Source: Spirochaetia bacterium (GTDB taxonomy: Bacteria > Spirochaetota > Spirochaetia > SZUA-6 > Bin103). From it: DNA of 64,000 nt. Each line of letters opens with the position of its first letter. Within the stretch, counting starts at the first letter, position 1. The stretch covers positions 6,752,001 to 6,816,000 of the forward strand of contig CBDBDQ010000005.1 in the NCBI GenBank assembly GCA_965203905.1, in the 5' to 3' direction. A model generated the notes under the pieces. That model did not search any database, was not told the DNA's origin, and saw only the letters and a list, made by a program, of their open reading frames with translations. This document shows positions 1 through 64,000 of the stretch, in pieces. A program made the translations under genes and the position numbers.

Positions 1-194
1 TCCTGGCGTTGCGGCTTGGATTGATCGCCAGGCGTGCCCGACACCCTCGCGGTAAAGTACTTGATGGTAAGGATCTCGTGATGCGGCTGCAGGACCTTCT
101 CGAACAGCGCGACCAGGTCCAGCCATTTCCATGAGGTCCCCTTGAGGGCGCCATAGTAGAGATTGAATCCATCTACATAGATGTAGGTGCGCAT
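1..194 (-). CDS. NYN (LabA/DUF88, PIN-like) domain ribonuclease, 5' part only (runs off window)
   Basis: Manual translation from ATG at 194: MRTYIYVDGFNLYYGALKGTSWKWLDLVALFEKVLQPHHEILTIKYFTARVSG...; YVDGFNLYY and KYFTA are typical NYN motifs. Not in ORF track because truncated. Confidence 0.85.
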   Translation of the reverse strand, partial: MRTYIYVDGFNLYYGALKGTSWKWLDLVALFEKVLQPHHEILTIKYFTARVSGTPGDQSKPQRQ

Positions 195-206
195 CGTCGC
201 CCGCGC

Positions 207-233
207 AAAATGCAAGGGCCTCCGAAGAGGCCC
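207..233 (-). terminator. Intrinsic terminator/attenuator-like hairpin before NYN start codon
   Basis: 7-bp GC stem, C(UUCG)G tetraloop, U-rich tail UUGCAUUUU. Confidence 0.55.
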
Positions 234-266
234 CGCGCCCTGCGCTCGAAACCGCAAGGGGTATCA
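207..266 (-). ncRNA. Candidate small leader RNA (two hairpins, second terminator-like) upstream of NYN gene
   Basis: Minus strand: CCCTTGCG-gtttcgag-CGCAGGG hairpin (238-260), then GGGCCTC-TTCG-GAGGCCC (216-233) followed by TTGCATTTT; lies between promoter and ATG. Confidence 0.5.
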
Positions 267-271
267 ACGAC

Positions 272-300
272 AATGTAGCTTCTGTCGGCAGCATGTTCAA
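272..300 (-). promoter_or_regulatory. Sigma70-type promoter for leader RNA/NYN gene
   Basis: TTGAAC (300-295), 17 nt spacer, TACATT (277-272). Confidence 0.65.
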
Positions 301-485
301 TCAGTGCCGGGCTGGCTCAGGCTGGCTCGGCCCGAAATGCCCGCACCATCGAGACTTGTCGAGAATCACTCGGCGTGCGAGCAAGGACAGTCCGAGACAG
401 GGCGACTTGCAGAAAGCACACAACCTTGACAAACCGGAGGGTTCGCTTTACGCAGCATTGCGATGGGGCCGGCGCGGCCGGCGGC

Positions 486-1241
486 GTGGCGAACGGCAGG
501 GAGGGTAGCGGTATCCTGGATGCCTGCAATACATCCGCGGAACTGGCGGCGAGCGGCGCCGAGTTGGCGATCCTGCCGATCGGCGCCACCGAGCAGCACG
601 GCAGCTACCTGCCGCTGGCGACCGATTCGCTGGAGGCGGAGGCGGTGGCGCGCGGGGTGGCGGAGCGGATGAACGCCTTCCTGCTGCCGGTGCTGCCGTT
701 CAGCAACTCGGAGGCGCACGCCGGGTTTCGCGGCTCGGTGTCGCTCAACCCGAGCACGCTGCTGACCGTGGTCAAGGAGCTGGCCCTGGACCTGATCGGA
801 CAGGGGTTCCGCTACGTCGTGCTGCTCAACATGCACGGCGGCAACCTGATCCTGCGGCCTGCGGTGCGCGAGATCAACCGCAGCACCGATGCCGGCCGCG
901 CGCTGTTCCTGCAGCCGTTCACCCTGGCCGCCGCGGAGCTGCAGCGCATCTTCCCCAACTTCGCGAACGAGGCCCATGCCGGCGGCTTCGAGGCGTCGCT
1001 GATCATGGAAATCGCGCCGCAAACCATCAAGGGCAGCGTCCCCGACACCGTGCCGGAGAGCCCGGTGGAGGCGTTCGACTACCTGACCATGGCCCAGCTC
1101 AGCGCCAACGGCGTGTGGGGCGAGCCGAGCCAGGCCCGGCGCGAGCGCGGGCGCCGGGCGTTGGCGGTGATGGTCGAGCACAGCGTGCGCCACATCCGCG
1201 CCGCGATCGCGCGCATCGCCGCCGCCGGGGCCGCGCCGTGA
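486..1241 (+). CDS. Creatininase family amidohydrolase
   Basis: LPIGATEQHG..LPLATD, NMHGGN and HAGGFE metal motifs; start uncertain (GTG 486 chosen, ORF opens at 375). Confidence 0.88.
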   Translation: MANGREGSGILDACNTSAELAASGAELAILPIGATEQHGSYLPLATDSLEAEAVARGVAERMNAFLLPVLPFSNSEAHAGFRGSVSLNPSTLLTVVKELALDLIGQGFRYVVLLNMHGGNLILRPAVREINRSTDAGRALFLQPFTLAAAELQRIFPNFANEAHAGGFEASLIMEIAPQTIKGSVPDTVPESPVEAFDYLTMAQLSANGVWGEPSQARRERGRRALAVMVEHSVRHIRAAIARIAAAGAAP

Positions 1242-2392
1242 CCCGGCCCACGATTCCCGGCGCCGAGCTGGGGGATCTGCTGTGCCGGCTGATCCGCATC
1301 GACAGCTGCAACCCGCCGGGCCGCGAGGCGCCGGTCGCCGAGCTGCTCGGCGGCTGGCTGCGGGAGGCCGGGCTGGAGGTGGAGCTGGACCGCTTCGCCA
1401 CGGGCCGCGCCAACGTGGTGGCGCGCTGGCGCGGGACCGGCGACGAGCCCGCGCTGCTGTTCAACGGCCACCTCGACACCGTGCCGGTGCAGCGCGAGCA
1501 GTGGCGCCACGACCCGCACGCGGCGGTCGTGGAGGGAGACCTGCTGCACGGCCGCGGCACGGTCGACATGAAGGGCGGCGTCGCCGCGCTGGCGATGGCC
1601 TGTGCCGCGCTGGCACGGGCCGGCGTGCGCCTGCAGCGCGACCTGATCTTCGCCGGCACCGCCGGGGAGGAGGTGGACTGCTGCGGCTCGCAACGGCTGG
1701 CCACCCGCGACCTGGGACCGGTCGCCGCCCTGGTGGTGGGCGAACCCACCAGCCTGCAGGTGGTGACCGCGCACAAGGGGGCGCTGTGGCTGGAGATCGC
1801 CACCAGCGGCAGCGCCGCCCACGGCTCGATGCCGGAACAGGGCAGCAACGCGATCGCCGGCATGTGCCGCATCATCGAACGGCTGCAGGCGTATCGGCCC
1901 GCGCACCGGCCGCATCCGCTGCTGGGGCCGCCGACGGTGAACCTGGGGACCATCCAGGGTGGGGCCAAGGTCAACATCGTGGCAGACCGCTGTGTGCTGA
2001 CGGTGGATCTGCGGAGCGTGCCCGGACAGGACCACGCCACCCTGCTGCGCGAGGTGCGCGCGCTGGCGGACGCCGCGGCAGCAGCAGAGGCCGGCGTGAC
2101 CGCACGGGTCGAGGTGCTGACCGACCGACCGCCGATCGACACGGCGCTGTACGAGTCGCTGGTCGGCACCGCCCTGGAGGTAGCCGGACAGGTGCTCGGC
2201 GGGTCGCCGGCGGCGCGCGGCGTAAGCTACTTTTCCGATGCCTCGGTGCTCACCCCGGCGCTCGGCGTGCCGACGCTGATCTTCGGCCCCGGCGACGAGC
2301 GGCTGGCGCACCAGGTGGACGAGCACACCACCCTGAGCTCCGTGGCCGCGGCGGCGCGCTTCTACACCGCGCTGGCGCAGGCGTTGGGATAG
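1238..2392 (+). CDS. M20 family metallo-amidohydrolase (ArgE/DapE-like)
   Basis: NGHLDTVP, GRGTVDMKGG, GEE, VGEPT, AHGS, FGPG..AHQVDE motifs; GTGA overlap with upstream stop. Confidence 0.92.
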   Translation: MTRPTIPGAELGDLLCRLIRIDSCNPPGREAPVAELLGGWLREAGLEVELDRFATGRANVVARWRGTGDEPALLFNGHLDTVPVQREQWRHDPHAAVVEGDLLHGRGTVDMKGGVAALAMACAALARAGVRLQRDLIFAGTAGEEVDCCGSQRLATRDLGPVAALVVGEPTSLQVVTAHKGALWLEIATSGSAAHGSMPEQGSNAIAGMCRIIERLQAYRPAHRPHPLLGPPTVNLGTIQGGAKVNIVADRCVLTVDLRSVPGQDHATLLREVRALADAAAAAEAGVTARVEVLTDRPPIDTALYESLVGTALEVAGQVLGGSPAARGVSYFSDASVLTPALGVPTLIFGPGDERLAHQVDEHTTLSSVAAAARFYTALAQALG

Positions 2393-2395
2393 CCC

Positions 2396-3403
2396 GTGGC
2401 GGCGCTCACGGTCCGCGGCGAGGTGGTGGTGGCCGGCGGCGGCAGCAGGCGCCATCGCTCACGTGCCGGGGCCGCAGTGCTGGCCGACGGCAGCCTGTTC
2501 GTGGCCTATCGGGTGGGCCGCAACATGTTCCAGGAATCCCACGGCGCGGTGGTGGCCACGCGCTCGGCGGATGGCGGGAACACCTGGGACGAGCCGCTGC
2601 CGCTGCTGGCGGAGCCGGGCTGGGACTGGTTCGGCGCCCAGCGCCTGCTGCAGCTCGCCGACGGCACCCTGCTGATGCTGGCCGGCAAGGCGCGCTGGAG
2701 CAGCGACCGGTTCCACACCCGCGCCGTCAGGTCGAGCGACGGCGGCCGCACCTGGGAGCCGCCCGGCCCCGAGATCCGCGTGTTCGCCGCCTTCAGCGAG
2801 CCATACGGCCGGGGCGTGGTGCGGGGGCTTCCCGACGGCCGCCTGCTGCTGGGGTTCCAGGGCACTGACACGCCGGGACAACCGAACCTGGCCGCAATCG
2901 CATTCTCCCGCGACCGCGGCGACACCTGGTCGGAGCGGGTGCTGCTGAGCGACGACGCCACGCTGGAGCTGCGCGAGCCCGACACCCTGCCCCTGCCGAA
3001 CGGACGCCTGCTCACCGTGCTGCGCAGCGACGCGCCGCCCTACGCCTCCTACCAGTGCGGTTCGGAGGATGGCGGCAGGAGCTGGTCGCCGCTGGCCGCG
3101 ACCGGGTTCCACGGCCACTGCCCGCGCCTGTTCGCGCTGCGCCGCGCCCTCCTCTGTGTCTATCGCGACATGCACCCGCGGCGGCCGGGCATCGGCTACA
3201 GCGCAAGCTGGGACGGGGGCGAATCGTGGCACTACCAGGGGCTGCTCTACCGGTCGCCGGGGCCCTACCAGGGCTGGGCCACCGCCTGCGGCTACCCGAG
3301 CGTGCTGCGCTTGCCGGACGGCGACCTGCTCTGCGTGTTCCATACCGACTTCGTGGACGACGATTGCGAGATCCGCGCCGTGCGCTTGCAGGAGGTGAAT
3401 TGA
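2396..3403 (+). CDS. BNR/Asp-box sialidase-like beta-propeller protein
   Basis: Five S-x-D-x-G-x-[TS]-W Asp boxes (SADGGNTW, SSDGGRTW, SRDRGDTW, SEDGGRSW, SWDGGESW) and C-terminal CGYP. Confidence 0.85.
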   Translation: MAALTVRGEVVVAGGGSRRHRSRAGAAVLADGSLFVAYRVGRNMFQESHGAVVATRSADGGNTWDEPLPLLAEPGWDWFGAQRLLQLADGTLLMLAGKARWSSDRFHTRAVRSSDGGRTWEPPGPEIRVFAAFSEPYGRGVVRGLPDGRLLLGFQGTDTPGQPNLAAIAFSRDRGDTWSERVLLSDDATLELREPDTLPLPNGRLLTVLRSDAPPYASYQCGSEDGGRSWSPLAATGFHGHCPRLFALRRALLCVYRDMHPRRPGIGYSASWDGGESWHYQGLLYRSPGPYQGWATACGYPSVLRLPDGDLLCVFHTDFVDDDCEIRAVRLQEVN

Positions 3404-4809
3404 TGGCCCCGCGCAATATCGACCTGGCGGGCTACGGTCTGCCCTACTGGCTGGACCTCGAACGGCCGCGCTACCCGGCCCTGACCGCCGACGCGCACGC
3501 CGACGTGGCGGTGATCGGCGCCGGCATCGCCGGTCTCAAGCTGGCCGACTACCTGTCGCAGCACGGCCTCGAATGCATCGTGCTGGAGGCGAAGCAGGTG
3601 GGGGAAGGCGCCTCCTCGCGCAACCAGGGCTGCATCGTCACCGGCCTCGCGGTCTCCTACGGCGAGCTCGTCGCCGCCCATTCCCGGGAGGTGGCGCGCG
3701 GCCTGGTTGCGCTCAGCCACCACAACCAGGAGCTGCTGGAGGAGCAGATGGCACAGCACGCGATTGCCTGCGGCTACGAGGTGCTCGGCGAGACTGTGCT
3801 GGTGCGCGGCAATCTCGCGGGCCACGAGCAGACGCTGGCGGCGCTGCGCCGCGATGCCGCCATGCTCACCGAGGACGGCTTCGGCGCCGACTACCTCGAC
3901 GCCGCGGCGGCGCGCGCCGTCAGCGGCAACCCGCTGTTCGCCGGCGGCCTCTGCTTCCGCCGCGACGCGCAGTTCCACTCCGGGCACTTCGTGATCGGGC
4001 TCGGGGTCGCGGTGGCACGCTCGCCGCGGGTGCGCATCTTCGAGCAATCGCCGGTAGTGGAGATCGAGTCGTCCCCCGGCGGCGGCCACCTGGTGCGCAC
4101 GGCACGAGGCAGCGTCAGCGCGTCCCACCTGTGCCTGGCGACCAACGCCCTGGTGCCGCAGCTCCTGCCGGCCCTGACCGGCACCCTGCGCGCGGAACGC
4201 GGGCAGGTCCTGGTCACCGCCCCGCTCGCCGAGCGCCCCTGCCGCGGCTGCTTCTCGTCCGGGTTGGCGTGGTGGCGTGACATCCGCGAGCGCGACGGCA
4301 GCTACCGGCTGCTGTTCGGCGGCGGCCGCGTCCGCGACGAGCCCGACAGCCTGTTCCCGCAGTACGCGGCCGACGGTCGCCGCAACCGCCGCATCGCCAG
4401 CGCGGGCTTCAGTCCCACCGTGGCCCACCAGCGCCGCCTGCACACGCAACTGGAGGAGATCTTCCCCCACCTGGCAGACGCGCCGGTAACCCACCGCTGG
4501 GGCGGCCTGCAGTCGTTCACCTTCGACGGCCTGCCGGTGATCGGCGTGTTCGACCCGGAGCGGCGCATCCACGGCATGGCCGGCTTCTCCGGACTCGGCA
4601 ACTCCTACTCCAACGTCGGCGCGGCACACCTGGCGGCGCGCATCGCCGGCGCCGGGGACGGTCTGGCGCCGCCGTTCCTGGAGACCCTGAAGCTGCTGCT
4701 GGCACCGGCCCGCGCCGGCGCCCGCTGGCCCGGCAGCGAACCCACCCGCGAGCGCTGCGCCGCGCGCAGCCTGGTGCGCGGCACCACCAAGAGTGAGGCC
4801 CGACGATGA
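3403..4809 (+). CDS. FAD-dependent oxidoreductase (DadA/PuuB/glycine oxidase-like)
   Basis: DVAVIGAGIAG, GASSRNQG, WGG..FTFDGLPVIG, GFSGLG; ATG overlaps upstream TGA; GGAGG RBS. Confidence 0.9.
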   Translation: MAPRNIDLAGYGLPYWLDLERPRYPALTADAHADVAVIGAGIAGLKLADYLSQHGLECIVLEAKQVGEGASSRNQGCIVTGLAVSYGELVAAHSREVARGLVALSHHNQELLEEQMAQHAIACGYEVLGETVLVRGNLAGHEQTLAALRRDAAMLTEDGFGADYLDAAAARAVSGNPLFAGGLCFRRDAQFHSGHFVIGLGVAVARSPRVRIFEQSPVVEIESSPGGGHLVRTARGSVSASHLCLATNALVPQLLPALTGTLRAERGQVLVTAPLAERPCRGCFSSGLAWWRDIRERDGSYRLLFGGGRVRDEPDSLFPQYAADGRRNRRIASAGFSPTVAHQRRLHTQLEEIFPHLADAPVTHRWGGLQSFTFDGLPVIGVFDPERRIHGMAGFSGLGNSYSNVGAAHLAARIAGAGDGLAPPFLETLKLLLAPARAGARWPGSEPTRERCAARSLVRGTTKSEARR

Positions 4810-7103
4810 CCCCTCCGACGCACGATTCCTTTCGCAACTGGGACGCCGTGTACGCCCACCGCAACGTCGAGCTGGTGCGCCGCTTCGCACGCGTGCCACG
4901 ACGGCCCGACGTACGGGTCAGTCCCGCCGACCTGAACCACGACGTACCGCCGGACGCCGACCTGCGGCAGTTCGCGGCGGCGCAGAACATCGACGTCGAC
5001 GCGCCCTGGTTCCGCCTCCCCGAGCAGCGCCGCCTGCGCTGCGGCTTCTTTCCGCTGGTCACGCGACTGCACAGCGGCGCCCTGCTGGCGGTGTGGCGCG
5101 AGGCGAGCGCCCATGCCTACTGCTCCTTCGGGCGCACGGCGGCGGCACGCTCGCTGGACGGCGGGCGCAGTTGGAGCGCACCCTGGGTGGTCGACTTCCA
5201 GCGGCCGGGAGCGTGGGACACCGGTGGGCCGGAGAACCTGGTGCAGACCGGCGACGGCACCCTCTGGCTGGGCACCTGGGCGCGCATCCCGGAACCGGAG
5301 CCGGGCACCGTCGGCAAGCAGCGCCCCGAGATGTACGTGCTGCGCTCCCACGACGAGGGGCATACCTGGGAGCAGCTGCCCAAGCTCGGCGACGGCTTCC
5401 AGTTCCTCTGCTCGCCGATGCTGGAGCTGTCCAACGGCGAGTTCCTGTGGCTCGGCAGCGTCCCGGATCCCGCCGACGAAGGGGTCACCTCGTATACCTC
5501 GCTGCGGCGCGCGGTGTTCATCCTGCGCCAGCCCGGCGAACCGGTTGCCCCCGGCACCGACCTGGTGGAAATGGGCGGGCTGCGCTTCGAGCGCCACGGC
5601 GCCATGCAACTCGGCGGCACCAACGAGTGCCACGTCACCGAGACCACCACCCCCGGCCACCTGGTGATGCTGACCCGCTCCGCGGTCAGCGAGCACTACG
5701 AGCAGTCCACCTCGACCGACTACGGGCGCACCTGGTCGCCGCCGCGGCGCTCCGACCTGTGGCACACGCCGATCGCCAGCCAGCCGCTGCTGATCACCCT
5801 CGGCGACGGCACCCTGGTCGCCGTGCACGACGAGCGCGGCAACGGCCGCAGCCTGGCGGTGCCGTCGTTCGACGGCGGCGAAACCTGGGACTTCGCCCAT
5901 CACCAGGTAGTGCTGGACGATCCGGCGTTCTTCCTCAAGGACTTCTCGTATCCGGAGCTCGTGGAGACGGGAGACGGTCTGCTGGTGATGTTCTACAACG
6001 CCAGCCACCCCGAGGCGGAGCACAACGGCATCTTCGCCACCTTCCTGGACCGCGGGCTGTTCCGTACCGCATTCGCGGGTATCCGGCTGGCCGATGTCGG
6101 ATCGGTCCGGCACGCGGAGACCGTAGCCTGGTGGCGCTTCGACGAAGGCGCGGGCGACACCGCGCACGACGACACCGGACGCCACTACGGCGTGCTGCAC
6201 GGACCGGTCTGGAGCGACGGCCGCTTCGGCGCGGCGCTGGCCTTCGACGGGGTGGACGATCATCTGCGCGTCACCAACTGTCCGAGCCTGTGGCTGGGAC
6301 AGGAGCTGTCCTTCGAGGCCTGGGTACGGACCCCGCACCCGGGACGGGAGCAGACCATCGTCAGCCGGCTTCCCCACTACTGGTTCGGACTGAGCGGAGG
6401 GCGGGTGTGCCTGCGACGCGGCGGCGGGGACGGCATGGCGCAGGCGGGCTGCCACGGCACGACGGAGCTGGCGGCCGACCGCTGGCATCACGTCGCGGTG
6501 GTGGTGCGGGAGACCGCCGACTCGATGCGGCGGACGCTGTTCTACGTGGACGGCGCGCTGGACGCGCCGGCCGACCTGGAACGGCCGGCGGCGGCGGCCC
6601 AGGCGCAGGCGCTGAGCGACTGGCGCCAGACCCACGGCCCGACCTGGCAGGGGTGCTACACGGTGCCGCGCAACGAACCCACCCGCTGGGCGGCGCGGGA
6701 ACACCTGTTCATCGGCGCCCGGCACGACGGCACGGCCCCGTTCCACGGCCTGATGGACGAGTTGGCGCTGCACCGCGCCGGCTTGACAGCGCGCCAGGTC
6801 GCGGCCAGTGTGAGCCGATACCGGCACACCGACGGCGAGATCCGTTCGGCGGTGATCCGGCGCCCGCAGGGTGCCTCGTGGGGCCGCTTCACGGCGCGCG
6901 ACCGGGTGCCGCAGGGCACCGCCATCGACTACGCGGTGCTGAGCCCGGACGGCGCGCTGCTGCGCGACCGGGTCGCCTCGGGCAGCGACCTGGCCGGGCT
7001 CCAGGAATCCGCGGTCAGGCTGCAGGCGCGCCTGCGCAGCGACGTGCCCGGCCGCACGCCGACGCTGTGGTCCTGGTCGCTGCAGTCCGCGGGAGGAGGG
7101 TAA
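4806..7103 (+). CDS. Sialidase-like BNR propeller fused to LamG-like jelly-roll domain (paralogue 1)
   Basis: Asp boxes SLDGGRSW, SHDEGHTW, STDYGRTW, SFDGGETW; DFSYP; LamG motifs AWWRFDEGAG, ALAFDGVDD, WHHVAVV, FHGLMDEL; no signal peptide. Confidence 0.8.
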   Translation: MTPPTHDSFRNWDAVYAHRNVELVRRFARVPRRPDVRVSPADLNHDVPPDADLRQFAAAQNIDVDAPWFRLPEQRRLRCGFFPLVTRLHSGALLAVWREASAHAYCSFGRTAAARSLDGGRSWSAPWVVDFQRPGAWDTGGPENLVQTGDGTLWLGTWARIPEPEPGTVGKQRPEMYVLRSHDEGHTWEQLPKLGDGFQFLCSPMLELSNGEFLWLGSVPDPADEGVTSYTSLRRAVFILRQPGEPVAPGTDLVEMGGLRFERHGAMQLGGTNECHVTETTTPGHLVMLTRSAVSEHYEQSTSTDYGRTWSPPRRSDLWHTPIASQPLLITLGDGTLVAVHDERGNGRSLAVPSFDGGETWDFAHHQVVLDDPAFFLKDFSYPELVETGDGLLVMFYNASHPEAEHNGIFATFLDRGLFRTAFAGIRLADVGSVRHAETVAWWRFDEGAGDTAHDDTGRHYGVLHGPVWSDGRFGAALAFDGVDDHLRVTNCPSLWLGQELSFEAWVRTPHPGREQTIVSRLPHYWFGLSGGRVCLRRGGGDGMAQAGCHGTTELAADRWHHVAVVVRETADSMRRTLFYVDGALDAPADLERPAAAAQAQALSDWRQTHGPTWQGCYTVPRNEPTRWAAREHLFIGARHDGTAPFHGLMDELALHRAGLTARQVAASVSRYRHTDGEIRSAVIRRPQGASWGRFTARDRVPQGTAIDYAVLSPDGALLRDRVASGSDLAGLQESAVRLQARLRSDVPGRTPTLWSWSLQSAGGG

Positions 7104-7107
7104 CTAC

Positions 7108-8028
7108 ATGGCAACGAGTGCGCCGGCTGCGGAACTGCGCAGCGTGGACAGCGGAGTGGTGATCAAGGGGGTGGTGACGCTCCTGTTCACCCCGTTCCAG
7201 GACGACGCGACGCGCTTCGACGCCGCGAGCATGCGCCGCCAGCTCGACTTCGTGCTGGAGTCCGGGGTGTCGGCGCTGGTCGCCTGCGGCAAGGCGGGCG
7301 AATTCGAGGGGCAGTCGCTGGAGGAGATCGAGGAGGTGCTGGGCACGGTGATCGACCACGTCGCCGGGCGGGTGCCCGTTGGCATGGGCATCATCAGCGT
7401 GGAGGAGGATCGCGCCCTGCCGGCGGCGGAGCTGGCGGCCCGCTGCGGCGCCGACTTTGCGATGACCAAGAAGCTCACCAAGGGTGACCTGCACGGCTTC
7501 TTCAGCCGGGTCGCCGAGCGCATCCCGGTGATGCTCTACGACCAGACCAACGAGGGCAACCTCGACGTGGAAAGCGAAGTGCTGCCGCTGGTGCATACCA
7601 TCGAACGGATCATGACCGTCAAGGTGAGCGGCAACGTGTACGCCTTCGACCAGCTCAAGCGGGCCGCGCCGCACTTGGCCTACATCTGCGGCTCCGACAC
7701 CTTCTCGCTGCCGGCCTACGTCTCCGGCAGCGACGGCGTGGTGGCCGGCAGCGCGGCGTTCATGCCGGAGCGCGAGGTGGAGCTGCACCGGCTGGTGCAG
7801 GCGCAGGCCTGGGACGACGCGCGGCGCCTGTTCTACCACCGCATGCTGCCGATGATCGCCTACTGCACCCCCGACCCCTACGCCTTCTCGGTGTGCAAGC
7901 TCATCCTGCACTGGAAGGGCCTGTTCGACTCGCCGCTGGTGCGGCCGCCCTACCGCAACGCGCCGCCGTGGCTGCAACGGGAACTGCGCGAGCTGGCGCA
8001 GCAGCTCGGCCTGGTCGACGGGGCCTGA
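7108..8028 (+). CDS. DapA/NanA (dihydrodipicolinate synthase-like) class I aldolase/lyase
   Basis: LFTPF, CGKAGEF (GxxGE motif), PVMLYD, catalytic Lys in VKVS, GSDG, VRPP; GGAGG RBS. Confidence 0.85.
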   Translation: MATSAPAAELRSVDSGVVIKGVVTLLFTPFQDDATRFDAASMRRQLDFVLESGVSALVACGKAGEFEGQSLEEIEEVLGTVIDHVAGRVPVGMGIISVEEDRALPAAELAARCGADFAMTKKLTKGDLHGFFSRVAERIPVMLYDQTNEGNLDVESEVLPLVHTIERIMTVKVSGNVYAFDQLKRAAPHLAYICGSDTFSLPAYVSGSDGVVAGSAAFMPEREVELHRLVQAQAWDDARRLFYHRMLPMIAYCTPDPYAFSVCKLILHWKGLFDSPLVRPPYRNAPPWLQRELRELAQQLGLVDGA

Positions 8029-9641
8029 GCGCGCGGCGCACGCTGCGCGCCGCATCCGGTGCGGTGCTGCTCGGCTGCTGCCTCGGCGCCGGAGCGGCCG
8101 CCGAGCCGCACTTCTCCGAGCAGGGGGTCCGCGCCGGGCTGGGCGCCGCGGTGTTCGTCCCCCTCGCCGACTCGTTTCCCGGGATGGCCTCCGGCGGCGC
8201 GGTCGCCGACTTCGACCGCGACGGCTGGCAGGACCTGTTCTTCGTCTCCGGCGGCGGCGCGGGGCCGGACCGGCTCTACCTCAACAATGGCGACGGCACT
8301 TTCAGCGACCGCGCCGCGGAAGCGGGGCTCGCCGTGCGCCACCGCGGCCTCGGGGCCGCGGCCGGCGACTACGACGGCGACGGCTGGATCGACCTGTTCG
8401 TGGTCAGCTACGGACCAGTCGACCTGCCCGGGCCCGAACCGGGTCATCTGCTGCTCTACCGCAACAACGGCGACGGCACCTTCGCCGAAGTCGGGGCGCA
8501 GGCCGGCGTAAACGCGATACCCGGAGAAGGAGCGACCGGCATGGGCGCGGCGTTCGGCGACTACGACCTGGACGGCGACCTCGACCTGGCGGTCACCGCC
8601 TGGGGCACGCGGTGGCGCGACGAGCTGCTGATCTACAATCCCAACCCGCTGTTCCGCAACGACGGCGACGGCACCTTCAGCGAGGTGACCCGCCAGGCCG
8701 GCGTGTTCAGCATGCGCACCCTGGGCTTCGCCCCGCTGTTCGCCGACATGGACGGCGACCGCTACCCGGAGCTGCTGATCGCCGCCGACCTCGGCACCAG
8801 CAAGTACTACCGCAACGACCGTGACGGCACCTTCAGCGAGGTGACCGCCGCCTCGGGAACCGGCCTCGACGCCAACGGCATGGGCAGCGCGGTGGGCGAC
8901 TTCGACGGCGACGGCCTGCTCGACTGGTACGTGACCTCGGTCTACGGCGAGCTGCGCGAGACCGTCGCCGGCACCGGCAACATGCTCTATCGCAACCGCG
9001 GCGGGCATCGCTTCACCGAGTCGGCGGCTGCGGCCGGGGTGCAGGACGGCGGCTGGGGCTGGGGCGCGGTGGCGGTGGACCTGGACCACGACGGCCGCCT
9101 CGACATCGTCACCACCAACGGCTGGGAGATCGCCAACGGCGCCGGCTTCCCGGAGTGGGAGTACGAGCGCACCTACCTGTTCCACAACCACGGCGACCTT
9201 ACCTTCACCGAGGTCGCCGCCGCCTCGGGTCTGCACCACACCGGCCAGGGCCGCGGCCTAGTGCACTTCGACTACGACAACGACGGCGACCAGGACCTGG
9301 CGATCTTCACCAAGGACGAGCGCATCAAGCTGTTCCGCAACGACCTGGAGGCGCCGGACCGGCACTGGCTGCGGGTCCTGCTCGACACCCGCGCCCGTCC
9401 CGACCTGGCACCCGACGGCATTGGCGCCCGCGTCACCGTGCGCACTGCCGCACCGGCCGCCGGCGAGCAGGTCCGCTACCTCTACAGCGGCGGCAGCTAC
9501 CTCACCAGCTCGGAGCTGTCAGCCCACTTCGGCCTCGGTCCCGCCGCCCGCGTCACCGAGCTGCGTGTAGAGTGGCCCGACGGCTCCCTGACGCTCCTCC
9601 ACGACCTCCCCGCCGACCGTGCCATCACCATCACCCCGTGA
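8025..9641 (+). CDS. CRTAC1/ASPIC-UnbV family FG-GAP repeat secreted protein
   Basis: Repeated DxDxDGxxDL motifs, YRNNGDGTF repeats, C-terminal GGSYLTSS..AHFGLG..VEWPDG; start uncertain (CTG 8025 overlapping stop, or GTG 8064). Confidence 0.88.
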   Translation: MSARRTLRAASGAVLLGCCLGAGAAAEPHFSEQGVRAGLGAAVFVPLADSFPGMASGGAVADFDRDGWQDLFFVSGGGAGPDRLYLNNGDGTFSDRAAEAGLAVRHRGLGAAAGDYDGDGWIDLFVVSYGPVDLPGPEPGHLLLYRNNGDGTFAEVGAQAGVNAIPGEGATGMGAAFGDYDLDGDLDLAVTAWGTRWRDELLIYNPNPLFRNDGDGTFSEVTRQAGVFSMRTLGFAPLFADMDGDRYPELLIAADLGTSKYYRNDRDGTFSEVTAASGTGLDANGMGSAVGDFDGDGLLDWYVTSVYGELRETVAGTGNMLYRNRGGHRFTESAAAAGVQDGGWGWGAVAVDLDHDGRLDIVTTNGWEIANGAGFPEWEYERTYLFHNHGDLTFTEVAAASGLHHTGQGRGLVHFDYDNDGDQDLAIFTKDERIKLFRNDLEAPDRHWLRVLLDTRARPDLAPDGIGARVTVRTAAPAAGEQVRYLYSGGSYLTSSELSAHFGLGPAARVTELRVEWPDGSLTLLHDLPADRAITITP

Positions 9642-9659
9642 TACGATAGCTGACTTGGT

Positions 9660-9758
9660 CTCGGTCCGTGGGGAATCCACCCGCGTGAGTGCCAGGTGCC
9701 TGGTCCGAAAAATCCACTCGAGATGAAGCCGATGACTCATCCAAATATCCACTCAAAG
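9660..9758. repeat. IS end repeats (downstream end): two clear and one degenerate copy at ~36-bp spacing
   Basis: TGCCTGGTCCGAAAAATCCACTCGAG (9697-9722), TGACTCATCCAAATATCCACTCAAAG (9733-9758), AATCCACCC at ~9674; inverse of 11522-11582 repeats. Confidence 0.75.
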
Positions 9759-10249
9759 CAGGTGGCGGTAAAGGGGGGTGGGGGTGCGGGGGCGGGGGGT
9801 GTCCTGACCTGTGGATATGTGGACAAGTCGGTACTTTGAGATGACCGGTGGAAAGCCACCGTGGACGGCGCGTAGCAGTCGACGCGGGCCTTTGTAGCGG
9901 TATTCTGAACGGGCGTTCCATTCTCAGTGCTTCCAGAAACACTGTGTCCAAAACGTGCCGGTCCTGGGACACCCCCGGAGTCCGGCCCGTAGCGGCTTGG
10001 CACGCGGCGTTGGTCTGGCCCTGGCGGCGCCGCGGCGCGCACTCTGGCCACGGCGCGAGGCACCTCGCAGCGGGTGGTGCAGCGCGTGCCTGAGGTGCAA
10101 GCCACCCATGGTCCCGTGGTGCGGGCTGGATCGCGTACCCGCAACTTGATCGTGCCACCAGCGCAGCAACCGCGCCGTTGGGCAGGCGGCTGGCCCGCTG
10201 AGCGCCCGCGGTGTGCAGCAGGTGTGGCCCACGACGATAAGCATCCCTA

Positions 10250-11488
10250 TCAGCCGGCCTTCTTCAGCGCCGTGGAGTGCTGTGCAGCCAAGCGCAGCAA
10301 GCGGCGTTGCAGGTGCACGATCTGATCATTCACGGCGATCGGGTCGAGCGCCGCGAACTGCTGCCGCAGGCGCTGCTTGGCCGCCTCGGGTACCTCGGCA
10401 CAGGCCAGTACCCGCTGATACGGAGTCTGCGGGCGATCATAGCGCCGCCTGACCCGTGCCCCATGGCGGGTCTTCTCGATCAGCTTCGCGCACGGGCGCA
10501 CGAAGTTGACCATCAGCCGCAGCCGGTCATACAGCTCGTTGAGCAGTGCGACCGCCTCGGGAGTGTCGTAGCGGACGTAGCCGACATGCTTGCGCACCAC
10601 GTCGAAGTTCTTCTGCTCGGTGAAATTGTTGTCGTTCTTGCGATACGCGCGCCCACGCGTGAAGTCGATCTGCTGCTCCTCGCAGTAACGGACCAGATGA
10701 GCATTTATGAACTCGCTGCCGTTATCCGAATGCACCGCCAACAGCTCGAAGGGGAGCAGGTGGCGCACTACCAGGAGTTGCTGGAACACCCATTTCTGGG
10801 CCTTGTTGGGCACCGCGCGGAACTCCGTCCACTGGGTGCGGCGGTCCGTGGCCAGCAGCGTGTAGGCAAACTCACCGCTCGTGGTGCCGCCGTCGTGGCC
10901 GACCAGATCAAGACCCAGGGTGCCGAGCGCGACACCCTCCCACTCGCTGAAGGTACGGATCGGGATCTGCAGCATCAGGCTGCCGGTGGGCCGCTTGGTG
11001 TGACTGTGCCCGCGCAGCGTCAGCTTGCGTTTCTCGGTGCGCAGCAGCCGGTCGATGGTTGCCGGGCTGATGCGCACCAGCTTGGCGCGCACCTCGGGGG
11101 TGAGCGCGATCTTGCGCTTGCTGCGTGCCTCCCAACGCTCGTAGTTCGGTAACCACAGGCGCAGGGTAGCCGCCAAGCGTTTGCCACACAGGTAGCCGAA
11201 ATGGTGCCATAGCTTGATCAGAGCGGCGACCACCTCCTGATCGTAGACGCGTGGCGTACGCCGCCGTGCACGGCGCTGACCGACCACGATCTTGACCGGC
11301 CGCCCGCCGCGCTGATCCCACACGCTGGTACCCCAGCAGCGCAGCAGCCAAGCGGCATGGTGGCGGGTGCAGCCGGTCAGATCCATGTACTCCTTGATGA
11401 GCTGTCCCTTCTCCTTCTTCGATGCCTTCCGATAGCGTCTCGCCTTCTCCCGAGCGACCCCTTTCTGCTCATTCATGGTGAGCCCCAT
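10250..11488 (-). CDS. DDE transposase/integrase (rve core)
   Basis: N-terminal RYRKASKKEKG HTH region, ISPATIDRLL, LDLVGHDG, HSDNGSEF, RAYRKNDNNFTEQKN, YDRPQTPYQR; GGAGG RBS. Confidence 0.92.
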   Translation of the reverse strand: MGLTMNEQKGVAREKARRYRKASKKEKGQLIKEYMDLTGCTRHHAAWLLRCWGTSVWDQRGGRPVKIVVGQRRARRRTPRVYDQEVVAALIKLWHHFGYLCGKRLAATLRLWLPNYERWEARSKRKIALTPEVRAKLVRISPATIDRLLRTEKRKLTLRGHSHTKRPTGSLMLQIPIRTFSEWEGVALGTLGLDLVGHDGGTTSGEFAYTLLATDRRTQWTEFRAVPNKAQKWVFQQLLVVRHLLPFELLAVHSDNGSEFINAHLVRYCEEQQIDFTRGRAYRKNDNNFTEQKNFDVVRKHVGYVRYDTPEAVALLNELYDRLRLMVNFVRPCAKLIEKTRHGARVRRRYDRPQTPYQRVLACAEVPEAAKQRLRQQFAALDPIAVNDQIVHLQRRLLRLAAQHSTALKKAG

Positions 11489-11521
11489 CTCCTCCGACCT
11501 CCGGCCCTACAATGGCCAAGT

Positions 11522-11582
11522 CGTTCGAGTGGATTTTTCGATGAGGCATCAGTTTCCGTTCGAGTGGATTTTGAGTGAGGCA
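11522..11582. repeat. IS end repeats (upstream end): two direct copies 35 bp apart
   Basis: CGTTCGAGTGGATTTTTCGATGAGGCA (11522-11548) and CGTTCGAGTGGATTTTGAGTGAGGCA (11557-11582). Confidence 0.85.
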
Positions 11583-11640
11583 ATTCGGAGTGTTGGCCGT
11601 TTGCCGAAACAACGGTAAGATCGGAGGCCGAGCGACACGT

Positions 11641-12156
11641 ATGGCGCTGAGCGACGAACGGCAGCAGGTACTGCGTATGGTTGGGTCAGGCAACGTCTCC
11701 CCAAGGGACGGGGTCCGACTGCTGCTGGCACTCGGCGAGCTCGGCGACGAAGAACCGCTGAGTGGCGAACCGCAACAGGTGCTGGGCATGATCGAGGAAG
11801 CCAAGATCTCCGTTGAGGACGGCGCACGGCTGCTGATCGCACTCGGTGGGCTACGAGACCAGGAGCCGGCGCCGGATCGCACGGTGTCCCCGGCGTCCCC
11901 TGTCCCGAGCGACGACGGGGTGCTGGTGTTCGTCACCGTGACCAGCAAGGACGGGAAGGTGGTCAGACTGGCCATCCCGTTGGAAGGCGCCCGCATGGTG
12001 CTGCCACTGTTCGACCTTCCGCATGCGGCGCTGCTTGGCGAGCACGGCCGCGACATCTCCCGGATTCGAGCTGCACTGCGCTCGGGCGAGCCGGGTGAGG
12101 TCATGGACTTTCACGACGAGGAGTCGGGCCACAGCGTCCACATCGCCATCGGCTGA
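11641..12156 (+). CDS. SHOCT-like domain protein (two SHOCT-like repeats)
   Basis: ERQQVLRMVGSGNVSPRDGVRLLLAL and QQVLGMIEEAKISVEDGARLLIAL, then VRLAIPL..GHSVHIAIG C-terminal domain. Confidence 0.65.
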   Translation: MALSDERQQVLRMVGSGNVSPRDGVRLLLALGELGDEEPLSGEPQQVLGMIEEAKISVEDGARLLIALGGLRDQEPAPDRTVSPASPVPSDDGVLVFVTVTSKDGKVVRLAIPLEGARMVLPLFDLPHAALLGEHGRDISRIRAALRSGEPGEVMDFHDEESGHSVHIAIG

Positions 12157-12315
12157 GCGACCGTGCCGGGTGCGGAGCGACGCGCATGGGGACGGCGTTC
12201 GAGGTGGTCGACGGCTGAGAGCCCTGCCTCGGGAATGCAGGCGTCGCAGGCCGGTGGCTACCGGCCGCACGCGGCGCGCAACGCCAGCCGTGTAACGCCG
12301 GCGCGTGCGTCCCGC

Positions 12316-14652
12316 CTACCGTCCACCCCGTCGCGGCCCGTACAGCGACCAGGAGCGCAGGACCGGGGTACGGCCGGGGTGGGAGCTGGTCAGGCGCGCG
12401 GCCAGCCGCAGTTCGGGCGCGTCCAGGTCGGCCAGGGAATCGCCGGGAGTGACGCCGCTGCGCAGCACCGTGCCGTCGGGCGCCGTTGCCGCGAACTCGA
12501 CGGCGGTGCCCTCGGGGGTGTCAACTTCAGCGTTGAAGCGGCCCCAGCCGGAGGCGGGGCGCACGATCACGCCGGAGGAGAGCTCGCCGTCGGCGCGGCG
12601 GTGGACGCCGATGCTGGCCTGCACCTCGCCCGGCAGCAGCCCGCTGCCGTGCAGCGCCAGCTCGTCGATCGTGCCGGCGAAGGGATTGCTGCGCCGGTCG
12701 TGCTGCAGGCCGATGTAGAGGTGGTCCTCGGCGGCGCGGATGGTGTCCGCCTGCTCGCCGATGTCCTCGTGGCGGCTGCGGCGCTGGTGGTGCGCCTGCC
12801 AGCGCGGACCGGCCGACTCGTGCCAGTCGCTGATGGCGGCGGCGTGCTCGGCGCTGCCCGGCAGCGCGAGGTTGTCGTTGGCGTCGACCTCCCCGTCGAG
12901 GTAGAACAGCACCCGTTCGTAGGAATCCAGGGTGATGCGCACCGCCACCGCGACGTGGTACCAGCGGCCGGCCTCCAGGGCGGTTTCCGCCAGGTTCTCC
13001 AGCAGCGGGATGCCCGCCGCTCCGCCGCGGCGCAGGCACAGCCGGCCACGGTGCAGCCCGACCCAGTAGTGCGGCAGCTTGGAGACGATGGTCTGGGTGC
13101 GCTCCGGCGCCTCGGTCGAGATCCACGCTTCCACGGTGAACTCGCGGCCGACGCGCAACTCCGGGCACTCCAGCACGTAGCCGTAGTCGTCGCGGCCGTC
13201 GAAGCGCAGCGCCGTGCCGCGTTGGCCGTGGACCCAGGCCGGCCCCGCCAGCTTGGCGTAGTGGGGCCCGCCGTCGTCGGCCGCCACGCTGCCCTCACCC
13301 TCGTCGAAGCGCCAGTGCGCCACCGTGGAGTCGCGCCGCACCGCGCCCACCTCGGCCAACTCCACACCGCGGTACGCAGGGCGGAAGAAGCGCGTCTCCA
13401 GGAAGGTCCCGAAGATCCCGCTGCGCTCGCCCGTCTCATCCCGGTGATCGTGGCTGTAGTAGATCGACAGCAGGCGCCCGTCGGCGACCTCGGTGAGTTG
13501 CGGGTAGGCGAAGTCGGCGCCCAGGATGCGCTGGTCGTCCAGCACCACCTGCTGGTGGGCGACGTCCCAGGTCGCGCCGTTGTCGAACGAGGCGGTGGCG
13601 ACGATGCGGCAGTTCTGGCGTTGCCCGTTGACCGCCACCAGGGTGCCGTCGGTGAGCGTGATCAGGTAGGGCTGGCTCGGCACCGGCGAGTGCCACAGCG
13701 ACGGCACCGCGGCGCTCCAGGTGCGCCCGTAGTCGGTGGAGGTGGTCTGGTAGTAGTGCTCGCCGTAGCCCTGGGAGCGCATCAGCATCACCAGGGTGCC
13801 GGGGATCAGGGTCTCGGTGACCTGTTCCTCGTCGGGGCCGCGGAGATGCGGGTGGGCGAAGCGTTCGAAGCGCAGCCCGCCCAACTCCACCACGTCCGCG
13901 TCTCGCGGCAGCTCGGCATCCGCGTCGCGCTGCACCAGCATGGCCCGCACCGACGCGGGAAAGGCGGTCAGCCCCGCCTCCTCCGGCGCCGGAGCGCTGC
14001 CGCGCCACAGCAGTTCGCCGTTGGACATCGCCAGTTCCGGCGACGCCGGGTAGAAGTGGTCGCCCAGCGGCGGCAGGGTGACCCAGGTGCGGCCGTTGTC
14101 CTTCGAGTACAGTGCGTAGGCGGTTGCGATCTGGTGGCCCTGGGTGCCCTCCTGCTGCCCGGGGACGCGGCTCCAGGCCCCCATCCACAGGGTGCCGTCG
14201 GCGACCTGCACCAGGTCCTCGGGACCGCCGGCGTCGACCGCGCCCGGCAGCGCGAAGATCACCCACGGGGCGCTCCAACTCTGCCCACCGTCGGTCGAGC
14301 GGGCGGCGACGGTCCTGCCAAACGAACAGAAGGCATGGGCGCTGGCCTCGCGCCACACCGCCAGCAGGCTGCCGTCCTGCAACGCGCGCAGCAGCGGAAA
14401 GAAGCCGCAGCGCAGGTTGCGCGTCTCCGGCTCGCGGAAGTGCGGGCTGGACACGTCGATCCCCTCGCTACGCGCGAACTCGCGCAGGCTGCCGCTTGCC
14501 GGCACCCCGTAGCTCGGGTCGGCGGGGCTCACCCGCACGTGCGGCGCGGTCGGTACCGGCGCCGGCTCGCGCAGCAGCGCTACGCCGCGGCGCCCGTAGA
14601 CGCGGTCCCAGTCCCGGAACCGGTCGCCCCAGATCACTCCTGTATCCGCCAT
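12316..14652 (-). CDS. Sialidase-like BNR propeller fused to LamG-like domain (paralogue 2)
   Basis: Collinear with 4806-7103, sharing LRCGFFP, LLAVWREASAHA.CSFGRT, STDYGRTW, WRFDEG and PGRTP; GGAGG RBS. Confidence 0.8.
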   Translation of the reverse strand: MADTGVIWGDRFRDWDRVYGRRGVALLREPAPVPTAPHVRVSPADPSYGVPASGSLREFARSEGIDVSSPHFREPETRNLRCGFFPLLRALQDGSLLAVWREASAHAFCSFGRTVAARSTDGGQSWSAPWVIFALPGAVDAGGPEDLVQVADGTLWMGAWSRVPGQQEGTQGHQIATAYALYSKDNGRTWVTLPPLGDHFYPASPELAMSNGELLWRGSAPAPEEAGLTAFPASVRAMLVQRDADAELPRDADVVELGGLRFERFAHPHLRGPDEEQVTETLIPGTLVMLMRSQGYGEHYYQTTSTDYGRTWSAAVPSLWHSPVPSQPYLITLTDGTLVAVNGQRQNCRIVATASFDNGATWDVAHQQVVLDDQRILGADFAYPQLTEVADGRLLSIYYSHDHRDETGERSGIFGTFLETRFFRPAYRGVELAEVGAVRRDSTVAHWRFDEGEGSVAADDGGPHYAKLAGPAWVHGQRGTALRFDGRDDYGYVLECPELRVGREFTVEAWISTEAPERTQTIVSKLPHYWVGLHRGRLCLRRGGAAGIPLLENLAETALEAGRWYHVAVAVRITLDSYERVLFYLDGEVDANDNLALPGSAEHAAAISDWHESAGPRWQAHHQRRSRHEDIGEQADTIRAAEDHLYIGLQHDRRSNPFAGTIDELALHGSGLLPGEVQASIGVHRRADGELSSGVIVRPASGWGRFNAEVDTPEGTAVEFAATAPDGTVLRSGVTPGDSLADLDAPELRLAARLTSSHPGRTPVLRSWSLYGPRRGGR

Positions 14653-14664
14653 GGTTGCCTCCTG

Positions 14665-15789
14665 TCAGCGGTGGCTGAACGGGTCGGCGGCGTCGCGCAA
14701 GCCGTCGCCGACGAAATTGAAGCAGAGCACGGCCACGATCACGAACAGCCCCGGGATCAGGTACCACGGGTTGTTGACCATGCTCTGGATGTTCTGCGCC
14801 TCCTTCAGCATCGCCCCCCAGCTCGTCATCGGCGGCCGGATGCCCAGCCCGAGGAAGCTCAGGCTGGTCTCGCCGATGATCATGTTGGGAATGCTCAGGG
14901 TCACGTTGACCAGCAGGAAGCTCATGATGTTGGGGGTGAGGTGCAATAGCATGATGCGCGTCGTGCTGGCGCCGATGTTGCGCGCCGCCAGGATGTACTG
15001 CGCTTCGCGGTTGGCCAGGATCATGCCGCGTACCGAGCGCGCCAGTCCGGTCCAGCCGAAGATCGACAGCACCACCACGATGGCGAAGTAGCGCTGGTAC
15101 TGGTTCAGCTCCTTGGGCAGCGAGGCGGCCAGCAGGATCCACAGCGGCAGCGTGGGCACCGACTGCAGCACCTCGATGATGCGCTGCACGATCAGATCGA
15201 CCGCCCCGGCGAAGTAGCCGGAAGCGGTGCCGATGATGATCCCCAGGACCAGGCTGATCGCCACCCCCACCAACCCGATCGACATCGAGATGCGGCCGCC
15301 GTAGAGCACCCGCGACAGGGTGTCCCGGCCCCAGAAATCGGTGCCGAACAGGAACACGTAGCCCTCGCGCACCCCGAACAGGTGCAGGTTGGTGCGCACC
15401 GGCAGCGGCCCCAGCCGGTACTTGTCCCCCCTGTGGATGAACAGGTACAGCGGGTAGCGCTGCTCCGGCTGCAGCACCCAGGTCACCTTGAAGGTCTGGA
15501 AGTCGACGTGGCGCTCGTAGCCGTAGACGAAGGGGCGCAGGTGGAAGCGTCCGTCGACGTCGACGAAGCGCGGTACCGTAGGCGGCTGGTTCTCGTGCTC
15601 CTTGAAGGTCTCGTACAGCGCGTAGGGGGCGACGAACTCGCTCAGGAAGGTGACCACGTAGAGAAAGATCAGGATCCCCAGACCGACCTTGGCCAGCGGG
15701 CTGCGCCTGAACTTGAGCCACATCAGCGCGCCGATGCTCTTGCCGGTGATCTCTACCGCGGGTTCCGGCACCAAGCTCCTCTCGCTCAT
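14665..15789 (-). CDS. Peptide/nickel ABC transporter permease (DppC/OppC-like)
   Basis: FLFGTDFWGRD, EAA-loop YILAARNIGA, ETSLSFLGLG, GDGLRDAADP; start at MSERSLVPEP. Confidence 0.92.
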   Translation of the reverse strand: MSERSLVPEPAVEITGKSIGALMWLKFRRSPLAKVGLGILIFLYVVTFLSEFVAPYALYETFKEHENQPPTVPRFVDVDGRFHLRPFVYGYERHVDFQTFKVTWVLQPEQRYPLYLFIHRGDKYRLGPLPVRTNLHLFGVREGYVFLFGTDFWGRDTLSRVLYGGRISMSIGLVGVAISLVLGIIIGTASGYFAGAVDLIVQRIIEVLQSVPTLPLWILLAASLPKELNQYQRYFAIVVVLSIFGWTGLARSVRGMILANREAQYILAARNIGASTTRIMLLHLTPNIMSFLLVNVTLSIPNMIIGETSLSFLGLGIRPPMTSWGAMLKEAQNIQSMVNNPWYLIPGLFVIVAVLCFNFVGDGLRDAADPFSHR

Positions 15790-15806
15790 CGGCGGCGCCT
15801 CATTTC

Positions 15807-16799
15807 TCACTCGTAGCGTACCCGCGGGTCGACCCAGCTCAGCAGGATGTCGGCCAGCAGGTAGCCCACCACCAGCAGCACCGACAGCAGCATCACCATC
15901 GCTCCCGCCAGGAACGCGTCGTGGTTCAGCACCGCCACGTACAGCAGCGGTCCCATGGTCGGCAGGTTGAGCACGATCGAGACGATCAGCTCCCCGCCCA
16001 GCAGCGCCGACAGCAGGCCGCCGGCGGCGGTGATCAGCGGGTTGATGGCGATGCGGAACGGGTACTTCCACAGCACCTGTGCCTCGTTCAGGCCCTTGGC
16101 GCGTGCGGTCACCACGTACTGTCGCCCCAGCTCGTCCAGCATGTTGCCGCGCAGCACGCGGATGTAGCCGGCGGTGCCCGCGGTGCCCAGCACGACCACC
16201 GGAATCCACATCCGGCTCAGCATGTCCAGCACCTTGGGGATGCTCCACGGCGCATCCAGGTACTGCGGCGAGAACAGCCCGCCGGGCACCTGGCCGAACC
16301 AGTAGAAGCTGATGACGATGAACGCCAGCGCCAGCAGGAAGTTGGGGATCGACAGCCCGAGAAAGCCGATGAAGGTGAAGATGTGATCGGTCGTCGAGTA
16401 CTGGTTGACGGCGGAGTAGACCCCGATCGGCAGCGACACCAGCAGCACGAACACCGTGGTGCAGAACGAGATGGTCACCGTGAGCGCCAGCCGCTCGGTG
16501 ATCAGGTCGACGATCTTCTTGTGGCCGTAGGAGACCGAGTGGCCCATCTCGCCCACCACGAAGTTGCTGAACCACTTCCACCAGCGGATGTAGATCGGCC
16601 GGCCGATGCCGTAGCGGAACTCCAGCAGCTTGCGCTGCCCGTCGGTGAGATCCGGAATGCCGGTATCGGCCAGATTCTGCGCCACGATCACGTCGACGTA
16701 GCTGCCCGGCATGGCGTCGATCAGCACGAACACCAGCATCGAGATCAGCACCAGCGTCGGCACCGCGATGACGATGCGCCGCAGGATGTACTGGATCAC
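15807..16799 (-). CDS. Peptide/nickel ABC transporter permease (DppB/OppB-like)
   Basis: YILRR, YVVTARAKGL, VDPRVRY. Confidence 0.93.
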   Translation of the reverse strand: MIQYILRRIVIAVPTLVLISMLVFVLIDAMPGSYVDVIVAQNLADTGIPDLTDGQRKLLEFRYGIGRPIYIRWWKWFSNFVVGEMGHSVSYGHKKIVDLITERLALTVTISFCTTVFVLLVSLPIGVYSAVNQYSTTDHIFTFIGFLGLSIPNFLLALAFIVISFYWFGQVPGGLFSPQYLDAPWSIPKVLDMLSRMWIPVVVLGTAGTAGYIRVLRGNMLDELGRQYVVTARAKGLNEAQVLWKYPFRIAINPLITAAGGLLSALLGGELIVSIVLNLPTMGPLLYVAVLNHDAFLAGAMVMLLSVLLVVGYLLADILLSWVDPRVRYE

Positions 16800-16807
16800 A
16801 TGTCACG

Positions 16808-16852
16808 CGCTCCCGCGGAGCGGCCGCTCCAGGAGCGGCCGCCCGGGGAGCG
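16808..16852. promoter_or_regulatory. Long GC hairpin between binding-protein and permease genes (mRNA stabiliser/attenuator)
   Basis: CGCTCCC..GCGGCCGCTCC-A-GGAGCGGCCGC..GGGAGCG inverted repeat. Confidence 0.55.
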
Positions 16853-16857
16853 AACAC

Positions 16858-18888
16858 CTATTCCGCGAACCACTGCTCGATGCGGATCGTGCGCCGCGAG
16901 GCGAAGCCGGGCCAGCCGCCCTCGACCACGTTCTGCAGCCGGTTGTGGAACAGCAGCGTGCTCTGGGAGCCGCCCAGCACCAACGGGAACGCCACCAGGT
17001 TGCGCACCGCGATGTCGGTCGCCTCGACCGCCAGCAGGCGGCGCTGCTCGGGATCGGGGGTCGCCTGGTACTCCTGGATCAGCTCGTACATCTGCTCCAG
17101 CGGCCCGCGCACGCCATCGTGCGGTGCCTCGCCCATGCTGCCGCCCGACTCGACCCACTCGGTCACGCCGCGCTGGTAGAGCTGGTTGAAGTTGAGGTCG
17201 TTCACCGCCCAGTGGCCCCAGCCGGCGCCCATCTCCACCAGCGGCACGGTGCCCTGCAGCCACAGCTCGCGGTAGCCGGGGCTCCACGGCCGGGTGACGC
17301 CGAACACCTTGATCTTCAGCTCCTGGTCCCACTTGTCGCCCTGCATCGCGACCACTTCGCTCATGTGCATGTAGCTGCGGTCGAAGTAGCCCATGGACAT
17401 CTCGACGCGCTCGCCGCTTGGATAGTGGCGGTAGCCGTCGTCGCCCACGGCCAGTCCCAGCTCGTCGAGAATCGCGTTCGCCTCGTCGGGATCGTAGCGC
17501 AGCCAGTCGCGCAGGAACTCCCAGGTAGCCTCCGATTCCGGGCTGTCGCCCACCACCGCGCCGCGGTAGAGCAGCGGGTGCGCATCCGAGATACCCGTGA
17601 ACTGGACCAGCTCCGGCCCCACCATGGCGGCCGCGATCTGCTCGTTGTCGATGCCGAGCTGCAGCGCCCTGAGGAACTCGGGGTTCTGCAGCAGGTCGGC
17701 CAGCATCTGGTCCTGCGGTTCCTCGTGCTCGCGCGACGCCCAGTGCAGGTTGACCTGGGCGCTGACGAAGAAGCTGCCGCCCTGCTTCATCATGCGGTAA
17801 TTGCCGCGCTCCTGGTTCTGGAAGATGATCGTGTCGCCGCCGAAGTTGCCGCTGCCCCAGTCGAACTCGCCGGCGATGACGCGCAGCTTGAGCACCTCCT
17901 GGTCCTTGAAGTAGCTGATGTGCAACTCGTCGAAGTAGGGAAGCTGGTTGCCTTCGGGATCCACCTTGCCGTAGTAGGGGTTGCGGTCCAGCAGCATGAT
18001 GTCGCCCTCCTTGACGGTGGTCGGCATCCACGCGCCGAGGGTCGGGCGCGCCGGGTCGAGATACTGCAGGTGAATCTGCTTGATCTCGGTGATCATCTCG
18101 CTCGGCGCCTTGTCGCTCTCGGTGTAGCTGGGATGGAACTGCTTGAGGTAATGCGCGGGAGTCGGGTCCAGCCGGGTGGTCGCGAACAACTGCTTGTAGC
18201 TCACGAACGGCTCCGCCGCGCGCACCACGATCGTGTAGTCGTCCACCACTTCGAACTCCAGCAGCTCCCCGCCCACCTTGAACTCGCGCGGGGCCACGTC
18301 GTACTTGGTGACGTCGGCACCCTCTTCCACGAACAGGTGGATGTCGTTGACGGTGAACATCACGTCGGCGGCGGTCACGGGCGCGCCGTCCGACCACTTC
18401 AGACCTGGCCGCAGGTGGATGGTGAAGGTCTGGAAGTCGTCGCTGATGTCGAGGCTCTCGGCGATGTTGGCGTACATGACGGTGCCGCTGGGGGCGGTGA
18501 TGTCGTACAGCCCCTCGTTCAGGTAGCGGGTGATGTAACGGAAGTTGGTGTACAGCCCGTCAGGCGCCTTGAGCGTGCCGCCGTGCTTGCCGATGCGGTC
18601 GTACGGGGTGACCACGGCGGGAATGTCCGGCAGCCGTTCCTCCACCGGCGGCAACTCGCCCGCGGCCACCAGCGCGGCCAGCACCGGCGACTCCTGGTAG
18701 CTCGCCAGTGGAGCGTCGGGGGTATGGATCGGGACGTGGTCGGCTCCGGACGCCTTCTCTTCCATGGCGGCGGGAGCCGGCGACGGGTCGGGGGCGGACG
18801 CTCCCTCGGTCTGTGAACCGGCCACGGCGGACATCAGTACCAGCGACATGAGGGTCGCGGTCAGCGAGATCACGCGGAGTGATTTCAT
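16858..18888 (-). CDS. ABC transporter substrate-binding protein, family 5 (SBP 1)
   Basis: Signal peptide MKSLRVIS..AVAG; ESPVLAALVAAGELPPVEERLP, LKWSDGAP, RNPYY..VD.EGNQLPY; AGGAGG RBS. Confidence 0.92.
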   Translation of the reverse strand: MKSLRVISLTATLMSLVLMSAVAGSQTEGASAPDPSPAPAAMEEKASGADHVPIHTPDAPLASYQESPVLAALVAAGELPPVEERLPDIPAVVTPYDRIGKHGGTLKAPDGLYTNFRYITRYLNEGLYDITAPSGTVMYANIAESLDISDDFQTFTIHLRPGLKWSDGAPVTAADVMFTVNDIHLFVEEGADVTKYDVAPREFKVGGELLEFEVVDDYTIVVRAAEPFVSYKQLFATTRLDPTPAHYLKQFHPSYTESDKAPSEMITEIKQIHLQYLDPARPTLGAWMPTTVKEGDIMLLDRNPYYGKVDPEGNQLPYFDELHISYFKDQEVLKLRVIAGEFDWGSGNFGGDTIIFQNQERGNYRMMKQGGSFFVSAQVNLHWASREHEEPQDQMLADLLQNPEFLRALQLGIDNEQIAAAMVGPELVQFTGISDAHPLLYRGAVVGDSPESEATWEFLRDWLRYDPDEANAILDELGLAVGDDGYRHYPSGERVEMSMGYFDRSYMHMSEVVAMQGDKWDQELKIKVFGVTRPWSPGYRELWLQGTVPLVEMGAGWGHWAVNDLNFNQLYQRGVTEWVESGGSMGEAPHDGVRGPLEQMYELIQEYQATPDPEQRRLLAVEATDIAVRNLVAFPLVLGGSQSTLLFHNRLQNVVEGGWPGFASRRTIRIEQWFAE

Positions 18889-19074
18889 AGGGAATGCCTC
18901 CTGGCGTCTGAGTGCGTCAGACTCCGATGTAACGGGAGATACTAACCCCGGTTGCCCGCGCCCGCAACCGTGCAAGCGCGCCCGTAGAAGCGGTACGGAG
19001 GACGGGCCGTTGTACGATGGTATGAAAGAGGCAACAGCAAGCCGAAGTGTACAGATCCCGGCGGAGTGGATAGG

Positions 19075-19827
19075 ATGGCGGACGTGACCGTAGCGTTCGA
19101 CACGCTCAAGGCGGCGACGCGGCTGCAGCGGGCGGGGTTCGACGAGGACAAGGCGCGGGCGCTGGTGTCGACGTTTGCCGAGGGCCTGGTCGAGAACCTC
19201 GCCACCAAGCACGACCTGGTACCGCTGGCCACCAAGGAAGACCTCGTACGCCTTGCTACCAAGGAGGAGATCGCCAAGCTCGCCACCAAGGACGAGATCG
19301 CCAAGCTTGCTACCAAGGACGAGATCGCCAAGCTCGCCACCAAGGACGAGATCGCCAAGCTCGCTACCAAGGACGAGATCGCCAAGCTCGCCACCAAGGA
19401 CGAGATCGCCAAGCTCGCTACCAAGGACGAGATCGCCAAGCTCGCTACCAAGGACGAGATCGCCAAGCTCGCCACCAAGGACGAGATCGCCAAGCTCGCT
19501 ACCAAGGACGAGATCGCCAAGCTCGCTACCAAGGACGAGATCGCCAAGCTCGCCACCAAGGACGAGATCGCCAAGCTCGCTACCAAGGACGAGATCGCCA
19601 AGCTCGCCACCAAGGACGAGATCGCCAAGCTCGCTACCAAGGACGAGATCGCCAAGCTCGCCACCAAGGATGAACTTGCAGCCCTGCGTGCCGAGATGGC
19701 TACCAAGACAGACATTGCAACCCTACGCACCGAGATAGCCAAGGTCCAGGAGCGGCTGACGGTCCGACTGGGAACGGCTATCGGCGCCGTCGCGGCAATC
19801 CTGGTGGCCGTAGACAAGCTCTTGTAG
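19075..19827 (+). CDS. DUF1640/CCDC90-like membrane-anchored coiled-coil protein with nonad repeats
   Basis: Head FDTLKAATRLQRAGFDEDKARAL, LATK neck motifs repeated 18 times, C-terminal hydrophobic anchor. Confidence 0.8.
   Translation: MADVTVAFDTLKAATRLQRAGFDEDKARALVSTFAEGLVENLATKHDLVPLATKEDLVRLATKEEIAKLATKDEIAKLATKDEIAKLATKDEIAKLATKDEIAKLATKDEIAKLATKDEIAKLATKDEIAKLATKDEIAKLATKDEIAKLATKDEIAKLATKDEIAKLATKDEIAKLATKDEIAKLATKDEIAKLATKDELAALRAEMATKTDIATLRTEIAKVQERLTVRLGTAIGAVAAILVAVDKLL
19201..19686 (+). repeat. Coding tandem repeat, 18 x 27 bp (14 exact ATKDEIAKL units plus 4 variants)
   Basis: Unit GCYACCAAGGACGAGATCGCCAAGCTC; no spacers. Confidence 0.97.
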
Positions 19828-19874
19828 GCGGACCGGGAACTCGGACGGGAACAACGACCCCGCCGCCCGCGCAC

Positions 19875-20495
19875 ATGATGATGCGCCACCTGCGTTTCGC
19901 GTTCCGGCGCGAGGATGAAGCGCCTGACGCGCACTTCTACGCGGAGCCGCGGCTGGTCACCCACATCGACGAGGCGGCCATCGCGGCGGTCACCCAACTC
20001 TACCGCGAGTATCTCCCGGCGGACGCAGCGGTGCTCGACCTGATGAGCAGCTGGGTAAGCCACCTGCCGGCCGAGGTGACCTATTCGCGCGTGGTGGGGC
20101 TCGGCATGAACCGCGCCGAGCTGGCCGCCAACCCCCGCCTGAACGGCTTCGTCGTGCATGACCTGAATCGAGACCCGCGCCTCCCCTTCGCCGACTCCGA
20201 GTTCGACGCCGCGGCCATCTGCGTGTCGATCCAGTACCTCACGCGGCCGGTGGCGGTGCTGCGCGACCTGGGCCGGGTGCTGGTCGCCGGCGGCCCGCTG
20301 GTCATCACGTTCTCCAACCGCTGCTTCCCCACCAAGGCGGTGCGCGCCTGGTTGCTGCGCGACGACCTCGGCCACGCCGCGCTGGTCGCCCGCTACCTGA
20401 AGGCGGCGCGCACCTGGACCGGCATCCAACACCTCGACCGCAGCCCGCCGGCGAGCGACCCCCTGCATGCCGTGGTCGCCCGGCGCGCCCCTTGA
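19875..20495 (+). CDS. Class I SAM-dependent methyltransferase
   Basis: FYAEPRLVTHID, VLDLMSSWVSHLP, FSNRCFPTKA signature of a widespread methyltransferase family. Confidence 0.88.
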   Translation: MMMRHLRFAFRREDEAPDAHFYAEPRLVTHIDEAAIAAVTQLYREYLPADAAVLDLMSSWVSHLPAEVTYSRVVGLGMNRAELAANPRLNGFVVHDLNRDPRLPFADSEFDAAAICVSIQYLTRPVAVLRDLGRVLVAGGPLVITFSNRCFPTKAVRAWLLRDDLGHAALVARYLKAARTWTGIQHLDRSPPASDPLHAVVARRAP

Positions 20496-20642
20496 CCAGA
20501 CGCGCCGCCACAGCGCTCGGCCAGGCGCAGGCGAAACAGGCGCAGGCGACACTCAACCTTGACGCCCAGCCACATCTGTGTTGGCACAGAAAAACCTCGC
20601 CACATACCCATCGGTGTCGTGGCAGCCAAGGAGAACTCGGGC

Positions 20643-22753
20643 ATGGTAAAGAAACACCTCGTGCTACTCGCCTATGCAGGCATTCTGATGCTCGCATGCG
20701 CCACGGTTTTCGCGGAAGGCAGACGCGAGCGAAACCAGGAAGGGCCGCAGCAAGCGGCGGTTGTTGCCTCCGGCGAATTCAAGGAGGCTCCGCTCCTGAC
20801 CCAGATGGTGAGCGAAGGCCTGATCCCACCGGTGGGAGAACGGTTGCCGGAAAACCCGATGGTGATCGAGCCACTCGAAAGCGTCGGCCGTTATGGCGGA
20901 ACCATGAACATCTTCGGTCAGAGCCCATGGGAAGCAGCCCTGATGATGGGCCATCAAGGGCCGTTCCTGGTAGATCCTCAAGGCACGCCGGGAGTGCCCT
21001 ACGTATTCGAAGCTTCGAGGTAAGCGAAGACTTCAAGGAGTGGATATTCTACCTGCGCCCGGGCCTGAAATGGTCCGACGGCGAGGAGCTCACTGCCTGG
21101 CACCTGTACGAATACTGGCGCTATCACCGCGCCAATCAGGTGCTGACGCCGGAGATGACACCCGAGCAGATCGTGATCGAAGACAACGCCGTAACCTTTA
21201 CCGACGAGCCGCCGTGGACCAAGGGACGCACGGTGCGCAAGGAGATCATCGACGACTACACGATCAAGTTCACTTCCGACGTTCCCTACCCGTTCCTGAT
21301 CAATTACATGAGTGCGAGCCAGTTCAGCGTCTGGTCGCGGATCCTGCCGATGCACTTCCTGAAGCAGTACCACGCCGAGATCGTGGGCGAAGAAGCCGCC
21401 AACGCCAAGGCGAAGGAAGCCGGGATGAACACCTGGGACCAGTTGTACGTGGCATTCGGCCGCACCAACCACCAGAGCTCGATTCAGATCCAGCGCTCAT
21501 TTCCGCCCACGCTCGCTCCCTACGTGCTCGTCGACCGCGAGGAGAACCTGATCGTCTACGAGCGTAATCCGTACTACTGGGCGATCGATACCGCGGGCAA
21601 CCAGCTTCCCTACATCGACCGCATCGTGTTCGAGCAGGTCAACAACCGCGAGATCCTCGACGGCAAGGTGATCTCCGGGGAAGCGGACTGGGCCGGCTTC
21701 GACCTCAAGACCGAATCGCTCCCGCTCTACCGCGAGTACGAGGAGAGTGGAAACTATACCACCAAGGTGTGGAACTGCACCTTCAACACGGTCATCATGC
21801 GGTACAACTTCAATCACCAGGATCCCTACATCGCGGAGCTGTTCCTGGAGAAGGACTTCCGCATGGCGCTGCAGATCACGGTCAACCGCAGCCGCATCAA
21901 CGACGAGGTGATGTTCGGCCTGGCGAAGGAATACCGGATGGCCCCTACGCCCGGCAATTCATTCTATGATCACGAATTCGAGATTCGCCACACGGACTTC
22001 GATCCGGAACGCGCGGGCAAGCTGCTCGACGGACTCGACATCACCGACAAGGACGGCGACGGCTGGCGCGACCGTCCCGACGGCGGCGCGCTGTCGATGG
22101 AGGTCCTGGTCGGCGACTACGAGACCCCGAAGATCCCGGTGATGGAGATCATCACCAACGACTGGCAGGCGATCGGGCTCAACATCACCTTCGAGGTGAT
22201 GGACTGGCCGATCCGTTGGCCGCTCGTCACCAGCAACAACTACGACATGTACACGCACCATGGCGCGTACAACGTGCCGGTGACTTATGGCGTCAACATG
22301 TTCAGCCTGCCCGGTCTCGAGAGCGGGCAGACGTTCGACACCTGGTACAAGACCGGGGGCCGCGCCGGCATCGAGCCGCCGCCCGACATCATCGAGCTGT
22401 ACGACTGGTACTACAAGGATCTGCAGTCCGTTTCGACGGAGGACGAGTTCAACGAGATCAGCCGCAAGATCTGGGACAACGTGATCGAGAACGTGTGGAC
22501 CCTGGACACACTCTCGGAGTTCCCGCGTCCCGTGATCGGCAAGAACGATCTCCTGAATCAGCCCACCGAGGAGCATGGTCCGCTGTTCTGGGCGTGGGAT
22601 TTCTGGTGGATCCACCCGTACTATCCGATGCAGTTCTACTTCGCCGACCGGCCGGAGATCACCCGCGGCGAGTCCCAGTTGTTCGACTATTACTCGGCGG
22701 AGCGGCTGAACGCCGATCCGGTCAAGTATTCGATCGAGCGTGGCTGGATGTAG
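20643..22753 (+). pseudogene. Family 5 ABC substrate-binding protein (SBP 2) with single-base frameshift at ~21010
   Basis: Frame 20643-21023 gives signal peptide and EAPLL..PPVGERLP; second frame continues SFEVSEDFKEW..LKWSDG..NQLPYID; one added A restores VFESFEVS. May be a sequencing error. Confidence 0.8.
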
Positions 22754-22781
22754 CTTCGGTTTCGCGGCAAGCTGATCCATT

Positions 22782-22815
22782 GATCCGGGAGAGCAGCGCG
22801 TTGCTCTCCCGGATC
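22782..22815. promoter_or_regulatory. Hairpin between binding-protein and permease genes
   Basis: GATCCGGGAGAGCA-gcgcgt-TGCTCTCCCGGATC, perfect 14-bp stem. Confidence 0.65.
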
Positions 22816-22829
22816 TCTTCTGCAGGTCG

Positions 22830-23837
22830 ATGGCGGAATACATCGTACGGCGGCTCGGACACTCGCTGATCCTCATTGTGTGTGTGTCGATGATCACCTT
22901 CCTGGTGATCCAGGCGCCGCCCGGCGACTACGCCAGCTACGTGATAACGCGGTTCCAGAATGCTCCCATGACCGAGGAGATGCGCAAGATCAGGATCGAA
23001 GAGGTGCGGCGCCGCTACAATCTCGACGATCCGCTGCACATGCAGTACGTGCACTGGATCTGGGGCATCATCACGGAGGGCAACTTCGGGCTCTCGTTTT
23101 CCTGGGACAAGCCGATTTCGCGCCTGCTTCGGGAGCGCATGCCGATCACGCTGATGATCGGCATGCTGGCCCTGTTCTTTCAGTATGTGGTGGCGATACC
23201 GGTGGGCGTGTTTACCGCCTTGAAACAGAATTCGGCGGCCGACTACGGCATCACGTTCTTCTCCTTTCTCGGCATGTCGATCCCCGGGTTTCTGCTGGCG
23301 CTGGTGCTGATCGTGATCCTGTTCAATGCGTTCAACTTCCCGGTGGGAGGTCTGTACTCGCCCGAGTACCGCACCGCCCCGTGGTCGCTGGACAAGTTCG
23401 TCGACCTGGCCAAGCACCTGGTGGTGCCGGTGGTGGTAGTGGCGGCATCGAGCACCGCGGGGACCATTCGCGTGCTGCGGGCGACGCTGCTCGACGAGTT
23501 CGGCAAGGATTACATGCGGGTGGCAAGGGCCAAGGGCCTGTCGGAGCATACCATCATCTTCAAGTACCCGTTGCGGGTGGCGATGAACCCGATCATCGCC
23601 GGGTTCGGCTGGTCGCTTCCCCTGCTGGTGTCCGGATCGTTGCTGGTGTCGCTGGTAGCCAACATCCCGGACCTCGGGCCGCTGCTGCATGAGGCGTTGC
23701 AGGCCCAGGACATGTACCTGGCGGGATCGATTCTGCTGATGGTCAGCACCCTCACCATCGTCGGCACCCTGATCTCGGACATCCTGCTCGCGATCTCCGA
23801 TCCCCGCATTTCCTATAGCGGCGTTCATGAGTCATAG
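22830..23837 (+). CDS. ABC permease (DppB/OppB-like)
   Basis: YIVRRL, PPGDY, YMRVARAKGL, SDPRI. Confidence 0.93.
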   Translation: MAEYIVRRLGHSLILIVCVSMITFLVIQAPPGDYASYVITRFQNAPMTEEMRKIRIEEVRRRYNLDDPLHMQYVHWIWGIITEGNFGLSFSWDKPISRLLRERMPITLMIGMLALFFQYVVAIPVGVFTALKQNSAADYGITFFSFLGMSIPGFLLALVLIVILFNAFNFPVGGLYSPEYRTAPWSLDKFVDLAKHLVVPVVVVAASSTAGTIRVLRATLLDEFGKDYMRVARAKGLSEHTIIFKYPLRVAMNPIIAGFGWSLPLLVSGSLLVSLVANIPDLGPLLHEALQAQDMYLAGSILLMVSTLTIVGTLISDILLAISDPRISYSGVHES

Positions 23838-24999
23838 CGCACCTGCGATACGGAGTCCTGCCGCGTCTGACGGCGACGCGCCAGACCGACAGGCTTCCGG
23901 CGCGGGCGTCAATGGTCAGGGGCGCCGGTCGTTCACCCAGGGGCAGCTGTTTCTGCTGCGGTTCCGCAAGAACACCGCCGCGATGGTATCCCTGGTAGTG
24001 ATGGCCCTGTTCTTGATTCTGATAGTGTTCCCGGAGTTCATCATCCCGTACCAGCCCACCCGGCAGTTCATCGGGTACAACTACGCGCCGCCGCGGCCGA
24101 TCCGCTTCGCCGGTGAGAGCGGCCTCCAGCCGACCGTCTACAGCTACGAACAGAAGGTCGACCTGGAGACCTTCAAGAAGGAGTGGACCGAGGACACCAC
24201 CAGGCCCAATCGCATCAGGTTCCTGGTGCCGGGGTACGAGTACAAGCTCCTGGGACTGTTTCCCTCCAGGCTGCATCTGTTCGGCCTGGAAGACGACGCG
24301 GTTCCGTTCTTCCTCTACGGTTCCGACAACCTGGGGCGCTGCATCTTCAGCCGCACCATTCACGCCACCCGCATCTCCATCAGCATTGCGCTGATGGGAG
24401 TCCTCATCACCGTCGTGATCAGCATCGGCCTGGGCGGCACCTCGGGCTACTTCGGCGGTGTCTTCGATCACATCGTCCAGCGCATCAGCGAGCTCTTCAT
24501 CACCATCCCGAAGCTGCCGTTGTGGATGGTGCTGGCGGCGGCGGTACCGCGCGACTGGGACATCATCAAGACCTATCTGGCGATCGTGGTGATCGCCTCA
24601 CTGACCAACTGGCCGGCGGCCACCCGCGGCATCAGGAGCAAGCTCATCTCGATTCGCAATGAGGACTACATCAAGGCCGCGATCAGCTACGGGGCCAAGG
24701 ACGGGCGCCTCATCTTCAAGTACCTGATCCCCAACTTCGTGAGCTACATCATCGTGGTCATCACGCTCGGCATTCCTGCGATGATCCTGATGGAAACCGC
24801 CTTGAGCTTTCTCGGAATCGGACTGCGGCCGCCGGCCGTGAGCTGGGGCGTGCTGCTGGAGCAGGCGCAGAACTTCCAGGACGTGATATTGCACCCCTGG
24901 CTGCTGGTACCGGGAATCCACCTGGTGGTCGCGATTCTCATGTTCAACTTCATCGGCGACGGGCTCAGGGACGCCGCCAACCCCTTCAAGCGAGTCTGA
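23827..24999 (+). CDS. ABC permease (DppC/OppC-like)
   Basis: GSDNLGR, ETALSFLGIG, GDGLRDAANP. Confidence 0.93.
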   Translation: MSHSAPAIRSPAASDGDAPDRQASGAGVNGQGRRSFTQGQLFLLRFRKNTAAMVSLVVMALFLILIVFPEFIIPYQPTRQFIGYNYAPPRPIRFAGESGLQPTVYSYEQKVDLETFKKEWTEDTTRPNRIRFLVPGYEYKLLGLFPSRLHLFGLEDDAVPFFLYGSDNLGRCIFSRTIHATRISISIALMGVLITVVISIGLGGTSGYFGGVFDHIVQRISELFITIPKLPLWMVLAAAVPRDWDIIKTYLAIVVIASLTNWPAATRGIRSKLISIRNEDYIKAAISYGAKDGRLIFKYLIPNFVSYIIVVITLGIPAMILMETALSFLGIGLRPPAVSWGVLLEQAQNFQDVILHPWLLVPGIHLVVAILMFNFIGDGLRDAANPFKRV

Positions 25000-25001
25000 C
25001 G

Positions 25002-25988
25002 ATGGCGCAGCCGGTGATCGAAGTACGCGATCTGAAGACCCACTTCTTTACCGACGAGGGGGTGGTACGCGCCGTCGACGGCGTCAACCTCGGGCTCCAG
25101 CAGGGCAAGGTGCTGGCCATCGTCGGCGAGTCGGGATGCGGCAAGAGCGTCACCGCCTTCTCCATCCTGCAGTTGATCTCTCCGCCGGGCAGACTGGTCG
25201 GCGGGCAGGTCGTGTACCGGCGCAAGGATGGAGACACCGTCGACCTGGCCGCGCTCGCGCACGACAGCAGGCAGCTCAAGTCGATCCGCGGCAACGACAT
25301 CGCCATGATCTTCCAGGAGCCGATGCTGGCCTTCAGTCCGGTCTATACCATCGGCAACCAGATCAGCGAGGTGATCCGACTGCACCAGGGAGGCAGCAAG
25401 AAGCGGGCCCTCGACCAGACCATCGCGCTGCTGGAGCACGTCGGGGTGTCGGCTCCCGCCAAGCGGGTGAACCAGTATCCGCACGAGTACTCTGGCGGCA
25501 TGCGCCAGCGCGCCATGATCGCGATGGCGCTGTCCTGCAATCCGGACGTGCTGATCGCGGACGAGCCCACTACCGCGCTCGACGTCACCATCGAGGCCAA
25601 GATACTCGCCCTGCTCACCGAGCTGCAGCGCGAGTATCACATGTCGATCATCTTCATTACCCATGACATGGCGGTGGTGGCGGAAATGGCCGACGAGGTC
25701 GCCGTCATGTACCTCGGCAAGGTGGTGGAACGGGCCGACGTCGACACCCTCTTCGAGCGGCCGTTGCACCCCTACACGGTGGGCCTGCTGAACTCGATTC
25801 CGGGCATCGTCGAGGACCCTTCGCGGCATCTCAACCCGATCGAGGGAGCGGTGCCGAATCCATACGAAGTGCCCTCCGGATGCCCGTTCGCGCCGCGCTG
25901 CAGCTTTCGCGAGTCACGCTGCTCGGAAGAGCCTCCCGACGTGACCGCGAGCGACTCGCAGATGGTGAAGTGCTGGTTGTACGCCTGA
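25002..25988 (+). CDS. ABC ATP-binding subunit (DppD/OppD-like)
   Basis: Walker A GESGCGKS, YPHEYSGGMRQR, IADEPTTALD, HPYT, GCPFAPRC. Confidence 0.95.
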   Translation: MAQPVIEVRDLKTHFFTDEGVVRAVDGVNLGLQQGKVLAIVGESGCGKSVTAFSILQLISPPGRLVGGQVVYRRKDGDTVDLAALAHDSRQLKSIRGNDIAMIFQEPMLAFSPVYTIGNQISEVIRLHQGGSKKRALDQTIALLEHVGVSAPAKRVNQYPHEYSGGMRQRAMIAMALSCNPDVLIADEPTTALDVTIEAKILALLTELQREYHMSIIFITHDMAVVAEMADEVAVMYLGKVVERADVDTLFERPLHPYTVGLLNSIPGIVEDPSRHLNPIEGAVPNPYEVPSGCPFAPRCSFRESRCSEEPPDVTASDSQMVKCWLYA

Positions 25989-25998
25989 CGGGTGGAAC

Positions 25999-27114
25999 AT
26001 GGCGGCGTTGAAGGACAACCCGGACCTGTTGCTGGCGGTGAACGGCGTCAAGGTTCACTTCCCCATCAAGAAGGGCATCTTCCGCAAGGTCACCGGCCAC
26101 GTGAAGGCGGTGGACGGGGTCGATCTGCACATCCGGAAAGGGGAGACGCTGGGGCTGGTCGGGGAGAGCGGAAGCGGCAAGACCACGCTCGGACGGGCGA
26201 TCATACGGCTGGTGCCGCACAACGCCGGACAGGTTCTGTTCCGGGCTCAGGACGGCTCGACCGTGGATCTGTTGCAGCTGGAGCGGGAGGAGCTGCGCCA
26301 GACCCGGCGCCAGATCCAGATGATCTTTCAGGATCCGTACTCGTCACTGAACGCGCGCATGCGCATCCAGACCATCCTGGAGGAGCCGCTCAGCATCTAC
26401 AACGTCGGCAGTCCCCGCGAGCGCCGTGACCGCATCGTGGAGCACCTGGAGCTGACCGGCCTGTCGGCCAGCCACGTCACCCGCTATCCGCACGAGTTCT
26501 CCGGCGGCCAGCGCCAGCGCATCGGCATCGCGCGCGCGATCATCCTGAATCCGTCGCTGATCATCTGCGACGAAGCCGTGTCCGCGCTCGACGTCTCGAT
26601 CCAGGCCCAGGTGCTCAACCTGCTGGAGCGACTCAAGTCGCGGCTGCACCTGAGCTACCTGTTCATCGCCCACAACCTGAGCGTCATCTACCACATCAGC
26701 GACCGGATCGCGGTGATGTACCTGGGCAAGATCGTGGAGCTGGCGAACAAGCGCGACCTGTATCGGCGGCCCCTGCACCCGTACGCGGAGGCGCTGCTGT
26801 CGGCGATACCGGTGGCCGACCCCAAGGCGGTCAAGGAGGAGCGGATCCTGCTGCCGGGCGAGGTGGCCGATCCCTCCAGGCCGCCGCCGGGATGCAACTT
26901 CCACCCGCGCTGCCGTCATGCCGAAGATCGCTGTTCCCGCGAGGAGGTCGCTCTCGAGGCCGCGGATGGGGCCGACCACCGATTCGTGGCCTGCCACCGC
27001 TACCGGGAACTGGCGCTGCAGGCGGCGACCTACGAGAACCGGCCGTTGTACCGGGTCAACGTCGCCGGGTTAGCGCCGCCGCCGGGCTTGTCCCCCGGTA
27101 CCCCCTACGGGTAG
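25999..27114 (+). CDS. ABC ATP-binding subunit (DppF/OppF-like)
   Basis: GESGSGKT, YPHEFSGGQRQR, CDEAVSALD, GCNFHPRC. Confidence 0.95.
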   Translation: MAALKDNPDLLLAVNGVKVHFPIKKGIFRKVTGHVKAVDGVDLHIRKGETLGLVGESGSGKTTLGRAIIRLVPHNAGQVLFRAQDGSTVDLLQLEREELRQTRRQIQMIFQDPYSSLNARMRIQTILEEPLSIYNVGSPRERRDRIVEHLELTGLSASHVTRYPHEFSGGQRQRIGIARAIILNPSLIICDEAVSALDVSIQAQVLNLLERLKSRLHLSYLFIAHNLSVIYHISDRIAVMYLGKIVELANKRDLYRRPLHPYAEALLSAIPVADPKAVKEERILLPGEVADPSRPPPGCNFHPRCRHAEDRCSREEVALEAADGADHRFVACHRYRELALQAATYENRPLYRVNVAGLAPPPGLSPGTPYG

Positions 27115-28151
27115 GTCACCCCGAGCTTGATGCTGGTGCTCGGGTCGAGATCGATCTGGCGGTAGGCCTCGGCGCTGTCCGCCAGCGACACCACCGGATC
27201 CAGCAGGCCCTCCACTCGCAGCCGGCCCTGCTGCAGCAGCGCGAAGCCGGCGCCGAACAGCCGGCGTGCGTCCCAGCGCGGACCGAGCCGGTGGGGGGCG
27301 CTGACGTCGCGGCTGGAGAGCAGGTTGATGCGGTTGCGGTGCCACTCGCCTTCCAGGCTGAGGCCGCCGCCGGCGCCGGGGTAGTAGGCCACCGACACCA
27401 CGGTGGCGCCGTAGGCCGCGGCGCGCAGGGCGTCGTTGAGGCCGGCGTAGCTGCCGCTGGTCTCGAGCACCGTGTCGGCGCCGGCCTTGCCGGTGGCCCG
27501 CTTCACCACGAGGCCGGTGTCCTCCGTGGTGGGATCGATCACCAGGTCGGCGCCGTGGCGGCCGGCCAGGGCGCGGCGGCGCGCGATCGGGTCGGCGCCG
27601 GCCACCCAGGCCGCCCCCTGCAGCCGCGCCAGTTGCAGCGCCATCTGGCCGATGGCGCCGAGGCCGGTCACCAGCACCCGGTCGCCCAGTCCCAGCGCCG
27701 AGTCGCGCACGCCCGACAGTGCCACGCACGCCGGGTCCCCGCACACCACCGCGTGCGGATCCATCCCCGCCGGCACCTCCCGCACCTTGGCGGCCGGCAC
27801 GGTATGGGTCTCGCGGATCGGCAGGTCACCGTAGACCACGTCCCCGACCGCGAACCGGTCGACGGCGGCGCCGACCTCGGTCACCTCACCCACCGTCGCC
27901 GTGCCCAGCGCCATCGGGAACCGCATCCAGCCCTGTGGCTGCGCTCCGCCGTCGCGCCGGTGCAGCCGCAGGTCGGGATCGAACGGCTCCGAAACGTCGC
28001 GCGTGTCGGCGCGGTAGGCGCGCAACTGGGTGCCGTGCTTGACCGCGGAGAAGGTGCTGCGCAGACGCACCTCCCCGGCTCCCAGCGGCGGCTCTTCGTA
28101 GGAACGCAACTCCGGCGTTCGCGGGGCGACAGCGATCAGCTCCAGTGGCAC
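27105..28151 (-). CDS. Medium-chain (zinc-binding-like) dehydrogenase
   Basis: GroES-like N-terminus (GEVRLRS..FSAVKHGT, GEVTEVG), Rossmann GLGAIG; GTG start inferred. Confidence 0.85.
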   Translation of the reverse strand: MPLELIAVAPRTPELRSYEEPPLGAGEVRLRSTFSAVKHGTQLRAYRADTRDVSEPFDPDLRLHRRDGGAQPQGWMRFPMALGTATVGEVTEVGAAVDRFAVGDVVYGDLPIRETHTVPAAKVREVPAGMDPHAVVCGDPACVALSGVRDSALGLGDRVLVTGLGAIGQMALQLARLQGAAWVAGADPIARRRALAGRHGADLVIDPTTEDTGLVVKRATGKAGADTVLETSGSYAGLNDALRAAAYGATVVSVAYYPGAGGGLSLEGEWHRNRINLLSSRDVSAPHRLGPRWDARRLFGAGFALLQQGRLRVEGLLDPVVSLADSAEAYRQIDLDPSTSIKLGVTYP

Positions 28152-28201
28152 GGCGGCACCTCCCGGTTCCTGCCTACACCCCGGCCCGCGCACGTCCACC
28201 G

Positions 28202-28606
28202 TCACCGCTCCCGTGCCTCGGAGTGCAACCGTCCAGCCTGCCTTTGCGCCAGCGTCCGGCGCAGCAGGTGGACGTAGACGAGGGCGTTCACCGCCAGCAC
28301 GAAGGCGCCGATGGCGACCTGCATGCCGCGCGTCAGGCTGCCCGGGTAGATGAGCCGCAGCAGGTAGTGTTCGAGGAAGCGCACGTCGTAGCCGCCGGCT
28401 CCGGCCAGGGTCCGAAACTGCAGTTCCAGCGGGGTGAGGGGGCAGATCCAGCCGGCGAACTCCATGGTCGCGCCCCACAGGAACGAGGGCACGTGCAGCA
28501 ACGCCACCCAGCGCCAGCGCAGCACCAGCGCCCCGCCGGCCACCACGAACACGATGAACGCGAAGTGAATCAGCAGGACGCCGTCGGCGAGGACACCGTA
28601 AATCAT
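28202..28606 (-). CDS. DUF2784 family membrane protein
   Basis: LADGVLLIHFAFIVFVV, WICPLTPLE, FLEHYL..LIYP. Confidence 0.88.
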   Translation of the reverse strand: MIYGVLADGVLLIHFAFIVFVVAGGALVLRWRWVALLHVPSFLWGATMEFAGWICPLTPLELQFRTLAGAGGYDVRFLEHYLLRLIYPGSLTRGMQVAIGAFVLAVNALVYVHLLRRTLAQRQAGRLHSEARER

Positions 28607-28621
28607 GGCAACTTCATGGCA

Positions 28622-30511
28622 TCACGCGAAGTCCAGGTTCTCGGTGATGCGGGTGCCGTCGCGGTGGAAGGCTTCCACGTAGCGCTGGATGCGCCGCCTG
28701 CCTTCCTCCAGATCGTGGTTGTTCAGGTTGATGTTCAGCAGATCGATGTACCAGGGCGGCTTCACCTCGTCGCGCACGTAGACGTCGGCGATCTCGCCCG
28801 CGATCGGCAGCGTGGTGCGCTTGGAGTCGTCGTGCACGTCGCGGTTGGCGGCCGCCTGCAGCTTGGCGTACTCCTCGGCCAACAGGCGTTCGAAGATCTC
28901 CGGAGTGAACCGGGTGCCGGCGGCGAGGCCGGTCTCGGGATCGTCCTCGGTGAGTGCGGCGCCCTTGTGCAGCCACTCCCACAGGATGCTGAGGCGGATC
29001 TCGCCGGTGGCCATGTCCTCCATCAGGTAGAGCACGTCGTCGTCGCCGAAGGAGTCGGCCGGCTTCAGCGCCGCGGCCTGCATGCCCTGGCCGAAGGCGT
29101 TGCCGTACTGCAGCGCCACGCTCAGCAGGTCGCGCGCCCCGCGCACGGTGCGCGGCGCCTCCTCCAGCTCGGTCAGTCCGGCCGCGTCGGCCTCGGTGTA
29201 GGTCAGCGGCGGGAACCCGCGCCCGAGCTGGTTGGCCGCCCCGGCCTTTTCCCATACCGGGCGCACGATGTGCACCATCTTCCAGTGCGCCACCCACTTG
29301 CCGCTGGCGCCGGCCTGCTGCTCGCGCTCGCCGCCGGCCACCGCCTTGCTCATCGAGGCCTCCACGCCGGCCTCGGAGCCGACCGGGATGTTGGGCTCCA
29401 TGCCACCCTGCCACAGGGCGCAGTTGCCGTTGGCATCCGGCGTGTTCACGGCCCGGCGCACGCGGTCCTCGTAGTTGCGCATGTAGCCGTAGGTCATGAG
29501 GATGGCGTCAATGTTGGGGTTGATGAACGAGGCGTCCCACGCCATGGCGTCGGCGACACTGTTGATGTAGTCCCAGCGCCCGGTGTTGTAGCCGACGAAG
29601 TGGCGGCCGAGGGCGGCGCGGATCTCCATGAGCTGGTAGGACGCCTCCAGCTGCTCCACCAGCACGTAGGTCTTGATGGTGCCGGCGGCCAGCCCGAGGT
29701 GGCCCTCCAGGGCGTCGAGGATGTCGTTCCACAGCGCCGCCTCCTCGGCGGTCTGGATCTTGGGCAGGTAGAGCACCAGCGACGACCCCTGCTCCTGCAT
29801 GCGCCGGTAGTTGCCGGTGACGTAGAGCACCGTGTCGACGATGGAGGCCGAGAACCCGCTACCGCCGGTCTCGCGCACGTGGCGGTCGTCGAGATGCAGC
29901 CCGCGGGCACGGAAGATCCTGGTGGTGAACCCCAACTGCCGCTTCCAGTCGGGCACGATGGCGCGGCCGAAGAAGCTCTCGCCCCAGGCGTTCATCCCCG
30001 CGGCCACCTCCTCGGCGGCCTGCAGGAACACCGGATCGGCGGCGCTGGCCAGGCGCAGGTTGCGCTGGTTGTCCAGCGACATGGTGGTGATCTGGCCCAG
30101 CGCGTCCTCGCCGTCGAACATCCAGCCGTCGGCGCCCGACAGCAGGGCGTAGGCGACGTTGCGGATGCTGCGCGGCACCGGGGTGTTGGGCTTGGCGCCC
30201 GGTCCGGTGCCCTGGATCCACTGGCGCTGCAGGTCGGCCGGGATCTCGCTGCCGGCAAAGGCGCCGTCGCGCGCCGCCTGCACCCCGATGGAGGTACCGG
30301 CGATGGTGGCGCCCGGATCGAGGAAGCCGATGCGCTCCCCCTCCCGCGCGCGCTTGGCCCGGCGCCCGATACGCTCGCGCATCAGTCGCCGCCGCTGCTC
30401 GTTGAAGCCGGCCAGGGCGTGCAGCGCATCGAGCGCTTCCGGGGTATAGACGTCGTCATATTCGCGCTCCAGCCGCGCGCGGATTTCCAGGGTAGGGGTC
30501 GCCTCGCTCAT
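28622..30511 (-). CDS. aceB: Malate synthase (MSA-like, long variant)
   Basis: MFDGEDA, IFRARGLHL, LYLPKIQ, NTGRWDYINS, WQGGM, GKWVAH, LMEDMATGEIR..LWEW. Confidence 0.9.
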   Translation of the reverse strand: MSEATPTLEIRARLEREYDDVYTPEALDALHALAGFNEQRRRLMRERIGRRAKRAREGERIGFLDPGATIAGTSIGVQAARDGAFAGSEIPADLQRQWIQGTGPGAKPNTPVPRSIRNVAYALLSGADGWMFDGEDALGQITTMSLDNQRNLRLASAADPVFLQAAEEVAAGMNAWGESFFGRAIVPDWKRQLGFTTRIFRARGLHLDDRHVRETGGSGFSASIVDTVLYVTGNYRRMQEQGSSLVLYLPKIQTAEEAALWNDILDALEGHLGLAAGTIKTYVLVEQLEASYQLMEIRAALGRHFVGYNTGRWDYINSVADAMAWDASFINPNIDAILMTYGYMRNYEDRVRRAVNTPDANGNCALWQGGMEPNIPVGSEAGVEASMSKAVAGGEREQQAGASGKWVAHWKMVHIVRPVWEKAGAANQLGRGFPPLTYTEADAAGLTELEEAPRTVRGARDLLSVALQYGNAFGQGMQAAALKPADSFGDDDVLYLMEDMATGEIRLSILWEWLHKGAALTEDDPETGLAAGTRFTPEIFERLLAEEYAKLQAAANRDVHDDSKRTTLPIAGEIADVYVRDEVKPPWYIDLLNINLNNHDLEEGRRRIQRYVEAFHRDGTRITENLDFA

Positions 30512-30737
30512 ACGCAGCGAGTCTACGGAGCTTGCCGGGTTGCAGACAAGCGCCTCGTCATCGGTCCGGGCGCTCCGCACTTCGGCATGTGTGCCGGCTC
30601 GCCTGCGAACGCAGTTACCGCCTGCTGAAGTGAGCGCACAACGAGCGATCGACCATCGTCGCGGCCGTCGAATCGGGTTGGCGCAGCCATACGATGATGT
30701 CGATGGACGGCCGGCCTAATTCAGCGACGTAGAGGCA

Positions 30738-31175
30738 TTATCGTATTGTAGGCTGTTGCTCCCCCCAGAAGGTGTGATCGTCGGCGATGTTTTCCGGGTG
30801 AAACCAGGCGGCTACGATACAGCCTTCGCGGACCTCATAGGTCGCCAGTTCGCTACCCTGGATTTGCCGGCAGTCGGCGACCGCCGACCAGTCGATCGTT
30901 GCTGACACATGAGTGGCGGTTTCGACGGTGCCGGTGACGGTGAGCTCGAAGCTGCCGGCAGTCTTGTGAATTGCTCTGCGGATCATGTCGATGACCGCTT
31001 CACGGCCCCGAAGGTGACCCATATGTGCGCCCACATCGGGCTCGCTCCAGCGTACGTCGGGTGCGAGGAACGGCTCGAGAAGGCACAGTCTGCCCGTACG
31101 GCTGGCAGTGCGACGAACGTCGTAGAAAGTACGGATGAAACGGCCGAGCGTACCCGCCTTGCTGGTGTTAGGCAT
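30738..31175 (-). CDS. NTF2/SnoaL-like domain protein
   Basis: LAPDVRW, GREAV, YEVREGCIV..WF..FW pattern; lower GC than flanks. Confidence 0.75.
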   Translation of the reverse strand: MPNTSKAGTLGRFIRTFYDVRRTASRTGRLCLLEPFLAPDVRWSEPDVGAHMGHLRGREAVIDMIRRAIHKTAGSFELTVTGTVETATHVSATIDWSAVADCRQIQGSELATYEVREGCIVAAWFHPENIADDHTFWGEQQPTIR

Positions 31176-32222
31176 TCAGTATACGCGGCCGGTGCTGCCG
31201 AAGTGGGTCGGCCGGTCCCAGGAGAGGCCGCCATCCATCACCCAGCGAGCGATCGGCTCCTCCAACTCGGCCACCGGGTCGCGCGGTTCGCCGAAGGTGT
31301 CGCGGCAGAGCCGGTCGTCGGCCAGCACGGCAGCGTCTCCCTCGGCGTCGGCCAGGAGCGGGCTGCGTCCCATGGTGCGACCCAGGCGTTCGGCAAGGTC
31401 GGCCACTCGCAGCGCCGGGCCGGCGATGTTCACCACCCATGGCGGGTTGGCGCTGCGTTCCATGCTCAGCAGGGTGTAGTCAATGGCGTCGCGCTGCGAC
31501 ACCAGGTTGGCGGCAGGAACCTGGAGCGAGATCGGCTCGCCCTCCCATACCATCGCCGCCAGGTCGCGGATCACGCCATAGCCGAAGTGCTGGGCGTAGC
31601 TGAGACGGATCAGGCTGACGCGCTGGCGCGGGTGGCGTAGCGCGGTGGTGGCGAAGGCCGACTCGCGCGCCACGATCGACCAGCCGTACACCCCCACCGG
31701 ATCGAGTTCGGCAGTCTCGCTGCTGCCGGCTGCCTGCTCCGGCCACGGCACTGCGGGATAGGGGTTGGTGGAGGAGAGCGCGACGATCGACGCTTCCGGG
31801 TAGCGCTCGCCCACCAGGTAGGGCACGATCCCGTTGACGTGGAACGCGCGCCGCCAGTCGCTGCCGCTGCCGAACTTGAACCCCAGCAGGTAGATCACGT
31901 GCGCCGCCTCGGGCAGCGCCGCGAGCACCCCCGGGGCGGCCAGGTCGCCGGTCAGGCACTGGATCCCGCCCGCCTCCAGTTCCGCGCGCGTCTCCGGGTC
32001 GCTGAAAGTGGAGGCCACGGCGATGTCGCGGCGCACCCCCGCGGCCAGGTCGGCCCGGCGCAGCGTGCGCACCAGGTCGGGCCCCATCTTGCCGCTGCCG
32101 CCGAGCACTACCACGGGGCCCTCGATGCGAGAGGCGGCCGTCACCAGGCGCTCCGCCGGCTCGCTCATGAACTCCTGCAGCCGCGCGGCGTCGGTCACTG
32201 CGGCTGCACTCAGCGCGGACAT
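31176..32222 (-). CDS. NAD-dependent epimerase/dehydratase
   Basis: VVVLGGSGKMGP, YLLGFKFG, YGWS, KPTHF-like RPTHF C-terminus; start uncertain. Confidence 0.85.
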   Translation of the reverse strand: MSALSAAAVTDAARLQEFMSEPAERLVTAASRIEGPVVVLGGSGKMGPDLVRTLRRADLAAGVRRDIAVASTFSDPETRAELEAGGIQCLTGDLAAPGVLAALPEAAHVIYLLGFKFGSGSDWRRAFHVNGIVPYLVGERYPEASIVALSSTNPYPAVPWPEQAAGSSETAELDPVGVYGWSIVARESAFATTALRHPRQRVSLIRLSYAQHFGYGVIRDLAAMVWEGEPISLQVPAANLVSQRDAIDYTLLSMERSANPPWVVNIAGPALRVADLAERLGRTMGRSPLLADAEGDAAVLADDRLCRDTFGEPRDPVAELEEPIARWVMDGGLSWDRPTHFGSTGRVY

Positions 32223-32303
32223 CGGCGCCATTCTACGCGACAACCATGAGGCTGTCTGGCTATCATGCGCCCGTCCGCCCCATCCGGCGAAGGAGAGAAT
32301 CAC

Positions 32304-33077
32304 ATGCTTAGCGCGATGCGCACGTTCCGCCAGCAGCTCGACTCCGGCAAGGTTTGCATCGGCTGCGGCATATCCACCACCGACCCTTCGGTGACCGAGT
32401 CGCTGGCCGAACTGTTCGACTTCCTGTGGATCGACCTGGAGCACACCGCGCTGACCTTCGAGTCGCTGCAGGCGCACCTGATCGCGGGACGTGCCACCGC
32501 GACTCCGGCCCTGGTGCGGGTGCCGAGCGGCGAAGTCGCGTGGATCAAGAAGTGTCTCGACACCGGCGCCGGCGGCGTGATCCTGCCGCGGCTCTACACC
32601 GTCGCGGAGGTGCAGGAGTTCGTGGCTGCCTGCCGCTACCCCCCGCGTGGCAGGCGCGGTTTCGGGCCACGGCGAGCGTCGCGCTACGGCCGAGACAGCG
32701 GGCCGGAGTACGTCGACCGCGCCGACGCGGACGTGTTTTCGGCGGCCCAGATCGAGACCGCGGAAGCGGTGGCGGCAATCGACGAGATCGTGCGCATTGA
32801 CGGCCTGTCGTCGGTGGTGCTGGGGCCGATGGACCTGTCCGGCGCGCTGGGGCACCTGGGAGAGCTGGACCACCCGGTCGTAGAGGACGCGATGAAGCGG
32901 GTGCTCGGTACCGCGCGCGATGCCGGCCTCTACGCCGGCTCCGGGCTGGACGCCGATGCGGAGCTGGCGCGGAGCCTGGCCGGCTGGGGAGCGCAGTGGC
33001 TGCAGTGCGGCGGCGACATCGGGATGATGGACATGGGCGCCAGGGCGCTGTTCTCCGCGATGCCGGACCTGCGTTAG
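32304..33077 (+). CDS. HpcH/HpaI family aldolase
   Basis: FDFLWIDLEH, LVRVP, LDTGAGG, RYPPRGRRG, QIET, GPMDLS. Confidence 0.92.
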   Translation: MLSAMRTFRQQLDSGKVCIGCGISTTDPSVTESLAELFDFLWIDLEHTALTFESLQAHLIAGRATATPALVRVPSGEVAWIKKCLDTGAGGVILPRLYTVAEVQEFVAACRYPPRGRRGFGPRRASRYGRDSGPEYVDRADADVFSAAQIETAEAVAAIDEIVRIDGLSSVVLGPMDLSGALGHLGELDHPVVEDAMKRVLGTARDAGLYAGSGLDADAELARSLAGWGAQWLQCGGDIGMMDMGARALFSAMPDLR

Positions 33078-33880
33078 TTGGCCCGCCTGGGCATCGCGGC
33101 CGCAACGCCCTCCATGCCGCCGGAGATGCGCAGGATCTCGCCGGTCACCCAGGACGAGCTCGGATCGCAGACGCCGGCCACGCCGAAGGCGATGTCCTCA
33201 GGCTCGCCCCAGCGGCCCAGCGGGATGGCCTGACGGATCCGCTCGATCATCTCCTCCTCGCTGATCCCCAGTGTCTCGGAGCGTTGTGCCATCACCTTCC
33301 GGTTGAAGTCCGTGTACACGGGACCGGGACAGATGGCGTTGACGCGTACGCCGTACACGGCGAGCTCCAGCGCCAGCGAGCGGGTCAGACTGATCACACC
33401 CGCCTTTGCCACGTTGTAGGCGGCGACTGACGTGGACGGATTCTGGCCGTTGATCGACGCCAGGTTGACGATGCAACCGGACTCCTGCCGTTCCATGATC
33501 CGCGCCGCCGCGCGGCAACACTTGAACGTGCCGTCCAGGTTCACCTTCAGCACCTGCTCCCACTCCTCGTCGCTGAGTTCGACGATCGGGGCCACGTTCT
33601 GGCCCAGCCCGGCGCTGTTCACGAGGATGTCCAGCCGCCCGCGCGTCTCGGCGACTTCTGCGAACAGCGCGTCCACCTCGGCGGTCGACGTCACGTCCAG
33701 CGGGGCGGCTGCGGCGGTCCGACCCTCGGCGGCGAGGGCGGCGGCGACCGCCTCGGCCTTCTCACGCTGCAGGTCCGCGATGATCACCGCGGCGCCTCTG
33801 GCCGCCAGAGTCTCAGCGATGGCCCGTCCGAGTCCCTGGGCCGCCCCGGTGACCACGGCCACCTGACCTGAAAGAGGCAT
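33074..33880 (-). CDS. SDR family oxidoreductase
   Basis: VTGAAQGLG, NSAG, YNVAK (YxxxK), VNAICPG, IPLGRWG. Confidence 0.93.
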   Translation of the reverse strand: MPLSGQVAVVTGAAQGLGRAIAETLAARGAAVIIADLQREKAEAVAAALAAEGRTAAAAPLDVTSTAEVDALFAEVAETRGRLDILVNSAGLGQNVAPIVELSDEEWEQVLKVNLDGTFKCCRAAARIMERQESGCIVNLASINGQNPSTSVAAYNVAKAGVISLTRSLALELAVYGVRVNAICPGPVYTDFNRKVMAQRSETLGISEEEMIERIRQAIPLGRWGEPEDIAFGVAGVCDPSSSWVTGEILRISGGMEGVAAAMPRRAN

Positions 33881-34448
33881 GATGAGTTCAGCTTTCAACT
33901 TTCGACCGATCTGCGCAACTGGTGGGCGCTCACGCAGGACAATCCCATGCTGAACGACGCCTGCCTGACCGCTACCACACTGCGCGAATGCACCCCGACG
34001 TCTGAATCCCGTGTGGGCGAGCGGCGATGATGGCCCCGGCGCCTGTCAGATCGCCGCCTTCAGGGTGCGTGGGTTCGTTAGCTGTACGAGGTGTCCAGGA
34101 ATGAGCGTCTTCGCCGCCGACCCGCAACGCCGGTCTCCGCCGCTGCGGTGCTGTCACGTTGGGTCGACCTCTCGCTGTAGCCAGCCTTGATGGCGTCACC
34201 AGCTGGTTGGGTCGGCCACGGTGCAGGATTGCGCGAAAAAAGTGCAAAAAATTGAGCTGAGCACTTGACGGGTTTGGCGCTGCTCGTAACGGCCCCCTGC
34301 CGCACGTTCCGGCCCCTCCGCCCCTTCGAACATCCCGCCACGTCCTCCAGGCCCGTCAGCACCCCATAAGCGCCGGCCTGAGCCCTTCCAGGTGCGGTCC
34401 GGGACTTGCCGCAACCTGCCATTTCTCAGCCATGTTTATATTTACCCC

Positions 34449-36047
34449 ATGGCTACCGCGATCGCCACCGGCTTCTCCTCCTCGCTCTCCGGGCTCCCCG
34501 ACCAGGTGCTGCTGGCGCATACCAGGTCCCTCGTCCTGCACGAGCAGGCGCTGCAGCTCGCCGTCCTCGACCACCTGCGCGAGATCCACGCCCGCCACCT
34601 GCACCTGCGCCTCGGGTTCTCCAGCCTGTTCGACTACGCGGTACGCGAACTGGGCTACAGCGAAGGTGCCGCCTGGCGCCGCATAAAGGCGATGCGCCTG
34701 TGCTCCGAGACCGCCGGGACACGCGAGCGGCTGCAGGACGGCTCGCTCTCCCTGAGCGCGGCGGCGCAGTTGCAGAACACCTTCGATCTCCTGCAGCGCA
34801 CGGCGACCGCCGCCGCGGACCCCGGCTCGCCACCCGCGGCACCGGAGCTGCTGCCGCGCGGCACCGGGACGGCGCCGGAGGCGGGGGCTTCCGGGGCCGG
34901 GGCAGCGGCGCCAGCGCGACCGGTGCCGGCGCTGGACGCGGCGCAGCGGCAGGAGCTGGTGGCGCAGGCGAGCGGCAAGAGCACCCGCGAGGTGAAGCAG
35001 TTGTTGGCCGGGGTGGCTCCCGAGCTGGCGCGGCCGGCGGATCGCATGCGCGCGCTGGGCGAAGGCCGCTGGGAGCTGAAGGTGGTGATCGACGCTGCCT
35101 GTCAGTGCGGGATCGAGCAGCTACGGGCACTGCTGTCGCACGTGGACCCGCACCTGACGCTGGGGCAGCTGGTGGAGCGGCTGGTGCAGGACGGCCTGCA
35201 CCGCTACGACCCGGGGCGGCCGCCGCGCGGGCGCAGAGCTGGGCGCCGCGAGGCAAGCGCGGGCCAGGCGCCGGAGCCGAAGGCGCAGCAAGGGCCGGCA
35301 GGCGGGGCGACTTCGCCAGCGAAGCGGGGCGCGCAAGAGCAGCCCGGAGTGCCGGCGCCGGAGGGCACTATCACCGGTGGCAGCACCCCGGCGCCGGCAG
35401 CGCTGTCCGCAGAGGAACCCACGCGCGGGAATGGCGGCACCGGCATCTCGGCGGTGGCGGCGCTGTCCGCGCCGCCGTCGGGGCGCGAGACTTGCGGCAG
35501 CAGCACCCCGGTGAGTGCCAAGCCGGCGGTGGCGGCGCCCGGCACCACTCCTTCGGCGGCGAAGTTGGTGGCTGGTTGTGGGTCCCGCGCCTCCGTACCG
35601 ACGCCACGGCCGACACCACCGGCAGTCCAGAGCATGCCAACCGCGCGGGCAGCGGCGGATCGCGGTCGCATCGCTCCTTCGCCAGCGAAGCGGGCCGGGG
35701 CGGCGAAGCGGGCAGGAGCGGTGCAGGTCGATGGCCATTCGCGGCCGCAGCCAGAGGCAGCCGGCCCGTCCCGAGGCAGCGCGCAGCCGCGCCAGCGGGC
35801 GCGTCGATCCCGGTATATTCCGGCACCAGTGCGGCGCGAGGTGTGGCGCCGCGACGGCGGCTGCTGCAGTTACGTCGATCCGCACAGCGGGCGGCGCTGC
35901 GGCTCCCGCTTCCTGCTGGAGCTCGACCACATCGTTCCCTTCGCGCTCGGCGGCAGCGCTGAGCCCGGGAACTTGCGCCTTCGCTGTCGAGCCCACCACC
36001 GCTTCCGGCATCGGGAGGACGCGCCGTCGCCAGACGGGGCCACGTGA
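34449..36047 (+). CDS. HNH endonuclease with DUF222-like N-terminal domain and long low-complexity linker
   Basis: N-terminal GFSSLFDYAVRELGYSEGAAWRRI; C-terminal RYIPAPVRREVWRRDGGCCSY..RC..LELDHIVPFALGG..NLRLRCRAHH. Confidence 0.88.
   Translation: MATAIATGFSSSLSGLPDQVLLAHTRSLVLHEQALQLAVLDHLREIHARHLHLRLGFSSLFDYAVRELGYSEGAAWRRIKAMRLCSETAGTRERLQDGSLSLSAAAQLQNTFDLLQRTATAAADPGSPPAAPELLPRGTGTAPEAGASGAGAAAPARPVPALDAAQRQELVAQASGKSTREVKQLLAGVAPELARPADRMRALGEGRWELKVVIDAACQCGIEQLRALLSHVDPHLTLGQLVERLVQDGLHRYDPGRPPRGRRAGRREASAGQAPEPKAQQGPAGGATSPAKRGAQEQPGVPAPEGTITGGSTPAPAALSAEEPTRGNGGTGISAVAALSAPPSGRETCGSSTPVSAKPAVAAPGTTPSAAKLVAGCGSRASVPTPRPTPPAVQSMPTARAAADRGRIAPSPAKRAGAAKRAGAVQVDGHSRPQPEAAGPSRGSAQPRQRARRSRYIPAPVRREVWRRDGGCCSYVDPHSGRRCGSRFLLELDHIVPFALGGSAEPGNLRLRCRAHHRFRHREDAPSPDGAT
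35268..35712 (+). repeat. Degenerate palindromic and 60-nt-period repeats within HNH linker
   Basis: CTTCG-N4-CGAAG at 35311, 35551, 35677; CGCTGTCCGC at 35401 and 35461; CAGCACCCCGG at 35381 and 35501. Confidence 0.6.
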
Positions 36048-36184
36048 TCGGCGCCCGGCGGGGTGCGAGGTGGGCGGTCGGGTGGCGGTCCGAGGGGATT
36101 TGCAGCCCGCTTGTCGCGCAGCGTGGGATCGCCCTGCCTCGCGCGCTGGTCGCGGCAACTCCGACGTGGTAGGGTCCGGCCTGG

Positions 36185-37051
36185 ATGGGTAACGACATCG
36201 AACTCGCCTGTACGTCAGTGATGCTCCCCGACTGGGAGCTGGAGGAGACCTTCGAGCGGGTCGCCGGCCATGGCCTCGCCGCCCTGGAGTTGCGTGTCCG
36301 CGATAACCCGCCCGGCAACCCGGCGCCCAGCTACTGGGGCCGCCACCTCGCCGACGTGAGCCCCGCCAACCTCCGCCACAAGGTACCGGCCATCCGCGCC
36401 GCGGCGGCGCGTACCGGCGTGCGGGTATGCGCCCTGGCGCCGCGCCTCTGGGTCGACAACCAGGAGGTGGTGGACGCGGTGCTGGACGGTGCGAACGCCA
36501 TCGACCCGGAAGCGCCGCCGATGGTGCGCCTGAGCCCACCCGGTTACGACCGCACCCGCCCCTACGCGGAGCAGTTCGCCGCGGTACGAGAAGGCATCGA
36601 GCAGCTCCTGCCGCAGGCCCGGGCGCGCGGCGTCAAGCTACTCTACGAGATCCACGTCGGCACGGTGGCAATGAGCGCGGCCCGCGCCCACGCCCTGCTG
36701 GACGGCCTCGACAGCGCGCATGTCGGCGCCATCTTCGATCTTCCCAACATGTCGCGCGTCGCCCTGGAGGACACCCGACAGGGCATGGAGTTGCTCGGTC
36801 CCCACCTCGCCTACTGCCACATCGGCGGCTCGCGTCCGGTCGCCGGCGACAGCGGCGCCCACGGCCAGCGCCAGTGGAGCTGGGAGTTCTGTCCCCTCGA
36901 AGAGGGAATCGCCAACATCCCACAGGTGATCGCCGACCTGCGCGCCGTGGGCTACTCCGGCTACCTCTCCATCGAGGACTTCAGCACGCTCGACGCCGAC
37001 ACCCGGCTGGGCCAGGGCAGCGCCTACCTGCGCCGCCTGCTCTCCAGTTAG
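36185..37051 (+). CDS. Sugar phosphate isomerase/epimerase (xylose-isomerase-like TIM barrel)
   Basis: LLYEIH, FDLPN, YCHIG, GYSGYLSIE metal motifs. Confidence 0.85.
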   Translation: MGNDIELACTSVMLPDWELEETFERVAGHGLAALELRVRDNPPGNPAPSYWGRHLADVSPANLRHKVPAIRAAAARTGVRVCALAPRLWVDNQEVVDAVLDGANAIDPEAPPMVRLSPPGYDRTRPYAEQFAAVREGIEQLLPQARARGVKLLYEIHVGTVAMSAARAHALLDGLDSAHVGAIFDLPNMSRVALEDTRQGMELLGPHLAYCHIGGSRPVAGDSGAHGQRQWSWEFCPLEEGIANIPQVIADLRAVGYSGYLSIEDFSTLDADTRLGQGSAYLRRLLSS

Positions 37052-37833
37052 CTCGATGCGCTCGCGTAGCGGCGGAGTCCGGCTCGGAACACCAGGCTCG
37101 TGGCGCCGAGGCCGCCGACCGCGAGTACGCTCACGGCGGACAGCATCGGCAGCGAGAACTCGCCCAGCAGGACCTGAGCCGGCACCGTCGTGAGCACTCC
37201 CACCGGCACGATCCACGTCATCAGCAGCTTGAGCCATCCGGGATAGAGGGCAGTTGGGAAGCGCGCCAACTGCACGACCGGTCGCAGCAGCCACGAGAAC
37301 ATGAAGTCGGCCTTCCAGAACATCAAGCTGGCCAGCGACAGAGTCAGGGAATAGAGGATCGATACGCTCACGGCAACGGCGTAGATGAAGCTGGCGATCT
37401 GCCACGCGGACAGTTCGCTCCCCAACCACGCCAGCGCACGCGCCACGACGACGGCACCGAAGACTACTTCCGCCGCCACCAGGGGCGCCCAGCGTGCAAC
37501 GCTCACCAGCAACTGGGTGCCGCGCGGGCGCAGCAGGTGAAAATCGAGAACGCCACTCACAATGTCACCGTCGTATCCCGACAGCGCGTCGATGCTGGGA
37601 CCGAACACGACGTTGTGCAGCCCGGTGACGATGAAGAACATGCCGAGCACCACGCCCGCGCTCGCTTCCGACCATCCGTTGATCGTATCCACGTTGCCGA
37701 AGATCACGGTCAGGCTGAGCACGCCGGTCGCGAAGCGAACGCCGGCGCCAAGCAGTTCGATCCAGAACTGGGCGCGGTACGCGACCATCGACCGCACGGA
37801 ACGCCCCGCGAGGCATGAGAGCAGGCGCAACAC
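37048..37833 (-). CDS. ABC-2 family exporter permease (DUF990-like)
   Basis: AYRAQF, INGWS, GVLDFHLLRP, RFPTALYP, GLRRYASASS; GTG start after GGAGG. Confidence 0.88.
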   Translation of the reverse strand: MLRLLSCLAGRSVRSMVAYRAQFWIELLGAGVRFATGVLSLTVIFGNVDTINGWSEASAGVVLGMFFIVTGLHNVVFGPSIDALSGYDGDIVSGVLDFHLLRPRGTQLLVSVARWAPLVAAEVVFGAVVVARALAWLGSELSAWQIASFIYAVAVSVSILYSLTLSLASLMFWKADFMFSWLLRPVVQLARFPTALYPGWLKLLMTWIVPVGVLTTVPAQVLLGEFSLPMLSAVSVLAVGGLGATSLVFRAGLRRYASASS

Positions 37834-37838
37834 GGTGG

Positions 37839-38624
37839 TCAGCCTCCGACCGCGGCATGGTGCCGCACGCCCAGGCGCCAGAGCGAATACGCCAGCCCGG
37901 CGGACGCCGTCAGCCACGCGAGCTGCAGGATCATCCCCCGCGCCAGCGCGTCACCCTGCACGCTGCCCAGCAGGATCTCAATCGGAAACCCCAACATGTA
38001 GCGGAACGGCAGCCACTCCGCGACGGTCCGCAACCCGCCGGGCAGGAGACCCGTGGGAGCGATCTGACCTGCGAGCACGAACACGAACGCGTCCTGCATC
38101 AGCACCAGCGCATCGGACCTGGTGCTCCAATACGCCGTCAGCGCCAGCGAGAAGCCCCACAGGAACCGCAGGGCCCAGGCGGCCAGCAGTGCGACCGCGA
38201 ACAGGAACGGATCTCCCGGCAGCCCGACAGCGGCCGGCGCAAGAAGGAGCAGCAACGAGGCGGCAACGGGAATCGCGAATGACAGGAACACGACCTTGCC
38301 GGCGACCTCTGCGGCGACAGTATCGACGATCGGCGCGATCGGCCGCAGCAGCAGCGTGTTCATGGTGCCGTCTCGTATCAGGTCACCGACGGTCCAGTTG
38401 GTCTGCGCGAAGGTGAGTTGATTGACCACGATCAGCAGCAGGTAGTAGGCGACGAAATCAGCCCGCGTATAGCCGCCGATTGCACCCAGGCCGGCAGCGT
38501 TCGACCAGACGAAGAGGAATATCAGCGGCTGGGTCATCCATCCGAATGCAAGGAGGAAGAAGAACCCCTTGTACTGAAACCAGGCAGCCCAGGTGTGGGC
38601 GACAAGTGCCAGCGCCGTCCTCAC
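37839..38624 (-). CDS. ABC-2 family exporter permease (DUF990-like)
   Basis: IRDGTMNTLLLRP, AGQIAP..LLP, LPFRY..FPIE, GVRHHAAVGG. Confidence 0.88.
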   Translation of the reverse strand: MRTALALVAHTWAAWFQYKGFFFLLAFGWMTQPLIFLFVWSNAAGLGAIGGYTRADFVAYYLLLIVVNQLTFAQTNWTVGDLIRDGTMNTLLLRPIAPIVDTVAAEVAGKVVFLSFAIPVAASLLLLLAPAAVGLPGDPFLFAVALLAAWALRFLWGFSLALTAYWSTRSDALVLMQDAFVFVLAGQIAPTGLLPGGLRTVAEWLPFRYMLGFPIEILLGSVQGDALARGMILQLAWLTASAGLAYSLWRLGVRHHAAVGG

Positions 38625-39610
38625 GGGCGCCCACCCCGGCCGTACACGCGGTCGAGCACGTCCTCGATCGGCGGGTCTTCGACCTTCAGGTCGATCGGGC
38701 GCAGTCGCTCGATGAGCGTGCCCGTAACCCGAGCCACTGAATCGCGTTCGACGCGCAGGGTCAGCTCCTGTTCACTCGAGCGCAGCACCCGCGTCGATGG
38801 CAGCTTCGGCCACGCCCGCTGCGGCGTCCGCGTGGCAACGGTCAGCAGCTTGAACGGTGCGACCCGCTCGCTCAGCTCGTCGAGCGTGCCGTCGAATACC
38901 AGGCTGCCTTCATTGACGAGCACCACCCGCCGGCACAGCTCCTGCACATCGGCCATGTAGTGGCTGGTGAGCACCACGGTGACCCCATCCGTGTTCCGTT
39001 TTCTGATGAACTCACGCAGTCTGCGCTGCATGGAGACGTCGAGACCCAGCGTCGGCTCGTCCAGGAACACCAGACGAGGGCGGTGCAGGAACGCGGCGAT
39101 CAGCTCGCACTTCATGCGCTCCCCCAGAGACAGCGTCCGCACGGGTTTCGCGAGCAGCGCCCCCGCGTCGAGCAGGTCGATGAGCTCGGCGCTCGTCCTC
39201 CGAAACACCTCGCCCGGCACCCGGTAGATCTCCCGCAGCACGTCGAACGAGTCGCGCGCCGGGATGTCCCACGTCAACTGGCTCTTGTTGCCCAGCACCA
39301 TCGCGACCTGCCGCAGGTACTCCCTGCGGCGAAGCCAAGGCGTGTGCCCCAGCACCGACACCTCACCGGCGGTGGGGAACAGCAGACCGGCAAGGATCTT
39401 GAGCGTCGTGGTCTTGCCCGCCCCGTTGGGGCCGAGCAAACCAAGCATCTCGCCCTCGCCGACGGTGAAGGACAACCCCCGAACCGCCTCGATCACCGCG
39501 TAGGATCGTCGAATCAGACTGCCGAGAGCCGCAGCCAGACCGGAACCGCGTACCGGCACGCGGAAGCGCTTGGTCAGCGCTCGGACATCGATAGCATGCA
39601 CCCTCTCCAT
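38621..39610 (-). CDS. ABC exporter ATP-binding protein
   Basis: GPNGAGKTT, LSLGERMK, FLDEPTLGLD, LTSHYM. Confidence 0.93.
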   Translation of the reverse strand: MERVHAIDVRALTKRFRVPVRGSGLAAALGSLIRRSYAVIEAVRGLSFTVGEGEMLGLLGPNGAGKTTTLKILAGLLFPTAGEVSVLGHTPWLRRREYLRQVAMVLGNKSQLTWDIPARDSFDVLREIYRVPGEVFRRTSAELIDLLDAGALLAKPVRTLSLGERMKCELIAAFLHRPRLVFLDEPTLGLDVSMQRRLREFIRKRNTDGVTVVLTSHYMADVQELCRRVVLVNEGSLVFDGTLDELSERVAPFKLLTVATRTPQRAWPKLPSTRVLRSSEQELTLRVERDSVARVTGTLIERLRPIDLKVEDPPIEDVLDRVYGRGGRP

Positions 39611-39655
39611 CTCGCCGCTCAGTGTCGACGTTGGGGGGCCAGTGGAGGGTTGCTG

Positions 39656-40408
39656 CTATAGGCTGGTCATCAACTCCTTGATCGCGCGCAACAGATGCTC
39701 GGCCCGCTCCCCGGCCTCCCGGAGCGAACTGAGCCACCGGTCGGTCGCCGAGTAGACGGTCTCGTCCCCGCGCGGCGCATCGATCACCCGGGAAGGGAGC
39801 TCTCGGCCGCCGCGGTCCAGGTGGGTCATCATTCTCAGGATCGACATGGCGCTGTAGCCGGCCCGCAGCAGCGTGCGGATCACCCTGAGCCGGTCGATGT
39901 CAGCATTCGTGTACCTGCGATAGCCGTTGGCCTGATCCCGGCGCACCGCGATCAGGCCGTTGCGCTCCCAGTCGCGCAGCGCTGCAGTGCTCGCGCCCAC
40001 GTGCTCAGCAGCTTCCGAGATAACCATGCCCGACTCAGCCAGGCCGCTCGCTGGCAGGGAGGCCCAGTGGTCCAGCGCTTCGGCCGCGCGGCGGGCCCTC
40101 GTTTCCTCCGCCGCGACAAGCGCCTTGAAACGAAGGGCGAACCCCAGGGCGGTTTCGAGGTCCTCCAACGCGGCATGACGCGCCGCTTGTGCGGCGAGAG
40201 TCTTCGGCACGACGTAGGGACCGCCCACCGCCAGGCGAGCCACCCTCATCTGAGCCAGATCACGTTCCGAGAACGAACGATAGCCGCCGTCCGTGCGCGC
40301 GATCGGGGCCAGCAAACCGAGCCGCTCGTATAGGCGGACCGTATTGGGATGCACCCCTGCCGCCGAAGCGATCTGGGACGTCGTGTACCTGCGCTCGGAG
40401 CACGTCAC
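39656..40408 (-). CDS. MerR family regulator with two HTH domains
   Basis: IASAAGVHPNTVRLYERLGL..GYRSF and ISEAAEHVGAST AALRDWERNGL..NGYRRY. Confidence 0.88.
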   Translation of the reverse strand: MTCSERRYTTSQIASAAGVHPNTVRLYERLGLLAPIARTDGGYRSFSERDLAQMRVARLAVGGPYVVPKTLAAQAARHAALEDLETALGFALRFKALVAAEETRARRAAEALDHWASLPASGLAESGMVISEAAEHVGASTAALRDWERNGLIAVRRDQANGYRRYTNADIDRLRVIRTLLRAGYSAMSILRMMTHLDRGGRELPSRVIDAPRGDETVYSATDRWLSSLREAGERAEHLLRAIKELMTSL

Positions 40409-40524
40409 ACCGAGCAGGCCGCATAGAATGGGTTCACAACGACGATGCCGTGATAGCGCTGATCGGGGTTGAGATCCTCAGCGAGCAGCTTCCGGCAGCC
40501 TGAACGTTCCGTAGCGGCGCTCAT
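40405..40524 (-). pseudogene. Internally deleted PIN (VapC-like) toxin remnant, 39 aa
   Basis: MSAAT joined directly to PIN C-terminal ERSGCRKLLAEDLNPDQRYHGIVVVNPF; catalytic DTN region missing. Confidence 0.75.
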
Positions 40525-40744
40525 GCAGCTCCTGTCGTGTCCATCGATGAGGTCCCATCGGACGGCTGAGCCGTGCGAACGAGTCGTCCAGCGCACGGAC
40601 TGCCTGCTCCCGCGCTGCCGCGTCCCGCGCCGCAACCGATTCGAGGTACTCGCGCACCAGCGCGGTGAGCGTGGTATTCCTGTTGACGGCTATCTTGCGT
40701 ACCTGACGGACGACGTCATCGGAAACGCTCAACGTAATGTTCAA
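40478..40744 (-). CDS. DUF6364/RHH-type antitoxin
   Basis: MNITLSVSDDVVRQVRKIA..TTLTALVREYL..WTRQELHER; TTG start with AGGAGG RBS. Confidence 0.8.
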   Translation of the reverse strand: MNITLSVSDDVVRQVRKIAVNRNTTLTALVREYLESVAARDAAAREQAVRALDDSFARLSRPMGPHRWTRQELHERRYGTFRLPEAAR

Positions 40745-40810
40745 CTCCGCCCGCCTCCTGCGCAGATCGTACCATCATAGGGCTGAGCCGCAATACGGCT
40801 CCCGTCCGGA

Positions 40811-40838
40811 AACAAGAACGCCCCGCCGAAGCGGGGCG
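40811..40838 (-). terminator. Intrinsic terminator after SBP 3
   Basis: CGCCCCGC-TTCG-GCGGGGCG followed by TTCTTGTTT on minus strand. Confidence 0.8.
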
Positions 40839-40862
40839 CCAGAAACGAAAGCTGTTCGCTGG

Positions 40863-42844
40863 TCAGTTCCTGAAGAAAACCATGTTCAGGTAGTAGTTCA
40901 TGGTCAGCATGCCTTCTGCCGAGGCCGGCAGCTCGCGCGGCACGTTGCCCAGGTTGTTGCGTACCACCAGCGGCGAGGGAGCCATGCCCACCACGCCGAT
41001 GGTCCACAGCTTCTCCGCGTGCAGATCGTAGACGCGCGCACGCACGTCCATGTACTCGGGGCTGCCGTAGACCGTGGACTGCATCTCCACGCGCGCCATG
41101 TCGTAGAGGCGCTGGAAGTCGGCCGGCGGCTTCTCACCGGGCAGCTCCGTGCCGTCGGTGTTCTGGACGCCCGCGCTGCGCGCGTTGTTCTCGGCCGACC
41201 AGTAGGCGTAGTAGCGGCCCGCGCCGCGGTGGCCGGCGCCCATCAGGCTGCTGTTGCCGGACACGAAGGTGTAGAACTCGATGCCGGAGACGCCGGTAGC
41301 GCGGACGTCCATCTCGCCTGACGTCTCGGCGGCGCGGATCCCGTCACCGTCGAGCGGGCCGAGCTGGATGTTGACGCCCACGTCTCCCCAGTACTCCTTG
41401 ACCAGCTCGTGGGTCAGGACCGAGGGATCGCTGGCCGGGTCGCCGGGTGCGCCGTAGGTCAGCACCAGGTTCAGCGGTTCGCCGTTGGACATCAGCCGCA
41501 CGCCGTCGGCGTTGCGCTTGTCCAGGCCGATCGAATCGAGAATCCGGTTGGCCTCGTCGGGATCGTAACGGGCGTAGGGATGCTCCTCGCCCCACTCCGG
41601 CTTGTAGAAGCGCGCATCGCTGCGCACCGTCGACTGCCGCGGCACGGCCTGTCCCAGCCACACCGTCTCGTTGATGTTGTCGCGGTCGATGGCCAGCGAC
41701 ATGGCGCGGCTGAACTCCACGTTGTTGAACAGCTCACGCTTGACCGGATCGAGGTTGTCCACGCCGAAGGTGTAGGCCACGTTGGCACCCGCCAGCCCCT
41801 CGATCAGGGTCGCGGTGTAGCCCTTGGCCTCCTCGTTCTGCTTCAGCACCGGGTAGTCGGCGAGCCCCATGCTGGTCGCGTAGTCCGCCTCCCCGGCGAT
41901 CACCTTCAGCTTGTAGGTAGCCATGTTTACGGTTTCGCTGACGATGCGGTCGATGTAGGGGACTGCTGTCCTGCGGTGTCGACGGCGTAGTGGTAGGGAT
42001 TGCGCTCCCAGATGCGCACCGTCGTGGTCTGCTCCTTCCACATCCACGCGTGCACGCTCGGCTTGTTGATGTCCTTGGCCGGGCAGCAGAAGGTATAGTG
42101 ATCGTTGAATGCCGCCGCCCAGTCGGCGTGCCCCTCTTCCTTGGCCTTGGCGTTGGCATCCGGGTTGTACTCGATGTGCCACTGCTTGAGCCACTTGCTC
42201 GGGGCATACGCGCGCCAGTCGCTGCCGCGCCAGTGCAGCATGTTCAGGACCACGCGCGGATAGGGGACCCGGAAGTCGTAGCGCACGGTGTAGTCGTCCA
42301 CCGCGGTGATCGACTCGAGCTGCTCCGGATAGCCCCAGGTGCTGATCCCCTCGTCCAGGTCCATCTCACGCTTGAAGCGGAAGTCCTCGGCGGTGAATGG
42401 GTCGCCGTTGGACCACTTCATCCCCTCGCGCAGGTAGAGCGTGAAGGTCATGTTGTCGTCCGACAGCTCGTAGTCCCTGGCCTGGTCAGGCTCGATGGAA
42501 CCGTCGAAGTTCATCCGCAACGGGTACTGGCTGCGCTCGGGCGAGTCGCCGCCGTCGACCCAGGGATGCGCTCCGGTGCCGAACACGTTCAGCGTGCCGC
42601 CGTAAGTACCGACTTCCTCCAGCGGTACCAGCACATTCGGCTCGATGGGAAGACGCTCTTCCAGCGGCGGCAGGTCGCCCGCGGCCACCATGGCCGCCAG
42701 CATGGGCGCTTCCGAGTACTGGCCGTCCCCGGCCATCGCGGCGCCGCTGCCTGCCGCGCCTTCTTCGGTGCCGCTGGCCCAGGCCGACGTACCGATGAGA
42801 AGTGCCGCGCCCAGCAGGGCGGGCATCAATCTTGCAGTCTGCAT
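40863..42844 (-). pseudogene. Family 5 ABC substrate-binding protein (SBP 3) with single-base frameshift at ~41962
   Basis: MQTARL..SEAPMLA..RNPYHYAVDTAGQQ then frame change to PYIDRIV; one added base restores conserved QLPYID. May be a sequencing error. Confidence 0.8.
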
Positions 42845-42941
42845 GGCTGCTCCTTTCCTTGGATTGGATATACGGGACCGACTATCCCACAAACCGGGTA
42901 TCGCGGCAAGACGAACGCCGCGCCGCGCCGCGCAGGCCCGG

Positions 42942-44039
42942 CTACCGGTACGGGTCGGCGGCGTCGCGCAGGCCGTCGCCCGCGAAATTGAAGCACAGCA
43001 CGGTGAGCACCACGACCAGCGCCGGGATCAACAGCCACGGATGACCTGCCAGTGTGCGGATGCTGGCCGCCTGTTGCAGGGCCACGCCCCAGCTCACCAC
43101 CGGGGCCTGCAGGCCCAGGCCTATGAAGCTGAGGGCGGTCTCGCCGAGGATCATGGCGGGCACCGCCAGCGTGAGGTGCACGATCAGGTAGCCCAGGAAG
43201 TTGGGCAGCATGTGGCGCACGATCACGCTGATGCGGGTCGCTCCGGCGACGCCCGCGGCGGTGACGTAGTCCTCCTCGCGGAGCTGCAGGATCTTGCCCC
43301 GCACTACCCGCGCCAGCCCCGTCCAGCCGATGATCGACAGAATCAGCGTAATCATGAAGAATTTGCGCAACTGGGGCCAGTCGAGCGGAATGGAGGCGCT
43401 CAACGCCATCCACAGCGGGATGCTGGGCAGCGACTGCAGGAACTCGATGACGCGCTGAATCGCCATGTCCACCGGGCCGCCGAGCAGTCCCGACAGGCCA
43501 CCCAGCAGGCAACCCATGACGAAGCTCACGGCCACCCCGAGCAGTCCGATGGAGAGTGAGATGCGCGCGCCGTGGACGACGCGGGAGAGGACGTCGCGGC
43601 CGAGCTGGTCGGCTCCGAACAGGTACATCACTCCCGGCGCCTCCACGCCGAACAGATGCTTGTTCGACGGGAACAGCCCGATCAGCTTGTACTCGTCGCC
43701 GGGCACCAGCAGGCGTACCGGGTGGCGCTGCGACGGATCCTCCTTGTACACCATCAGCAGCGTCACCGGATCGCGTTCGCGGGTCAGGCCGTAGACGAAG
43801 GGCCGCTGCAACCGCCCGTCGTGGAACACGCGCACCCGCGTCGGCGGGGCCAGCGCGAACTCCGTGCGGCTGTCCAGGCGGTCGTAGGGCGCGACGAACC
43901 CCGCGAAAGCCGCGGCGGCGTACAGCACCGCGAGCACCACCGACGACCCCACGGCGAAGCGGTGCTTGGCGAACTTGCGCCGCATGAGGGTCCAGCTCGA
44001 AGCGACGAAATACTGCTCGGCATCCGTCGTTCTGGCCAT
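42942..44039 (-). CDS. ABC permease (DppC/OppC-like)
   Basis: GADQLGRD, ETALSFIGLG, GDGLRDAADP. Confidence 0.93.
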   Translation of the reverse strand: MARTTDAEQYFVASSWTLMRRKFAKHRFAVGSSVVLAVLYAAAAFAGFVAPYDRLDSRTEFALAPPTRVRVFHDGRLQRPFVYGLTRERDPVTLLMVYKEDPSQRHPVRLLVPGDEYKLIGLFPSNKHLFGVEAPGVMYLFGADQLGRDVLSRVVHGARISLSIGLLGVAVSFVMGCLLGGLSGLLGGPVDMAIQRVIEFLQSLPSIPLWMALSASIPLDWPQLRKFFMITLILSIIGWTGLARVVRGKILQLREEDYVTAAGVAGATRISVIVRHMLPNFLGYLIVHLTLAVPAMILGETALSFIGLGLQAPVVSWGVALQQAASIRTLAGHPWLLIPALVVVLTVLCFNFAGDGLRDAADPYR

Positions 44040-44040
44040 T

Positions 44041-45036
44041 TCAGTTCTTCTGCTCGAAACGGATGCGCGGATCGACCACCACCAGCAACAGGTCCGAGAG
44101 CAGGGTGCCGATCATGGTCAGGATGCCGAGCAGCAGCACCACGCTGCTGGCCAGGTACATGTCCTGCTGCAGCAGTCCGTTGAGCATCAGCGGGCCGATG
44201 GTGGGCAGGTTAATCACGATAGCCACCAGCGCCTCGCCCGAGACGATCGCCGGCAACAGGTAGCCGATGCCGCTGATGATCGGGTTGATGGCGATGCGCA
44301 CCGGGTACTTGAACAGGATGTGCCGCTCATTCGCCCCCTTGGCGCGCGCGGTTATCACGTACTGCTTCCCAAGCTCGTCGGCCAGGGAACTGCGCAGCAC
44401 CCGGATCATCCCGGCGGTGCCGGAGGTGCCGATCACGAGCAGCGGCACCGGCAGGTGCTTCATCAGGTCGAGCACCCGCCCCAAGCTCCACGGAGCGGCC
44501 AGGTATTCGCGCGAGAACAAGCCCCCCGGACTCCAGTTGAGGTAGCGCAGCGCCAGGAACATCAGGATCAATGCCAGCAGGAAGTCGGGCGTGGCCAGCC
44601 CGATGAAGCCGAACACGGTGCCGGTATAGTCTCCCATCGAGTAGGGATGGGTGGCGGAATAGATGCCGATGGGGACCGCGATGAGGTAGGTGATGATGAG
44701 GGTGCCGATGGAGATGGTGACGGTGAGCAGGAAGCGTTCGCCGAGCAACTCGGACACCGGCTTGTTGTAGGCCATCGACTCGCCGAAGTCGCCGCGCAGG
44801 AGGATGTTGCCGATCCACTTGAGGTACTGCTCGTGCATCGGGCGGTCGAAGGCGAAACGCGCGTAGAGGCCCTTCATCATCTCCTCGCTCACCACCAGCC
44901 CGCGCTGCTCCATCTGGAACACGAACTTGGTGACGAAGTCGCCCGGCGGGAGCTGGATGATGAGGAAGGCGACCGCCGACAGCACCGCCGTTGACAGCAC
45001 CAAGTAGAACAGCCGGCGGACGACGTACTGGGACAT
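44041..45036 (-). CDS. ABC permease (DppB/OppB-like)
   Basis: YVVRRL, LPPGDF, YVITARAKG, VDPRIRF. Confidence 0.93.
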   Translation of the reverse strand: MSQYVVRRLFYLVLSTAVLSAVAFLIIQLPPGDFVTKFVFQMEQRGLVVSEEMMKGLYARFAFDRPMHEQYLKWIGNILLRGDFGESMAYNKPVSELLGERFLLTVTISIGTLIITYLIAVPIGIYSATHPYSMGDYTGTVFGFIGLATPDFLLALILMFLALRYLNWSPGGLFSREYLAAPWSLGRVLDLMKHLPVPLLVIGTSGTAGMIRVLRSSLADELGKQYVITARAKGANERHILFKYPVRIAINPIISGIGYLLPAIVSGEALVAIVINLPTIGPLMLNGLLQQDMYLASSVVLLLGILTMIGTLLSDLLLVVVDPRIRFEQKN

Positions 45037-45105
45037 CGCGCAGATATTGAGCGATGACCGGCGCCGTGTCCACCGGGGCGACCGGGCGCGGTGTGCGCGG
45101 CGCGG

Positions 45106-46096
45106 TCAGGCGAGGCCGATGGCGCGGAGCAGGGTCTCCTGCACCGCCAGCTCGTGGTCGAGCGAGCGTTCCGGGGGCGCCTCGCCGCGGACGGTCGCGA
45201 GCAGCGAGTCGAGGCCGGCGTAGTAGCGGCGCCGGTGCGGGATTGGTACCGTCTGCCAGCCCTTGGCGTAGCCGTCGCGGTCGCGGTCCAGGCACAGGCG
45301 CAGGGCGGGCGGCTCGAACGGTTCCAGGATCGCGCTGCCGCGGGTGCCGTACACCTCCAGGCGCCGCGATTCCACCGAGGAGACTTCCATGTAGGCCGAC
45401 TCCACCGTCGCCATGGCGCCGGGGTACTGGAGCACGGCCGCGGTGTTGTCCGGGAACCAGGGCGGGTCGCCGCCGTCGTGGCGCGAGAAGCGGGTGACCC
45501 GCCGCGGCCGTCCCAGGATCGCGACGATGATGTCGATCAGGTGGCAGCCGACGATGAACATGAATGCCGCCGGCGCGCACCCCGCGCGACTCCCACAGCT
45601 TCCAGCGGTCTTCGCTGCCGGGCCACGACGAGATGCGTCCGCGGATCGAGAAGATGTCGCCCAGCCTCCCGGAGCGCGCCCACTCCATGATGAAGCGGAA
45701 GCCGGGGTGGTAGCGCCACATGTAGCTGAGCTGCACCATCAGCCCGCGCTCGCGGGCGGTCTCCACCACCTCGCGGAACGCCTCCAGGTCGTCGCCGGCG
45801 GGCTTGTCCAGCCACACGTGCTTGCCGTGCTCCACCGCCTCCCGCGCAAACCCGACGTTCTGGAAGATCTCGCCCTCGGCGGCGATGGCGACGATACCGT
45901 CATCCTCCAGCATCTCTTCCTTGCTGGCGAACCAGTGGACGTCCTTGTAGGCCGGATCGGACCCGAGCGCCTCCCGCACCTGGGGAGAGGGCTCGTACAC
46001 TCCGGCCAGCTCGACCTGAGCACTCTCTCGGATCACCCGCGCCTTGCCGGCGGCGTGGTCGTGGGAGATCCCGTACTGCGCAAACTTCACTGCCAA
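45106..46096 (-). pseudogene. Gfo/Idh/MocA oxidoreductase with single-base frameshift at ~45563
   Basis: GKHVWLDKP and YMWRY in first frame; MFIVGCHLID..LEVYGTRG in second; GGC GGC ATT C ATG has one extra base. Confidence 0.78.
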
Positions 46097-46193
46097 CCCC
46101 CGATGCAGGCGCGTTTGCGCTATTCTGCCGGCGACTCATGGGACCTGCAAACGCAGTGCGGCGTAACGGCGACCGACAGCTCGGGGGCTTGCC

Positions 46194-47465
46194 GTGACTT
46201 GGCCGTCCGGAACATATCCGCTCAGCGCGGTACGCGCCGTGGCGCTGCACGCGCAGGGGCTGTGCGAACCGCTGCCGCGCAGCCGCCGCGTGGGTGCCGC
46301 TGCCGTCTATGCGGCTGTCGAGCGGGTGGGCTGGGTGCAGATCGATACCCTGCAGGTGGTGCGCCGGGCGCAATACCTGACCCTGTGGAGCAGGCTCGGG
46401 AGCTACGCCCCCGACGACCTCGACCGGCTGCTGTTCGACGGGGGACGCAGCGGGCCGGAAAATGGCCGCCGCCTGTTCGAGTACTGGATGCACGCGGCCT
46501 GCATCATTCCGCTGAGCCACTATCCCTTGGCGCTGCCGATGATGCGTGAGCGGGCGGAGGGACGCAACGGCTGGCACCGCGCCTGGGCGCGCGACCCCGA
46601 CAAGGCCCGCCTGCTGCGGGCGGTGCTGGCGCGCATCAGGACGGAGGGTCCGTGCCGGCCTGCAGACATCCGCACCGAGAAGAAGCGGCCCGGCACCTGG
46701 TGGAACTGGGACGACGCCAAGGTCGCCCTGGAGCACCTGTACGACGCCGGTGAACTGGCGATCTGCAACCGGGTCAACTTCCAGCGCGTCTACGACCTGC
46801 GGGAGCGCGTGCTGCCGCGGTGGGTGGACCGCCGCGAGCCGGACCCGGAGCAGGCTCTGCGCACGCTGCTGGAGATCTCGAGCAAGGCGCTCGGCATCTG
46901 CACGCCCGCCCAGGTGGCCAACTACCTTCACGCGAAGCAGGCCGACGCCCGGCACCTGGTCGAGCGGCTGATCGCCGACGGCCGGCTGCTCACCGTGGCC
47001 GCCCGGCTGGCCGACGGCAGCGCCCACGATCTGGTGGTGCACCGCGACAACCTGCACCTGCTGCAGCGTGCCGCGGACGGCGAGCTGCGTCCCCGCCGCA
47101 CCACCTTCCTGAGCCCGTTCGACAGCCTGTTCTGGGCCGGCGGGCGCGACCAGGGCTTCTGGCGCTTCCGGCAGGTGCTGGAGTGCTACAAACCGGAGCC
47201 GCTGCGCGAGTGGGGCTACTTCTGTCTGCCGATTCTCGACCGCGGACGGCTGGCCGGCCGGTTCGACCCCAAGCTGGAGCGGAACAAGGGGCTGTTGCGG
47301 CTCAAGAAGCTGTACCTGGAGCCCGGCGTCAGACCGAGCGAGCGGCTGGTAACCGCGATGGCGCGCAGCATGCGCGACTTCCTGCGCTTCCACCAGGCCG
47401 ACGACCTGGCGATCGAGCACAGCGATCCCCCGGAACTCGCAACCAGGTTGCTGGCGGCGCTGTAA
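46194..47465 (+). CDS. YcaQ/AlkZ-like (HTH_42) crosslink-repair DNA glycosylase
   Basis: VQIDTL (QxD), LWSRLG, FEYWMHAA, LSPFDSL, WGYFCLPIL, GRFDPK. Confidence 0.9.
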   Translation: MTWPSGTYPLSAVRAVALHAQGLCEPLPRSRRVGAAAVYAAVERVGWVQIDTLQVVRRAQYLTLWSRLGSYAPDDLDRLLFDGGRSGPENGRRLFEYWMHAACIIPLSHYPLALPMMRERAEGRNGWHRAWARDPDKARLLRAVLARIRTEGPCRPADIRTEKKRPGTWWNWDDAKVALEHLYDAGELAICNRVNFQRVYDLRERVLPRWVDRREPDPEQALRTLLEISSKALGICTPAQVANYLHAKQADARHLVERLIADGRLLTVAARLADGSAHDLVVHRDNLHLLQRAADGELRPRRTTFLSPFDSLFWAGGRDQGFWRFRQVLECYKPEPLREWGYFCLPILDRGRLAGRFDPKLERNKGLLRLKKLYLEPGVRPSERLVTAMARSMRDFLRFHQADDLAIEHSDPPELATRLLAAL

Positions 47466-47513
47466 GGAGCTGGCGGCAGCCGCTGCCAGGCCCGAGCGGG
47501 GTATATTCGCGCC

Positions 47514-48389
47514 ATGCAGTCGCCGCGTACGGCGCTTACTGAACTGATCACCGAGATCCGACGGCAGGAGGCCGCGGGGCACGCCTGGGAGCTGGCGCCG
47601 GGGGACCTGCAACGGATCCTGGACCTGACCCCGGAGCAGTATTACCGGGAGATGTATGCGGCACAGATGGCGGGCCATCCGCTGATCTCGCTGGACCTCG
47701 GCACCGAACGCTTTTCCCAGGACTCGGTGCTCCCGCTCGTCAGCCTGCTGGAGCATCTCTGCGGCGCCGAAGCGGAGCTGGCGCTGGAGCGGGCCGGCAT
47801 CTTCTTCTCCCACGACCAGCAGGCCGAGGTCACGGCCGAATTCCTGGGTGCGGCCGCTGCCACCGTGCGGGCACACGAGTTCCAGGACCAGGACTTCGCC
47901 GCCATGCTGCGCGTGTTCGGCAGCCTCGCCCGTGCCCGGCAGACATACCTCGACCACTACTTCGATCTGGACGAGGTGCGGCGCGGCGCGGCGCGGCGTT
48001 ACTGCGCAGCGCACGATTTCACCATCCCCGAGCTGGCGCTGCGCAACGCCGAAGGTGTCCTCCGCTACCTGTTCTCGAAACACGTATTGCGAGCCGATAG
48101 CATCTTCGGTTCACTGCACGACGCGTTTCTCGCGGCCGCGGTCAGTGCCGGCTTCGCGGACGAGCCGCCGCGCGGCGAGCGGCGCCCGCCTCCGTACGCT
48201 GTCGACGCGACCGCCGATCAGGCCCGACGGGCCATGGGTCTGGACTCGGAGCCGCTCACCCTGGAGCGGATCAAGGCCCGTTACAAACAACTGATGAAGC
48301 GCTTCCATCCCGACGTCAACCCGCGCGGCCTCCGGCGCTGCCAGGAGATCAACGTCGCCTACTCCACCCTGGTGGCCACGGTGCGGTAA
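47514..48389 (+). CDS. C-terminal J-domain protein with uncharacterised N-terminal domain
   Basis: IKARYKQLMKRFHPDVN..CQEINVAY (HPD motif). Confidence 0.8.
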   Translation: MQSPRTALTELITEIRRQEAAGHAWELAPGDLQRILDLTPEQYYREMYAAQMAGHPLISLDLGTERFSQDSVLPLVSLLEHLCGAEAELALERAGIFFSHDQQAEVTAEFLGAAAATVRAHEFQDQDFAAMLRVFGSLARARQTYLDHYFDLDEVRRGAARRYCAAHDFTIPELALRNAEGVLRYLFSKHVLRADSIFGSLHDAFLAAAVSAGFADEPPRGERRPPPYAVDATADQARRAMGLDSEPLTLERIKARYKQLMKRFHPDVNPRGLRRCQEINVAYSTLVATVR

Positions 48390-48399
48390 GGTTCAAACC

Positions 48400-49461
48400 A
48401 TGCCAACCAGTTATCGAGCTGCCGTGGTAGGGCTGACGGGGATCGGCATCCGGCGGTCCCCGGCGCAGTCAGGCGGGTTGCGCGGCATCATGCCCGGCTC
48501 GCATGCGGATGCGTACGTGAACCACCCGCGTACCGAGCTGGCGGCCGTGTGCGACCTGCGCCCCGAGGCCATCGACGAGTTCCGCCGGACCTGGTCCGAC
48601 CGTTGCCCGGACACCGCCGTCTACGACGACTTCGGCGAGCTGCTCGCGCGGGAACGGCCCGACATCGTCAGCATCGTCACCGGGGACCACGTGCACGCGG
48701 ACCTCACGGTGGCTGCCGCGGAGTCCGGCGCCCGGGCGGTGTTCTGCGAGAAGCCGATCGCCACCACGCTGGCCGACGCCGACCGCATGATCGACGCCTG
48801 CGAGCGTCACGGGGTCCTGCTCTCCGTCGATCACACCCGTCGCTGGAGGCCGCTGTTCACCGCCGCCCGGCGCCTGGTGGCGGACGGTGAGCTGGGGGCG
48901 GTACGTACCATGGCCGCCGAGCACTACGGCGAGCGCGCGATGATGTTCCGCAACGGCACGCACTTGGTTGATGGCCTGACCTTTTTCGCCGGCACAGAGC
49001 CGCGCTGGGTCACGGCGCTCCTGGAACGCGGCTTCGAGAGCTTCGACGTCTACCGCGGAGACGGCGGCCACGATCCTGACAGCGAGCCCGCCGCCTCGGC
49101 CCTGATCGCGTTCGACGGCGACATTCGCGCCACCTACACCGCGTACAAGACAGCGTTCGCCGCGACCATGCTGACCATCACCTGTGACCACGGCCGCGTG
49201 GAGTTGACCAACGATCACGGCGTGGTCCGCACCAGCGCAGCCGACCGCCGGCTCTCCGAGGTCGTGATCGAGCCCGGCCATTACGTGTACAGCAACCAGA
49301 TCGCCGCCATCGACGAGCTGGTCGCGGCCCTGGACGGCGGCGAGCACTCCCTGGTCTCCTCCGGAACCGACGCCCGCTGGACCCTGGAGATCCTGCTGGG
49401 AATCCTCGCCTCACAACAGGCCGGCCACCACCGCGTAGACCTCCCCCTGCCCCGCCGCTGA
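48400..49461 (+). CDS. Gfo/Idh/MocA family oxidoreductase
   Basis: VVGLTGIG, FCEKPIA, DHTRRW, NGTHLVD. Confidence 0.92.
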   Translation: MPTSYRAAVVGLTGIGIRRSPAQSGGLRGIMPGSHADAYVNHPRTELAAVCDLRPEAIDEFRRTWSDRCPDTAVYDDFGELLARERPDIVSIVTGDHVHADLTVAAAESGARAVFCEKPIATTLADADRMIDACERHGVLLSVDHTRRWRPLFTAARRLVADGELGAVRTMAAEHYGERAMMFRNGTHLVDGLTFFAGTEPRWVTALLERGFESFDVYRGDGGHDPDSEPAASALIAFDGDIRATYTAYKTAFAATMLTITCDHGRVELTNDHGVVRTSAADRRLSEVVIEPGHYVYSNQIAAIDELVAALDGGEHSLVSSGTDARWTLEILLGILASQQAGHHRVDLPLPRR

Positions 49462-49472
49462 GCCTCCCCGGC

Positions 49473-50747
49473 ATGGCTCCATCGTTCCGTATCGCGGCGC
49501 TCGTGACGACGTTCTTTCCCAACAGCCACGCGGGGGTCCTGGTGAGCAAGTTCCTCACCGGCTTCCCGACCGACGACGGCCTCGTGGCGCCGCGGACCCG
49601 CATCGCAGCGCTGTACCTCGACCAGATTCACCGGCATGACATCGGGCTGCAGCTCGCACACCGCTACGGTGTGCCGGTGTATGGCAGCATCCGCTCCGCG
49701 CTGACCCTGGGTGGCGACGAGCTGGCCGTGGACGGCGTGCTGCTGATCGGCGAGCACGGCGACTATCCGCGCACGGCCCTGGGTCAGGAGATGCTGCCGC
49801 GGAGCTGGTTCTTCGAGCAGGTCTCCGGTGTCATCGCGGAGCAGCGCCGGCCGCTGCCGGTGTTCGTCGACAAGCACCTGTCGTACCGGTGGAGCGACGC
49901 CCGCCGGATGTACGACACCGCGCGCGAGCTGGAAATGCCGCTCTGGGCCGGCTCGTCGCTCCCCGTGCACTGGCGCAGGCCCGACTACGACCATCCGCTG
50001 GGCTCACCGCTGGACGCGGCGCTCAGCACCGGCTTCCACATGCTGGAGCGGTACGGGTTCCACGCGCTGGAGGCGCTCCAGTGCCAGGTGGAGCGGCGCG
50101 CGGGAGGCGAAACCGGCGTACGCGCCGTGACCTGCCTGTCAGGCGACGCGGTGTGGCGCGCGGCCGACGCGGGCCGCTGGCCGACCGACCTCGCCGACGC
50201 CGCCCTCGGGGCGACCCGCCCCGGACCGGACCGGCTGGAGGCCGGGCGCGTCAGCGACCCGCACGTGTTTCTCGTGGACTACGCCGACGGGTTGCGCGCC
50301 GCGGCGCTGATGCTCGGCGACGACGGCTACGTCGAGCAGTTCGCCTACGCCGGCCGGCGCGCGGGGAGCATCGACGCGTTCGCGTTCCAACCTGACCCGG
50401 GCCCGAACAAGGCGCACTTCAGCTACTTCGGTCTCAACGTGGAGGACTTTCTTCTCTCCGGCACGCCGCCGAGCCCGGTGGAACGCACGCTGTTGACCAC
50501 CGGCATCCTGGAAGCGGCGATGATCTCGCACCATCGCGGCGGCGAACGCGTGGCCACGCCGCACCTGGACATCGTCTACGCGCCCGGTGCGCACGCCGTC
50601 CGCCGGCCCACCGCGCCGCACCCCAGCGCTGCCTCCGCAGCCCCGTTGCCGCTGCCGGAGCCGGGCGCCACTCCCGCCGCCGAGCCGATTCCGGTCGAAC
50701 GCGACGGCACGGTCAGGCGCTCGTCCGCGGTGCGGCCGAAGTCGTGA
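49473..50747 (+). CDS. Conserved protein, atypical Gfo/Idh/MocA-like Rossmann fold
   Basis: LAVDGVLLIGEHGDYP, VFVDKHLS, AGSSLP, YGFHALE, PVERTLLTTG. Confidence 0.7.
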   Translation: MAPSFRIAALVTTFFPNSHAGVLVSKFLTGFPTDDGLVAPRTRIAALYLDQIHRHDIGLQLAHRYGVPVYGSIRSALTLGGDELAVDGVLLIGEHGDYPRTALGQEMLPRSWFFEQVSGVIAEQRRPLPVFVDKHLSYRWSDARRMYDTARELEMPLWAGSSLPVHWRRPDYDHPLGSPLDAALSTGFHMLERYGFHALEALQCQVERRAGGETGVRAVTCLSGDAVWRAADAGRWPTDLADAALGATRPGPDRLEAGRVSDPHVFLVDYADGLRAAALMLGDDGYVEQFAYAGRRAGSIDAFAFQPDPGPNKAHFSYFGLNVEDFLLSGTPPSPVERTLLTTGILEAAMISHHRGGERVATPHLDIVYAPGAHAVRRPTAPHPSAASAAPLPLPEPGATPAAEPIPVERDGTVRRSSAVRPKS

Positions 50748-52438
50748 CGGATGGCGCCATGGCCGTGCGCCGCCAGGCGCGCATCCGTCGGCGGACCGGT
50801 TCCACCGCCTGGCTCCCGTTCATCATCGCTGCGGCCCTGCTCATCGCTGACGGCGCGGCGGGCGAGCCGGAGCCGCACCCGCCACGGCACGCCGGCGTCA
50901 GCGTAGAAACGACGCCACTGCGGCCGGCCGCCGCGTGCAGCGGCGACTTCGAGACGCATCGGCTGGAGCACACCACCCGGGTGTACGGCGGGGTGCCGCT
51001 GCTGTTCGACAGTCACGGCTCCGGCGTTGCGGCGGGCGACCTGGATCGCGACGGTGACGCGGACCTGGTGCTGGCCAACGTGGCAGGCGAGTCCTCACTG
51101 CTGTGGAACCTGGGCGGCCTCCGGTTCCGGCGCCAGGCGCTGGCCGCCGGGCCGACCCGGGCGGTGAATCTCGTCGATCTGGACGCCGACGGCTGGCTGG
51201 ACATCGTGTTCACCCGCCAGGGCTCGATCCCGGTGTGGTGGCGCAACTCCGGAGACGGCATGCACGGCGCAGCGTTCGAGAGGGCGGCGCCGCTGCTCAC
51301 CCCGAACCACGCCTACACCATGGCGTGGGCCGATCTGGACGGCGACGGAGACCTGGACCTGGTAACCGGATCGTACGACGCCGAGCTGATCGCGACCATG
51401 GGTACGGGCGGGCTCTACGGGGCCGGTGTCTACTACCACGAACGCCGCTTCGAGGACCTGCTGCCGACCCGACTCGCAACGCGCGCGGAGGCGCTGGCCA
51501 TCCTGCTGATCGACCTGGACGGCGACCGCCGGCTCGACATCCTCGTCGGCAACGACTTCGCCGAGCCTGACCGGATCTGGCTGCGGCGGGCGGACGGCTG
51601 GCAACTCAGCGAGCTGTTCTCCTCCATGAGCCTCAACACCATGAGTCTTGCCGCCGGCGACCTGGACAACGACGGCGTGGACGAGATCTTCTCCGCCGAC
51701 ATGAAGCCCTACACCGACGATCCGGGGATTCTGGAGTTCTACGGCCCGCTGCCCGAGCCGCGGACGGAGGCGGTGCAGGTGAGCGCCAATGCGCTGCTGG
51801 TGCGCCGCCACGACGGCTACGACAACCACGCGGCGGGGGCCGGCGTGGACGCCAGCGGCTGGAGCTGGGCGGCGCAGTTCGGCGACCTCGACAACGACGG
51901 CTTTCTCGATCTCTACGTGGTCAACGGAATGATGTCCGAAGAGCTGTTCGCGCACATTGCGGCATACGCGCTGGTGGAGGAGAACCAAGTGTACCGCAAC
52001 GACGGCAGCGGCGCATTCCAGCCGATGCCCGAGTGGCGCCTGGGCTCGATCGCCAGCGGCCGCGGCATGGTGATGGTAGACCTGGACGACGACGGCGACC
52101 TCGACATCGTGGTCAACAACCTGCTGGCGCAGGCGCAGTTGTTCGAGAACCGGCTGTGTCACGGGGGCGCCGCGATCCTGGTCACCGTGAACTGGCCGGG
52201 CGGAATCAACACCGGCGCCATCGGCAGCCGCCTGGTGCTGCACACCAGCGCCGGCGAGCTGCACCGCGAGGTTACGGCCAGCTCCGGCTACCTGTCCGGC
52301 AACGTCGCGGCGGTGCACTTCGGGTTCCCGCGCACGGCCAAGCTGCTGCGCCTGCAGATCGACTGGCCCGACGCCACGACATCCAATGTCGAACGCCCCC
52401 CGGCGGACACCCGGATCACCGTAACTCGCATACCATAA
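50744..52438 (+). CDS. CRTAC1/ASPIC-UnbV family FG-GAP repeat secreted protein (second copy)
   Basis: Signal peptide, seven DLDxDGxxD motifs, SGYLSG..VHFG..IDWPD. Confidence 0.88.
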   Translation: MTDGAMAVRRQARIRRRTGSTAWLPFIIAAALLIADGAAGEPEPHPPRHAGVSVETTPLRPAAACSGDFETHRLEHTTRVYGGVPLLFDSHGSGVAAGDLDRDGDADLVLANVAGESSLLWNLGGLRFRRQALAAGPTRAVNLVDLDADGWLDIVFTRQGSIPVWWRNSGDGMHGAAFERAAPLLTPNHAYTMAWADLDGDGDLDLVTGSYDAELIATMGTGGLYGAGVYYHERRFEDLLPTRLATRAEALAILLIDLDGDRRLDILVGNDFAEPDRIWLRRADGWQLSELFSSMSLNTMSLAAGDLDNDGVDEIFSADMKPYTDDPGILEFYGPLPEPRTEAVQVSANALLVRRHDGYDNHAAGAGVDASGWSWAAQFGDLDNDGFLDLYVVNGMMSEELFAHIAAYALVEENQVYRNDGSGAFQPMPEWRLGSIASGRGMVMVDLDDDGDLDIVVNNLLAQAQLFENRLCHGGAAILVTVNWPGGINTGAIGSRLVLHTSAGELHREVTASSGYLSGNVAAVHFGFPRTAKLLRLQIDWPDATTSNVERPPADTRITVTRIP

Positions 52439-52486
52439 TACACAAAACTTGAAACTTTCGTGTATTATGGATAAGAAGTTTTCAAG
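52433..52486. promoter_or_regulatory. AT-rich overlapping inverted repeats (operator/promoter) before AAA ATPase
   Basis: CCATAATACACAAAA..TTTCGTGTATTATGG (52433-52470) and CTTGAAACTT..AAGTTTTCAAG (52448-52486); TTGAAA resembles a -35 box. Confidence 0.6.
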
Positions 52487-52489
52487 ACC

Positions 52490-53758
52490 ATGCAGACTTC
52501 GAGGCTTCGCGATGTAGTCGAGACACAGCGGCGAGAGCTGCGCTCGCGTCTGGATGAGCGGTATGTGCAGCGCCGACTCGGCCTGCCAATCCGCGACGAC
52601 GGGCTGATCAAGGTCATCATCGGCCCCCGCCGCTGCGGGAAGTCGTTCCTGGCGATGCACCTGCTGGAACAGTTCGGATCTCGGGGCTATCTCAACTTCG
52701 ACGACGAGCGCCTGGTGGGAGTGGACGACTATGACCGGCTGGTCGCCGCGGTCAATTCAGTGTACGGCAGTCCGCGCTACCTGTTGCTGGACGAAATCCA
52801 GAACCTGCCACGGTGGGAACTGTTCGTGAATCGCCTCCAAAGACAGGGATTCCGGCTGATTCTGACCGGGAGCAACGCCCATCTGCTGAGCGGCGAGCTG
52901 GCTACTCATCTGACGGGACGGCATCTTCCCGTCGTCCTGTTTCCGTTCTCCTTCGCCGAAGCCCTGAGCGCAATCCCCGCCACCCGGACCGGCTCGGAGC
53001 TGGCGGAGGAGTTGCGCCGGTACGCTGCGGACGGCGGCTACCCGGAGCCGCTGCTGCGAGACATGGACCGCGGTCACTATCTGCGGACCCTGTGGGATTC
53101 GGTCCTCTACCAGGATATCGTGCGCCGGCGGCGCATTCGCTCGGTGGCGGGCATCGAGGATCTGGCCGGATACCTGCTCGCGAACGTTGCCCGTGAGTAC
53201 TCGCTGAGCCGTCTTACATCCGTTACGCGCTGCAAGAGCGTCCACACGGTGGCCAAGTACATCGGGTATCTCGAGGAGGCATTCCTGTTCTTCTCGCTGT
53301 CCCGCTTCTCCTTCAAGGCACGGGAACAGGCCACTGCCAACCGCAAGATCTACTGCATCGACAACGGAATGATCACTGCTCGCGGCGTATTGTTCAGTCC
53401 TGATACCGGCAGACTGGTCGAAAACCTGGTCGCCGTCGCGTTGCGGAAACGGGCGCTGGACGGCACCTGCGAGCTGTTCTTCTGGAAGGACGCTCAGCAG
53501 CGCGAAGTGGACTTCGTGATAAAGGAAGGGCGCAGTGTGACTCAGCTCATCCAGGTCTGCTGGGACCTCACGGCGGCGAACACGCGGGAACGCGAGATCC
53601 GCGCCCTGCTGCGGGCCGGGGAGGACCTTTCCTGCGACCGGCTGCTGGTGCTCACGGCCGACACCGACTCCGAGGAGGAGGTGGAGTGGTACGGCAGGAG
53701 AGGCCGCATCCGGCTGCTCCCGGTCTGGCGCTGGCTCAGCGACGAAGGGCTCGCGTAG
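52490..53758 (+). CDS. AAA_14 ATPase with DUF4143 domain
   Basis: GPRRCGKS, LLLDEIQ, LTGSN, LTGR, GGYPE, KIYCIDNG, LVENLV, EVDFV. Confidence 0.92.
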   Translation: MQTSRLRDVVETQRRELRSRLDERYVQRRLGLPIRDDGLIKVIIGPRRCGKSFLAMHLLEQFGSRGYLNFDDERLVGVDDYDRLVAAVNSVYGSPRYLLLDEIQNLPRWELFVNRLQRQGFRLILTGSNAHLLSGELATHLTGRHLPVVLFPFSFAEALSAIPATRTGSELAEELRRYAADGGYPEPLLRDMDRGHYLRTLWDSVLYQDIVRRRRIRSVAGIEDLAGYLLANVAREYSLSRLTSVTRCKSVHTVAKYIGYLEEAFLFFSLSRFSFKAREQATANRKIYCIDNGMITARGVLFSPDTGRLVENLVAVALRKRALDGTCELFFWKDAQQREVDFVIKEGRSVTQLIQVCWDLTAANTREREIRALLRAGEDLSCDRLLVLTADTDSEEEVEWYGRRGRIRLLPVWRWLSDEGLA

Positions 53759-53851
53759 CCTGGGATGGCGGGGATGGCGGCGGTTCCTTGCCAGCCCGCC
53801 GGGTCCATGCTATGGGTTGGCGATACACCGTTCACAGGAGGAGGCAGTCAC

Positions 53852-55864
53852 ATGGACGGCAGATGGTTATTCGGCACCGCGTGCGCGGTGCTGCTGCTCG
53901 GCATCCCGGCGCTCGGCTTCGCCGGAGCGGAGGAGGAGGCGGAGGACGAGGGCAGTGCCCCCGGCATGGCCATGGGCAAGTACAACGAGGCGCCGATGCT
54001 GGCGGAACTGGTGGCCGCGGGCGAGCTGCCGCCGGTCGACGAGCGGTTGCCGGACAACCCGTCGGTGCTGCAGCCGATCGAGGAGGTAGGCCGCTACGGC
54101 GGCACCCTGCGCGTGTTCGCGGTCGATCCCGGCCCGTGGAACGATCTCACCGAGTCGGTGGAGCGCGGCGGCGGACTGGCCAAGGTAGCGCCCGACGGCA
54201 GCATCGTGGGCGACCTCGCCCAGGGCTTCTCGACCTCGCCCGACCAGCGCACCTTCACCATCACCCTGCGCACCGGCACCAAGTGGTCGGATGGCGCCCC
54301 CTACACCGTCGACGACATCATCTTCATGTTCGAGGACCTGGTGTGGCACGAGAAGGTGAGCACCTGGAACGAGTACAAGTCGGTGACCCGGCTCACCAAG
54401 GTGGACGACCAGACCGTGCACCTGGAGAGCGACTCCCCGACCCCGGGCCTGGAGTTGAAGCTGATTACCTGGCAGGGCGGCGACTGGCTGCTGTACCAGC
54501 CCAAGCACTACCTGCAGAAGTGGCACATCGAGCACAACGCGGACGCCAATGCGCTGGCCAAGGAGGAGGGCTTCGACACCTGGGCCGAGGCGCTGCACGC
54601 CCACTTCTGGTGGACGCCGACGCTGGACAAGGACAAGCCCACGCTGCACGCGTGGCGCTTCGCGGAGTTGAGCCCGACCACCCGCATCTGGGAGCGCAAC
54701 CCCTACTACTGGAAGGTCGACACCGCCAACAACCAGCTTCCCTACGTCGACCGGGTGGTCTCCACCGTGGTGGAGAAGGACGTGTACACGCTCAAGATCA
54801 TCAGCGGCGAGGCGGACGTCGCCTTCGTCCGCACCAGCCTGGACGACTACGCGCTGTACAAGGAGAACGAGGACCAGGGCGGCTACCGGGTGGTGCTGAT
54901 CCCGGGCCTGAACGGCTCCGACATCGGCATCTCGCTCAACCTCAACCACCCCGAGCAGTGGCGCGCCGAGCTGTACCAGGACCTGCGCTTCCGCCAGGCC
55001 CTGTCGATGGCGATCAACCGCTCCGAGGTGAACGAGGCGGCCTTCTTCGGCCTCGCGGTTCCGCGCCAGACCACCACGCTGCCGCAGAACAGCTACTACC
55101 GGCCGGAGTGGGAGAACGTCGCCGCCAGTTACGATCCGGACGCCGCCAATGAGCTGCTGGACGAGATCGGCCTCACCGAGAAGGACCGTGCCGGGATCCG
55201 CATCGGGCCCGACGGCGAGCCGCTGCAGGTCGTGATCGAGTTTCCGACCCCGCGCATCAGCACCGAGGCGATGGAGCTGGTCAAGGAGTACTGGGAAGCG
55301 GTAGGCGTGAAGGTGTTGCTGAAGCCGGAGGCCAATTTCGGCCAGCGGCGCCAGCTCAACCAGCACGACGCGCGCGTGGACCGCGCCAACAACGAAGAGG
55401 TGACCGAATTCGCGATGGGGGCCGAGTACCACACCTGCTACCGCTCGCGCGGCATCGGCGAGACCGCGCAGTGGGTGCCCTGCGGCTCCAACCACGCCTG
55501 GGGCCACAACTGGGGCCGCTGGCTGGCGGCCGACGCGGCGATCAAGGCCGGCACCCACACCCTGGCCGACTTCGAGGGCGGCACGATGCCGGGCGAGGAA
55601 CCGCCCGAGGACGTGAAGATGCTCGACCAGTGGGGCCAGGAGTGGGTCAAGACCGAGTACGGCTCCCCCGAGTACGTGGAGCTGGCGCAGAAGATCTTCG
55701 ACTTCCAGGCCCGGAACCTGGTGATCATCGGCGTGGTGGGACTCAAGCCGGTGCCGCTCGTCGCCAAGCGCAACATCGGCAACATCCCCACCGGATTCAC
55801 CATGGGGATGGAGGGATCCACCGGGCTCAACGTCCACGGCGACCAGTTTTTCTTCAAGAATTGA
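53852..55864 (+). CDS. ABC transporter substrate-binding protein, family 5 (SBP 4)
   Basis: AGGAGG RBS, signal peptide ..GFAGAEEE, GKYNEAPMLA, KWSDGAP, RNPYYWKVD..NQLPYVD. Confidence 0.93.
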   Translation: MDGRWLFGTACAVLLLGIPALGFAGAEEEAEDEGSAPGMAMGKYNEAPMLAELVAAGELPPVDERLPDNPSVLQPIEEVGRYGGTLRVFAVDPGPWNDLTESVERGGGLAKVAPDGSIVGDLAQGFSTSPDQRTFTITLRTGTKWSDGAPYTVDDIIFMFEDLVWHEKVSTWNEYKSVTRLTKVDDQTVHLESDSPTPGLELKLITWQGGDWLLYQPKHYLQKWHIEHNADANALAKEEGFDTWAEALHAHFWWTPTLDKDKPTLHAWRFAELSPTTRIWERNPYYWKVDTANNQLPYVDRVVSTVVEKDVYTLKIISGEADVAFVRTSLDDYALYKENEDQGGYRVVLIPGLNGSDIGISLNLNHPEQWRAELYQDLRFRQALSMAINRSEVNEAAFFGLAVPRQTTTLPQNSYYRPEWENVAASYDPDAANELLDEIGLTEKDRAGIRIGPDGEPLQVVIEFPTPRISTEAMELVKEYWEAVGVKVLLKPEANFGQRRQLNQHDARVDRANNEEVTEFAMGAEYHTCYRSRGIGETAQWVPCGSNHAWGHNWGRWLAADAAIKAGTHTLADFEGGTMPGEEPPEDVKMLDQWGQEWVKTEYGSPEYVELAQKIFDFQARNLVIIGVVGLKPVPLVAKRNIGNIPTGFTMGMEGSTGLNVHGDQFFFKN

Positions 55865-55872
55865 CGTATCAG

Positions 55873-55911
55873 GCGGAGGAGTGAGCGGCGGCTCGCGGCT
55901 CACTCTTCCGC
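55873..55911. promoter_or_regulatory. Hairpin between binding-protein and permease genes
   Basis: GCGGAGGAGTGAGC..GCTCACTCTTCCGC, 14-bp stem with one G-U pair. Confidence 0.6.
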
Positions 55912-55945
55912 GTTCTCGAAACACCATGGACGCGGCGGGACACGC

Positions 55946-56935
55946 GTGATCGGCTACATCGGGCGCCGGCTGGGCTACATGGCGGTGCTGCTGGTCGCCA
56001 TCTCCATGGTCGCCTTCTTCGTGATCCAGCTCCCGCCGGGGGACTACCTGACGGTGGTGATGGCGAGCATGGCGGGCCAGGGCATGCACTTCACCGAGGA
56101 GCAGGTGCTGCTGCTGAAGGAGCGCTTCGGCCTCGACCTGCCGATGCATCGCCAGTACCTGCGCTGGGCCTGGAACCTGCTGCAGGGCGACCTGGGCCTG
56201 TCGTTCAGCTACGGCCGCCCGGTGATGGGGCTGGTGCTGGACCGCCTGCCGCTCACCATGCTGATCTCCCTGCTCACCATCCTGTTCGCCTATGCGGTGG
56301 CAATCCCCATCGGCATCTACTCCGCCACCCACCAGTACTCGCTGGGCGACTACGGCTTCACGGTGCTGGGCTTCGTGGGGCTGGCGACCCCCAACTTCCT
56401 GCTGGCGCTGCTCTTGATGTACGTGCTGCTCAAGCTGTTCGGCATCAGCGCCGGCGGCCTGTTCTCGCCCGAGTACGAGTTCGAGCCGTGGAGCGTGGCG
56501 CGGGTGGTCGACGCGCTGCTGCACCTGCCGCTGCCGGTGCTGGTGGCCGGCACCGCCGGCACCGCCGCGGTGGTACGGGTGATGCGCAGCACGCTGCTCG
56601 ACGAGCTCAAGAAGCAGTACGTGATCACCGCACGCGCCAAGGGCGTGGCCGAGCAGCGCCTGGTGATGAAGTACCCGGTGCGGGTGGCGCTCAACCCGAT
56701 CATCGCCACCGCCGGCTGGCTGCTGCCGGAGATCGTCTCCGGCTCCACCATCGTCGCCATCGTGCTGAGCCTGCCGACCGTGGCCCCGCTGCTGCTGCGC
56801 GCGCTCACCTCGCAGGACTCCTACCTGGCCGGAAGCATCATCATGGTGCTGGCCGCGCTCACCGTGATCGGCACCCTGGCCTCCGACCTGGTGCTGGCGG
56901 TGACCGATCCGCGCATCCGCTTCGAGCGCAAATGA
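55946..56935 (+). CDS. ABC permease (DppB/OppB-like)
   Basis: YIGRRL, LPPGDY, YVITARAKG, TDPRIRF. Confidence 0.93.
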   Translation: MIGYIGRRLGYMAVLLVAISMVAFFVIQLPPGDYLTVVMASMAGQGMHFTEEQVLLLKERFGLDLPMHRQYLRWAWNLLQGDLGLSFSYGRPVMGLVLDRLPLTMLISLLTILFAYAVAIPIGIYSATHQYSLGDYGFTVLGFVGLATPNFLLALLLMYVLLKLFGISAGGLFSPEYEFEPWSVARVVDALLHLPLPVLVAGTAGTAAVVRVMRSTLLDELKKQYVITARAKGVAEQRLVMKYPVRVALNPIIATAGWLLPEIVSGSTIVAIVLSLPTVAPLLLRALTSQDSYLAGSIIMVLAALTVIGTLASDLVLAVTDPRIRFERK

Positions 56936-58092
56936 GAGCCTTCGCCGCCATCCGCGACCCCGCCGCCCGCCGCAACCGCACCGCCCGCCACGATCCCGCC
57001 GCCCTGGAGGAGGGCTACTACCTGGCCACCCAGTGGCAGCTCATGCGGCGCCGGTTCCGCGCCCACAAGCTGGCGCTCATCGGGGCCACGGTGCTGATCG
57101 TGCTCTACCTCACCACCCTGCTCGGCGAGTTCTTCGCCCCCTACGACAGCTTCCGCCGCTTCGCCGACTACCCGTTCGCGCCGCCGCAGCGGCTGCGCGT
57201 CATCGACCAGGGCCGGGTCAGCCTGCGGCCCTTCGTGTACGGCTACGAGCGCTTCCGCGACCCCGAGTCGCTGCGCTGGCGCTTCGCCGTGGACCGCTCG
57301 CTGCGCTATCCGCTCTCCTTCTTCGTGCGCGGCGACGAGTACTACGTGCTTGGGTTGTTCGAAACCGACCTCCATCTGTTCGGGGTGGCCGGCGAGGAGG
57401 CCCACCTGTTCCTGTTCGGCACCGACAAGCTGGGCCGCGACCTGTTCTCGCGCAACATCCGCGCGGCGCGCATCTCGCTCACCATCGGCCTGGTCGGCGT
57501 CACCATCAGCTTCATCCTGGGCTGCATCCTGGGCGGCATCTCCGGCTACTACGGTGGCGCGGTGGACACCCTGATCCAGCGGATCATCGAGTTCCTGATA
57601 TCGATCCCGTCGATTCCGCTGTGGATGGCGCTGGCCGCCTCGCTGCCCAATGACTGGCCGCCGATCCGGGTCTACTTCGGCATCACCATCATCCTCTCGG
57701 TGATCAGCTGGACCAGCCTGGCGCGGGTGGTGCGCAGCAAGCTGCTGGAGCTGCGCGAGGCGGACTTCGTGATGGCGGCCAAGATCGCCGGCGCGCGCGA
57801 GGGCGAGATCGTGCGCCGCCACCTGCTGCCGTCGTTTCTCAGTTATCTGATCGTGAGCCTCACCTTGAGCATCCCCGCCATGATCCTGGGCGAGACCGCC
57901 CTCAGCTTCCTCGGCATCGGCATCCAGCCGCCCGCCCTGAGCTGGGGTGCGCTGCTGCAGAGCGCGCAGAACGTGCGCAGCGTGGCGCTGGCACCGTGGC
58001 TATTCATCCCGGGGCTGTTCATCGTGGCCACGGTGCTGGCCTACAACTTCGTCGGCGACGGCCTGCGCGACGCCGCCGACCCCTACACCTGA
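56932..58092 (+). CDS. ABC permease (DppC/OppC-like)
   Basis: ATGA overlap; GTDKLGRD, ETALSFLGIG, GDGLRDAADP. Confidence 0.93.
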   Translation: MRAFAAIRDPAARRNRTARHDPAALEEGYYLATQWQLMRRRFRAHKLALIGATVLIVLYLTTLLGEFFAPYDSFRRFADYPFAPPQRLRVIDQGRVSLRPFVYGYERFRDPESLRWRFAVDRSLRYPLSFFVRGDEYYVLGLFETDLHLFGVAGEEAHLFLFGTDKLGRDLFSRNIRAARISLTIGLVGVTISFILGCILGGISGYYGGAVDTLIQRIIEFLISIPSIPLWMALAASLPNDWPPIRVYFGITIILSVISWTSLARVVRSKLLELREADFVMAAKIAGAREGEIVRRHLLPSFLSYLIVSLTLSIPAMILGETALSFLGIGIQPPALSWGALLQSAQNVRSVALAPWLFIPGLFIVATVLAYNFVGDGLRDAADPYT

Positions 58093-58163
58093 GCCACGGG
58101 GAGCGGTTGGCGATCATGGCGGGCCGCCATACTATTGTGTGGTAACAAACGACGGGTAACGAC

Positions 58164-58424
58164 ATGACGAAGAGCAAGCTGACACTGTCACTCGATCCCG
58201 CAGTCGTCCGGGCGGCAAAACGCTTGGCCGCAGCGAGAAACACCAGTGTATCGGCCCTCTTCTCGTGTCTGATCGAGTCTCTGCAGACGTGTGAGCGAGA
58301 GCCGAGTATCGGCCTCGGGCCGTTGACCCGTCAGGCTTCCGGTATCGTGAGTCTGCCGGAGAGGCGCTCCGACCGTGACCTTCTCACCGAGGCACTCCTC
58401 GACAGGCAGGGATCGAACGAGTGA
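58164..58424 (+). CDS. DUF6364-type antitoxin (orphan)
   Basis: KLTLSLDPAVVRAAKRLA..TSVSALF..GPLTRQASGIV; no toxin ORF follows. Confidence 0.75.
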   Translation: MTKSKLTLSLDPAVVRAAKRLAAARNTSVSALFSCLIESLQTCEREPSIGLGPLTRQASGIVSLPERRSDRDLLTEALLDRQGSNE

Positions 58425-58476
58425 CCTTGCGTATCGAGTGGGATCTGTGTTGCTCGTCCCGCCGTATTCCGCTCTT

Positions 58477-58707
58477 ATGACGAAGCTCACCGTCAAGCTG
58501 CCGGAACGTTTGGCCACGTCTTTGGAGCGTGAAGCCGAACGGCCACAGGTCTCGAAGTCGGATATGGTCCGGGACATTCTGGATCGGCATCTGTCCGCTG
58601 CGGCGGTCTCCGCGGTAGATCTCGCGCGTGACCTCGCCGGTTGCGTCGACAGCGGAGTCCGAGACCTCGCCTCGAACCGGGGTCACCTCGATGGGTTCGG
58701 TCGCTGA
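58477..58707 (+). CDS. CopG/RHH antitoxin (VapB-like)
   Basis: LTVKLPERL..SKSDMVRDIL..DLAGCVDSG.RDLASN..HLDGFGR; TGATG overlap with PIN start. Confidence 0.8.
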   Translation: MTKLTVKLPERLATSLEREAERPQVSKSDMVRDILDRHLSAAAVSAVDLARDLAGCVDSGVRDLASNRGHLDGFGR

Positions 58708-58907
58708 TGGCGTGGCTGCTGGACACCGGCCCGCTGGTCGCGTTCTTCGACCGGAGCGAACGGCACCACGAGTGGGCCCTGGATACGCCGCGCCACCGGC
58801 AACCTGCATGCCGTTGGTGGAGGGGATCCACCACCGCAGCTACATCATCCAGATACCGCGACGTACTATTTCGAGATCGATCACTATGGACAGCCGCACG
58901 GTCTTGA
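58707..58907 (+). pseudogene. Truncated PIN (VapC-like) toxin
   Basis: MAWLLDTGPLVAFFDRSERHHEWA is a VapC N-terminus; similarity is lost after ~26 codons. Confidence 0.75.
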
Positions 58908-59074
58908 GAAGGCTGCGGTCGGACGGTTGGGAGACGGTGCGTGTCCGAGGGTCACATCATCAGCTCAAGCATCCTGAGAAATCCGGAACAGTTACGGTTC
59001 CCCATCCGCAGCGCGATGTACCGGCCGGCACGTTGAGAAGTATCGAAAGACAATCCGGGGTTAGCCTGCGTTGA
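58886..59074 (+). CDS. hicA: HicA family toxin
   Basis: DGW..VRVRGSHHQLKHP..GTVTVPHP.RD.P.GTLRSI.RQ.G. Confidence 0.93.
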   Translation: MDSRTVLRRLRSDGWETVRVRGSHHQLKHPEKSGTVTVPHPQRDVPAGTLRSIERQSGVSLR

Positions 59075-59085
59075 GGAGGATGATT

Positions 59086-59376
59086 ATGGACCGCAAGTAT
59101 ATAGGACTGGTTCATAAGGAAACGGACAGCGACTACGGTGTGAGCTTCCCCGATTTTCCCGGCTGCATCACCGCCGGACGTACCATCGAGGAGGCCGGGG
59201 AGATGGCAGCCGAGGCGCTGGCCCTTCATATCGAGGGACTTGCCGAGGACGGCGGGGAGATTCCCCCACCCAGTTCCGCCGATGCAGTCCTCGCGCATCC
59301 TGACGCCGCCGACGCTCTGGCGTTACTCGTCGTCGAACCGCTCCCGGCACGCGCCGAGACTCCCGTTTCGCGCTAG
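59086..59376 (+). CDS. hicB: HicB family antitoxin (short, no C-terminal DNA-binding domain)
   Basis: YGVSFPDFPGCITAGRTIEEA..AAEAL..HIEG..IPPPS; GAGGAGG RBS. Confidence 0.92.
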   Translation: MDRKYIGLVHKETDSDYGVSFPDFPGCITAGRTIEEAGEMAAEALALHIEGLAEDGGEIPPPSSADAVLAHPDAADALALLVVEPLPARAETPVSR

Positions 59377-59558
59377 TGGGCAATTCGTTCGATTGGTAGC
59401 CACGGTTGCGGCCTGCACGACCGACGCTGGCTTCACGGGCCGCGCGCAGCAGTACATTTCGGAAGTGTTTCGGACTCGACGTTGCGATGGCCATGCGATG
59501 GCCGGGCGGCGCTGGCACAGCCGGGGCCGGACGGAGTAGCCTGCGGGAGTTGACCGTC

Positions 59559-59930
59559 ATGGCGAGACAGATCTCACGGCTCCTTCTGGTCGGGCTCCTC
59601 GGCGCCGTTCTCCTGGCCGGCTGCTTTCCGCGCATGCCCACGAATCCGGCGTCGCAGCAACCCGCCTCCACCGACGCCTCGTTCTCGCCCGACGGGTCGG
59701 AGATCCTGTACGCCGCCAACCACGACGGCGACCTGGAGATCTTCGTGGTAAACGCCGACGGCAGTGACCGGCGCCAGCTCACCGAGAACGGCAACCAGGA
59801 CTTCTTCCCGAGCTGGTCGCCGGACGGCGAGACCATCGTGTTCAGCTCGGACCGAACCGGTGCGGTGGAGCTGTACCTGATGGACGCCGACGGCGGCAAC
59901 CAGCGGCCGCTCATCGCCGGAGACGGCTGA
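59559..59930 (+). CDS. Small lipoprotein with TolB-like PD40 repeats
   Basis: Lipobox LLAGC; SFSPDG and SWSPDG..IVFSSDR repeats. Confidence 0.8.
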   Translation: MARQISRLLLVGLLGAVLLAGCFPRMPTNPASQQPASTDASFSPDGSEILYAANHDGDLEIFVVNADGSDRRQLTENGNQDFFPSWSPDGETIVFSSDRTGAVELYLMDADGGNQRPLIAGDG

Positions 59931-59965
59931 GCGCGGGCCCCGCTGCGCGACCTGAACGGCGGGTG

Positions 59966-60424
59966 TCAGCCGCCGACCTGCTCCAGCGCGTTGGGGACGG
60001 TCGCCTCCGGCTTCACCCCGTACCACACCGCCTCCAGGTTGCCGCCTTCATCCACCAGGAACGAAGAGCGGTTGATCCCCATGTAGGTGCGGCCGTAGCG
60101 CGTGCGCTCGCCCCACACGCCGTACGCCTCGGCTACCTGGTGGTCGGCGTCGGCGAGCAGCGGGAAACCGAGCTCGAACTTGTCGTCGAACTTCTTCTGG
60201 TCCTTGGGGGTGTCGGGGCTGATGCCCACGGCGGCCACGTTGCGGCCCTCCAGATCGGAGCGGGCGTCGCGCACCGCGCACGACTGGCGGGTGCAGCCGG
60301 GGGTGTCGGCGCGCGGGTAGAAGTAGATCAGCAGCTTGCGGCCGCGGTAGTCGGCGAGGGTGTGGGTGGCACCATCCTGGTCGCTGAGAGAGAAATCGGG
60401 GGCGGGATCGCCTGTCTGCAACAT
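59966..60424 (-). CDS. bcp: Thioredoxin-dependent thiol peroxidase (BCP/PrxQ)
   Basis: GDPAPDFSL, YFYPRADTPGCTRQSC, GISPD, YGVWG, RSSFLVD. Confidence 0.95.
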   Translation of the reverse strand: MLQTGDPAPDFSLSDQDGATHTLADYRGRKLLIYFYPRADTPGCTRQSCAVRDARSDLEGRNVAAVGISPDTPKDQKKFDDKFELGFPLLADADHQVAEAYGVWGERTRYGRTYMGINRSSFLVDEGGNLEAVWYGVKPEATVPNALEQVGG

Positions 60425-60574
60425 ATCGGTGGCAGTATATCCATCGGCGCCGGCATCTGGACACCGGCGCGCGCCGCGGCCGCGGCGCTGTTCAACGCGC
60501 GCTTCGCCGCGTACGATCCGGCCAACGATCCGGACGCCCGCCGCCGGCGCGAGCGCCCGCTGCAAGAGGCCGCC

Positions 60575-61555
60575 ATGTACATCGGGACCCAGTTCGGCTG
60601 CCGCCACGACACCGACATCCAGGTGCTCGCCCAGTTGGGGGTGATGCACGTCGACCAGACGCCCGCGGAGCCGTGGCAGGAGTGGAGCGCGGACTCGCTC
60701 AAGGCGCTGCGCGACCGATTTGCCAGACATGGCATCGAGTTGGAGATGATCCACGTGCCGATGAGCTCGCGCCCGGCGCTGGAGGATGAAGCCGGCGCCA
60801 TCTTCCTCGGTGCCAGTGACGCGCGCGACCGTCAGATCGAGCACATGTGCGAGACGGTGCGCATGGCGGCCGCCGCGGGGCTGCGCGGGATCAACTACAA
60901 CATCACCCTGCTGGGGCACCTGCGCACCGAATCGCGTTACGGGCGCGGCGGGGCCACGCTCTCCTCCTTCGAGCTGGCCAGGCTTGACCAGTCGCTCGGC
61001 GAGTTCGAGGGCGGCGCGGCCGACGAAGACACCATGTGGGAGCGGATCGACCACTGGCTGCGCAACGTCATCCCCGTGGCCGAGGAGTACGGCATCCAGA
61101 TGGCGTGCCACCCGTCGGACCCGGGCATCGGCTACGGGGTGCAGTACCGCGGGGTGGCCCGCGTCCTGGGCATGGTGGACGGGTTCAAGAAGCTGATCGA
61201 CCTCTACGACAGCCCGTACAACGGCCTCAACTTCTGCCTCGGCTGCTTCTCGGAGGCGCTGGAGAACCCGGCCGAGGAGATCTACGACGTGATCCGCTAC
61301 TTCGGCGTGCGCAACAGGATCTTCAACGTCCACTTCCGCAACATCAAGGGCGGACTCGGTGACTTCGTGGAGGTGTTCCCGGACGAGGGCGACGTCGACA
61401 TGCTCAAGGCGCTGCGCACCTTCAAGGAGGTGGGCTACCGCTACATGATCATGCCCGACCACGTCCCCGGCATCTCCGGCGCCGAGCCGCAGCAGGTCGG
61501 CTTCGCCTACACCTACGGCTACATCCACGCCCTGCTGCAGGCCGTGGCAGCGTAA
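60575..61555 (+). CDS. uxuA: Mannonate dehydratase-like (UxuA family) protein
   Basis: IPVAEEYGIQMACHPSDP, NGLNFC.G, VHFRNI..F.E.FPDEGDVDM, MPDHVP, YTYGY; divergent, substrate uncertain. Confidence 0.85.
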   Translation: MYIGTQFGCRHDTDIQVLAQLGVMHVDQTPAEPWQEWSADSLKALRDRFARHGIELEMIHVPMSSRPALEDEAGAIFLGASDARDRQIEHMCETVRMAAAAGLRGINYNITLLGHLRTESRYGRGGATLSSFELARLDQSLGEFEGGAADEDTMWERIDHWLRNVIPVAEEYGIQMACHPSDPGIGYGVQYRGVARVLGMVDGFKKLIDLYDSPYNGLNFCLGCFSEALENPAEEIYDVIRYFGVRNRIFNVHFRNIKGGLGDFVEVFPDEGDVDMLKALRTFKEVGYRYMIMPDHVPGISGAEPQQVGFAYTYGYIHALLQAVAA

Positions 61556-61638
61556 CCGGACCTGATTCGTCGCGGAACTGACTGAGCAACGAGCGCTTCA
61601 CAGACCTCCGAGAAATCGCATCTCGGCGCGGTGGAAAC

Positions 61639-62583
61639 TCACTCGCCGTTGTCGCCGAGATCCGTGAGACGGCGCTCCAGTTCCGCGATGCGCTCCTCGG
61701 CCGCGGCGCGCTCCGTCCGTTCTCGCTCCAGCGCCGCGCGTTCTCGCTCCAGCGCCACGTCCTTCTCGGCCAGAGCCGCATCCTTCTCCGCCAGCGCGGC
61801 GTCCTTCGCCGCGCTCTCCCGCTTCATCCGCCCCCACGTCTCCGCGACCTCGTCCTCCAGCGCCATCGAGTCCGCCACCTCCACGCTCGCCACGGCTCCC
61901 TCCAGCCGCCGCAGCACCGGCGCGTAGACCTCCGGTATCTCCCGCTCGTCCACCTCCAGCACGTGCCGGTCGCCCGGCACCCGCAACTCCTGGTCGAACA
62001 CGCTCAGCAATCGCTCCAGGTCCGACCTCCGCCGCGACGCCAGCAGCGGCACCTGCACCACCCAGCAGTCGTGGCTCAACGCTTCCACGAACTCCTCCCG
62101 CTCGCTCAGTCGCTCCCCGCTTACGCCGTCCACGTACTCCCGCGCCACTCGCAGCACCGTCGCCGCCGTGCGCGGCAGGCATTCCCCAAGGATGTAGATC
62201 GCCCGTAGCGGCCGGTGCCGCCGCCGTCCGTCCGCGCCCTCGTCGTAGTTGTCGCGGTCGGCGTAGTGGCGGCCCAGATACTCCCGGAACCGCATCACCT
62301 CGTCGGTGAAGCGCGCCTTCTGCACTTCCACCAGCACCCGCAGCCGCTCGCCCGCCGCGGTGCGCACCGTGGCCGCGAAGTCCACCCGTCGCACCGTCAG
62401 GATCTCCCCCGACGGCGGCTCGCCCGCCGCCGCCGGCGACGGCCGCCCCGCACGCTCCTGCGGCAGCGCCTCCAGGCTCACCACTTCCTCGCCCAGCACG
62501 GCCCCGACCAGCAGTCGCGCCGCTGCCTGGTCTTCCATCAGGTACTTGCAGGCAGCGTCGTACATCGGGTTGGCGATACGCAT
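61639..62583 (-). CDS. Rpn/PD-(D/E)XK nuclease-like protein with coiled-coil C-terminus
   Basis: IANPMYD..KYLMED, RVDFAA..VLVEVQKA..MRFREYLG, LSHD; C-terminal heptad repeats KDAALAE. Confidence 0.8.
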   Translation of the reverse strand: MRIANPMYDAACKYLMEDQAAARLLVGAVLGEEVVSLEALPQERAGRPSPAAAGEPPSGEILTVRRVDFAATVRTAAGERLRVLVEVQKARFTDEVMRFREYLGRHYADRDNYDEGADGRRRHRPLRAIYILGECLPRTAATVLRVAREYVDGVSGERLSEREEFVEALSHDCWVVQVPLLASRRRSDLERLLSVFDQELRVPGDRHVLEVDEREIPEVYAPVLRRLEGAVASVEVADSMALEDEVAETWGRMKRESAAKDAALAEKDAALAEKDVALERERAALERERTERAAAEERIAELERRLTDLGDNGE

Positions 62584-62787
62584 CGCTTCACATTAGCTCT
62601 CCCCAGCACCGCCGGCAAGCGCTCACCTCTCACTCTGGCGCCTCTCGCGTGACGCGCGGGAGCAATCGGGCCCCCTGTTCTGCCGACCGGTCCGAGGCGA
62701 GGCACTGAGGTGTCCCGTGAGCGCAGGGCCGAGTGGTGCGCAACTTGGGGTCGCACCCCGGCGCGTGTGGTAGGTTGACCGCCCACT

Positions 62788-64000
62788 ATGCGCATCCATC
62801 ACAATGCCAGATCGATCGCCGGGCGTTGGAAGTTCGCCACCGATCCGGACGGCCGCGGCGACTTCCAGGAGCCTCGCGAGCTGGCAGCGCGAGGTCACCT
62901 GGTTCGACCGCGAGCATGACGACACCGACTGGAACGAGATAGCCGTCCCGGCCTGCTGGCAGACCGAGGGCTACCGGTACAATGGCATCGCCTGGTACCG
63001 CACCCGCTTCGACTACGCGCCGGACGGCACCAATAACGTAATCCGGCTCCTGTTCAAGGGCGTCGACTACTTCGCCGACGCCTGGCTGAACGGCTACTAC
63101 CTCGGCTCCCACGAAGGGTTCTTCCACCGCTTCGCGTTCGACGTCTCGCGCTGGATCAGGCCGGGGAAGAACCTGCTGACCGTGAAGGTGGACGCTCCGA
63201 ACCTGAAGCGGCTGCTGGTGAAGGGAGCGCTGCAGGGCATCAACTGGGACTGCAACGACCCCACCCTCGATCCCGGCGGCATCTGGAACGACGTGCAGCT
63301 CCTCGCCAGCCGCGACCTGTACCTCGAAGACCTCAAGGTCACCCCCTACCTCGACCTGGAGGGCAACTCGGCCCGCGTCCTGTGCCGCGTCACCGTCTGC
63401 AACCCCACCGGGGAGATCAGGGAGGTCTCGGTAACCGGCACACTGGCGCCGCACAACTTCGCTGGCGAATCGCACACCGCCGGTGCGGCGGCGGTCCTGC
63501 CGCCCGGCGTGTCACAGGTTGACCTGTGGCTGGAGCTGGAGGATCCGAAGCTCTGGTGGCCGTGGGACATGGGCGCGCAGAACCTGTACGACGTGGCCGT
63601 TTCGGTGACCGACGCCGAAGGCGAGCTCGACCGGCTCGGCGACCGCATCGGCCTGCGCCACCTGCGCAAGGAGCACCCGAACGGCTGGGCCTGCCACCTG
63701 AACGGCAAGCGCATCTTCTGCCGCGGCCCCAACTACGTGTCGGAGCAACTCCAGTCCACCATGACCCGCGAGCGCTACGAGTTCGACGTGCAGCTCATGA
63801 AGGACGCAAACATGAACATGGTGCGCTCCTATTGCGTCGTCGAACGCGAGGAATTCTACGACGTGTGCGACGAGAAGGGCGTCATGGTGTACCAGGATTT
63901 TCCGACGACCGGCCGCATGAGCAACCGCGGCGACTACCTGCGCCGCGCCGTGCAGCAGGGCCGGCGCATGATCAACCAACTCTACCACCACCCGTCGATC
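62788..64000 (+). CDS. Glycoside hydrolase family 2 (beta-mannosidase-like), partial, probable frameshift near 62872
   Basis: Manual translation: VPACW..GIAWYRTRF, FKGVDY..WLNG..GSHEG, LWWPWDMGAQNLY, NGKRIFCRGPNY, DANMNMVR, FYDVCDEKG..VYQDF, HHPSI; N-terminal SIAGRWKFATDPDG is in another frame. Confidence 0.88.

Follow-up and report, generated by a model that had tools for sequence, protein, structure and literature searches.

Type III toxin-antitoxin systems are counted as three families with ToxN-like toxins, and the accessible part of a recent account gives the typical order of their loci as one promoter, a non-coding RNA, a Rho-independent terminator and an endoribonuclease gene, a single antitoxin repeat being enough for function in ToxIN and CptIN (PMC13682666). 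In a Clostridioides difficile prophage, the conserved structured RNA RCd22 (abiF motif) lies upstream of a toxic Abi gene and, according to the available text of the preprint, neutralises AbiF by direct binding, in cis as well as in trans, with no simple repeat array (bioRxiv 10.1101/2025.04.15.648962). HEC-09 is a PADLOC candidate defence gene encoding an NYN domain with conserved aspartates; the representative that was assayed did not protect against the phages used, and neither toxicity nor an RNA component is mentioned in the accessible part of the report, which presents HEC-09 as one protein-coding gene (Payne et al., bioRxiv 10.1101/2024.01.29.577857). At the locus analysed here, by contrast, an RNA motif accompanies the gene.

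The window, that is, the whole stretch of DNA that was analysed, comprises 64,000 nucleotides of a Spirochaetia bacterium (assembly GCA_965203905.1, contig CBDBDQ010000005.1, positions 6,752,001 to 6,816,000). A preliminary description of its first 300 positions had proposed that an NYN ribonuclease gene is preceded there by its own promoter and a terminated two-hairpin small RNA acting as antitoxin or regulator. Promoter, both hairpins, U-rich tail and the ATG of the NYN gene can all be read from the sequence, on the minus strand:

300..295, minus strand: −35 box TTGAAC, read from the sequence
277..272, minus strand: −10 box TACATT, read from the sequence, with a spacer of 17 nt to the −35 box
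206..265, minus strand: predicted small RNA or leader of about 60 nt, composed of the 5′ tail (G)AUACCCC, P1, P2 and a U-rich tail (covariance model R1 and alignment A3)
259..238, minus strand: hairpin P1 of 8 bp, with arms 259..252 and 245..238 and loop UUUCGA at 251..246
236..212, minus strand: hairpin P2, the stem of a predicted intrinsic terminator with a UUCG loop, GGGGCCUC-UUCG-GAGGCCC(U) with a GC/GC extension; listed as 234..215 by the terminator scan
1..194, minus strand: 5′ part of the NYN/HEC-09 ribonuclease gene (Pfam NYN, PADLOC HEC-09), with the ATG at 194..192

Two details of the preliminary description had to be revised. The promoter, there called near-consensus, agrees with only 8 of 12 consensus positions and is omitted by a consensus scan that needs 9, and the first hairpin, P1, described as bulged, is preferably taken as an uninterrupted helix of 8 bp that includes a single U-G pair; the window copy has a G.G mismatch at its apex. 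On the other hand, the absence of a clear Shine-Dalgarno sequence in the window copy (GCGGGCGACG-ATG) was noted correctly, as was the presence of one unit, without an array, before a gene that runs off the window. Homologues carry GGCGGG- or GGAG-like stretches at the Shine-Dalgarno position. At the level of sequence, P2 is a predicted intrinsic terminator, a GC-rich hairpin followed by a U-run. This run is interrupted in the window copy, where the tail after P2 reads UUGCAUUUUG; the terminator scan entry carries the tail TGCATTTTGC. Transcription is predicted from the −10 box spacing to start near 265..262 on the minus strand. The next upstream gene is divergent, on the plus strand from about 375, and the promoter lies in between, so that P2 was rejected as the terminator of an upstream gene.

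The window sequence by itself holds one terminator-like site in 3 kb against 0.7 in shuffles. The leader fold of the window copy has a z-score of only −2.2, and its minimum-energy fold favours an alternative, extended P2. Judged from the window alone, the pattern is no more than chance; it is the comparison across loci, likewise made at the sequence level, that shows it to be real.

The NYN gene, in which the ATG is followed by MRTYIYVDGFNLYY, extends 487 nt past the first base of the window and encodes 226 amino acids in total (L001 1694..1014, minus strand). NYN (PF01936) is the only Pfam domain found in the protein (E = 1.2e-8, 36 bits against a gathering cut-off of 24.2). Among PADLOC models, HEC-09 (PDLC04163) matches over its full length (E = 1.2e-43, residues 2-208 on profile positions 3-203 of 203), and there is no match to a ToxN/AbiQ-type model. 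An alignment of 13 diverse homologues revealed D8, G9, N11, E110, E111, K112, D115, D140 and D142 as invariant, and the acidic positions among these presumably include the catalytic residues. A search of the sequences of solved structures with the protein gave nothing usable, the best E value being 0.14. All nine plasmid and phage homologues tested also match the HEC-09 profile; HEC-09 is present in thousands of genomes, and 443 plasmid records contain a homologue. The window gene lies in a low-GC islet and adjoins a PDC-S15 (FRG) candidate defence gene, while one homologue in a Mycobacterium prophage is flanked by the integrase and repressor genes. As far as gene neighbourhoods can indicate, this context fits defence.

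A conserved structure with covariation, which the proposed small RNA led one to look for upstream of homologous NYN genes, was indeed found. The motif of about 60 nt lies directly upstream, on the same strand, at 80 of 80 homologous loci, which were chosen by protein similarity alone, four of them being outside the set from which the covariance model was built, and whose record titles span more than 10 phyla. One locus (L075) has two copies. RNAalifold, unaided, recovers both hairpins, with compensatory changes in 9 of 16 pairs. In the named structure 96.9% of cells pair and two-sided changes occur in 10 of the 18 base pairs, a covariation reached by none of 500 shuffles; slid controls pair at 40-64%. 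Both hairpins contribute (alignment A3): P1 shows both-sided changes in 5 of 8 pairs with 94.7% of cells paired, and P2 in 5 of 10 pairs with 98.6%. G-U pairs are common (U-G in 42 of 78 sequences at pair 9-27, G-U in 33 of 78 at pair 34-59) and would be A.C on the opposite strand, so that the structure fits the sense strand only. At least 90% conservation is seen in the P1 loop across phyla, in the CCCC beside it and, among the homologues, in the U-run after P2; the family consensus of the terminator is UGCUUUUUU. In a whole-genome search with model R1, the window copy scored 77 bits (E = 1.9e-20).

The leader core is 88% identical, whereas identity is 74% for the encoded amino acids and 42% at four-fold degenerate sites, and leader identity exceeds that of four-fold sites in 52 of 52 loci. 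By these measures of sequence identity, the RNA is under purifying selection. A coding leader or N-terminal extension of the protein (an ORF from the TTG at 257) was rejected because the variation tracks base pairs, not codons: insertions of 1 nt, 2 nt and more occur and no start codon is conserved. A putative antiterminator, in which the 3′ arm of P1 would pair with that of P2, was dismissed by eye, the P2 arm being unchanged in a clade with an inverted P1 pair 10-26.

The promoter is shared as well. Of 81 distinct upstream regions of homologues, 60 hold a promoter-like pair matching at least 8 of 12 positions, as do 2 of 81 control regions; the spacer measures 17 nt in 48 of the 60. In 38 of these 60, the window promoter included, the −10 box ends 6 nt before the first column of the motif alignment. 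At the other end, the start codon follows 10-20 nt behind the U-run.

The Rfam search proposed in the preliminary description gave no match of the window leader in Rfam 15 at E values up to 10, and the same search on nine plasmid and phage loci returned RNAI and chance matches only; blastn with the 66-nt leader found no match among PLSDB plasmids or INPHARED phages. Sequence comparison strongly supports the view that this covarying motif of about 60 nt is a new RNA motif, absent from Rfam. Its pairing with an NYN gene does not seem to have been described: a search of the literature on type III toxin-antitoxin systems, ToxN and RNA motifs with NYN yielded, among the papers listed, nothing relevant to the leader RNA. 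No conserved partner protein was found, as no flanking ORF family is common to more than 7 of the 80 loci. The description of the NYN gene as solo holds in that respect; the motif, however, is not exclusive to NYN genes.

Relatives within the HEC-09/NYN family can have other leaders. On ColE1-type plasmids of E. coli, Salmonella and Klebsiella (17 records), the order is promoter, tandem array, terminator, Shine-Dalgarno sequence and gene. The arrays comprise 3.3 to 4.8 tandem units of 29-33 nt, with varying copy number and 3-5 P1-like hairpins; each unit is a hairpin sharing the 3′ arm of P1, CCGCAGG, and an ACA(A)CCCC flank. What the E. coli repeat unit has in common with P1 consists of short strings and weak model scores of 14-17 bits. 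Plasmids of Phaeobacter and Acetobacter carry a single copy of the array-type hairpin and a terminator upstream of NYN. Of 17 HEC-09 loci examined on plasmids or in phages, 14 have a terminator-like hairpin and U-run just before the start codon; five of these were flagged by script and the rest judged by eye. Genes of one and the same family are preceded by unrelated leader classes and by tandem arrays. Moreover, three of four actinobacterial records place the motif at the 3′ end of NYN in convergent orientation (52, 44 and 27.6 bits), where it has its own promoter-like site and lies outside the NYN 5′ UTR. This arrangement in the three relatives argues for action in trans.

The motif also occurs apart from intact NYN genes. 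A gene-blind scan of metagenomes gave 86 pattern matches, 46 of which the covariance model removed as chance hits within GC-rich coding sequence; an intact NYN gene was present at 18 of the 40 model-confirmed instances, the rest being remnants or other contexts. In relatives, NYN genes that are truncated or interrupted by stops still have the motif beside them, at 82.7, 81.6 and 67.2 bits, and promoter-bearing copies remain after NYN deletion. Across the loci examined, orphan RNA copies without NYN are common, while no intact NYN without the RNA was seen. RNA remnants after gene deletion would equally be expected for a plain promoter and leader. Other copies precede a small-ORF and Fic operon or an unassigned 142-aa gene, and copies in viral contigs stand behind higBA and a GH108 lysozyme gene, as an ordinary terminator would. 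Copy number is low, with four matches in the organism's own genome and one to five in five others, so that a high-copy repeat (REP or MITE) was rejected. Within 60 relatives, matches of at least 50 bits are confined to four genomes, each of which also has NYN matches. Related sequence was present in one RNA sequencing run (a share of 0.04, in contigs) and in four runs of unrecorded kind; the many related contigs of these runs pile up over the conserved leader and end loosely where it begins on the 5′ side, and as contigs they give no transcript starts, ends or strand.

Taking the sequence comparisons together, the RNA is most likely a partner or antitoxin of the NYN nuclease. We propose, with the chances about evenly balanced and by analogy with type III systems, a two-part module in which a small RNA gene accompanies a HEC-09 NYN (PIN-like) ribonuclease and its RNA would keep the nuclease in check as a type III antitoxin does. 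Transcription would start at the sigma-70-type promoter, about 6-7 nt after the −10 box, and the transcript would fold into P1, with its conserved UUUCGA loop and 5′ CCCC tail, followed by the strong intrinsic terminator P2. Most transcripts would end there, giving an RNA of about 60 nt in excess, and NYN mRNA would arise from read-through only, because a start codon so close behind the U-run leaves no room for a second promoter. As cognate partner the RNA would bind the nuclease, most likely via P1, and hold it inactive; if transcription of the locus stopped or the RNA were lost, upon phage infection or loss of the element, the nuclease would be freed. A discrete abundant RNA, its binding to and inhibition of the enzyme, the toxicity of the enzyme and its role in phage defence are elements that we only infer.

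The likeness to type III loci seen by the preliminary description gains support from the order of the parts (window 300..192, minus strand), which is kept at 80 of 80 loci, from the true tandem arrays of 3-5 units in the E. coli plasmid relatives, from the convergent actinobacterial motif and from the occurrence of RNA copies without NYN but of no intact NYN without the RNA among the loci examined. As in type III systems, there is no conserved protein antitoxin, and the modules reside on small plasmids, in prophages and in defence islets. The layout departs from type III in that the window has a single hairpin unit fused to the terminator instead of a tandem-repeat antitoxin, the candidate toxin is NYN/PIN-like and outside the ToxN, CptN and TenpN families of toxIN, cptIN and tenpIN, and the RNA gene is convergent in Actinobacteria. 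The single unit and the different fold count against an antitoxin reading, as does the failure of the HEC-09 representative to protect, as given in the available part of that report. Also to be set against it are motif copies beside non-NYN genes and, in the window copy, the interrupted U-run and the alternative minimum-energy fold.

The best functional precedent for an antitoxin in the guise of a leader motif is, by analogy and as far as the accessible text of its preprint goes, AbiF/RCd22. The protein family (Abi_2/AbiD/F versus NYN) and the RNA motif differ, the abiF motif being described whereas that of the window has no Rfam match. The NYN module resembles VapBC in that its candidate toxin is a metal-dependent RNase of PIN-like type whose active site is acidic, and in forming mobile, often decaying modules, but it lacks an adjacent conserved protein antitoxin gene and has an RNA in its place.

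A rather unlikely alternative is that the leader is a purely cis-acting attenuator that throttles or autoregulates NYN. The nuclease or a host factor would bind or cut P1 and alter termination at P2 or mRNA stability, and the short RNA would be a by-product. RNase genes with autoregulatory leaders exist (rne, rnc and pnp), and the NYN enzyme Regnase-1 recognises stem-loops and acts on its own mRNA. Like these, the NYN locus ties a structured RNA to an RNase gene; in the subfamily of the window the motif lies in the 5′ UTR at 80 of 80 loci, and since the terminator precedes the start codon by 10-20 nt, expression requires its read-through. However, such autoregulatory leaders are not known to have a strong terminator right after the promoter, to form arrays or to be separate convergent genes. 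The convergent copies with their own promoter-like site in three of four actinobacterial records do not fit a purely cis-acting element, and neither does the persistence of promoter-bearing copies after NYN deletion. No conserved antiterminator pairing was seen in the alignment, and a strong promoter with a strong terminator would be a wasteful route to low expression.

The linkage evidence that supports an antitoxin would apply equally to a cofactor, activator or dedicated substrate of NYN in a ribonucleoprotein, the RNA giving specificity or being a product matured by NYN. Conservation of the P1 loop and 5′ CCCC tail far beyond the needs of a hairpin would suit such a role, and the E. coli plasmid arrays imply processing into units. 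We nevertheless regard it as improbable: the RNA is kept where NYN is lost and not the reverse, which an antidote fits better, and the single-stranded tail of about 6-7 nt is too short for a guide.

It appears quite improbable that P1 and P2 merely form a generic terminator or insulator module, portable enough to travel with mobile genes and shielding a harmful gene from read-through, with P1 lacking a specific partner. Its position after higBA and the GH108 lysozyme gene in viral contigs and before non-NYN genes such as the Fic operon would be explained. Yet a conserved promoter stands between the upstream gene and the motif, so that the terminator stops the module's own transcript, and the P1 loop is at least 90% conserved across phyla. 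There are also only one to five copies per genome, and matches of at least 50 bits occur in just four of 60 relatives, all with NYN matches.

A riboswitch or ligand sensor, for which a terminator directly before the gene would be the usual expression platform, or a DNA-level site (recombination site, transposon end or palindromic repeat), which the movement of the gene across phyla evident from record titles might suggest, is highly improbable, as a hairpin of 8 bp with a loop of 6 nt falls short of the size of any known kind of aptamer, no alternative pairing is conserved and one gene family is served by unrelated leader classes and tandem arrays alike, while common G-U pairs, the flanking promoter and U-run and the few copies per genome speak against a DNA site.

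Returning to the antitoxin reading, a broader version may be put forward tentatively, and we hold it to be somewhat doubtful. HEC-09 NYN genes and their terminated leader RNAs could constitute a fourth type III toxin-antitoxin or abortive-infection family with a PIN-fold toxin, spread over more than 10 phyla and hundreds of plasmids. Its antitoxins would range from one terminator-fused hairpin to five-unit arrays and be convergent in Actinobacteria, and the orphan RNAs behind phage genes in viral contigs would be antitoxin mimics disarming the nuclease. The module offers a simple testable model for which existing E. coli plasmids can be used. If the RNA proves to be an antidote, this would explain what HEC-09 is, a candidate defence gene that was inactive when assayed as a single gene, as stated in the accessible part of that report. 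Should the phage-borne orphan RNAs be decoys, RNA mimicry directed at a suicide nuclease under RNA control would have a second example. If a PIN-like/NYN family with an RNA antidote were established, the type III class would extend beyond ToxN-like toxins and be linked to the very large world of PIN/NYN nucleases, for which only protein antitoxins are known so far.

The promoter, two hairpins and U-rich tail that the preliminary description had placed ahead of the ATG of an NYN-domain gene are present on the minus strand (300..192) of the window, which spans G000:C5:6752001-6816000, as follows.

Elements of the promoter, leader and gene
300..295, minus strand: -35 box TTGAAC, from sequence reading
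277..272, minus strand: -10 box TACATT, separated from the -35 box by a 17-nt spacer
259..238, minus strand: hairpin P1, starting about 12 nt past the -10 box, with arms 259..252 and 245..238 and loop UUUCGA
236..212, minus strand: hairpin P2, one base after P1, GC-GGGGCCUC-UUCG-GAGGCCCU-U-GC, with the U-rich tail AUUUUG after it
194, minus strand: start ATG of the NYN gene, 11 nt past the U-rich tail; the ORF leaves the window
1014-1694 of comparison locus L001, minus strand: complete NYN gene (226 aa), its 3' part lying outside the window

Both boxes and the spacer were read correctly, but calling the promoter near-consensus was too generous: it agrees with the consensus at 8 of 12 positions and is absent from the list returned by a consensus scan. 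The protein carries an NYN domain that passes the Pfam gathering score (E 1.2e-8), and it matches the profile of the PADLOC candidate defence family HEC-09 along its full length (E 1.2e-43). The acidic residues D8, E110, E111, D115, D140 and D142 are invariant across 13 diverse aligned homologues. Most close relatives have 207 aa and end in ...KPxxW; the window protein (226 aa) has 19 extra C-terminal residues, as though the usual stop had been lost. Judged by the window sequence alone, the leader pattern is no more than chance: there is one terminator-like site in 3 kb versus 0.7 expected from shuffles, folding of the leader has a z-score of -2.2, and at minimum energy this copy prefers an extended P2.

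Homologous loci were collected by a protein-based scan (one genome per species), which returned 105 relatives, 80 of which were kept at 51-85% identity. By record title, these comprise Binatia, Gemmatimonadota, Dehalococcoidia, Entotheonella, Thermodesulfobacteriota, Nitrospirota, Nitrospinota, Acidobacteriota, Spirochaetia, Alpha- and Gammaproteobacteria, among others, and many look like sponge symbionts. The R1 motif (R1 being the covariance model built from the leader alignment) lies directly upstream of NYN in all 80 loci, including four outside model building. Leader matches were also found by blastn in nearly all 80, the homology usually starting at window base 262. The first alignment held 85 rows after six of 90 extracted stretches were left out (two duplicates of one place, one genome present twice, one distant paralogue, one with a large loop insertion and one out of register); once one decayed remnant and one degenerate copy had been taken out, the trimmed alignment had 83 rows. 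RNAalifold, supplied with no structure, recovered both hairpins (16 pairs, nine with compensatory changes). Across 78 distinct rows, the named structure is paired in 96.9% of cells, and changes on both sides occur in 10 of its 18 pairs (35 cells). None of 500 shuffles matched it on any measure, and slid controls paired at just 40-64%. Conservation is 90% or higher in each of the UUUCGA loop, the 5' CCCC and the U-run. A covariance search of Rfam 15, a check proposed at the outset together with that for structure upstream of homologues, matched no family to the leader.

Where two or three NYN genes stand in tandem, each has one motif copy (L078, L079, L082); at locus L075, two copies precede a single gene. 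NYN proteins 65-85% identical to that of the window occur in MAGs of more than 10 phyla by record title (loci L021-L100), with sponge-associated lineage names frequent (Entotheonella, Palauibacter, Porisulfidus, Foliamicus and others), which points to recent cross-phylum spread of the cassette inside one community type.

Selection was assessed at the 52 loci where the script could pair codons, with the window as reference. Mean identity was 88% for the leader core, 74% for amino acids and 42% for four-fold degenerate sites, and leader identity exceeded four-fold-site identity at all 52 loci. On this comparison, conservation of the leader is due to selection, not to recent transfer. A promoter-like pair of at least 8/12 is found in 60 of 81 distinct upstream regions, versus two of 81 controls drawn from 150-200 nt farther upstream. 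Of the 60 pairs, 48 have a 17-nt spacer, and 38 have a -10 box (commonly TAGATT) ending 6 nt ahead of the first motif column. As promoter position is conserved, the transcript should begin at (A)ACACCCC; its predicted length would be about 60 nt if P2 terminates.

More distant relatives reside on mobile elements. By tblastn, 443 PLSDB plasmid records (207 from Klebsiella) and three phage records contain the family, at 27-47% identity, and all nine plasmid or phage proteins tested matched the HEC-09 profile. On a 4.6-kb ColE1-type plasmid of E. coli, an extended -10 promoter is followed by a tandem array with repeat unit CCTGTGGCGTGCCGCAGGCGAAGAAACAACCCC (TRF: period 33, 2.6 copies, 96%; or period 29, 3.3 copies), a terminator (AACCGCAGATGCGGTTTTTTTT), GGAG and the start codon of the NYN gene. 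Array-type leaders occur in 17 plasmid records, with 4.8 copies in one. Each unit forms a 7-bp hairpin sharing with P1 the 3' arm CCGCAGG and the 5' flank ACA(A)CCCC; the last unit shows compensatory changes (CCUACGG/CCGUAGG) and, with the terminator, scores 16-17 bits with R1. Two deposited coding sequences read through array and terminator in frame.

Annotated NYN coding sequences on E. coli plasmids
1324-2148 of L207 (NZ_CP122759.1)
105-491 of L215 (NZ_OW968114.1)

These are probably annotation artefacts, because their ATG falls inside the -10 box; the frame stays open even with an array 30 nt longer in one plasmid. Phaeobacter and Acetobacter plasmids carry one array-type hairpin and then a terminator, while a Leptospira plasmid has the window's own motif class (37 bits). 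A third class, built around GCGATTAAGTT and ended by a terminator, is found on plasmids of E. coli SE11, Klebsiella, Erwinia, Xanthomonas and Thiothrix. Altogether, 14 of 17 loci examined have a terminator-like hairpin and U-run immediately before the start; five were flagged by script and the remainder judged by eye. On the Thiothrix subterranea plasmid, NYN is directly followed by a convergent gene (L214 1898-2413) whose product is an RNA chaperone of the ProQ/FinO family. Proteins of this family bind terminator hairpins of small RNAs.

Type III toxin-antitoxin systems are described as comprising three families, named toxIN, cptIN and tenpIN, and one repeat can suffice (PMC13682666). A related precedent is RCd22, which carries conserved abiF motifs upstream of abiF and is reported as binding its toxin directly and neutralising it in cis and in trans (bioRxiv 10.1101/2025.04.15.648962). 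Our literature searches found no published link of NYN to type III systems or RNA antitoxins. We hold with moderate confidence that the leader RNA is an RNA partner acting like a type III antitoxin.

That the leader is purely a cis-acting attenuator is rather unlikely. The U-run lies 10-20 nt from the start codon in NYN loci, so NYN mRNA would arise only via read-through of P2. Against a cis-only role, three actinobacterial records have the motif on the strand opposite NYN, at the gene's 3' end and pointing towards it: a Mycobacterium prophage (52 bits, with a promoter-like TTGACA-N18-TAGCCT at the usual distance), a Paenarthrobacter plasmid (44 bits) and a Frondihabitans plasmid (27.6 bits). 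In a fourth, no motif was found at E up to 1. The RNA-NYN link thus outlasts a change of arrangement, with which a purely cis-acting leader is hard to reconcile.

A gene-blind scan of metagenome and viral contigs with a 21-letter degenerate core gave 86 loci, of which R1 confirmed 40, the other 46 being chance matches in coding sequence. An intact NYN start lies 20-160 nt downstream of 18 confirmed motifs; the remaining 22 (about 10 distinct sequences) form four groups. In the first (L119, L184, L132, L154 type), promoter and motif remain and NYN is deleted at or just past its start codon. In L150 and L153, the motif precedes a 142-aa gene without assigned family in a phage-like context adjoining a terminase-like ORF. 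The motif lies directly behind higBA in four viral and three metagenome contigs that share one sequence, and in L203 the motif directly follows a GH108 lysozyme gene. No NYN gene was found within 1-3 kb of the orphan motifs on viral contigs (L200-L205 from IMG/VR; L150, L153).

Among 60 relatives, four genomes have a motif of at least 50 bits, all with NYN matches; in three, the motif (82.7, 81.6 and 67.2 bits) adjoins a truncated or stop-bearing NYN. The window's genome holds a remnant in which the RNA was kept and the gene lost, with only the first NYN codons, frameshifted, before unrelated sequence.

Motif remnant in the window's genome
G000:C5:2943439-2943545 (L002 about 1501-1607), minus strand: motif of 59 bits

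The RNA thus often persists after loss of NYN, and no intact NYN lacking it was seen at the 80 loci. Such asymmetry would be expected for a toxin and its antidote; alternatively, orphan RNAs could be promoter and leader left over from deletions. We give little credence to the leader RNA being a cofactor or substrate RNA, and still less to a generic terminator module. A riboswitch or DNA-level site seems highly improbable; G-U pairs are frequent (e.g. pair 9-27 in 42 of 78 rows), which places the structure on the sense strand.

Two MAGs each hold an additional motif copy, followed by a 65-71-aa ORF and a Fic-domain gene similar to PADLOC SoFic.

Motif, small ORF and Fic gene
2188-3277 of L068: motif of 58 bits
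5019-5621 of L070: motif of 75 bits

Separately, some 3.4-kb plasmids of E. coli and Serratia have no genes besides NYN and one encoding a VbhA-family antitoxin; together with the Fic-linked copies, they give a hint that NYN and Fic modules are connected.

The initial view of NYN as solo held in one respect: when flanking ORFs were compared all against all, NYN and the ORFs overlapping it aside, no protein family recurred in more than seven of the 80 loci, so no partner protein is conserved. The gene following NYN in the window's genome encodes a 490-aa pentapeptide-repeat and FRG protein matching PADLOC candidate defence family PDC-S15 (9e-63).

Gene following NYN
G000:C5:6749965-6751437 (L003 11965-13437), minus strand: PDC-S15-like gene, next after NYN and below window base 1

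The two genes form a low-GC islet (0.53-0.63 versus about 0.70) that looks like a small defence islet, and the FRG neighbour is not conserved among flanking ORFs of the 80 loci. Two further NYN-domain genes in this genome are preceded by a promoter-like site, hairpin and terminator (weak R1 scores, 26.7 and 21.7 bits). HEC-09 was described by Payne et al. as an NYN-domain single gene giving no protection, and the part of that report consulted mentions no RNA component (bioRxiv 10.1101/2024.01.29.577857). The genomic context of NYN fits a defence role, and by comparative analysis the leader is a new RNA motif, well supported and linked to the NYN nuclease of the HEC-09 family.
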